32,000 nucleotides of DNA from Schaalia odontolytica (GCF_005696695.1 NZ_CP040006.1:750001-782000), one strand, 5' to 3'. Counted from the stretch's first letter, positions 1 to 32,000 are shown. Notes: a model not told the origin generated them from the letters alone. Translations and numbers: made by a program.

Positions 1-929
1 CCCGGGTAGTTGCCGGCGCCGGGACCACTCAGGGTCAGGCCCTCCTCGTCTAGGGTGATGGTCGCGCCCATGTGACCGAGCAGCGCGCGCCAGGCGTCGC
101 CCGCCTGCGTTGTCGCCCCCGGCCACGCAGGGATGCGCACGCGCCCGCCTGTCACCATTGCGGCGGCCAGGAAGGGGCCGGCGTTGGACAGGTCCGGCTC
201 GACTGTGATGTCGCCGCCGCGCGGACGGGACGGGAAGATGTGCCAGGTGGAGAGGTTCGCGCGCCCCTCGTCCACGACCTCCAGGTCGATGCCCGCGCCC
301 GCGAGGGACGCCAGCGTCATTTCCACGTGAGGCATCGACGGGACGACGCCCGGAGCCGACACGAAGAGCGGATCACCCACGAGGGGAGAGACGAGCAGCA
401 ACGCGGAGAGGAACTGCGAAGAGGACGAGGAGTCCACCCAGGCCTGCGCGCCCAGCGGCGTGTGGATCGGGCCTTGAATCGTGAAGGGCAGGTGCCCGCG
501 CTCACCGTGATACGTAACGGTCGCGCCCATGCGCACCAGGGCGTCCAGGAGCGGACCCAGCGGGCGCGCGTAAGCCTGCTCATCCCCGTCGAAGAGCGTC
601 TCCTCGGGGGACAGGGCCGCCAGGGGAGGCAGGAAACGCATGACGGTGCCGGCCAGGCCGCAGTCGATGCGACCGCCCCGCGGCGGCAGCGACATCGGCG
701 TGACGCGCAGGATGCCCGCGCCCTCGTCCTCGACGTGTGTGCCCATCACCTCCAAGGCATCCGCAAACAGGCGCGTGTCGCGCGCGTCCAGGGCACCCCG
801 AATGACGGAGGGGGAATCGGCGACGGCTGCCAGGTAGAGGGCGCGCGCCGTGATCGACTTCGAACCCGGCACCTCGACTGTGGCATCCACGGGGGAGGTG
901 GCCAGGGGAGCGGGCCAGGGCGCGCTCAC
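1..929 (-). CDS. aroA: 3-phosphoshikimate 1-carboxyvinyltransferase (EPSP synthase); N-terminal ~309 codons, 3' end runs off the left edge
   Basis: Absent from the ORF track because no stop lies in the window. My reverse-strand translation from GTG (929..927) reads VSAPWPAPLATSPVDATVEVPGSKSITARALYLAAVADSPSVIRGALDARDTRLFADALEVMG...GLAGTVMRFLPPLAAL...DSSSSSQFLSALLLVSP...VEPDLSNAGPFLAAAMVTGG. These are the EPSP synthase signature blocks. The start overlaps the upstream stop as GTGA. The aroA/sigH/rshA neighbourhood matches Mycobacterium. Confidence 0.9.
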   Translation of the reverse strand, partial: MSAPWPAPLATSPVDATVEVPGSKSITARALYLAAVADSPSVIRGALDARDTRLFADALEVMGTHVEDEGAGILRVTPMSLPPRGGRIDCGLAGTVMRFLPPLAALSPEETLFDGDEQAYARPLGPLLDALVRMGATVTYHGERGHLPFTIQGPIHTPLGAQAWVDSSSSSQFLSALLLVSPLVGDPLFVSAPGVVPSMPHVEMTLASLAGAGIDLEVVDEGRANLSTWHIFPSRPRGGDITVEPDLSNAGPFLAAAMVTGGRVRIPAWPGATTQAGDAWRALLGHMGATITLDEEGLTLSGPGAGNYP

Positions 930-1453
930 GAAGCGGTGCCGCTCAGACGCTCCACGACGGCGGCCTCGGCCGCAGCGATCGCGCGGCGCTGGTCGCGGCG
1001 CATCGCGTGGGCGACGAGGGCCGAGGGCTGTCCGACGCGGTCCGTCGACGCGAGGAGGACGCCGGCAGCCAGACCCGCCTTATTTAGCGTGCGGTAGCGG
1101 CGGCGCTTGATCTGCTCCTTGGACAGACCGCGCGTCGTGCCCGGCAGGGGAGCATTCACGAGGGCCATCGGCGCGCCGATCGCAGCCAGGGTCAGGGCGG
1201 CCACGCGGGGCTTGCGGCCGAGAGCGAAGCGCAGACCCGCGACGACCGTGACCGCACCCGTCACACGGGTGGCAACGGCCAGCTGCTGATCCGTCAGCGG
1301 CTCCAGGCCGACCGCGCCGGTCGCCTTGTCGATGAGAGGGCGAACGCCCGCGGCGCGCTCCACGTGGAAACGCGGATGCATGAGGGCATCAACCCCATCG
1401 GCGATGAACGGGGCGGCGAGCAGGGGACGGGCAACAACGCGCAGCAGATTCAT
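926..1453 (-). CDS. DoxX-family-like small membrane protein
   Basis: Track ORF 926..1540. I prefer the internal ATG at 1453 (MNLLRVVARPLLAAPFIADGVDALMHP...), which is preceded by AGGGG. The N-terminal pattern ARPLLA.FI..G.DAL..P and the hydrophobic segments resemble actinobacterial DoxX family proteins. Its stop overlaps the aroA start by 4 nt. The start site and family call are only moderately supported. Confidence 0.55.
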   Translation of the reverse strand: MNLLRVVARPLLAAPFIADGVDALMHPRFHVERAAGVRPLIDKATGAVGLEPLTDQQLAVATRVTGAVTVVAGLRFALGRKPRVAALTLAAIGAPMALVNAPLPGTTRGLSKEQIKRRRYRTLNKAGLAAGVLLASTDRVGQPSALVAHAMRRDQRRAIAAAEAAVVERLSGTAS

Positions 1454-1556
1454 ACCCCTATTGTTCGACACCTTTGCCCCTGGGGGAAGCCGAACGGCCT
1501 GCCCACTCCCAAACAACGGGGAGAAAGTGGCGCAACGCACAATTGCAGAGGGTTGT

Positions 1557-1581
1557 GGAATATAGAGGGGTGTGAGGCGTT
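1557..1581 (+). promoter_or_regulatory. Candidate SigH/SigR-type autoregulatory promoter (GGAAT-N17-GTT)
   Basis: The sequence tGGAATatagaggggtgtgaggcGTTcccc lies about 70 nt upstream of the sigH ATG. It fits the GGAA(T)-N17-18-GTT architecture known for SigR/SigH regulon promoters in Streptomyces, Mycobacterium and Corynebacterium. This is a motif match only. Confidence 0.4.
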
Positions 1582-1651
1582 CCCCTCAGTATGACCGCCC
1601 ATCGACCACTCCCATTCGCGCCGCACGCTTGCGCGACTACGCTGGGAAGCG

Positions 1652-2284
1652 ATGGATACGACAACCCCCTCACCGACGCCGCAGGCACCCGAGGCCGCCC
1701 CGGCCTCGTCCGCTCTGGATGGTGCCGAGCTCGAGGCGCGCTTCATGGACGAAGCGATGCCCCTCATGAACCAACTCTTCGGCGCGGCACTGGGCATGAC
1801 CCGCAACCGCGCCGACGCGGAGGATCTGGTTCAGGAGACCTACCTCAAGGCCTTCCAGAAGTTCCACCAGTACCAGCCCGGCACCAACATCAAGGCCTGG
1901 CTCTACCGGATCCTCACCAACACCTACATCACCAGCTACCGCAAGGCGCAGCGTTCGCCCAAGCGCGCCTCCAGCGACACCGTCGAAGACTGGCAGCTGG
2001 CCGATGCCGCCTCCCACTCGGAGGTTGGCCTCAAGTCTGCGGAAGTCGAGGCGCTCGAGGCGCTTCCTTCCGCTCAGCTGCGCGACGCCCTCGATTCGCT
2101 CTCAGAGGAACACCGGATGGTTGTCCTCATGGCTGACGTTGAGGGTATGAGCTACAAGGAAATCGCCGAAGAACTAGGAGTTCCCATGGGGACCGTCATG
2201 AGCCGACTGAACCGGGCGCGCAAGAACCTGCGCTCCGCGCTGGCCGACGTCGCCGCGGAATACGGGATCGGAGGAGCCAAGTGA
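1652..2284 (+). CDS. sigH: ECF RNA polymerase sigma factor, SigH/SigR group
   Basis: 210 aa. The sigma-70 region 2 reads [44 protein letters not shown]. Region 4 reads [29 protein letters not shown]. It is followed by a ZAS anti-sigma gene with a GTGA overlap. Confidence 0.9.
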
Positions 2285-2580
2285 ACACTGACGTGACCTG
2301 CCAGGACGTCCTGGACGCCCTATACGAACTGATCGACTGCGAGGAATGCGACCGCCGCAGCGGCCTCATCGACGCCGGATCCGTGCCCGGGCCCGATGCG
2401 CGCGCCCGCGCCCTCATGATCAAGCACGTCGCCACCTGCGCGCACTGCACTGACGCCCTGGACGCCGAGCGCCACGTGCGCGCCCTCATGCGCGGCTGCT
2501 ACGAGACCGAGCAGGCCTCCGATGCGCTGCGCGCCCGCGTCGTCGCATCGATCACCAGCGTGTCCGTCACCTGGCGCTAG
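2281..2580 (+). CDS. rshA: Zinc-binding redox-sensing anti-sigma factor (ZAS family, RshA/RsrA-like)
   Basis: 99 aa with a GTG start overlapping the sigH stop. It carries the HxxxCxxC motif (HVATCAHC), N-terminal cysteines ([19 protein letters not shown]) and RALMRGCY. Overall it is collinear with RsrA/RshA. Confidence 0.85.
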
Positions 2581-2748
2581 GAGCGCTGCGACGACGTGTG
2601 ACCGCGTCGCGCCGCGCGGGCTGACGAGGCCGGGGTTGCCGCCCGTTTTTCGGTGACCTTCGTCGCCGCGAACGGCCTGTGCCTTGGTGGTTTGGGCCAA
2701 TGTGTGCAAAAATGCTTCAGTCTAGACAACAAACCCAAGGAGAATGAC

Positions 2749-2823
2749 ATGTCGAAGCGGGGTCGTAAGCGTCGCGATCGTCGTAAGCACGGCGCGAACC
2801 ACGGCAAGCGTCCTAACGCCTGA
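2749..2823 (+). CDS. 24-aa highly basic micro-protein, ribosomal protein bL37-like
   Basis: Not in the ORF track because it is too short. ATG at 2749 is preceded by AAGGAG (2737..2742). Translation is MSKRGRKRRDRRKHGANHGKRPNA*. It matches my recollection of the actinobacterial bL37 pattern (M.KRGRK.RDR....ANHGKRPNA). A strong terminator follows. Confidence 0.7.
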   Translation: MSKRGRKRRDRRKHGANHGKRPNA

Positions 2824-2835
2824 GCCGAATACGTT

Positions 2836-2869
2836 GCGCGCCCGGACCGGTTGGTCCGGGCGCGTTTTG
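2836..2869 (+). terminator. Rho-independent terminator after the bL37 micro-ORF
   Basis: The hairpin is gcgcgcccggacc-ggtt-ggtccgggcgcg followed by TTTTGT. It has a GC-rich 12-13 bp stem and a 4-nt loop. Confidence 0.75.
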
Positions 2870-3107
2870 TATGCGCGTTGTGTATGCGTTTTGTTTGCGC
2901 CGCCGGCGGGAGCCAGGTGCGGTTCCGGCGGCGAGCAGAAACGGCCTTCAGTCACCGGCACTGTCCGCCCTTTGCTGCTTCCTCCGGTGGCTAGGGGGAA
3001 CATGCGCAGTGAGGAGCGAACCACTCTCGCAGCGTATCCTGGTACCTGTTGGCGCGCGGGTGCGTCCCGGTGCGCGCAGACTGATTCGTCGATACGAAAG
3101 AGGTCCC

Positions 3108-3992
3108 ATGTCCCTCCAGATGCGTCTCGTTCACGCCCGCAAGGGGCTCACGCCTCCCGCGCTGCACACCGAGGAAGCCGCGCGTGAGATGGCGGCGGGT
3201 GCCCCGCAGCAGCACCCCATGCCTGCGTCGATGCGAGCGCGTTTCACGGCAACATGCGATAAAGGCGTGACCCGCGTGCTACCGAAGCAGGGCCTGCGCT
3301 CGGGCGGCGCTCTCATCTTCTTGCATGGCGGTGCCTACCTCTTCCCGCTGGTTGACGGCCAATGGGGCATCGTCGAGGGCCTCATCGACCGCACCGGCCT
3401 GCCCGTCATCATTCCGGACTATCCGCTCGCCCCCGAACACACCGCTGCAGAAGCGTTCGACTTCGTCCAGCCCATCATCGACGAGGCGCAGGCCGAGTTC
3501 GGTCGCGTCATCATCTTTGGTGACTCGGCGGGTGGCGGCCTGGCGCTGTCCCTCGCCATGCAGCGACGCGACGCGGGTACGCGTCAGGTGGACGGCCTCG
3601 TCCTGTACGCCCCGTGGGTGGACGTCACCATGACGAACCCGGCGATCGAGGAGATGCAGCGCCGCGACAAGATCCTGCGCGTGCCCGGGCTGGCGTGGGC
3701 GGGCCGCGCGTGGGCTGGCGAGCTGGACCCGGCCGACTGGCGCGTCAGCCCCCTGTACGGTGACCCAGCGGGCCTGCCGCCGATACGCGTCTTCCAGGGG
3801 GACGCGGACATCGTCGGCCCCGACGTGATCGAGTTCGCGCGCAAGGCCGCTCGCGCTGGCGTGGACGTGCGCCTGCGCGTGGAGCCGGATGGCTTCCACG
3901 TGTATGTCCTGGGCGTTCCCACCATTCCCGAGGCTGAGGCCGCCCTCGACCACAGCGCGCGCTTCATCTCGGGGATCCTCACCCAGGCGTGA
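3108..3992 (+). CDS. Alpha/beta hydrolase, Abhydrolase_3 (hormone-sensitive-lipase-like esterase) family
   Basis: Track ORF 2871..3992. I prefer ATG 3108 (MSLQMRL...), preceded by AAGAGG, because the longer N-terminus overlaps the terminator region. Motifs present are the HGGAY oxyanion block, GDSAGG nucleophile elbow and C-terminal DGFHVY. Confidence 0.8.
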   Translation: MSLQMRLVHARKGLTPPALHTEEAAREMAAGAPQQHPMPASMRARFTATCDKGVTRVLPKQGLRSGGALIFLHGGAYLFPLVDGQWGIVEGLIDRTGLPVIIPDYPLAPEHTAAEAFDFVQPIIDEAQAEFGRVIIFGDSAGGGLALSLAMQRRDAGTRQVDGLVLYAPWVDVTMTNPAIEEMQRRDKILRVPGLAWAGRAWAGELDPADWRVSPLYGDPAGLPPIRVFQGDADIVGPDVIEFARKAARAGVDVRLRVEPDGFHVYVLGVPTIPEAEAALDHSARFISGILTQA

Positions 3993-4152
3993 GACGACCC
4001 GTTTCACGCGTCGTTGATCGAGGACGACGGTTGCAGGTAACCCCGCGTCGCCCGGTACCGATACGACTAGTCGAGGCTCGCACACCAGGGGTCGGCTGGG
4101 CGAGGGAGGCGCACGCCAATGGCACACTGCCGCGTGGCGGGAGGATGTGGCC

Positions 4153-4854
4153 TCAGTCGATGCGCGCCTCGACGATGGACCACGTGTGGGGGTAGACCTC
4201 CATGGTCATGGAGGCGGACCCGGAGCGCCGAGCGCAGGCCTCGTAGAGGACGCCCGTGAGACCGCCGCGCGAGGCGATGTCGCCCGCATTGTCTGTTGAG
4301 ATGACCGTGGCGCGCTTGGTGCCGTCAGCGAGGGTCATCGTGAAGGTGTTGTCCCATCCGTTGTCGGGCGTACGATCGGCGCGCGTCCCCGGGTTTGATC
4401 GTGGCATCTGCTCGAAGCTGCACGAGGTGACGGTGACGGTGGTGGTGCCCTCCTTCAGGTCGCGGAAGGCGGGCAGGCCGCGGCTGATTGACTGGAATCC
4501 CACGAATAATGCGGTGACGCACAGGACGACGATGCCGAAGGAACGCTGGTTGTATCTCTCGATATCGACGTCGCGCTTGGCGCGCCGAACACCGAGGTAC
4601 GCGAACGCGCACGCGATGAGGAGCCCGGCGACGAGGACGAGCCCAACGCCGCAGGCCTGCGCTTTCCACACGACGCGATCGCGGCCGAAATCTGTGTGAT
4701 CTCCGATGAACCAGAAGAGGGCGATGGCAGCAATGACCAGAGCCACGAGGACGGCCCCGATGGAGGTGGCGATCTTCTTGAGGACGCCTGCGCCTGTCGA
4801 GCCTTGCGCGGGCGAGGAAGCCCGACGAGGAGAGGAAGCGGGGTTGCGTGACAT
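4153..4854 (-). CDS. Array paralog 1: membrane protein of unknown family (3 TM helices plus two-Cys C-terminal domain)
   Basis: Track ORF 4153..4920. I prefer ATG 4854 (MSRNPASS...), preceded by GAAAGGGA. It has three hydrophobic helices and a DFGRDRVVW loop motif. The C-terminal domain reads TVTVTSCSF...FTMTLADGT...LYEACARRSG.ASMTMEVYPHTWSIVEARID and is shared with four neighbours. Confidence 0.7.
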   Translation of the reverse strand: MSRNPASSPRRASSPAQGSTGAGVLKKIATSIGAVLVALVIAAIALFWFIGDHTDFGRDRVVWKAQACGVGLVLVAGLLIACAFAYLGVRRAKRDVDIERYNQRSFGIVVLCVTALFVGFQSISRGLPAFRDLKEGTTTVTVTSCSFEQMPRSNPGTRADRTPDNGWDNTFTMTLADGTKRATVISTDNAGDIASRGGLTGVLYEACARRSGSASMTMEVYPHTWSIVEARID

Positions 4855-4933
4855 GGGTTCCCTTTCGGGTCGCAGAGGTTGGGGAAGAGGTCGGGGCACT
4901 AGCGCAGGCCTCCTGGGCATGTCGGCCGAGCAA

Positions 4934-5803
4934 TCAGTTGTTGATCCTCGCGGTCGCGACGACCCTCGAGTGCGTGTAGTAATCGATGGTCATGGTCGCG
5001 TTGCCGGAGCGCAGGGCGCAGGCCTCGTAGAGGACGGCTGTCACGTCCCCTTGCCTCGCAATCTCATCCTTGCTGTCCGTCTCAACGGTCTGCGTGTGGG
5101 TCGAGCCATCCTCAAACGTCATGATGAACTGGTTCTTATACACGGTCGAGACGCCGCTGCGGTAGCGTGACCGACTCGTCTTGTACTGGTCGAAGCTGCA
5201 TGACGTGACCGTGACAGTGTGTGGGCCGTCGGCGACGTCAAGCACCGCGGGAACGCCGTTCGACAGCGCGTAAATGGCGAATCCGAAGCCAAAGACACCG
5301 ACCATGCCCAGGCCGAGCTGGCGTTGTTGTGCCACTTTCTCGTCGCCCTGTGCGCTCGCTATGAGGTAGTTGCGCCGCGTAGCGGCATAGAGGGGAATCA
5401 TGGCGAGGGCGAAGACGAGTGCAACGGCGCACTTGATGAGGGTCCAGACGATCCGTTCCGTGCCGAAGTCGAACATTTCGCCGAAGAAATAGAAGACCAT
5501 GCCGACGAGGAGACCCACGAGCGCGAGCAGAAGCCACCACCCCGTGTGCTTCTTCGGTGCCTTGCCCTCGCCGGAAGGATCGGTGGGGGAAGGAACACTC
5601 TGAGAGGCTGCATCAGTGTCTGACGATGCGGCGTACGCCTCCCCGTATGGGGACCCCTGGAATGCCCAACCCTGGTACGACAGCGGTGGCCAGGAAGACT
5701 GCGTGTCGCCCGCTTGCGGCTGCGGCACCTGCGGCTGGTTGGCGGGTTGACTGCCGTCAGTGGACGGATCGAAAGGCGACGGATAAGGATACTGATTGCT
5801 CAT
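4934..5803 (-). CDS. Array paralog 2: same unknown family, Pro/Gln/Ser-rich N-terminal tail
   Basis: 289 aa. The tail reads MSNQYPYPSPFDPSTDGSQPANQPQVPQPQ.... It has three TM helices and a DFGTERIVW motif. The C-terminal domain reads TVTVTSCSFDQ...FIMTFEDGS...LYEACALRSGNATMTIDYYTHSRVVATARINN. Confidence 0.75.
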   Translation of the reverse strand: MSNQYPYPSPFDPSTDGSQPANQPQVPQPQAGDTQSSWPPLSYQGWAFQGSPYGEAYAASSDTDAASQSVPSPTDPSGEGKAPKKHTGWWLLLALVGLLVGMVFYFFGEMFDFGTERIVWTLIKCAVALVFALAMIPLYAATRRNYLIASAQGDEKVAQQRQLGLGMVGVFGFGFAIYALSNGVPAVLDVADGPHTVTVTSCSFDQYKTSRSRYRSGVSTVYKNQFIMTFEDGSTHTQTVETDSKDEIARQGDVTAVLYEACALRSGNATMTIDYYTHSRVVATARINN

Positions 5804-5975
5804 GGCTGCTGCCTGTCGGACGGGTGCATGATGACGAGCCTAGGGCCTCTCCACAGGATCGGGTGAGGTTCCGGGAGAATCCCGGTGTGCGGTTGCGACC
5901 AGGCACCGACTTGCTCGTCACTCTTCACAGTACCGCTCACGGCCTCGATGAGGGCGCACATCTCACCCATGCGAC

Positions 5976-6164
5976 GTGGGCATCTTGGGCCCAGACGCGA
6001 TCGAGTTCGCCCGCAAGGCGGCACGCGCTGGCGTCGACGTGCGCCTGCGCGTGGAGCCGGACGGCTTCCACGTCTACGTGCTCTCAGTCCCCGTTATTCC
6101 CGAGGCCGAGGCCGCCCTCGACCACAGCGCGCGCTTCATCTCGGGGATTCTCACCCAGCCGTGA
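5976..6164 (+). pseudogene. Relic copy of the last ~60 codons of the 3108..3992 esterase gene
   Basis: The ORF translation ILGPDAIEFARKAARAGVDVRLRVEPDGFHVYVLSVPVIPEAEAALDHSARFISGILTQP compares with the esterase C-terminus IVGPDVIEFARKAARAGVDVRLRVEPDGFHVYVLGVPTIPEAEAALDHSARFISGILTQA. DNA similarity continues past the stop (gtgag.cgacccgtttcacgc...gatcgagg) to about 6207. No upstream catalytic part is present. Confidence 0.8.
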
Positions 6165-6256
6165 GCCGACCCGTTTCACGCCCCGTTTCACGGCCTCGCT
6201 GATCGAGGGCAAGAAGCCGCCGATGAGTACGTGCGTCGAAGTGACGGCGAGCCTCG

Positions 6257-6925
6257 TCAATCCAGCCTTGCTTGATCGATGATCCACGAGTAGTAGTAGA
6301 CGTCAAGTGTCATCGAAGTTGTCCCTGGATTCTTGATGCAAGCACTGTACAGGACTTCGTCGATGCGTCGGTCATCGAGAAATACGCGGCTATCGATGAC
6401 TGTCTGACGGGTGGTTCCATCGGCCAGGGTCATGATGAAGTGATAGTCAGCGACGGACATGGTTCGGTAGCGTCCATGTCGTTCTCGGCGCGAAACAATT
6501 TCGCGTGTGCACGATGAAACGGTCACTGTCTGCGGACCGGTGAAGAGATCGAAGACGACACGCGTCCCGTAACCTAGAGCGTTGTAGGCGCTTGGAATCA
6601 GAATAAGCACCGGTATCACGAGAGCTGTGGCTCGTTTGTGCAAGCCCATTGCAGTGCCAGCTCTCTCGCGCTTGTCGAACCATTGAAACAAGTAGGAAAT
6701 GGCGGCGATGCATGCGAGCATGATGAGAAACGCTGTGCCGTAGGAGAAAGTCAGCCAGCGGAACCGCGCGGGGCCATGAGGGGAAATTGTGTCTGCCAAA
6801 TGGCCCAAACCATACAAGATGAGAGTGAGGACGATCCAGAACGCTGTCCCATAGCGCTTCTGCTCTTTCGTCAGCGAACTTGTTGGGGATTGGGGTGTGG
6901 TAGACGTGTTCTTACGCTTGCTCAT
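6257..6925 (-). CDS. Array paralog 3: same unknown family, short N-terminal tail
   Basis: 222 aa with three TM helices. The C-terminal domain reads TVTVSSCTRE...FIMTLADGTTRQTVID...LYSACIKNPGTTSMTLDVYYYSWIIDQARLD. GC content is noticeably lower than in flanking core genes. Confidence 0.7.
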   Translation of the reverse strand: MSKRKNTSTTPQSPTSSLTKEQKRYGTAFWIVLTLILYGLGHLADTISPHGPARFRWLTFSYGTAFLIMLACIAAISYLFQWFDKRERAGTAMGLHKRATALVIPVLILIPSAYNALGYGTRVVFDLFTGPQTVTVSSCTREIVSRRERHGRYRTMSVADYHFIMTLADGTTRQTVIDSRVFLDDRRIDEVLYSACIKNPGTTSMTLDVYYYSWIIDQARLD

Positions 6926-6960
6926 GGGGGCTTCAATGGTGGTACTGCGGGTAGCGGTGC

Positions 6961-7239
6961 TCAGTCGCGTTCTTTGCGGTGCCGACGTGGCCTATGCGAG
7001 TCTCGTATAGCGAAACCGATTGAATAATAGATGGCACATCCAATGATCCCGCTCAGGATAATAGCCGCGCAGATGGGGATGATGACGGGAACGGCGATGG
7101 GTGACATGCGTGCGAATTGGATGATCATCCAGCACACAATTGCGGTGAGGCTCCCCGCCGCTACCGCGATGGCAGTGCGCGAGATATGGGGTTCATCAAC
7201 GGAGGGTTGATCGGGGGAGAGAGGCGCTTCGTTGCTCAT
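6961..7239 (-). CDS. Small polytopic membrane protein (92 aa), possibly a truncated array member
   Basis: The sequence is MSNEAPLSPDQPSVDEPH..., then hydrophobic stretches (AIAVAAGSLTAIVCWMIIQF, SPIAVPVIIPICAAIILSGIIGCAIYYSIGFAI) and a basic C-terminus. The MSN-type start resembles paralogs 2 and 4. It lacks the two-Cys domain. No obvious RBS is present. Confidence 0.45.
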   Translation of the reverse strand: MSNEAPLSPDQPSVDEPHISRTAIAVAAGSLTAIVCWMIIQFARMSPIAVPVIIPICAAIILSGIIGCAIYYSIGFAIRDSHRPRRHRKERD

Positions 7240-7436
7240 AAAAACCGTTTCAGCTGGGACGGAGACGGACGAGGCTGTTTATTCCATGTCACTGCCCACC
7301 TGCATAGGTAGCGTGGTGTGGATTGAAGGCGGGGAGTTTTTCGGTGATGGTGTCTCAGTGGTGCCGTGTGGCCTCGTGACGACGAGGCTCGGGCTGGGCG
7401 GGCGCCCCCACCTCGTCGGTGAGAAAACGCAGCATC

Positions 7437-8270
7437 CTACTCAACCCGCGCGTTGACGATGATCCAGCTGTGGCGATAGACCTCAAGTGTCAGAGGTGAG
7501 GCCCCCTTCTTGTCAGCGCACGCTTCGTAGAGGGTGTTGTAGACACCGGTCGCGTCGTAGGCGGTGCTCAAGCGAGTCGTGTGCTTCGAGCCGTCGGTGA
7601 GGGTGAGATCGAACCTGTAGGACGTAGAGGTGCCTCTCCGTCGCGAGCGCATTCGGAGTTCACTGTAGCTGCACGACTTGACGGTGACGGTCTGTGTTCC
7701 TTCGATCGTGTCCGCAACCGACTGCACGGAACCAATGACCGCCATCGTTCCGACGATGAGGACGGGGATGGAGAGAACCACGAGCCAGACGATTGGCTGA
7801 CGCATGTTCGTCCTGTCGCCAGCGCGCTTCGCTCGGTTCATACGGAGAGCCGTCATGACAATGATGACCGCACAGATGAGCATACTGATGGTGCCCACGG
7901 CGCTCGCGATGCTTTGCCACGTGAGTTTGATGTCGCCCACGTCGTAGAAATTGCTCAGCACAAAATAGGCAACGACACCGCTGAACGTGAGGAACTTCAG
8001 GACGTTGAGCACCGTCGCGTAGTTCGTGTTCATGACCGGACGGCCCACGTTGCCCAGTCCATGCGGCTGCATTGGGACCTGGCCCGGGAAGGGCTGCTGA
8101 GGATACATGCCGCCCTGGTATTGGCCGGGCTGCGGCTGCATCGGGACCTGGCCCGGGAAGGGCTGCTGAGGATACATGCCGCCCTGGTACTGGCCGGGTT
8201 GCGGCTGCATCGGGACCTGGCCCGGGAAGGGCTGCTGAGGAGGATAACCGTGGGGGTATTGGTTGCTCAT
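7437..8270 (-). CDS. Array paralog 4: same unknown family, N-terminal tail built from 23-aa PQ-rich tandem repeats
   Basis: 277 aa. The tail reads MSNQYPHGYPPQQPFPGQVPMQPQPGQYQGGMYPQQPFPGQVPMQPQPGQYQGGMYPQQPFPGQVPMQPHG. It has three TM helices. The C-terminal domain reads TVTVKSCSYSE...FDLTLTDGSKHTT...LYEACADKKGASPLTLEVYRHSWIIVNARVE. Confidence 0.75.
   Translation of the reverse strand: MSNQYPHGYPPQQPFPGQVPMQPQPGQYQGGMYPQQPFPGQVPMQPQPGQYQGGMYPQQPFPGQVPMQPHGLGNVGRPVMNTNYATVLNVLKFLTFSGVVAYFVLSNFYDVGDIKLTWQSIASAVGTISMLICAVIIVMTALRMNRAKRAGDRTNMRQPIVWLVVLSIPVLIVGTMAVIGSVQSVADTIEGTQTVTVKSCSYSELRMRSRRRGTSTSYRFDLTLTDGSKHTTRLSTAYDATGVYNTLYEACADKKGASPLTLEVYRHSWIIVNARVE
8062..8243. repeat. 69-bp tandem repeat, about 2.6 copies, in frame inside paralog 4
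   Basis: The string tgcggctgcat(t/c)gggacctggcccgggaagggctgctgaggatacatgccgccctggta(t/c)tggccggg(c/t) recurs with starts at 8062, 8131 and 8200. The period is exactly 69 nt, or 23 codons. Copies differ at only a few positions. Confidence 0.9.
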
Positions 8271-8426
8271 GGTGTCTCGCTGGTCAGTGGGGTGGTGTCC
8301 TCGTACGGAGGCTAGCTCAATGTTGGGCGTGCACCGACAATACTACGGGTGCGCGTGAGCGTGGGGGCACATGGCCGAGAGGTGATGATGAGTCGGCAGA
8401 GGTATTCGTTCATGGACAGGTACTCG

Positions 8427-9434
8427 CTAGACGATGCGCGCGTCAGCGATGATCTGCGTGCGCGGATACAGGTCGAGGACCAGTTTCTTCGATGAGGGGT
8501 GGTGCGACAAGCATCCGTTGTAGAGGGTGCCGCGGATGCCCGATGCCAACTGCAAGTCGTCCTGCTTTTCTGTTTTGATGACGAGGACAAGCTTGCTCTT
8601 GTCGCCGAGTGTCATGTTGAATTCGTTCTGATAGCTGCTCGGGATGGTGTTTGTTGGTGAGCTCTTCACCGGACTTTGGTAGAAGTAACACGAGGCGACT
8701 GTCCTGGTCTGGGGTCCTTCGTTGAGGTCGCGTGCTGCCGGCACTGCGTTGCTGATCGCGATGACTGCGGCGGCAAGTCCGACGAGGCAGATGAGGGCAT
8801 ACCCGGACGCCCGAGTTTCGGCCGTCTCGTTCTCGCCTTCTGTGAACAAGATGCGCGCGTAGCGCACTGTGGTGGGGACAAAGGGAATACACAAACCTGC
8901 GGCTGCGAGCCCGAACAGGCATGCGGCGAACTGCCATTGAAGTTTGCCCGTGCCGAAATCGTTGGCTTGGGCCATTGTGATGCTCGTGAAAAACAGCGCG
9001 GCGATCACAACTGCGAGACCCGCGAACACGTCGGTGCTAATCGGGAGGGTGAAGGCCTTCGTGGACTCGTCCTCGCGTGTGGGACTGTCCTGAGGGTCTG
9101 AGCCTGTCGACGTCGCGTGAGGGCGTGCAGTGGTGGGCGACGATGAACGATCCTGCTGCGCAGCGGTTGAAGGGGAGGCGGCGCGGGGTGCAGGCGCCGT
9201 CGGCTCGCTGTCCGCATGCGCCTCGGAGATGTACGGGGGCGGGTCCGCGTTGGGTTTTTCTTCCTCGGTGTGAGGGGTGGAAACTCCGTATGGGAACGCG
9301 GGATCCGGCCCGTCTGCGGAGGGCTCAACGGGCACCGGCGCGTTGCGTGGCACCCGGTGCGCAGCCTCCACGTTCTCCTCGGGCAGTGCGGGTTCCGACC
9401 CGGTCGGCGGCGCGTATGGATTGTTACTGCTCAT
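8427..9434 (-). CDS. Array paralog 5: same unknown family, ~140-aa Pro/Ser/Thr/Ala/Glu-rich N-terminal tail
   Basis: 335 aa. The tail reads MSSNNPYAPPTGSEPALPEEN... and looks disordered. It has three TM helices and a NDFGTGKLQW motif. The C-terminal domain reads TRTVASCYFYQ...FNMTLGDKS...LYNGCLSHHPSSKKLVLDLYPRTQIIADARIV. Its ATG lies 9 nt after the upstream SGNH stop. Confidence 0.75.
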   Translation of the reverse strand: MSSNNPYAPPTGSEPALPEENVEAAHRVPRNAPVPVEPSADGPDPAFPYGVSTPHTEEEKPNADPPPYISEAHADSEPTAPAPRAASPSTAAQQDRSSSPTTARPHATSTGSDPQDSPTREDESTKAFTLPISTDVFAGLAVVIAALFFTSITMAQANDFGTGKLQWQFAACLFGLAAAGLCIPFVPTTVRYARILFTEGENETAETRASGYALICLVGLAAAVIAISNAVPAARDLNEGPQTRTVASCYFYQSPVKSSPTNTIPSSYQNEFNMTLGDKSKLVLVIKTEKQDDLQLASGIRGTLYNGCLSHHPSSKKLVLDLYPRTQIIADARIV

Positions 9435-9443
9435 GCCGGGATA

Positions 9444-10046
9444 CTACACGTCCGCCGGGGTCGCTCCCGTCCACTCGTACCAGCCCTGGTGCTGGACGAT
9501 CCAGGCCATGAGGGCGTACCCAGCCTGGCCGGGCAGGGTTTGCCCGTCCGCGCCTCGCGCCAGGGAGGCGGCCATGTCCTCGAACCACTGGTCGTGCGCG
9601 ACCAGAGGCGTGTAGCAGTCGACGAAGGGGATGCCTCGGCGCGCGCACACCTCGGAGCATGAGGAGGACAGCGCCTTCAGTGAACCGGAGTCCACGCCAG
9701 CGAGCGGTGGGGGACCCACGACGAAGCTGGGGATGCCCAGAGCGGTCGCCCGGTCGGTGATGTTGGCCAGGTTCAGGCGCGAGCGGGCCGTCGAAATGCC
9801 GGCCGCGACGTCGCCAGGGCCCACACCGATGACGAGGCCGTGGGGCTCGCCCTCGGCCAGGCGCGGCAGGACCTCGGCCTCCCAGCGCGCAGCCATCTGC
9901 TTCGTCGTCTCTGAGGGTACGGCGAGGGTCAGGAACGTGGCGGGCAGATCGAAGGTGGAGTGCGCGTTGACGCGACCGACCCAGCCCAGGCCTCGGGGGT
10001 CGCCGACTCCTGCGACGAGCTCGTCTCCGATGAAGCAGATCCGCAT
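9444..10046 (-). CDS. SGNH/GDSL-like hydrolase family protein with non-canonical block I (GDE instead of GDS)
   Basis: 200 aa. The N-terminus MRICFIGDELVAGVGDPRGLGWVGRV matches the layout of actinobacterial GDSL-type esterase family proteins. The RBS is GAAAGGA. The gene lies 51 nt downstream of kgd. The family call rests on the N-terminal block only. Confidence 0.6.
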   Translation of the reverse strand: MRICFIGDELVAGVGDPRGLGWVGRVNAHSTFDLPATFLTLAVPSETTKQMAARWEAEVLPRLAEGEPHGLVIGVGPGDVAAGISTARSRLNLANITDRATALGIPSFVVGPPPLAGVDSGSLKALSSSCSEVCARRGIPFVDCYTPLVAHDQWFEDMAASLARGADGQTLPGQAGYALMAWIVQHQGWYEWTGATPADV

Positions 10047-10097
10047 GGTGTTCCTTTCCGGTGCCTCCCGCGCCCCCGGTGGGAGCGCCGGCCCTCG

Positions 10098-13000
10098 TTA
10101 GCCTTCGAAGGCCTGCGCAATAAGGGTAGCTGCTTGCTCCTTGTGAAGCGAGGCACGTCCCGCTGCGGTCGTGGCCGACTCGGGGCGCGAGACCACGCGC
10201 ACGGGGCGTCCCAGAGACGGGAAGAGGTTGAGCGCCAGGTGCGGCCACGCGCCCTGGTTACGAGGCTCGTCCTGCACCCAGGTCACCGACGCATTCGGGT
10301 ACTGAGCCAGGGCCTCGGCCACCTCGGCCTCGGGCAGCGGGTAGAGCTGCTCCAAGCGGATGATCGCCGTCGACGTGTCGCCGCGGTGCTCGCGCTCCTT
10401 GACGAGGTCGTAGTACAGACGGCCCGAGCACAGCAGGACGCGCGTCACCGACGACGGATCGGTGATCGAGGAGTCGCCGATGACGGGCTGGAAGGCACCC
10501 GAGGTGAACTCGTCGAGGTGCGAGGAAGCGGCCGACAGACGCAGCAGCTGCTTGGGCGTGAACGCGATGAGCGGCTTGCGCGGGCGCTTGTAGGCCTGCG
10601 TGCGCAGCATGTGGAAGTAGTTCGCCGGCGTCGAGGGCTGGACGATCCACATGTTGTCTTGGGCGGCCAGCTGCAGGTAGCGCTCGATGCGCGCGCTCGA
10701 GTGGTCGGGTCCCTGACCCTCGTAGCCGTGGGGGAGGAGCATGACGAGCGAGGAACGCTGTCCCCACTTCTGCTCGGCCGAGCACACGAACTCGTCGATG
10801 ACGGTCTGCGCGCCGTTCGCGAAGTCGCCGAACTGGGCCTCCCAGATCGTCAGCGTCTCGGGGCTTTCCAGCGAGTAGCCGTAGTCGAAGGCCAGTACGC
10901 CGTACTCGCTCAGCGGGGAGTTCCACACGTCGAAACGCGCCTGGTTCTCGGTGAGGAATCGCAGCGGCGTGAACTCTCGGCCGTCGTTCGCGTCGTGCAG
11001 GATCGCGTGACGCTGGACGAAGGTCGCGCGGCCCACGTCCTCGCCGGACAGGCGCACGCCGGTGCCCTCCATGAGGAGTGTGCCGAAGGCCAGGAGCTCC
11101 GCGAAGCCCCAGTCGATGGGCTTGTTGCCCAGCGCCATCTCGAGGCGGCGCTCGCACAGCTGACGCAGCTTCGGGTGGGGCTCGAAGCCCTCCGGGAAGC
11201 GCGTGTGCGCGCGGCCGATGCGGCGCAGCTGCTTGGCGGGGGCAGCAGATGTCCAGCCGATCATCATGCCGATGCCGGGCATCTGGGACTCCGGCATGGT
11301 CCATTCCTCGTCGGGGGATTCCCCGGCCCCGCCCACGCCGACGGTGAGCGCCGGGTCGTGCGTGCGGCTGCCCGGGTTGATCTCGGACACCGAGGAGGCG
11401 CCGCCCGCGCGGGTCTCCTCGAGGATGCGCCCGAGCTCCGCCTCGTACTGGGCGATCGACTGGCGGGCCTCGTCCTCGGTGAGCTGGCCGCGACCCACGA
11501 GGCCGCGGATGTACACGGCGCGCGTGGAGGGGATGCGGTCGATGAGGGAGTACATGACGGGCTGGGTCATCGACGGGTCGTCGCCCTCGTTGTGGCCGCG
11601 GCGGCGGTAGCACACCATGTCGATGATGACGTCCTTGTGGAAGGCGTTGCGGTACTCGAAGGCCAGGTGCGCGCAGCGGATGACGGCCTCGGGGTCGTCC
11701 GCGTTGACGTGCAGGATCGGGACTTGCAGGCCCTTGGCCAGGTCGGTCGCGTAGCCGGTGGAACGGCCCTGCGTCGGGCCCGTCGTGAAGCCGATCTGGT
11801 TGTTGACGATGATGTGGATCGTGCCGCCGGTCTTGTAGCCCTCCAGCTGGGAGAGGTTGAAGGTCTCCTGGACGACGCCCTGGCCGATGAAAGCCGCGTC
11901 TCCGTGGATGAGGATCGGGATGATCGGCAGGTCCGGGTCGCCCAGGTGCTCCTGCTTGGCACGAACGATGCCCTCGAGGACGCCGTCGGCGGCCTCCAGG
12001 TGCGAGGGGTTGGCGGCCATGTAGACCTTCGTGGCCAGGCCGTCGTCGAGGGAGTACACGCCCCACGTGCCCAGGTGGTACTTGACGTCGCCCGAACCCT
12101 GGACGGAGTTGGGCATGTAGTTGCCCTCAAACTCGTCGAAGATCTGCGCGTACGACTTGCCTGCGATGTTGGCCAGCACGTTGAGGCGTCCGCGGTGCGC
12201 CATGCCGATGGCGACCTCGTGGATGCCGGTGCGCGCCGAGTCTGCCAGGATGTGGTCGAGCAGCGGGATCAGTGACTCGCCGCCCTCGAGGGAGAAGCGC
12301 TTCTGGCCCATAAACTTCGTCTGGAGGAACTCCTCGAAGGCCTCGGCGCGGATGAGGGTGCCAAGAATGTGGCGCTGCGCGTCGGGGGACGGGGCCTCGT
12401 ACGGGCGCTCGATGCGCTTCTGGACCCATGCGCGCTGCTCGGGGTCCTGGATGTGCATGTACTCGATGCCGACCGTGCGCGTGTAGGTGTCGTGCAGGCG
12501 CGTGAGGATGTCACGCAGCAGCATCTGGTCCGAGTCGCCGAAGCCGCCGGTGGGGAAGGGGCGATCCAGGTCCCACACGCTCAGGCCGTAGGACGACAGA
12601 TCGAGGTCGGGGTGGCGACGCACGCGGTAGGCCAGAGGGTCGGTGTCGGCCGCGAGGTGGCCGCGCGAACGGTAGGCGTGGATGAGTTCCGCGATGCGCG
12701 CGGGCTTGCCCTTTTCGTGGTTCGGATCGTAGTCGTAGTCCGCTTCCCACGCGTAGGGGCGTGCGGGGACGTGCATCGAGGTGAAGACGCGCTCGTAGAA
12801 GCCGTCGCGGCCCGAGAGCTTGGCGTCCACGAGGGCCAGGAGGCGACCCGACGCCGCGCCCTGGATGATGCGGTGGTCGTAGGTGGAGGAGAAGAACATC
12901 GTCTTGCCGATGCCGAGGGCGGCCAAGCGCTTGGGGGAGACGCCGCGGAATTCCGCCGGGTAGTCGGTGGCACCCACGCCGATGATGAGGCCCTGGCCGA

Positions 13001-13958
13001 CCATGAGGCGCGGCACGGAGGTGGTGGTGCCCAGCGTGCCCGGGTTCGTCAGCGTGACGGAGGCGCCCTGGAAGTCGGCGGTCGTCAGCGTCGCCGTGCG
13101 GGCGCGCGCAACGAGGTCCTGGTAGGCGTCGACGAACTCGGCGAAGGTCAGGGTGTCGGCGTCGTGGATGACGGGGACCTTCAGGGAGTGGTTGCCCTGC
13201 GCGTCGGCCACGTCGATGGCCAGGCCGAAGCCGATGTGCGCGAGCTGCTCGACCGCGGGCTTGCCGCCTTCGATCGTGTAGCGCACGTTGAGGTCGGGCA
13301 TCTCGCACAGCGCCTCCACCAGGGCGTAGCCGATGAGGTGCGTGAAGGAGACCTTGCCGCCGACGGTGCGCGCCAGATGCGCGTTGATGAGGGCGCGGTT
13401 TTCGATGAGGAGCTTGGCCGGGATCTGGCGCTGGGAGGTGGCCGTGGGGATGGAGAGTGAGGCCTCCATGTGCTTGGCGGTCGCGCGCGCCGCGGACTTG
13501 AGGATGTGGAGCTCGTCGTGCGAGGGGGCGCCCTGGAAGAGCGTGAAGGCCGCGCGCCCGTGCTGCTGGCGCGTGTAGGGGCTGGTGGCCTCGGCGACGG
13601 CGGCGGGCGGGGCGGGCGGCAGGTCGGAACGCGTCACGGAGACGACGTGTGCGTGCTCGGTGGCGGCCGCCTCGGGCGCATCGTCTTCGATATCGAGGGT
13701 CGGCGGGGTGACCGTCACAGGGGCGACATGGTCAACTGGGGGTGCGGCATGGGCCGACGAGGCCGGGGCTGGTTCCGGCGTTGAGGGAGCGCCCTCGGGG
13801 ATGTCGGGACGCTTGGCGCGCAGCTGTGGGGGAGCGGACTCGGTGGAGAAATAGGCACGCCAGGAGGGATCCAGGAGCTGTGGATCGCGCTCGTAGAGGT
13901 CTCGCATCTTTGCGATGTACCACTGCGGATCGGGCTGGGAAGCGGTGGGAGTGGGCAC
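10098..13958 (-). CDS. kgd: Multifunctional 2-oxoglutarate dehydrogenase E1 / 2-oxoglutarate decarboxylase with fused E2-like acyltransferase domain (OdhA/Kgd type)
   Basis: 1286 aa with a GTG start preceded by GGAGGA. The N-terminus reads QWYIAKMRDLYERDPQLLDPSWRAYF. An Ala/Pro linker follows. The acyltransferase catalytic block reads FFSSTYDHRIIQGAASGRLL. The ThDP E1 core includes GMAHRGRLNVLANI, HGDAAF.GQGVV and NNQIGFTT. This length and fusion are typical of actinobacterial Kgd/OdhA. Confidence 0.93.
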   Translation of the reverse strand: MPTPTASQPDPQWYIAKMRDLYERDPQLLDPSWRAYFSTESAPPQLRAKRPDIPEGAPSTPEPAPASSAHAAPPVDHVAPVTVTPPTLDIEDDAPEAAATEHAHVVSVTRSDLPPAPPAAVAEATSPYTRQQHGRAAFTLFQGAPSHDELHILKSAARATAKHMEASLSIPTATSQRQIPAKLLIENRALINAHLARTVGGKVSFTHLIGYALVEALCEMPDLNVRYTIEGGKPAVEQLAHIGFGLAIDVADAQGNHSLKVPVIHDADTLTFAEFVDAYQDLVARARTATLTTADFQGASVTLTNPGTLGTTTSVPRLMVGQGLIIGVGATDYPAEFRGVSPKRLAALGIGKTMFFSSTYDHRIIQGAASGRLLALVDAKLSGRDGFYERVFTSMHVPARPYAWEADYDYDPNHEKGKPARIAELIHAYRSRGHLAADTDPLAYRVRRHPDLDLSSYGLSVWDLDRPFPTGGFGDSDQMLLRDILTRLHDTYTRTVGIEYMHIQDPEQRAWVQKRIERPYEAPSPDAQRHILGTLIRAEAFEEFLQTKFMGQKRFSLEGGESLIPLLDHILADSARTGIHEVAIGMAHRGRLNVLANIAGKSYAQIFDEFEGNYMPNSVQGSGDVKYHLGTWGVYSLDDGLATKVYMAANPSHLEAADGVLEGIVRAKQEHLGDPDLPIIPILIHGDAAFIGQGVVQETFNLSQLEGYKTGGTIHIIVNNQIGFTTGPTQGRSTGYATDLAKGLQVPILHVNADDPEAVIRCAHLAFEYRNAFHKDVIIDMVCYRRRGHNEGDDPSMTQPVMYSLIDRIPSTRAVYIRGLVGRGQLTEDEARQSIAQYEAELGRILEETRAGGASSVSEINPGSRTHDPALTVGVGGAGESPDEEWTMPESQMPGIGMMIGWTSAAPAKQLRRIGRAHTRFPEGFEPHPKLRQLCERRLEMALGNKPIDWGFAELLAFGTLLMEGTGVRLSGEDVGRATFVQRHAILHDANDGREFTPLRFLTENQARFDVWNSPLSEYGVLAFDYGYSLESPETLTIWEAQFGDFANGAQTVIDEFVCSAEQKWGQRSSLVMLLPHGYEGQGPDHSSARIERYLQLAAQDNMWIVQPSTPANYFHMLRTQAYKRPRKPLIAFTPKQLLRLSAASSHLDEFTSGAFQPVIGDSSITDPSSVTRVLLCSGRLYYDLVKEREHRGDTSTAIIRLEQLYPLPEAEVAEALAQYPNASVTWVQDEPRNQGAWPHLALNLFPSLGRPVRVVSRPESATTAAGRASLHKEQAATLIAQAFEG

Positions 13959-14278
13959 GTGTTCCTCCGTAAGTGTCGCGCCGCGCGATCAGGTTATTTC
14001 CCACGCGGCCATACCTTGACAATCGTACCGCCGCGTGATCGTCTTCACGAAACCTGGTATACCTTTGGCGTGTACTTCAAGGGCCTTTGGTCCGTTGAAG
14101 AATGATTGTTGGCACATGGCCCGCGGTGTGTGGAAATGCGCGCTGGGGGAGGCGGGCTGGGCCGCTAGACTGTAACCATCATGGACTGCGACACTGCCGG
14201 CTTTATGGCCGCTCTTTCTCACCCCTTATCCGCGCGCGTACCCGCGACCCGCCCCGGCCTCGTCGAGGGGGCCACGCG

Positions 14279-15607
14279 ATGATGACCGTCCTCATGCTTC
14301 TGCTCGGCGTCGTCCTGACCGCCGGTACTTTCATCTTCGTCTCCGCCGAGTTCTCGCTCGTCGCGGTTGACCAAGCCGTCCTCGACAAGAAGGCCGAGGA
14401 AGGGGACCGAGGGGCCGCCTCCGTCCTGCGCGCCACCCGCACGCTGTCGACCCAGCTGTCGGGCGCGCAGGTGGGCATCACGCTCACCACGATCCTGCTC
14501 GGCTACACGACGCAGAGTGCGCTGGCCGACCTGCTGGAGGACCTGCTCGGATCGGTCGGCCTCGCCTGGGGGCTTGCGACCGGCATCGCCGCATTCGTGG
14601 CCGCCGCGTTCATCAATGTCTTCTCGATGCTCTTCGGCGAACTCGTCCCCAAGAACCTTGCACTGGCCCACCCCCTGGCCACCGCCGTACGTGTCGTCCC
14701 CTTCCAGATGGCCTTCACCGCCATCGCCCGCCCCGTCATCTGGGTGCTGGGCGGGACCGCGAACTGGGTGCTCGCCCGCATGGGCATCGAACCCCAGGAG
14801 GAGATCTCCTCGGCGCGCTCCGCCTCCGAGCTGGCTGCCCTCGTCGAGCACTCCGTCGAAGAAGGCACCTTCGACATGTCCACGGCCGACCTCTTCGTCA
14901 ACACGATCCGTATGTCCACGCTCAGCGCCGCCGACGTCATGACCGACCGCGGCCGCCTGCACACCCTCAGCGAGGGTGACAGCGCCCAGGACGTGCTGGA
15001 CCTGGCCCGCGAAACCGGACACTCGCGGTTCCCGGTGATCGGTGACGACTCCGACGACATCCTCGGCCTGGTCTCGCTGCGTCGCGCGGTCGCCGTGCCC
15101 GCCGACCGTCGCGCCGAGGTCCCCGTCATCTCCTCGTCCCTTATGACCGACGCGCCATCGGTTCCCGAGACTGTGCCGATCGGTCCCCTCATGGTCCAGC
15201 TGCGTGACGAGGGCCTGCAGATGGCCGTCGTCGTCGACGAGTACGGCGGCGTGTCGGGCATCGTCACCCTCGAGGACGTCGTCGAGGAGATCGTCGGCGA
15301 GGTCTCCGACGAGCACGACCAGCGTCGCCTTGGCATCCGCCCGCGCCCCGACGGGACTTTCCTCGTTCCCGGCACGCTGCGTCCCGATGAGCTTGCGCGC
15401 CGCACGGACATCAACCTGCCCGAGGACGGCCCCTACGACACGATTGGCGGCCTCGTCATGAACGAGCTGGGCGAGATCCCGGTCGTCGGATCGCGCGTGA
15501 GCGTGGACGGCATCGGCATTGAGGTCACCCAGATGCAGGGACGACGCGTCGCTCAGGTGGCGATCACGCCCGCCCCCGAGGCCGAGGACGAGGAGGTGTC
15601 GCTGTGA
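14279..15607 (+). CDS. CNNM/DUF21-CBS-CorC_HlyC family transporter (annotated generically as hemolysin family protein)
   Basis: Track ORF 14102..15607. I prefer ATG 14279 (MMTVLMLLLGVVLTAGTFIFVSAEFSLVAVD), preceded by GAGGGGG. It has a DUF21 membrane domain (FGELVPKNLA), a CBS pair and a C-terminal CorC/HlyC-like domain. Confidence 0.85.
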   Translation: MMTVLMLLLGVVLTAGTFIFVSAEFSLVAVDQAVLDKKAEEGDRGAASVLRATRTLSTQLSGAQVGITLTTILLGYTTQSALADLLEDLLGSVGLAWGLATGIAAFVAAAFINVFSMLFGELVPKNLALAHPLATAVRVVPFQMAFTAIARPVIWVLGGTANWVLARMGIEPQEEISSARSASELAALVEHSVEEGTFDMSTADLFVNTIRMSTLSAADVMTDRGRLHTLSEGDSAQDVLDLARETGHSRFPVIGDDSDDILGLVSLRRAVAVPADRRAEVPVISSSLMTDAPSVPETVPIGPLMVQLRDEGLQMAVVVDEYGGVSGIVTLEDVVEEIVGEVSDEHDQRRLGIRPRPDGTFLVPGTLRPDELARRTDINLPEDGPYDTIGGLVMNELGEIPVVGSRVSVDGIGIEVTQMQGRRVAQVAITPAPEAEDEEVSL

Positions 15608-16638
15608 GCGTGGGAGTTGGTCTCGCCATCACCGTGGCCCTGCTGGCCGTCAACGCTTTCTTCGTCGCCGGCGAGTTCGCCGTCACCTCGACGCGTCGCT
15701 CGCAGGTCGAGCCTCTCGCCGACGAGGGTGCGCGCGGCGCGGCCGCCGCGCTGTACGCGCTGCAGCACGTCTCCCTCATGTTGGCGATCTGCCAGCTGGG
15801 CGTGACGGTCGCATCCACGACCCTGGGCGTCGTCGCCGAGCCCGCGATCGCCCACCTCGTCGAGTCGCCGCTCGAGCGCCTGGGCGCGCCCGATGCGACC
15901 AGCCACGTCGTCGGCTTCGCCGCCGCCCTCGTCGTTGTTCTCTTCTGCCACGTCGTCTTCGGTGAGATGGTCCCGAAGAACATCTCGATCGCCGCCCCCG
16001 TGCGTATGTTGCTGATCCTGGCCCCCGTCCTCGTGCGCCTGGGCCACGTCCTGCGCCCGATTATCGAGGCCATGGACCGCTTTGCGAACTGGTTCGTGCG
16101 CCGGGCCGGTTACGAGCCGCGCTCGGAAATCTCGGCCTCCTACACGATCGAGGAGGTCGCCTCGATCGTCGTCGCCTCGCAGGAGGAGGGCGTACTGACC
16201 GACGAGTTGGGCCTGCTCAGCGGCACCCTGGAATTCTCCGAGGAGACGGCCGGGACAGCGATGGTCCCCCTCGACAAGCTCATCGTCCTGCCCGAGGGTG
16301 CCACCCCGGCTGACGTGGAAGAACAGGTCGCCCACACGGGCTACTCGCGCTTCCCGATCGCCGGCGACGACGGCTCCATCGTCGGATACGTGCACCTCAA
16401 GGACGTCCTGTACGCCACCGGTGAAGATCGCGAGCAGCCGATCACCCCGTGGCGCATCCGACGCCTCGAGGCCGTGTCCGCCGACGACCAGGTCGAAGAC
16501 GCGCTTCGCCACATGCAGCGCACCGGTGTGCACTGCGCCCTCGTGCACGATGCGGGAGCAGTCGTCGGCATCCTCTTCCTCGAAGACATCCTCGAGCTGC
16601 TGGTCGGCGAAGTCCGAGACGTTCTCCAGCGCCCGTGA
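15604..16638 (+). CDS. CNNM/DUF21-CBS family transporter, second copy lacking the CorC_HlyC tail
   Basis: 344 aa with a GTG start overlapping the upstream stop as GTGA. Motifs include AVNAFFVAGEFAVTSTRRSQVE and FGEMVPKNISIA. A CBS pair follows. A paired arrangement of these genes is common in Actinobacteria. Confidence 0.85.
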   Translation: MSVGVGLAITVALLAVNAFFVAGEFAVTSTRRSQVEPLADEGARGAAAALYALQHVSLMLAICQLGVTVASTTLGVVAEPAIAHLVESPLERLGAPDATSHVVGFAAALVVVLFCHVVFGEMVPKNISIAAPVRMLLILAPVLVRLGHVLRPIIEAMDRFANWFVRRAGYEPRSEISASYTIEEVASIVVASQEEGVLTDELGLLSGTLEFSEETAGTAMVPLDKLIVLPEGATPADVEEQVAHTGYSRFPIAGDDGSIVGYVHLKDVLYATGEDREQPITPWRIRRLEAVSADDQVEDALRHMQRTGVHCALVHDAGAVVGILFLEDILELLVGEVRDVLQRP

Positions 16639-16709
16639 CGAGCCGGGATCCGCAAGGTACATTAGATCGAGGTCGAAACTTCGTGACGAACACAGACAAG
16701 GGGGAGAGC

Positions 16710-17666
16710 GTGAGCGACACCGAGTGCCCGCTGCCCAAGCGCTCGCAGCTGCGCGCGGCGCGCCCCCACGACGCGGACGACCAGCAGGAGAACCCGACGA
16801 CGTCGGCGATTCCGATGACTGACGAGGCCTCGGCCCCCACCCTTGATCCCGCGACGGATCGAGAGGACGCGGAGGAAACCCCGGCCTCGTCGATGGGGGA
16901 GCGACGACGCAATGTTCACCCGGTCGGCTACGTCCTGCGCGCCCTCCTTGTGCTCGGGTTGGCGGGCACGACGATCGCCGTGCCCATGACGGGACGCGTC
17001 GGATCCGACTCCTCCCTGACCGTGCCCGCGCGAGCCTTCGGCGCGTCGGTGGGTGGCCCCAGCTGGGCCTTGTCCTCCGCGCTGCCCCAGGCCACCGCCC
17101 TGGACGCGACCCTCACCGCGAACTCCCGCGCCAAGGCCAAGGCCCCCGTGTCCATCACCGGCTGCGCGTCGGGCAACGGCGCGGACGGCAACCGCAACGT
17201 GCGCGTCGTCGCCGACACAATCTACTGGCCGCTCCCGCAGGGGACCTACACGATCACCTCGCCCTTCACGATGCGTATTTCGCCCGTGTCCGGCCAGCTC
17301 CTGGCCCACGAGGGTATCGACATGGCAGCCCCGCTCGACACCCCCATCACCGCTGTGTACGGCGGCGTCGTCGAGGAGGTCGCGGAGAACTCGCGATCGG
17401 GTGCCTATGTGCAGATCAAGCACACGAAATCTGACGGCACCGTCTTCCACTCCGCCTACCTGCACCAGTACATGAACAAAATTAAGGTGAAGGTCGGCGA
17501 CACCGTCACCGCCGGGCAGGTCATCGGCGCGGTCGGCAACAACGGCTGGTCGACGGGCCCGCACCTGCACTTCGAAATCCACGACTCCTCGGATACCCCC
17601 GTGGATCCGGACGCGTGGATGCAGGCAAACAAAGCTGTTTATCTCGGACAGGAGTCTTGCTCATGA
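16710..17666 (+). CDS. M23 family metallopeptidase (secreted or membrane-anchored peptidoglycan endopeptidase-like)
   Basis: Track ORF 16449..17666. I prefer GTG 16710, preceded by GGGGGAG. It has an acidic N-terminal tail and one hydrophobic anchor (VLRALLVLGLAGTTIAV). M23 motifs are HEGIDMAAP (HxxxD) and GWSTGPHLHFEIH (HxH). The start codon is uncertain. Confidence 0.8.
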   Translation: MSDTECPLPKRSQLRAARPHDADDQQENPTTSAIPMTDEASAPTLDPATDREDAEETPASSMGERRRNVHPVGYVLRALLVLGLAGTTIAVPMTGRVGSDSSLTVPARAFGASVGGPSWALSSALPQATALDATLTANSRAKAKAPVSITGCASGNGADGNRNVRVVADTIYWPLPQGTYTITSPFTMRISPVSGQLLAHEGIDMAAPLDTPITAVYGGVVEEVAENSRSGAYVQIKHTKSDGTVFHSAYLHQYMNKIKVKVGDTVTAGQVIGAVGNNGWSTGPHLHFEIHDSSDTPVDPDAWMQANKAVYLGQESCS

Positions 17667-18490
17667 TGCCCGTCACCATGCGTCAGGGGCCCATCGTTTT
17701 CGCCCACCGCGGCGGCAGCGAGGAGGCCCCCGAAAACACGATGAGCGCCTTCGCCTACGCCTACGATGCCGGGATCCGCCACGTGGAGACCGACGCCCAC
17801 ATCACCGCCGATGGCAAGGTCGTCATCTGCCACGACGAGACCGTGGACCGCTGCTACGACGGTACTGGCGTGATCGCTCAGATGACGTGGCGCGAGCTGT
17901 CCAAGCTGCGCCACCGCGACTCCGGGGAGCAGATGCCGCTGCTCGCCCAGGTCCTCGAGGCGTTCCCGGACATGTACTTCAACATTGATGCGAAGGAGCC
18001 GGGCGTCGAAGGCCCGCTCCTCGACGTCATCGCCGACCACGGAGCGGCCGACCGCGTGCTCGTCGCCTCCTTCTCCGAGCCGCGCCTGCGCGCCGTGCGC
18101 GACATTGCCGCCTCGGATCCCTCGCGCGCGGTCGCCACGTCACTGGGCACCGAGGCCGTCGTGCGCCTCGTGGGCGCCGCGAAGAGCGCCACGAACCCCG
18201 CCTGGTGGCACGTACCCGGCCCGCGCCAGGGCGCCATCGCCGCGCAGGTTCCCATGCACCAGGGCCCCATCCGCGTCGTTGACGAGCGCTTCGTGGCCAC
18301 CGCCCACACCCTGGGCCTGGCCGTCCACGTGTGGACCATCAACACGGTGGCTGACGTGCTGCGCCTCCTCGAGGTCGGCGTCGACGGCATCATCACCGAC
18401 CGCCCCGTCTTCCTGCGCGACTTCCTGGACCAGCGCGGCCTGTGGACGCAGCCCCCGGCTCCGGGTTCTGTTTCGGGCCCCAGGGACTGA
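17663..18490 (+). CDS. Glycerophosphodiester phosphodiesterase family protein
   Basis: Track ORF 17615..18490. I prefer ATG 17663 (MMPVTMRQGPIVFAHRGGSEEAPENTMSAF), which overlaps the M23 stop as ATGA and is preceded by GGACAGGAG. The GDPD N-terminal block HRG...ENT and ETD.H are present. Confidence 0.85.
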   Translation: MMPVTMRQGPIVFAHRGGSEEAPENTMSAFAYAYDAGIRHVETDAHITADGKVVICHDETVDRCYDGTGVIAQMTWRELSKLRHRDSGEQMPLLAQVLEAFPDMYFNIDAKEPGVEGPLLDVIADHGAADRVLVASFSEPRLRAVRDIAASDPSRAVATSLGTEAVVRLVGAAKSATNPAWWHVPGPRQGAIAAQVPMHQGPIRVVDERFVATAHTLGLAVHVWTINTVADVLRLLEVGVDGIITDRPVFLRDFLDQRGLWTQPPAPGSVSGPRD

Positions 18491-18506
18491 GGTTATTGCT
18501 TGAAAT

Positions 18507-18538
18507 GGCGGGCGCGCACCGGCGGGTGCACGCCCGCC
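18507..18538 (+). terminator. GC-rich hairpin after the four-gene operon (candidate intrinsic terminator without a U-tract)
   Basis: The hairpin is ggcgggcgcgcacc-ggcg-ggtgcacgcccgcc, a 14-bp stem with one mismatch. No T-run follows, as is often seen in high-GC actinobacteria. Confidence 0.4.
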
Positions 18539-18612
18539 AATCCACCTGAACAAACGTGTTGATTGCCTCGTCGATGAGGCTCTGGGAAAACGAGTAGTAG
18601 AGGGAAACGCCG

Positions 18613-19536
18613 ATGTGGGTACTGGGAGCTTTCATTCTCGGAACGTTGGGCCTCCTCATGTGGTACATGAGAATGTTCTGTGACAACCCGACCGCCGAGC
18701 TGTGGCGGAGCGTGGGGCTCGGGTTTCGTCTGGGAAGGATCCTTGGAACGGGGAGGGCCGCTCAGAACTTCACTGCAGTGTCGTTTCCTGCAATCTCGAC
18801 GGCATTCTTACTGATAGCCCCCGCGAAATGCGCCGAGTCGCTTGGAGCACCTACATGGTTGATTGTCAGTCTGGTTGGCGTATCTATGCTTCTCATGATC
18901 GCTGCTTTCATCGCTATCATCCCCTTCAAGTACCCCGATTGCTTTTATGAAGATTGGCAATATGCCAAACGGCACGGCCTCTTAGAAGAAGGAAAGGCCG
19001 GGAAGAAATCCTCTCAGAACCGCGATTCCGGCGGGGTAGATCGTCACGTGGGCACAGGCGTGACGATGCGTGTGGCTTCCGGTTGGAGGCAGCTGTCCGA
19101 GGAGGAACGCGGAGAGCTCGGGGATCTCGGCCAGGATGAGAGTATTCGCTTCATTGCCGTCGCAGAGGCGACAGAGGGGTACGTGCCGAACATCGTTATT
19201 ACTGAAACTGAGGTCTTCAGCGGCAAAGGCGACAAGGAACTCCTCGACGACAGCGCTCGTCGCCTGGCTGAGCCGCATCCTGGATGCCGCCTCATTGACG
19301 ACACCGTCGCGCCGTATCCCACGTCGCGTACCCGCCTCATCACGGGCGTGTACACCCTCAACGGCACCTCGATGACTGTCTCGCAGCTCGTGTGGCTCAC
19401 CCGGCATAGAAACGAAGGGGACGAGGAACCCCGTCGATTCCTATGGGCCGCGACATGTACGTGCGCGAGTAGTGACTTCCCAACGGTTATTGCCAGCTTC
19501 ATGGAGATGGCGCAGACCCTGGAGGTGGAATCGTGA
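18613..19536 (+). CDS. Hypothetical membrane protein (about 3 N-terminal TM helices plus a ~170-aa soluble C-terminal domain)
   Basis: 307 aa with RBS GAGGGA 6 nt upstream. TM candidates are WVLGAFILGTLGLLMWYM, FTAVSFPAISTAFLLIAPA and WLIVSLVGVSMLLMIAAFIAIIPF. Sampled lines show low GC, 45-53%. I found no motif I can assign with confidence. Confidence 0.65.
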   Translation: MWVLGAFILGTLGLLMWYMRMFCDNPTAELWRSVGLGFRLGRILGTGRAAQNFTAVSFPAISTAFLLIAPAKCAESLGAPTWLIVSLVGVSMLLMIAAFIAIIPFKYPDCFYEDWQYAKRHGLLEEGKAGKKSSQNRDSGGVDRHVGTGVTMRVASGWRQLSEEERGELGDLGQDESIRFIAVAEATEGYVPNIVITETEVFSGKGDKELLDDSARRLAEPHPGCRLIDDTVAPYPTSRTRLITGVYTLNGTSMTVSQLVWLTRHRNEGDEEPRRFLWAATCTCASSDFPTVIASFMEMAQTLEVES

Positions 19537-20303
19537 CCGCAGAAGGAACCACGGCCTCGTCGCCGGAGGAGCTCGTCGTCTCCCTCGAACAGGCGAATGC
19601 GCTTATTGACCTCATTGGTATACGGGAAGGGCACAACGCTCTATCGAGTGCGTTGCCGGTCAGTGGACTCATGGCCGCTGGCCTCGCCGATTCCAACGGC
19701 CTCATCGGTGACGCTGAGGCGATGCTGGGCCCCGCGCGCACGGTCGACTCGCGCCTCGCTATCCGCATCGTCTCACCGAGGCCGAGCATCGGGGTGCGCA
19801 ATGTGCGGATCTGGCCCTCGCGGCCGCTCTCGGTCGTCATGCGCGTCGAGGATGACGGCGCGCACTTCACCCAGGTCGATGACTGCGATGTCCCGCGTAT
19901 CCTCGCCGAGGAGACTCTCATTAAGCCCGGGCCGACCATCCATGACGGCCCGCCGTGGATCTCCGCCGACTTCGTGCAGGCGGTGCGTGACGTGGACCTG
20001 GAAAGGGCGCAGTCAGCCCTGATCGATGTGGCCGCCAAGGGCCCCAGTGACTCTCACTTTTCGCAGGACTGCTGGCACAAGCGCTGGAGCGTCGTGCTCT
20101 GCGTGCGGGAAGAGCGCACCCCGGGCGGGTGGAAGGATGCCGGGCACGTCGAGTGCATCATCACCGACCACATGCACGCGCAAATCCACGCGCCCCTCGA
20201 TCCTCGCGCGCTCGCCCTCATGCGGGAGCGGAACGCACCCACCCTGGACGCTCCGCCGCGCACGGCGCTGTGGGGGTTCTTGATGGAGCTGCTCGCCAAA
20301 TAG
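19533..20303 (+). CDS. Hypothetical soluble acidic protein, translationally coupled to 18613..19536
   Basis: 256 aa with a GTG start overlapping the upstream stop as GTGA. It has no TM helix or signal peptide. No family is recognised. There is a weak thematic resemblance to the N-terminus of EspG-type chaperones (VVSLEQANALIDLIG...LPVSG), which is speculative. Confidence 0.6.
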   Translation: MTAEGTTASSPEELVVSLEQANALIDLIGIREGHNALSSALPVSGLMAAGLADSNGLIGDAEAMLGPARTVDSRLAIRIVSPRPSIGVRNVRIWPSRPLSVVMRVEDDGAHFTQVDDCDVPRILAEETLIKPGPTIHDGPPWISADFVQAVRDVDLERAQSALIDVAAKGPSDSHFSQDCWHKRWSVVLCVREERTPGGWKDAGHVECIITDHMHAQIHAPLDPRALALMRERNAPTLDAPPRTALWGFLMELLAK

Positions 20304-20338
20304 TGTGACTTGTGGGTGTCGCTTCGGCATAACGAAAC

Positions 20339-20372
20339 GAGGGGGACGGAGCCGCTTGGCTCCGACCCCCTC
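20339..20372. terminator. Hairpin between convergent genes (likely terminator, mainly for the minus-strand transporter)
   Basis: The hairpin is gagggggacggagcc-gctt-ggctccgaccccctc, a 15-bp stem with one A-A mismatch. On the minus strand it is followed by GTTTCGTT. No T-run follows on the plus strand. Confidence 0.5.
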
Positions 20373-20396
20373 GACGCGTCCGTCAGGATTGCCGAC

Positions 20397-21815
20397 TCAC
20401 TCGTTGCCGCTGAAGTCGGCCACGGCCTCGTCCAGGCCCGCGCGACGGATGCGCACGAGCGACAGGAACACCAGGCCGGCAGCCAGAGCGATGCCCAGGC
20501 CTCGAACCAGCCAGGTCTCGCCCACGAAGATCATCGCCATGGCGGCCAGGACGGGCACCAGGAGCGTGAACGCGTAGCCGATGTAGCGGCCGAACGACGG
20601 CATGGGCACGCCGTCGGACTCGGCGACCGACTTGACCATGAAGTTCGGGCCGTTGCCGATGTACGTGATAGCGCCGCAGAACACGGCGCCGAGCGAAATC
20701 GGGATCAGGTAGTACTCGGGCACGCCCGCGACCAGGGTGCCCTCGCCGCCGGAAGCCTTCGCCATCTCGAAGAACGTCATGTACGTCGGGGCGTTATCCA
20801 GGATCGAGGACAGGCCGCCCGTGAACACGAAGTACGTCATGCGGGTCAGCGGCAGCGACGGGGCGATCTGCTCCAGGTAGCGCAGCGCCGGCGCCATCGT
20901 CGAGAAAATACCGATGAACAGGGTCGCAACCTCCATGATCGGAGCCCACGTGAACGCGTTCTCCTCGAAGCGCACCTTCTTGTCCGAGAGCTTGTAGGAC
21001 AGACCCGCGACCGTGAACATGATGACCTCGCGCCACGGCACCAGGTCGACCCACGAGTGGACGTGGCCCTCAGCCAGCGCCTCGCCGTCCCACGACGGAG
21101 CGAAAGCCACGGACAGGATGATGATCGCAAAGAACAGCAGGTTGATCTTGCCGTGCAGGCTCAGGGGCTTGACCTCGCGGTCGTCGGCCTCGATGGAAGC
21201 GGTGTCCTCGGAGGCGTAGCGCACGCGGTCGATCGAGTAGTACGACAGGAGCAACAGCACCAGGACGAACAGCCATTCCTTCCACAGCGCGAACGTCCAC
21301 GCGAACGGCACACCGTGCAGGTAGCCGAGGAACAGCGGCGGATCGCCGAGCGGAGTCAGTATGCCGCCACAGTTCGCCACAATGAAGATCGTGAACAGGA
21401 CCGTGTGCACGCGGTGCTTACGTTCCTTGTTCGTCTCGAGGAGCGGGCGGATCAGCAGCATGGCCGCGCCCGTCGTCCCAATGAACGAGGCCAGGAGGCC
21501 GCCGATCGCCAGGAAGATCGTGTTGTTGCGCGGCGTGGCCTTGATGTCGCCGGCCAGGTGAATGCCGCCGGAGACCACGAACAGCGCGAAGAGCAGCGCG
21601 ATGAACTGCACGTACTCCACGCCCGTGGCGATGAGCGGGCCGGTGCCCGCCTTCATGAACATCCAGATCGTCGTCGGCACGCCCAAGAGGAGTGCGACGG
21701 ACAGCTGGGAGGATTCCTTCTCCCACCAGTGCGAGGTCTTCGGGATGATAGGCAAGAGCGCGATGCATGCGAGCATCGCAACGAAGGGGAGCAGGCTCCA
21801 CCAGGGGTAGGTCAT
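20397..21815 (-). CDS. Polytopic ion transporter, NhaD/ArsB/CitMHS superfamily (putative sodium:proton antiporter)
   Basis: 472 aa and highly hydrophobic throughout. The N-terminus reads MTYPWWSLLPFVAMLACIALLPIIPKTSHWWEK. Repeated GG..A.F.GN.PN-type segments occur (ITYIGNGPNFMV, FIVANCGGILTPLGDPPLFLG), as in NhaD-like or arsenite-permease-fold transporters. Substrate cannot be inferred. Confidence 0.7.
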   Translation of the reverse strand: MTYPWWSLLPFVAMLACIALLPIIPKTSHWWEKESSQLSVALLLGVPTTIWMFMKAGTGPLIATGVEYVQFIALLFALFVVSGGIHLAGDIKATPRNNTIFLAIGGLLASFIGTTGAAMLLIRPLLETNKERKHRVHTVLFTIFIVANCGGILTPLGDPPLFLGYLHGVPFAWTFALWKEWLFVLVLLLLSYYSIDRVRYASEDTASIEADDREVKPLSLHGKINLLFFAIIILSVAFAPSWDGEALAEGHVHSWVDLVPWREVIMFTVAGLSYKLSDKKVRFEENAFTWAPIMEVATLFIGIFSTMAPALRYLEQIAPSLPLTRMTYFVFTGGLSSILDNAPTYMTFFEMAKASGGEGTLVAGVPEYYLIPISLGAVFCGAITYIGNGPNFMVKSVAESDGVPMPSFGRYIGYAFTLLVPVLAAMAMIFVGETWLVRGLGIALAAGLVFLSLVRIRRAGLDEAVADFSGNE

Positions 21816-21983
21816 CGGCCAGTCCTTGGTTGACGATAAATACGCTCACCATTTTATGGGGTGGGGAGCGGGGTGCGGAGTGTTCCAGGAGGTGGGAGTG
21901 GCCTCATCGACGAGGCCGGGGCGCGTTCGCTCGCGGGTTTCCGCTGGGTTAGACGCGGGCATTGTGAGCGGTGTGGATATGAG

Positions 21984-22059
21984 TGGCACCCCGAACAGGA
22001 CTCGAACCTGCGACCTCTTGCACCGGAGGCAAGCGCTCTATCCGCTGAGCTATCGGGGC
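21984..22059 (-). tRNA. tRNA-Arg (anticodon CCG), 76 nt with encoded CCA
   Basis: The reverse complement is GCCCCGATAGCTCAGCGGATAGAGCGCTTGCCTCCGGTGCAAGAGGTCGCAGGTTCGAGTCCTGTTCGGGGTGCCA. It folds as a cloverleaf with a 7-bp acceptor stem (G1-U72 wobble) and a D arm GCTC/GAGC. The anticodon stem is CTTGC/GCAAG with loop CT-CCG-GT. The T arm is GCAGG-TTCGAGT-CCTGT. Confidence 0.92.
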
Positions 22060-22159
22060 AGCTCGGTCAGTTTAGCAGGGTTTCATACAACCACGCGGGA
22101 CGGTGATGTGTGCCATACTAGTGGGCGTTGCTTGTTTGAGAACTCTTCAGGAGGATCCC

Positions 22160-22615
22160 ATGCGCGTTCATATCGGCACCGATCACGCCGGTTTCGAACT
22201 CAAGGAAAAGGTCGTCGCGCACCTGCGCGAGGCCGGTCACGATGTCGTCGACCATGGCGCCCACACCTACGATGCCCTCGACGACTACCCGCCGTTCTGC
22301 ATTGAAGCCGCCCAGGCGGTCGTCGATGAGCCGGGCAGCCTCGGCATCGTCATCGGTGGCTCCGGCAATGGCGAGCAGATGGCCGCCAACTGCGTGGAAG
22401 GCGTGCGAGCTGCCCTCGTGTGGTCGGATGCGACCGCACGTTTGGCCCGCGAGCACAACGACGCGAACGTCGTGGCCGTCGGCGCCCGCCAGCACAGCGA
22501 AGAAGAGGCTCTGGCCCTCATCGATGCATTCCTGGAGACCCCCTTCAGCGGCGACGAGCGCCACCAGCGCCGCATCGACCTGATGAAGGACTACGAGCGC
22601 TCCGTGCGCGCCTGA
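22160..22615 (+). CDS. rpiB: Ribose-5-phosphate isomerase B
   Basis: Track ORF 22103..22615. I prefer ATG 22160, preceded by CAGGAGGA. The sequence MRVHIGTDHAGFELKEKVVAHLREAGHDVVDHG...IVIGGSGNGEQMAANCVEGVRAALVWS...AREHNDANVVAVGAR is the RpiB/LacAB signature. Confidence 0.92.
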   Translation: MRVHIGTDHAGFELKEKVVAHLREAGHDVVDHGAHTYDALDDYPPFCIEAAQAVVDEPGSLGIVIGGSGNGEQMAANCVEGVRAALVWSDATARLAREHNDANVVAVGARQHSEEEALALIDAFLETPFSGDERHQRRIDLMKDYERSVRA

Positions 22616-22649
22616 TAGTCGCTCGCATCCGCGCTAATACATACGAGGC

Positions 22650-22682
22650 GGGGCCGGTGAATGATCACCGGCCCCGTTTTGT
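22650..22682 (+). terminator. Rho-independent terminator after rpiB
   Basis: The hairpin is ggggccggtga-atga-tcaccggcccc followed by GTTTTGTGTG. Confidence 0.75.
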
Positions 22683-22865
22683 GTGCCTGTTTATGGGGGC
22701 TCGGTATTTCCGCATGCAATTCCCCAGTGAGTCCTTCAAGCTGTGATGGCAGAGCCTTGAGATTGCAGCGTTTCCGAGAACACGTCGGTGCAGGCAATCG
22801 TGGAATTGCATGCGACTTTGGGTGTGGGGGACGCATCGGCGTATCAGTGAGGGAGGTGCTTGCTG

Positions 22866-23125
22866 CACGAAACTGAGGACACCTTTGCGAACGGCACATC
22901 TCCGAGGGATGAAACCGGTGACACCTTTGCTAGCTCGTCGTCATCGCGGTTTGAAACCGCCGTCACCACTGCGGGTGAAAAATAGCTGAATCAGGACGCG
23001 TTTCGACCTGCAAAGGTGCTCGCGGTTTCAATGAGGTCTGATTGGATCCCCGCAAAGGCGTCAGTGGTTTCAATGGTGGCATATTGGGGTGGGAAACGGT
23101 GTCGTTGGTTTCACCGATGTAGGTT
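22866..23125. repeat. 42-bp periodic repeat array: three direct copies of a ~21-nt core facing three inverted copies
   Basis: Forward cores are GAAACTGAGGACACCTTTGCG (22869), GAAACCGGTGACACCTTTGCT (22911) and GAAACCGCCGTCACCACTGCG (22953). Inverted cores are TGCAAAGGTGCTCGCGGTTTC (23009..23029), CGCAAAGGCGTCAGTGGTTTC (23051..23071) and GGAAACGGTGTCGTTGGTTTC (23092..23112). Spacing is 42, 42 and then 42, 41 nt. The symmetry centre is near 22991. Confidence 0.7.
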
Positions 23126-23236
23126 GGGCTCCAACTGTGAGAGAAAAATCGCCCTGCTTGGGGTGTTTGTGCCTTGAGCGTGACATTTTTCGCCCAGCGG
23201 GCCAAAAATGGCCCAAAATGGGCGATTTTTGCGGTG

Positions 23237-23340
23237 TTGGGCGAGTTTTGTACCGGTTTGGGTGAGTGAGCATGCGTGTTGGGCGAGTTTTGTACCGGTT
23301 TGGGTGAGTGAGCATGCGTGCTGGGCGAGTTTTGTCCCGG
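23237..23340. repeat. 42-bp tandem repeat, about 2.5 copies, non-coding
   Basis: The unit ttgggcgagttttgtaccggtttgggtgagtgagcatgcgtg starts at 23237 and 23279, and these two copies are identical. A partial third copy starts at 23321 (ctgggcgagttttgtcccgg). A related degenerate piece (gggcgatttttgcgg) lies just upstream. Confidence 0.9.
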
Positions 23341-23460
23341 ATGGCGCGCGAAACGGTCCGCCGGGGGCACCATGGTTGTGGCTCTCCTCGTAGCCAGGCA
23401 CTAGCATATCTGGCCCAGTGGCAGCGCCCCGCACGACTAACCCAGCCCCGGCCTCGACCC

Positions 23461-24732
23461 TTAGCCCTGGCCGGTGAGGGTGAGGTACACGAGGAACAGG
23501 TTGAGGGCGACGATGACGGCCGCGATGAGGAAGCCGGTGACACGCAGGGGACGATTGTTCGCGTAGCTGCCCATGACCTCGGGCGAGGCGGTGAGGCGCA
23601 TGAGCGGGATGATCGCGAAGGGGATGCCGAACGACAGGGCGACCTGCGAGACGACGAGCGCCCACGTGGGCTCGGCGCCCGCGCCCAGGATGATGAGCGC
23701 GGGGATCAGTGAGACGAGGCGACGCACGAGGATCGGCACGCGGATGTGGAGCAGACCGTTCATGATCTCCGAGCCCGCGTAGGCGCCCACCGACGTGGAG
23801 GCCAGCCCCGAGGCCAGCAGGCCCACCGCAAACACCGTGCCGACGACAGGTCCGAGCGTGGAGGAGATCGCGGCGTGCGCGCCTTCGATAGTGTCGGTTC
23901 CGCTCTGGCCGGCCAGGGCCGCGGCCGCCAGGAGCAGCAGGCCGATGTTGACCAGGCCCGCGATGCTGAGCGCCCAGTAGATGTCGATGCGGGTCGCGCG
24001 CAACAGGCGCGAGAGGTGTCCCGAGGAATGCCGGGCGTCGCCGGTGGAGGGGCCGAGCTTGTCGGCCTCGTGGTCGTTGACCAGGGAGGAGTGCAGGTAC
24101 ACCGCGTGCGGCATGACCGTAGCGCCCAGCATGGACGCGGCCACGAGGACTGAGTCGGTGCCCTGGAAACGAGGAACGAGCCCGCCGAGCATTCCCGAGG
24201 GGCTGGGCGGCGCGACGAAGAGGCCCGCCAGGAAGCCCAGCGTGATGATGATGAGTAGGCCGACGATGATCGTTTCGAACTGGCGCTGTCGCCCGCCGCC
24301 CTGAACGAGCAGCAGGGCCATCGACACGACGCCGACGATGACGCCGCCCCACAGGAGGGGGATGCCAAACAGGAGGTGGAGGGCGAGCGCGCCGCCGATG
24401 ACTTCGGCGAGGTCGGTCGCGGCTGCCACGATCTCGGCCTGCAGCCAAAACGCGATGCGCCCGGGCTTGCTCATGCGTGCGCCCAGCAGGGACGGCAGGG
24501 ATTGGCCGGTGACCAGGCCGAGCTTGGCGGAGAGGTACTGGATGACCATCGCGAAGATGTTCGAGGCCACGAGAACCCACACGAGCAGATACCCGTAGCG
24601 TGCGCCCGCGGTGATGTTGGCGGCGACGTTTCCGGGGTCGACGTAGGCGACGGCTGCGACGAAGGCGGGGCCGAGGAGAGGGATGAGCTTGTGGTGTTGC
24701 TCGGTGTCCGTGGCGCTCACGGGGATCCTCAC
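23461..24732 (-). CDS. mntH: Nramp-family divalent metal (Mn2+/Fe2+):proton symporter
   Basis: 423 aa. The Nramp signature is GPAFVAAVAYVDPGNVAANI. Other matching segments are YGYLLVWVLVASNIFAMVIQYLSAKLGLVTG and MPHAVYLHS. It has about 11 TM helices. Confidence 0.92.
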   Translation of the reverse strand: MRIPVSATDTEQHHKLIPLLGPAFVAAVAYVDPGNVAANITAGARYGYLLVWVLVASNIFAMVIQYLSAKLGLVTGQSLPSLLGARMSKPGRIAFWLQAEIVAAATDLAEVIGGALALHLLFGIPLLWGGVIVGVVSMALLLVQGGGRQRQFETIIVGLLIIITLGFLAGLFVAPPSPSGMLGGLVPRFQGTDSVLVAASMLGATVMPHAVYLHSSLVNDHEADKLGPSTGDARHSSGHLSRLLRATRIDIYWALSIAGLVNIGLLLLAAAALAGQSGTDTIEGAHAAISSTLGPVVGTVFAVGLLASGLASTSVGAYAGSEIMNGLLHIRVPILVRRLVSLIPALIILGAGAEPTWALVVSQVALSFGIPFAIIPLMRLTASPEVMGSYANNRPLRVTGFLIAAVIVALNLFLVYLTLTGQG

Positions 24733-24743
24733 TATAGGTAGAA

Positions 24744-24766
24744 AAATATTCGGCTACCCGAAATAT
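24744..24766. promoter_or_regulatory. AT-rich imperfect palindrome in the mntH/argS divergent region (candidate metalloregulator operator)
   Basis: The sequence AATATTCGGCTACCCGAAATATT has the core TTCGG-N4-CCGAA flanked by ATAT-rich arms. It starts 12 nt upstream of the mntH start codon. mntH genes are commonly repressed by DtxR/MntR-family regulators at AT-rich palindromes. This is a motif-level guess only. Confidence 0.3.
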
Positions 24767-24890
24767 TACTCGCCTCGCGTCCCTCACGGCGGGACGAAAG
24801 CCACCCAGGCACGCCTCGTGTGGCCAGGTTTTCATCCACGGACCCGGGGAGAGTTCGCGGATAGGAGCAAAAACCCCGTAGTCTAAAGGG

Positions 24891-26570
24891 GTGACTCCTG
24901 AAGAACTTGCTACTCTCATCCGCGCGACCCTGCTGGACGCTGCTGCCGCCGGTCGCATTTCGATCGACCCTTCGCTGGTCCCCGACCCCGTGACCGTGGA
25001 GCGCCCGCGCGTGCGCGAGCATGGCGACTGGGCGACCAACGTCGCGATGCAGCTCGGTAAGAAGGCTGGCATGGCGCCGCGCGAGTTCGCGCAGATCCTC
25101 GCCGACGACCTGGCCGCTGCCGACGGTATCGACTCCGTCGAGGTCGCTGGCCCTGGCTTCATCAACATCCGCCTGGGCGCGGGTGCGGCCGGCGAGCTGG
25201 CTCGTACCATCGTCGAGGCCGGTGCTGCGTACGGCCGCAACGAGACCCTCTCGGGCCGTTCGATCAACCTCGAGTACGTGTCTGCGAACCCGACCGGCCC
25301 CGTGCACCTGGGTGGCGCCCGCTGGGCAGCCGTCGGCGACTCGCTCGCCCGCCTCATGGCCGCCTCCGGCGCAGCTGTGACCCGCGAGTACTACTTCAAT
25401 GACCACGGCTCGCAGATCGACCGCTTCTCGCACTCCCTCTACGCCCGCGCGATGGGCCGCGAGGTCCCCGAGGACGGCTACGGCGGCCAGTACATCGCCG
25501 ACATCGCCGACCAGGTCCGCGCCGACGCGCGCGCGGCCGGCGAGCCCGACCCGATCACCCTGCCCGAAGAAGAGGCCATCGAGGTCTTCCGAGCTCGCGG
25601 CGTCGAGCTGATGTTCGCGGAGATCAAGGAGCGTCTGCACACCTTCCGGGCAGACTTCGACGTGTTCTTCCACGAGGAGTCCCTGCACACCTCCGGCGCG
25701 GTTGCCGCGGCAATCGAGCGCCTGCGTGAGCGCGGCGAGATCTTCGACGAGGGTGGCGCGGTGTGGCTGCGCACGACCACCTACGGCGACGATAAGGACC
25801 GCGTCCTCATCAAGTCGGACGGCCAGGCCGCGTACTTCGCGGGCGACGTCGCCTACTACCTGAATAAGCGCGAGCGTGGCGCGGACGCCGCCATCTACCT
25901 GCTGGGCGCCGACCACCACGGCTACATCGGCCGCATGATGGCGATGTGCGCCGCGTTCGGCGACAAGCCGGGCGAGAACCTGCAGATCCTCATCGGCCAG
26001 CTCGTCAACCTCGTCAAGGACGGCGAGCCCGTGCGCATGTCCAAGCGCGCCGGCACGATCGTCACCCTCGACGACCTCGTCGATGCTGTGGGCGTGGACG
26101 CCGCGCGCTACGCCCTCGTGCGCGTGTCGATGGACACGCAGGTCGACATTGACCTGGACCTGCTCTCGCAGCACTCCAACGACAACCCGGTCTACTACGT
26201 GCAGTACGCCCACGTGCGTACCTGCAACGTCGCCCGCAACGCCGCCGATCACGGTGTCACCCGCGACGCCGGCTTCGACCCGGCCGCCCTCGACTCCGAG
26301 GCCGACGAGGCCCTGCTGGCCGCCCTCGCCCAGTTCCCCGCGCAGGTTGCGCAGGCGACCGAGCTGCGCGAGCCGCACCGCATCGCCCGCTACCTGGAGT
26401 CCCTGGCTGCGACCTACCACGCCTGGTACGGCCAGTGCCGCGTGACGCCTCGCGGCGACGACCCGGTCGAGCCCGGCCACATCGCCCGCCTCTGGCTCAA
26501 CGACGCGGTCACCCAGGTGCTGCGCACCGGCCTCGGCCTCCTCGGTGTGAGCGCCCCCGAGAGGATGTGA
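24891..26570 (+). CDS. argS: Arginine--tRNA ligase
   Basis: 559 aa with a GTG start. The class I HIGH-type block is [14 protein letters not shown]. The KMSKS-type block is RMSKRAGT. The C-terminal anticodon-binding region (DALR-like) reads YVQYAHVR...[10 protein letters not shown]. Confidence 0.95.
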
Positions 26571-26571
26571 C

Positions 26572-27975
26572 TTGGTGAGCGAGACGGAAAACGTCGCTAC
26601 CCTCACCTGTCCGACCCCCGATGAGCGCCCCGACCTGTGGCCGTGGAGTGCGAGTCGGGAGGACGGCGTGCTGCGCGTGGGAGGCGTCGACCTGACCAGC
26701 GTCGCTGCCGACTTCGGCACGCCCACCTTCGTGCTCGACGTCGAGGCCATGCGCGGCCGCGCCCGCGTGTGGGCTTCGGCGATGGCCGAGGAGTTCTGGG
26801 ATGGCTACGGCATGAGCGGCGGCGACGCCTTCTACGCCGGCAAGGCCTTCCTGAGCGCCGACGTCGCGCGCCTCGTCGCGGCCGAGGGCCTGGGTATCGA
26901 CACCGCCTCGCTCGGCGAGCTGAGCCTGGCCCTGCGCGCCGGGGTAGACCCCAACCGCATCGGCCTGCATGGCAACAACAAATCGGACGCGGAGATCCGC
27001 CTCGCCCTCGAGGCCGGTATCCACCGCATTTTCATTGACTCGATGGACGAGGTTCACCAGATCGAGCGCATCGCCGCTGACCTCGGCGTCGTCGCGCCCG
27101 TCATGGTGCGCCTGAAGTCCGGCATCCACGCGGGCGGCAACGAGTACATCGCGACCGCCCACGAGGACCAGAAGTTCGGTCTGTCCCTGGCCACCGGCCA
27201 GGCCTACGAGGCCGTGGCCGCGATCAAGGATGCGGCGCACCTGGACTTCCGGGGCCTGCACAGCCACATCGGCTCACAGATCTTCGGGACCGAGGCCTTC
27301 GCCGAGGCCGCGCGTATCGTCATCGACTTCGCGGCGCTCCTCAAGGCCGAGCTGGGTCTGGACGTTCCCGCGATCGACCTGGGCGGCGGAGTGGGCATCG
27401 CCTACACGGGCCAGGATCCGGTCCCGACCTCCCCGGTTGAGGTTGCCCGTGCGCTGGCGACCGTGGTGCGCGAGCGCTGCGCCCACCATGGACTGCCGAT
27501 CCCGCACGTGTCCGTCGAGCCGGGCCGCTCGATCGCCGGCCCGTCGATGGTCATGCTCTACCGCGTCGGCGTCGTCAAGGACATTTCCCTGGAAGACGGG
27601 GGAGTGCGCCGCTACGTGGCGATCGACGGCGGCATGTCGGATAACATCCGCCCGGTCCTCTACGACGCGGCCTACACGGCGACGCTCGCGAACCGTGACC
27701 CCGCGCAGGCCTCGTCTCTGGCGCGCTGCCGCATCGTCGGCAAGCACTGCGAGAGCGGTGACATCATCATCCGCGACATCGACCTGCCGGCCGACATCAC
27801 GGGAGGCGACCTGCTGGCCGTTCCTGCTGTCGGCGCGTACGGCTACTCGATGGCCTCGAACTACAACATGCTGACGAAGCCGGGCGTGCTCGCCGTCGAG
27901 GATGGGGTGGCCCGCTGGTTCATCCGTCCGCAGACGGTCGACCATCTGCTGGCCCTCGACGCCGGCCTGGAGTAA
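26572..27975 (+). CDS. lysA: Diaminopimelate decarboxylase
   Basis: 467 aa. The start is TTG 26572 or GTG 26575, just after the argS stop. The PLP-lysine block is FYAGKAF. Other matching blocks are GLHSHIGSQ, DLGGGVGIAY, EPGRSIAG and CESGD. The argS-lysA adjacency matches Mycobacterium. Confidence 0.92.
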   Translation: MVSETENVATLTCPTPDERPDLWPWSASREDGVLRVGGVDLTSVAADFGTPTFVLDVEAMRGRARVWASAMAEEFWDGYGMSGGDAFYAGKAFLSADVARLVAAEGLGIDTASLGELSLALRAGVDPNRIGLHGNNKSDAEIRLALEAGIHRIFIDSMDEVHQIERIAADLGVVAPVMVRLKSGIHAGGNEYIATAHEDQKFGLSLATGQAYEAVAAIKDAAHLDFRGLHSHIGSQIFGTEAFAEAARIVIDFAALLKAELGLDVPAIDLGGGVGIAYTGQDPVPTSPVEVARALATVVRERCAHHGLPIPHVSVEPGRSIAGPSMVMLYRVGVVKDISLEDGGVRRYVAIDGGMSDNIRPVLYDAAYTATLANRDPAQASSLARCRIVGKHCESGDIIIRDIDLPADITGGDLLAVPAVGAYGYSMASNYNMLTKPGVLAVEDGVARWFIRPQTVDHLLALDAGLE

Positions 27976-28020
27976 ACACCGGCCCGGAGTAACCGCCGGC
28001 CTGCAACAAGCCGAGTGACG

Positions 28021-28055
28021 AAACGGGGAGCACCTACGGGTGCTCCCCGTTTCAT
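28021..28055 (+). terminator. Rho-independent terminator after lysA
   Basis: The hairpin is aaacggggagcacc-tacg-ggtgctccccgttt followed by TCATG. It has an A-tract upstream and a T-tract downstream. The 3' arm motif GCTCCCCGTTT recurs at 28060..28070, with a partial copy at 28074..28081. Confidence 0.75.
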
Positions 28056-28255
28056 GTACGCTCCCCGTTTTGTGCTCCCCCAAATTTCGCACGTAATTCC
28101 CGTCTCGCTATTTCGAATTTTGAAATTACGTCGTTGGAATTGCAGCGTTTGTGGGTGTGCGCAAATTCTGACCAAGGGAAATTATGTGCGAGATTGAGGG
28201 GTGGGATTCATCTTGGGGAGCGGTCTTGGGGGGTGGGCTTAGGTAAGCCTAGGTT

Positions 28256-28284
28256 TTGTTGTTACTGACAAACTCTAGGATGAT
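28256..28284 (+). promoter_or_regulatory. Candidate sigma-70-type promoter of S8 peptidase 1 (TTGTTG-N17-GATGAT)
   Basis: The same architecture occurs at the same distance (~59 nt leader) upstream of the paralogous S8 gene. Both share TGACAAACT in the spacer and an identical RBS region GAAAGTCGAGGAACCATGCGCCG. Confidence 0.4.
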
Positions 28285-28342
28285 GGACGCAGCTGTGAAT
28301 GCAGTCGAAATCCTGATAGTGACAATCGAAAGTCGAGGAACC

Positions 28343-30364
28343 ATGCGCCGCACTGCCGCACGCATCGGCGTCGTCGCCGCTCTCGCCCTGTCCATGGGCG
28401 TGGCCGCGGTGAACGCCCCCTCCGCCCGTGCTGAGGAGCCCGGACTCGTCTCCGCCGCCCGCGCCGACACCGACGAGATGAACTACGCGATCAACCTCGC
28501 GGGCACGAACCCCGAGGACCTCCAGCGGGCCCTCGCCCTCGTCCCCGGAGCCGGTGGCGCCGCCCTGGCCTCGTACCCGGAGATTGGTACCTTCTTCGCG
28601 CAGAGCGCCACGCCCTCGTTCGCGCCCGACCTGGCCGCCGCCCTGCGACAGGCCGGCATCTCCATCCACTCGATCGGCCCGACGCGCGTGGCCCCTGTCC
28701 TCTACTACGAGCGCGTCGAGCTGCCCACCGACAAGAAGGACGAGGCCCCCGCCCCGCAGTCGGGAGCGGCAGGCGGCCTGAATTCCATGCGCGATGAGAC
28801 CGCGAGCGCCGCTCCCGCTGAAGCGAACGAGGAGATCTTCAACTGGGGCGCCGTCGCCATGCACGCGCGCGAGGCCGAGGCAGTCAACGTCAAGCGCGCC
28901 CCCGTCACCGTCGCGGTCGTGGACTCCGGCGTCGAGGACACGCATCCGGACCTGGAGGGGCGCGTCGATACGTCGCGTTCCGTGAAGTGCTCGGTGAACG
29001 GCGTTGCCACGCAGGACTTCTATGGGTGGCGCGATGAGTTCTACCACGGCACGCACGTCGCGGGCATTATCGCGGCTAACCATAACGACATTGGTATCGA
29101 CGGCATCGCCCCTGAAGCGACCATCGTTGCCATTCAGGCGACCAATGACAACCGCCTCATTTACCCCGAGTACGTGACCTGTGCGTTCATGTGGGCGGCG
29201 AGCCACGGGGTGGACATCGTGAATAACTCCTACTCGATGGACCCGTGGGTCTACTGGAGCCCGACCGACCCGGAGCAGGCTGCGGGCCTCGAGGCGGCCA
29301 CGCGGTCGATCAAGTACGCGCAGGACAAGGGACTGGCCGTCATCGCGGCGGCCGGCAATGAGGGCGTCGATATCGACAATCCGTGGATCGACAACGGATC
29401 ACCGACCGACGTTCCCACGCCGACGAAGAATCGCGCGGTGGAAGGCAGTATCCGCGTTCCCTCCATGCTCGACGGCGTCGCCCAGGTGAGCGCGGTCGGT
29501 CAGGCGTACAACGTGAAGCCGGGCCTGTCCCTGGGCCGCGCCGAGTTCTCCAACTACGGTCGCACGATTGATTTTGCCGCCCCGGGCGACCAGATCTACT
29601 CCACGGCCACGACGCTCTTCTACCGCAGCGGCTACGCGGTCGCCGACGGCACCTCCATGGCGACCCCGCACGTGTCGGGCGTCGCGGCCCTCATCAAGTC
29701 GGTGCACCCGGAGCTCACGGGCGCCCAGGTCATCAAGGTGATGGAGAGGCAGGCTGAGGCTAATTACGGACGCCTCAATGAGCCGATCGACGGCAGGGAG
29801 TACCGAGGCTACGGCTTCCTCGATGCGCTCGATGCGGTGACGGATGATCTGGGACGGTTCGACGAGGCCATGGCTGGTGAGTGGGTCAAGGATGCCACAG
29901 GCTGGTGGTACTACTACGAGGACGGAACCTACCCGGCCTCGACCTCGATTCAGATCCGCGGGGAGACCTTCCGCTTCGATGCACGCGGCTACATGGTGAC
30001 CGGATGGGTGCTTGACGGTGGCCGGTGGTTCTACCACGAGGCCTCGGGGGCCCAGGTATTGGGCTGGGCCAACGTGAATGGCACCTGGTACTACCTGGAA
30101 CCCCCCACGGGTGCGATGGTGACCGGTTGGGCTTATGTCGATGATGCCTGGTACTACTTGAGCGCTTCGGGTGCGATGGTGACCGGTTGGGCTTACGTCG
30201 ATGGTGCCTGGTACTACCTCACGCCCTCCGGCGCGATGGCAATTGGCTGGTTGAACGACGGTGGGTCCTGGTACTACCTGGACGTGTCCGGTGCGATGGT
30301 CACCGGCACTCGGCAGGTGGATGGTGTGACCTACACCTTCGGCCCGGACGGTCGCATGCAGTAG
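28343..30364 (+). CDS. Secreted S8 (subtilisin-family) serine peptidase with C-terminal cell-wall-binding repeats
   Basis: Track ORF 28256..30364. I prefer ATG 28343, preceded by GAGGAA. The signal peptide is MRRTAARIGVVAALALSMGVAAVNAPSARA. The catalytic triad blocks are VAVVDSGV (Asp), HGTHVAGIIAA (His) and GTSMATPHVSGVAAL (Ser). The C-terminus carries GW..(D/N)G.WYY...SGAM.TGW repeats. Confidence 0.88.
   Translation: MRRTAARIGVVAALALSMGVAAVNAPSARAEEPGLVSAARADTDEMNYAINLAGTNPEDLQRALALVPGAGGAALASYPEIGTFFAQSATPSFAPDLAAALRQAGISIHSIGPTRVAPVLYYERVELPTDKKDEAPAPQSGAAGGLNSMRDETASAAPAEANEEIFNWGAVAMHAREAEAVNVKRAPVTVAVVDSGVEDTHPDLEGRVDTSRSVKCSVNGVATQDFYGWRDEFYHGTHVAGIIAANHNDIGIDGIAPEATIVAIQATNDNRLIYPEYVTCAFMWAASHGVDIVNNSYSMDPWVYWSPTDPEQAAGLEAATRSIKYAQDKGLAVIAAAGNEGVDIDNPWIDNGSPTDVPTPTKNRAVEGSIRVPSMLDGVAQVSAVGQAYNVKPGLSLGRAEFSNYGRTIDFAAPGDQIYSTATTLFYRSGYAVADGTSMATPHVSGVAALIKSVHPELTGAQVIKVMERQAEANYGRLNEPIDGREYRGYGFLDALDAVTDDLGRFDEAMAGEWVKDATGWWYYYEDGTYPASTSIQIRGETFRFDARGYMVTGWVLDGGRWFYHEASGAQVLGWANVNGTWYYLEPPTGAMVTGWAYVDDAWYYLSASGAMVTGWAYVDGAWYYLTPSGAMAIGWLNDGGSWYYLDVSGAMVTGTRQVDGVTYTFGPDGRMQ
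29876..30361 (+). repeat. About 7-8 tandem ~20-aa cell-wall-binding (choline-binding / CW_binding_1-like) repeats, coding
   Basis: The repeat region reads GEWVKDATGWWYYYEDGTY..., GWVLDGGRWFYHEASGAQVLGWANVNGTWYYLEPPTGAMVTGWAYVDDAWYYLSASGAMVTGWAYVDGAWYYLTPSGAMAIGWLNDGGSWYYLDVSGAMVTGTRQVDGVTYTFGPDGRM. Two adjacent 60-nt units near 30110..30230 are almost identical at the DNA level. Confidence 0.85.
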
Positions 30365-30382
30365 GTGTCTGAGGCTGCTTGT

Positions 30383-30424
30383 CAAGGCGGGGACGCGCAT
30401 CTGAGGGTGCGCGGCCCCGCCTTG
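30383..30424 (+). terminator. Long GC-rich hairpin after S8 peptidase 1
   Basis: The outer stem is caaggcgggg ... ccccgccttg (10 bp). An inner stem gcgca/tgcgc surrounds the loop tctgaggg. No T-run follows. Confidence 0.5.
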
Positions 30425-30516
30425 CTGTCGTGAGAGTTGGGCATAGGCGGGCAGGGGAGTGGTTACTTGAAATTCGTGCCTCTGGCCAGGTGTTGACCAA
30501 TTTAAGTGACGCTAAA

Positions 30517-30545
30517 TTGTGGCGAGTGACAAACTAAAGCATGAT
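30517..30545 (+). promoter_or_regulatory. Candidate sigma-70-type promoter of S8 peptidase 2 (TTGTGG-N17-CATGAT)
   Basis: It is positionally equivalent to 28256..28284. See that entry. Confidence 0.4.
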
Positions 30546-30602
30546 AGTTCTGATGGGTACATTGTCGTACTCGCCAGACCCACAACTGAAAGTCGAGGAA
30601 CC

Positions 30603-32000
30603 ATGCGCCGCAATGTTGCACGCATCGGGCTCGTCGCCGCCCTCGCCCTGTCCATGGGCGTGGCCACAGCGACCGCCCCACCCACCCGGGCCGACGATCG
30701 CACCGGCCTCATCGCGCCCGCTCGCGCCAGCGCCGGCCTGATGAACTACGCCATCAACCTCAGCCCTCAGGCCAGCGCCGAGGACCTTGCGCGCGCGACC
30801 TCGCTCGTCGCATCCGCCGGTGGCGTCACGCTGGCCTCCTATCCGGAGCTGGGAACGTTCTTTGCCCAGAGCGAGTCGGCATCGTTCGCCCCGGACCTGG
30901 CCGCAGCCCTGGGGAAGGCCGGAATTTCCGTGCACTCGGTGGGCCCGACGCGCGTGGCCGCCGTGCCCGAGGGGGAGCGCCAGGCCGCTCCCGACCCACA
31001 GCCGGCCCCGCAGTCCGGCGAGGCGAGCCCGGCTCAGTCCGGAGCCCAGTCGGGCGCTCAATCCGGAGCGCAGTCGGGTGGCCCGTCCTCCCTGCGCGGA
31101 CAGAGTGCGACCGAGGCCGATAAACCCGAGGAGGTCGTCAACTGGGGAGCCCAGGCGATGAGTGCCACCGACGCCGCGGCTGTGCCGATCGCTCACGCGC
31201 CCGTCACCGTCGGCGTCATCGACACCGGCATCGACGACACGCACCCTGACCTCGTGGGTCGCGTCGACACCTCCCGTTCCGTCTCCTGCGGGCACAACGG
31301 CATCCCTTCTCAGGCCTACGGGTCTTGGCGTGACGACTACTTCCACGGCACACACGTCGCGGGCATCATCGCCGCCAACCACAACGGCATCGGCATCGAT
31401 GGCATTGCGCCGACCGCGACCCTCGTGTCCATCAAGGCCTCCAACGACGAGCAGCTCATGTACCCCGAGTACGTGACCTGCGGCTTCATGTGGGCCGCCA
31501 GCCACGGCGTCGACATCGTCAACAACTCCTACTCGATGGATCCCTGGGTCTACTGGAGCCCGAGCGATCCCGAGCAGGCTGCCGGCCTCGAGGCCGCGAC
31601 CCGCGCCATCGCATACGCGCAGGGTAAGGGGCTGGCCGTCATCGCCTCGGCGGGCAACGACGGCATGGACAACGACAACGTCACGACCGACAGCGGGTCG
31701 CCGACCGACCTCGACACCCCGATCAAGGACCGCCCCGTGAAGGACGGCGTAAAGGTCCCCGCCATGGTCGAGGGCGTCAGCCAGGTCAGCGCCGCCACGC
31801 GCACCAACGTCGAGACCAAGCCCGAATGGGCGAACCTCAAGCGCGCCGACTTCTCCAACTACGGCAAGAGCGTCGACTTCACCGCGCCGGGGCAGGACAT
31901 CTACTCGACCGTACCCACGTCGATCTTCTCCTCGGGTTACGCCAAGACCAGCGGCACCTCCATGGCCACGCCCCACATCACGGGCATCGCCGCGCTCATT
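30603..32000 (+). CDS. Secreted S8 (subtilisin-family) serine peptidase, paralog 2; 3' end runs off the right edge
   Basis: Absent from the track because no stop lies in the window. My translation from ATG 30603 reads MRRNVARIGLVAALALSMGVATATAPPTRADD...LMNYAINL...ASYPELGTFFAQSESASFAPDLAAALGKAGISVHSVGPTRVA...VTVGVIDTGIDDTHPDL...FHGTHVAGIIAANHNGIGIDGIAP...SGTSMATPHITGIAALI. It is collinear with the 28343 gene, including the propeptide-like N-terminal region. Confidence 0.88.
   Translation, partial: MRRNVARIGLVAALALSMGVATATAPPTRADDRTGLIAPARASAGLMNYAINLSPQASAEDLARATSLVASAGGVTLASYPELGTFFAQSESASFAPDLAAALGKAGISVHSVGPTRVAAVPEGERQAAPDPQPAPQSGEASPAQSGAQSGAQSGAQSGGPSSLRGQSATEADKPEEVVNWGAQAMSATDAAAVPIAHAPVTVGVIDTGIDDTHPDLVGRVDTSRSVSCGHNGIPSQAYGSWRDDYFHGTHVAGIIAANHNGIGIDGIAPTATLVSIKASNDEQLMYPEYVTCGFMWAASHGVDIVNNSYSMDPWVYWSPSDPEQAAGLEAATRAIAYAQGKGLAVIASAGNDGMDNDNVTTDSGSPTDLDTPIKDRPVKDGVKVPAMVEGVSQVSAATRTNVETKPEWANLKRADFSNYGKSVDFTAPGQDIYSTVPTSIFSSGYAKTSGTSMATPHITGIAALI
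31032..31079 (+). repeat. 12-nt (AQSG) x4 in-frame microsatellite in the S8 paralog 2 linker
   Basis: The DNA gctcagtccgga gcccagtcgggc gctcaatccgga gcgcagtcgggt encodes AQSGAQSGAQSGAQSG. Synonymous differences occur between units. The equivalent linker in paralog 1 lacks it. Confidence 0.8.

Follow-up and report, generated by a model that had tools for sequence, protein, structure and literature searches.

Closest described systems

In Gram-positive bacteria, tandem immunity paralogues such as TsaI/DUF443 and EsaG/DUF600 of Staphylococcus aureus are located beside type VII secretion (T7SS) toxins, and orphan immunity islands exist as well. Short NfeD proteins, e.g., YuaF, combine a hydrophobic N-terminal region with a C-terminal OB-fold domain, the barrel of which is presumed to be cytoplasmic. 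DUF1093/YxeA (PDB 3npp) and Proteus PROPEN_03304 (PDB 3rd4) are small beta-barrel domains of about 80–100 aa associated with the envelope, and genes of the YxeA type form part of regulons for envelope stress and antimicrobial peptides (PMC10269926).

In a stretch of 32,000 nt from the oral bacterium Schaalia odontolytica (NZ_CP040006.1:750001-782000; the window), we analysed an array of five paralogous genes. Very probably, their products represent an undescribed, lineage-restricted orphan family of small inner-membrane proteins composed of a tail, three transmembrane (TM) helices and an OB-like ectodomain with two cysteines, encoded in a variable array at a fixed site. Recombination among paralogues, together with segmental duplications and deletions, would very probably account for the differences in array content from one close relative species to another.

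The array shares with T7SS immunity arrays the co-directional divergent paralogues, the small lineage-restricted family, a strain-variable copy number and content, relaxed constraint and, where the toxin acts on the envelope, membrane anchoring. In contrast, it revealed no sequence or profile similarity to them and no toxin, toxin fragment or secretion genes nearby (19 further loci), and it is located between housekeeping genes with which it is apparently co-transcribed. The ectodomains are likewise small envelope-associated barrels, and 3rd4 (TM 0.50/0.60, prob 0.95) and 3npp (prob 0.6–0.8) were the best Foldseek neighbours, though these matches were not significant (E = 0.05–0.3, rmsd 5–8 A, 5–10% identity). 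The Pfam model of DUF1093 did not match the C-terminal domains even at E <= 10, and, in contrast to the array proteins, no anchor of three helices, no Cys pair and no polymorphic tandem array are reported for either DUF1093/YxeA or PROPEN_03304.

With short NfeD proteins, the family has in common a small OB-type barrel at the C-terminus behind three predicted TM helices. In the family, this barrel is predicted to lie outside and carries a Cys pair, whereas that of NfeD is presumed to be cytoplasmic. No Pfam match to NfeD (E <= 1), no NfeD structure among the best 50 matches listed for each of two Foldseek PDB runs and no SPFH/stomatin gene among the neighbours scanned were found. Extracytoplasmic OB domains (B subunits of AB5 toxins such as PltB, CcmE, and YgiW-type BOF) display the same beta1-beta2-beta3-alpha-beta4-beta5 order, the location predicted here and loop-centred variability; PltB was among the weak Foldseek matches, with a likeness at the level of topology only (TM 0.2–0.3) and no shared motifs. 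DUF3592 proteins also join a small beta-rich domain to TM helices, and the earlier note on this DNA had seen a loose resemblance to them. This was not borne out, since none of the five proteins or 22 C-domains matched in Pfam, and three N-terminal helices before a C-terminal domain constitute another domain order.

Five divergent paralogues of one architecture

The open reading frames of five co-directional minus-strand genes were found as described in the earlier note, and the NCBI annotation contains the same five proteins with equal lengths, each named 'hypothetical protein' (Schaalia odontolytica):

4153..4854, minus: P1, 233 aa (WP_060566625.1), near-core orthogroup OG02 (16/18 genomes); N-terminal tail of about 25 aa, three TM helices, C-terminal Cys domain at 4156-4464
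4934..5803, minus: P2, 289 aa, OG01 (18/18 close-clade genomes); Pro/Gln/Ser-rich tail of about 82 aa, C-domain at 4937-5242
6257..6925, minus: P3, 222 aa, accessory OG11 (4/18 genomes); C-domain at 6260-6553
7437..8270, minus: P4, 277 aa, accessory OG06; C-domain at 7440-7715
8062-8268: tandem repeat of 3 x 69 nt in the cytoplasmic tail of P4, copy number varying among strains (277, 254 and 231 aa forms)
8427..9434, minus: P5, 335 aa, accessory OG10; tail of about 130 aa, C-domain at 8430-8732

All five proteins start with MS. Their N-terminal tails of about 25–135 aa are each followed by three hydrophobic segments, and the C-terminal domains comprise 92–103 aa. The loop motifs DFGRDRVVW, DFGTERIVW, DVGDIKLTW and DFGTGKLQW were recovered, and the third gene encodes the variant PHGPARFRW. 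The copies are ancient, divergent paralogues, with pairwise identities of 28–36% (29–34% to the first sequence in the end-to-end alignment), in agreement with the earlier description of highly diverged copies. In these five sequences, 23 alignment columns are invariant, among them the two Cys, Gly and Trp of the loop, D..G where the domain starts and AR near the C-terminus. A family HMM scored the five proteins at E = 1e-66 to 1e-88 (P1, E = 9e-75). HMM scores, conservation of the Cys residues and dN/dS below 1 between orthologues thus confirmed a real five-gene family far beyond chance.

That the family belongs to no recognised group was upheld: no match above the cut-offs was obtained in Pfam, NCBIfam, PADLOC or PHROGs, and no PDB relative by sequence profile or, using Foldseek, by fold at E < 1e-3. 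There are hundreds of database members, and when 1.84 billion representatives were scanned exhaustively with HMMER, no more than 61 clusters reached E <= 1e-3. Every one of them belongs to the Schaalia/Actinomyces odontolyticus group, and nearly all map to this array locus.

A variable array at a fixed site

The boundaries of the array and the elements found between its genes are as follows:

2871..3992, plus: alpha/beta-hydrolase gene (Abhydrolase_3; Pfam, synteny), convergent downstream boundary, 75–95% identical across genomes
5804..5969, minus: conserved non-coding stretch upstream of P2, about 80–95% identical in other genomes (blastn)
5884..5976, minus: remnant (about 93 nt from the 3' end) of a 236-aa gene type that is intact inside the arrays of other genomes
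5973..6208, plus: pseudo-copy of the last c. 170 nt of the alpha/beta-hydrolase gene plus downstream DNA, 85% identical to 3900-4015 (direct repeat)
6961..7239, minus: S92, a 92-aa two-TM protein with strongly basic C-terminus, between genes 3 and 4, without NCBI annotation
9444..10046, minus: GDSL/SGNH-like gene (200 aa; Pfam, synteny), upstream boundary and probable operon partner, 94.5–100% identical across genomes, dN/dS 0.018

The array extends an operon-like run from Kgd and the GDSL-like gene, with 9 nt between the GDSL stop and the start of gene 5; at the loci inspected, the first array gene begins a few to about 20 nt past this stop. In 19 further genome loci, the array was always located between the Kgd/GDSL-like genes (proteins c. 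93–100% identical) and the alpha/beta-hydrolase gene (75–95%). Between these flanks, 1–8 full copies from at least 17 orthogroups were present in conserved relative order. The arrays also contain remnants left by deletions, a partial duplicate of the boundary gene and two small accessory genes for membrane proteins. At least one copy was kept in every genome examined, and most orthogroups were dispensable in one genome or another. Low GC3 was noted for some cassettes (P3 0.63 vs 0.86–0.92 in the flanks), and several copies are preceded by weak Shine-Dalgarno sequences. At the 19 further loci, neither the array nor the DNA next to it contained toxin genes or C-terminal fragments of toxins, secretion systems, phages or mobile elements; in the gaps, only family remnants with internal deletions, S92, the 236-aa gene type and the fragment of the hydrolase gene were found.

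The gap of 453 nt between genes 2 and 3 holds gene remnants. Within it, 5804..5969 would probably serve the OG01-OG02 pair as promoter or 5' region, and the hydrolase pseudo-copy is a rearrangement scar that many genomes have in common upstream of OG01. The 236-aa type constitutes a second lineage-specific membrane gene family within the arrays. S92 is 96–99% conserved and accompanies OG11 in all four OG11-carrying genomes; a relative encodes an in-frame fusion of S92 with a P3-type protein (P0128, 331 aa, on many contigs; BLASTP of S92 against its N-terminus, E = 5e-14), the two parts being joined by an Arg-rich linker. The S92 gene, the remnants in the gap between genes 2 and 3, the tail repeat of gene 4 and the operon-like run with Kgd and the GDSL-like gene had been missed by the earlier note.

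Predicted membrane topology and fold

Based on the positive-inside rule, an N-in, C-out orientation was favoured for all 97 copies from 18 genomes. Mean K+R counts were 7.6 for N-flank plus loop 2 vs 2.6 for loop 1 plus C-flank, with the larger sum inside in 97/97. The Cys domain is therefore predicted to be extracytoplasmic, on the outer face of the cell membrane, as had been suggested before, and the natural S92 fusion, which sets the N-tail beside a strongly basic linker, points the same way. The previous term 'surface-exposed' is overstated, as the domain would be seated on the membrane itself, with the cell wall above it. The two Cys columns were filled in 97/97 and 96/97 copies; one residue lies in beta1 and one in the helix, and they presumably form a disulfide. 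Across the family, the N-tails (13–130 aa) are disordered, rich in Pro/Gln/Ser/Tyr and polymorphic in repeat number, with MSNQ(Y/N)P (5/17 orthogroups) as the sole conserved motif.

AF2 models of P1 (pLDDT 89.3, pTM 0.76) and of the C-domain of P2 (pLDDT 90.8, pTM 0.78) share the ectodomain topology beta1-beta2-beta3-alpha-beta4-beta5, predicted to form an OB-like barrel. In the P1 model, three long helices are followed by an ectodomain of about 100 aa directly after TM3, and TM2/TM3 would form a basic helical hairpin reaching into the cytoplasm. The weak Foldseek neighbours, namely 3rd4, DUF1093, SSB, Pot1, PltB and Rpt, are small barrels or OB folds. Among 17 orthogroups, entropy was lowest in the strands (1.4–1.8 bits) and reached its ectodomain maximum in the loops L12 and L3-alpha (2.5–2.6), net charge per orthogroup ranged from -6 to +3, and L12 was net positive in 66/97 copies. 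The paralogues thus differ mainly in these two exposed loops and in net charge. No conserved catalytic-type residues were found in the ectodomain, the conserved positions being core or structural.

Selection

The orthologues are under relaxed purifying selection: dN/dS was 0.24–0.55, whereas the flanks, with comparable dS, gave 0.018 and 0.070. Values for the C-domain were usually lower (0.15–0.36 in 9/11 orthogroups), and among structural elements, loop L12 revealed the highest (0.73). Since no element exceeded 1, ongoing diversifying selection, as proposed in the earlier note, is not supported at the sequence level; the variation lies in gene content instead.

Possible functions

Lacking conserved catalytic-type residues and differing in loops and charge, each protein is read as a membrane-anchored binding module. 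We tentatively propose that the array is a polymorphic repertoire of such modules working like immunity or decoy proteins, in which both ligand binding and a protective role are inferred. On the outer face of the membrane, this repertoire of specificities would catch antagonists that act on the envelope. These might be toxins or bacteriocins that competing strains secrete or deliver by contact, or else components of phages or epibionts; OG01 might provide baseline protection and the accessory cassettes a strain-specific one. Loop-centred entropy, the charge range, variable copies between fixed flanks, turnover and raised dN/dS are consistent with this proposal. In contrast, no resemblance to a known immunity or defence family (Pfam, NCBIfam, PADLOC), no toxin, secretion, phage or mobile genes at the 19 further loci and, by structural element, no dN/dS above 1 were found, so that a sequence-level arms race lacks support. 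Moreover, the three-helix anchor and the long cytoplasmic tails exceed the needs of a simple immunity protein.

An endogenous role in the envelope, which we consider somewhat unlikely, would likewise accord with the tight coupling to the extremely conserved GDSL-like gene and with the fact that no genome examined lacks a copy. The ectodomains would then have ligands from the cell itself, namely its wall glycopolymer, lipoglycan or lipid-linked precursors, and act as adaptors or chaperones with the co-transcribed GDSL-like protein, and the paralogues would be sub-functionalised or redundant. Extracytoplasmic OB folds often bind oligosaccharides, and the mostly positive L12 might match anionic polymers of the wall. 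Envelope-stress regulons include the family that is nearest in fold, DUF1093/YxeA (PMC10269926). Against such a role stand the copy number of 1–8 with most orthogroups dispensable somewhere, array dN/dS values 5–20 times those of the flanks, and the absence of the family outside one small clade, although wall synthesis is universal. Furthermore, the GDSL-like protein lacks a signal peptide and, according to its translation, carries GDE at the expected nucleophile Ser, so that an extracytoplasmic partnership is not obvious.

Rather than defences, the proteins might be targets, i.e., receptors in the membrane that phages exploit when injecting their DNA, or that Saccharibacteria epibionts make use of, with gain and loss reflecting escape from the parasite. 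Presence/absence polymorphism at a fixed site and variable loops modelled to face outward would agree with this, and the proteins are identical to KSW/QCT records, the KSW series having been used for S. odontolytica XH001, the TM7x model host. We nevertheless regard it as unlikely, as published work ties adsorption of phage LC001 and attachment of TM7x to cell-wall polysaccharide instead of a membrane protein and does not mention the array locus, a target is expected to be lost and not multiplied to 5–8 copies, the domain would lie beneath the wall, and dN/dS did not exceed 1.

Quite improbable is a signalling or scaffolding function, in which the ectodomain would sense an outside cue and the disordered, repeat-bearing tail recruit a cytoplasmic partner, with S92 and the 236-aa type as co-components. 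The long tails with their repeat-number polymorphism, the modelled TM2/TM3 hairpin, the fusion of S92 to a paralogue and the second membrane gene family embedded in the arrays speak for it, but no component contains a recognisable output or signalling domain, the tails share no motif apart from MSNQ(Y/N)P, and the neighbours scanned include no adjacent regulator gene.

Even less credit is given to the opposite topology, with a cytoplasmic OB-like domain that might bind nucleic acids via its basic L12 and a Pro-rich tail spanning the wall. An OB fold with a basic loop is a classical nucleic-acid-binding pairing, and Pro-rich repeats resemble wall-spanning regions of Gram-positive surface proteins; however, mean K+R is 5.0 in loop 2 vs 1.0 in the 15 residues after TM3, with all copies favouring N-in, no signal peptide would export tails of up to 130 aa, the Cys pair is invariant with no other metal ligands conserved beside it, and the linker of the P0128 fusion is rich in Arg.

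Finally, decaying or spurious open reading frames of a high-GC genome, to which the weak Shine-Dalgarno sequences, the remnants and pseudogene fragments and the raised dN/dS might point, are effectively refuted by intact orthologues in at least 18 genomes with the constraint given above, invariant structural residues across paralogues of 25–45% identity, hundreds of database members, and confident and consistent fold predictions.

A lineage-restricted protein family at a single locus

ORF calling revealed five minus-strand genes exactly where the earlier note had placed them, which we refer to as P1-P5 and list below together with the neighbouring features. In a full-length alignment, P2-P5 were 29-34% identical to P1, and each of the five proteins displayed three hydrophobic segments followed by a C-terminal domain of 92-103 aa. 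Among P1-P5, 23 columns were invariant, including a Gly and a Trp in the first membrane loop, a D...G where the C-terminal domain begins and both cysteines of this domain; an Ala-Arg located 1-3 residues before the stop was invariant as well. Identical proteins are public as 'hypothetical protein' of Schaalia odontolytica (FBF35_03270-03295; also KSW10977-80). A transcriptome paper on TM7x tabulates the KSW series for strain XH001, which probably makes this strain the source of the window.

Features of the array and its flanks (position, strand, description; OG, orthogroup)
2871-3992, +, convergent alpha/beta-hydrolase (downstream flank)
4153-4854, -, P1 (OG02)
4934-5803, -, P2 (OG01)
5884-5976, remnant (about 93 nt) of a 236-aa accessory gene, adjoining the hydrolase pseudo-copy
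5973-6208, +, pseudo-copy of the hydrolase 3' end (about 240 nt), compared with about 3820-4030 (+), 85% identical over a 116-nt repeat
6257-6925, -, P3 (OG11)
6961-7239, -, S92, 92-aa ORF with two TM helices and a basic C-terminus, unannotated by NCBI, between P3 and P4
7437-8270, -, P4 (OG06)
8062-8268, three tandem copies of a 69-nt repeat in P4, each coding for a 23-aa Pro/Gln-rich unit of the predicted cytoplasmic tail
8427-9434, -, P5 (OG10)
9444-10046, -, GDSL/SGNH-like gene (upstream flank, together with kgd)

The view that the family is an unrecognised one held: no Pfam, NCBIfam, PADLOC or PHROGs model reached its cut-off. Searches of P1-P5 and S92 against these collections resulted in sub-threshold matches only, all in the TM region, with nothing at E <= 0.01 for PADLOC and PHROGs. 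When 22 diverse C-terminal domains were scanned singly at E <= 10, no family recurred, and a profile built from 20 members retrieved TM-composition matches only from the PDB. A loose likeness to DUF3592 proteins, also proposed in the earlier note, was not borne out: Pfam gave no such match for the five proteins (E <= 1) or for the 22 C-terminal domains (E <= 10).

Exhaustive HMMER analysis of 1.84 billion cluster representatives led to only 61 clusters (E <= 1e-3); about 25 were full length, and nearly all of the 61 could be assigned to orthogroups of this single locus. All named members were 'hypothetical proteins' from Schaalia, Actinomyces or Actinomycetaceae, and the divergent members were all located on short oral metagenome contigs beside further paralogues or at the same Kgd-GDSL site. 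Searching 50,697 phage records and 72,556 plasmid records by tblastn retrieved no member of the family, IMG/VR had none either, and we found no paper mentioning the array locus. Three long matches among the representatives (P0165, P0167 and P0174) were rejected as homologues, being Ig-like adhesin repeats that match a single hairpin, F-x-V/M-T-L-x-D-G-S/T, many times over. In one metagenome protein of 222 aa (P0137), a serine-recombinase-like C-terminal part is joined to a P4 ectodomain exactly at the domain boundary; this is probably an assembly chimera formed via a short shared 'EGTQTVTV'-like stretch, the alternative being an insertion event.

Predicted topology and fold

Membrane orientation was deduced by counting Lys and Arg in 97 full-length copies, drawn from 18 close-clade genomes. 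On average, the presumed inside segments (loop 2 and the 15 residues preceding TM1) held 7.6 such residues and the outside ones (loop 1 and the 15 residues following TM3) 2.6, and the inside sum exceeded the outside sum in all 97 copies, as in the positive-inside rule. P0128, a 331-aa protein present on many contigs, is a natural fusion of a two-TM module to a P3-type paralogue via an Arg-rich linker, which also argues for an N-terminal tail on the cytoplasmic side. The two cysteines of the C-terminal domain were found in 97 and 96 of the 97 copies, the sole gap being a truncated sequence. Together, charge counts, linker and cysteine conservation lead to a predicted extracytoplasmic position of the Cys domain, as the earlier note had proposed; a reversed topology is very improbable. 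Judged by its conservation, the pair may plausibly form a disulfide. An extracytoplasmic Cys pair, here a predicted one, is expected of MdbA/DsbA substrates of Actinobacteria, and the predicted disulfide makes the family a candidate substrate of the actinobacterial oxidative folding pathway.

The AlphaFold2 model of the P1 core (mean pLDDT 89.3, pTM 0.76) revealed helices at 3-26, 33-69 and 73-110. Since TM2 and TM3 each comprise about 37 residues in this model, both would have to extend past the membrane on the cytoplasmic side. DSSP assigned strands at 113-126, 142-150, 155-162, 191-196 and 201-207 and a helix at 173-184, with a low-confidence loop between the first two strands. An independent run on the P2 C-terminal domain (pLDDT 90.8, pTM 0.78) displayed the identical order of elements (strands 10-27, 33-45, 50-57, 86-91 and 96-102; helix 69-79), so that two different targets agree, each based on a shallow alignment of 20 sequences. 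The beta1-beta2-beta3-alpha-beta4-beta5 order of the models corresponds to OB-fold topology. Foldseek analysis of full-length and C-terminal domain models against PDB and BFVD resulted in nothing at E < 1e-3. The best match was an uncharacterised Proteus protein (3rd4; TM 0.50/0.60, E = 0.17), followed by 3npp (DUF1093/YxeA) and then by scattered OB proteins, namely SSB, Pot1, PltB, proteasomal Rpt and PrgE, which were weak (E = 0.1-0.9, TM 0.2-0.35). The ectodomain thus has neither a sequence relative nor a significant structural relative.

Among 17 orthogroup representatives, entropy was lowest in the strands (1.4-1.8 bits) and peaked within the ectodomain in the loop between the first two strands (L12) and the loop before the helix (L3-alpha), at 2.5-2.6 bits; TM helices and membrane loops were similar (2.4-2.7 bits). 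The conserved ectodomain residues are core or structural ones, and no conserved constellation of a catalytic type was seen. L12 carried a net positive charge in 66 of 97 copies, and the net charge of the C-terminal domain ranged from -6 to +3 by orthogroup.

Locus layout and gene-content turnover

A genome scan seeded with P2 peptides, by which only genomes with an OG01-like gene are recovered, led to 17 species-level loci. In these and in a more distant species (L024 and L025; Kgd 93% identical), gene order was constant, with CNNM, Kgd, the GDSL-like gene, the array and the convergent alpha/beta-hydrolase. Together with kgd and the GDSL-like gene upstream, the array forms an operon-like run. 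Identity of the flanks was 93-100% for Kgd and GDSL and 75-95% for the hydrolase, and the arrays held between one and eight full-length copies from at least 17 orthogroups (clustering at 65% identity), a high turnover of gene content. In this clade, the locus is one of the clearest cases of gene content differing between chromosomal regions that are otherwise nearly identical. The orthogroup of P2 (OG01) was present in 18 of 18 close-clade genomes and that of P1 (OG02) in 16 of 18; others, including those of P3, P4 and P5, occurred in patchy combinations with their relative order kept. In the distant species, the OG01 slot is filled by a 44%-identical paralogue and OG02 is absent. Internally deleted remnants were also found in arrays, e.g., HMM positions 1-44 fused to 201-232.

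The hydrolase pseudo-copy lies in the gap between P3 and P2, upstream of P2, and is common to many genomes upstream of OG01, which points to an old segmental duplication or insertion scar. P3 and S92 had a GC3 of 0.63, below that of the remaining paralogues (0.74-0.82) and of the flanks (0.86-0.92), and the GC profile fell to 0.58 between 6 and 8 kb. This suggests that P3 and S92 (6257-7239) are a more recently acquired cassette or are under weaker codon selection. Tail length varied as well: the 90% cluster of P4 comprised proteins of 277, 254 and 231 aa, corresponding to three, two and one repeat units, and a cluster of another orthogroup (P0135) ranged from 244 to 286 aa in 6-aa steps. Sensing or scaffolding via such cytoplasmic tails is an improbable main role of the family.

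In a gut-derived MAG (L015:4830-6420), the array is nearly lost, with one OG01 copy and a 54-aa remnant left and the alpha/beta-hydrolase missing, indicating that most of the array is dispensable. Mobile-element genes seen near copies of the locus were limited to one, a Transposase_mut gene about 2 kb past the alpha/beta-hydrolase boundary in the more distant species (L024:15882-17231, minus strand).

Accessory and neighbouring genes

S92 was present in all four genomes carrying OG11 and was 96-99% conserved there. It is homologous to the N-terminus of P0128 (E = 5e-14), in which a relative carries the two parts fused in-frame. A weak alignment (E = 0.026) links its TM helices to TM2-TM3 of the array proteins, and S92 may have originated as a truncated paralogue.

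A second small family of 236-258 aa, with two TM helices, a Pro-rich linker and a conserved C-terminal domain of about 120 aa, was identified within the arrays of other genomes, namely at

L009:1694-2404, +
L024:7259-8035, +
L024:8251-8961, +

and also in L005, L006, L011, L012, L013 and L016. It is lineage-restricted, its named members all being 'hypothetical protein' of Schaalia or Actinomyces, and it had no Pfam match and no hit in a profile search against the PDB. A histidine-kinase ATPase domain as its C-terminal part was supported by neither of these searches, and homology of its two-TM part to S92 and P0128 was marginal only (E = 0.02).

In block I, where GDS is the norm, the GDSL/SGNH-like protein has FIGDELVAG, with Glu apparently in place of the nucleophile Ser. 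Conserved at 94.5-100% identity, it may be a non-hydrolytic protein of the SGNH fold.

Selection on the array genes

Within orthogroups, overall dN/dS (Nei-Gojobori) ranged from 0.24 to 0.55 and was usually lowest in the C-terminal domain (0.15-0.36 in 9 of 11 orthogroups), compared with 0.018 for the GDSL-like gene and 0.070 for Kgd at a similar dS of about 0.2-0.3. Pooled by structural element, L12 was highest at 0.73, and the beta4-beta5 turn (0.17) and the helix (0.23) were lowest. No whole orthogroup and no pooled element exceeded 1; values above 1 were confined to short low-complexity N-tail or TM segments of two orthogroups for which few pairs were available. This pattern indicates functional genes under relaxed constraint, and that they are non-functional ORFs is hardly credible. 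The earlier note had likened the array to systems under diversifying selection; dN/dS did not reveal such selection, and the variation lies in gene content (1-8 copies). The diversity stems from old paralogy combined with gain and loss of copies, and ongoing positive selection could not be demonstrated.

Comparison with known systems and possible function

Altogether, our analysis describes a clade-specific three-helix membrane protein with a predicted N-in, C-out topology and a predicted OB-like, Cys-pair ectodomain seated directly on the membrane; the family could not be assigned to DUF3592, DUF1093, NfeD or any defence or immunity family tested. The DUF1093 Pfam model matched none of the 22 C-terminal domains at E <= 10, and the 3npp matches were of E = 0.046 and 0.32, with probabilities of 0.80 and 0.60, TM 0.32-0.37 and an rmsd of about 7 Å. 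Genes of DUF1093 belong to envelope-stress and antimicrobial-peptide regulons (PMC10269926). Short NfeD proteins are alike in gross architecture, but there was no Pfam match to them, no NfeD entry among the 50 matches listed for each PDB Foldseek run and no Band_7/SPFH gene among the scanned ORFs or in Pfam results for L024 and L025; in place of NfeD's SPFH/stomatin partner, the neighbours are Kgd, the GDSL-like protein, Abhydrolase_3 and CNNM. With OB domains, fold-level topology is shared and nothing more. Compared with known anti-phage defence and phage exclusion proteins, the family had no PADLOC or PHROGs match and no phage or prophage location. Orphan multigene families are no rarity, and small envelope proteins encoded in polymorphic tandem arrays are a genomic feature of an already known kind; new here are the protein family, its ectodomain and its housekeeping-embedded location.

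Among known behaviours, that of orphan immunity or decoy arrays tentatively fits best. The ectodomain would be a binding module, its specificity set by L12, L3-alpha and surface charge, the array a repertoire of such specificities, and the proteins would neutralise envelope-acting antagonists. Toxin-immunity arrays likewise consist of tandem divergent paralogues with strain-variable content between conserved flanks (here 1-8 copies, at least 17 orthogroups). However, their defining companion was absent in every genome examined: no toxin gene, toxin C-terminal fragment or secretion system was found within +/-10 kb of the array (L001-L017, L024, L025) or in the window, the array gaps containing just family remnants, the hydrolase fragment, S92 and the 236-aa gene type. 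Nor did dN/dS by structural element reveal an arms-race signal. If the proteins do have an immunity or decoy role, they would constitute a new family that protects Actinomycetota at the level of the envelope, and would open a way into competition between strains of the oral microbiome.

A rather unlikely alternative is that the proteins serve the cell's own envelope in conjunction with the GDSL-like protein, encoded in the same operon-like run; the family would then mark something clade-specific in how the wall or membrane is organised. In both cases, it merits a name and a domain model. That the array proteins are a target or receptor of parasites is decidedly unlikely. Both the Saccharibacteria (TM7x) and phage LC001 have S. 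odontolytica as their model host, but published work ties attachment of TM7x and LC001 to wall polysaccharide and never mentions the array locus, and we rated this reading lower for that reason.

Returning to immunity, its widest form would be a long shot: an envelope repertoire, encoded by the host and variable between strains, that decides whether a competitor's toxin, a phage at the membrane step or a Saccharibacteria epibiont such as TM7x can act on a given Schaalia strain. Its members would then form a new class of immunity or specificity determinants, OB-like and anchored in the membrane. If true, this class would be unrelated to known families and reside in the epibiont's genetically tractable model host. 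As allelic exchange and a saturated transposon library exist for this host (PMC12369343, PMC11032452), the hypotheses are directly testable.

Elsewhere in the window, a subtilase gene (Peptidase_S8; 28256-30364, plus strand) with C-terminal choline-binding repeats was identified. According to papers on strain XH001, its wall polysaccharide is decorated with phosphocholine, and a peptidase and a cell-wall-binding protein are among the genes that TM7x represses most in XH001 (PMC11032452; bioRxiv 10.1101/2024.11.25.624915).
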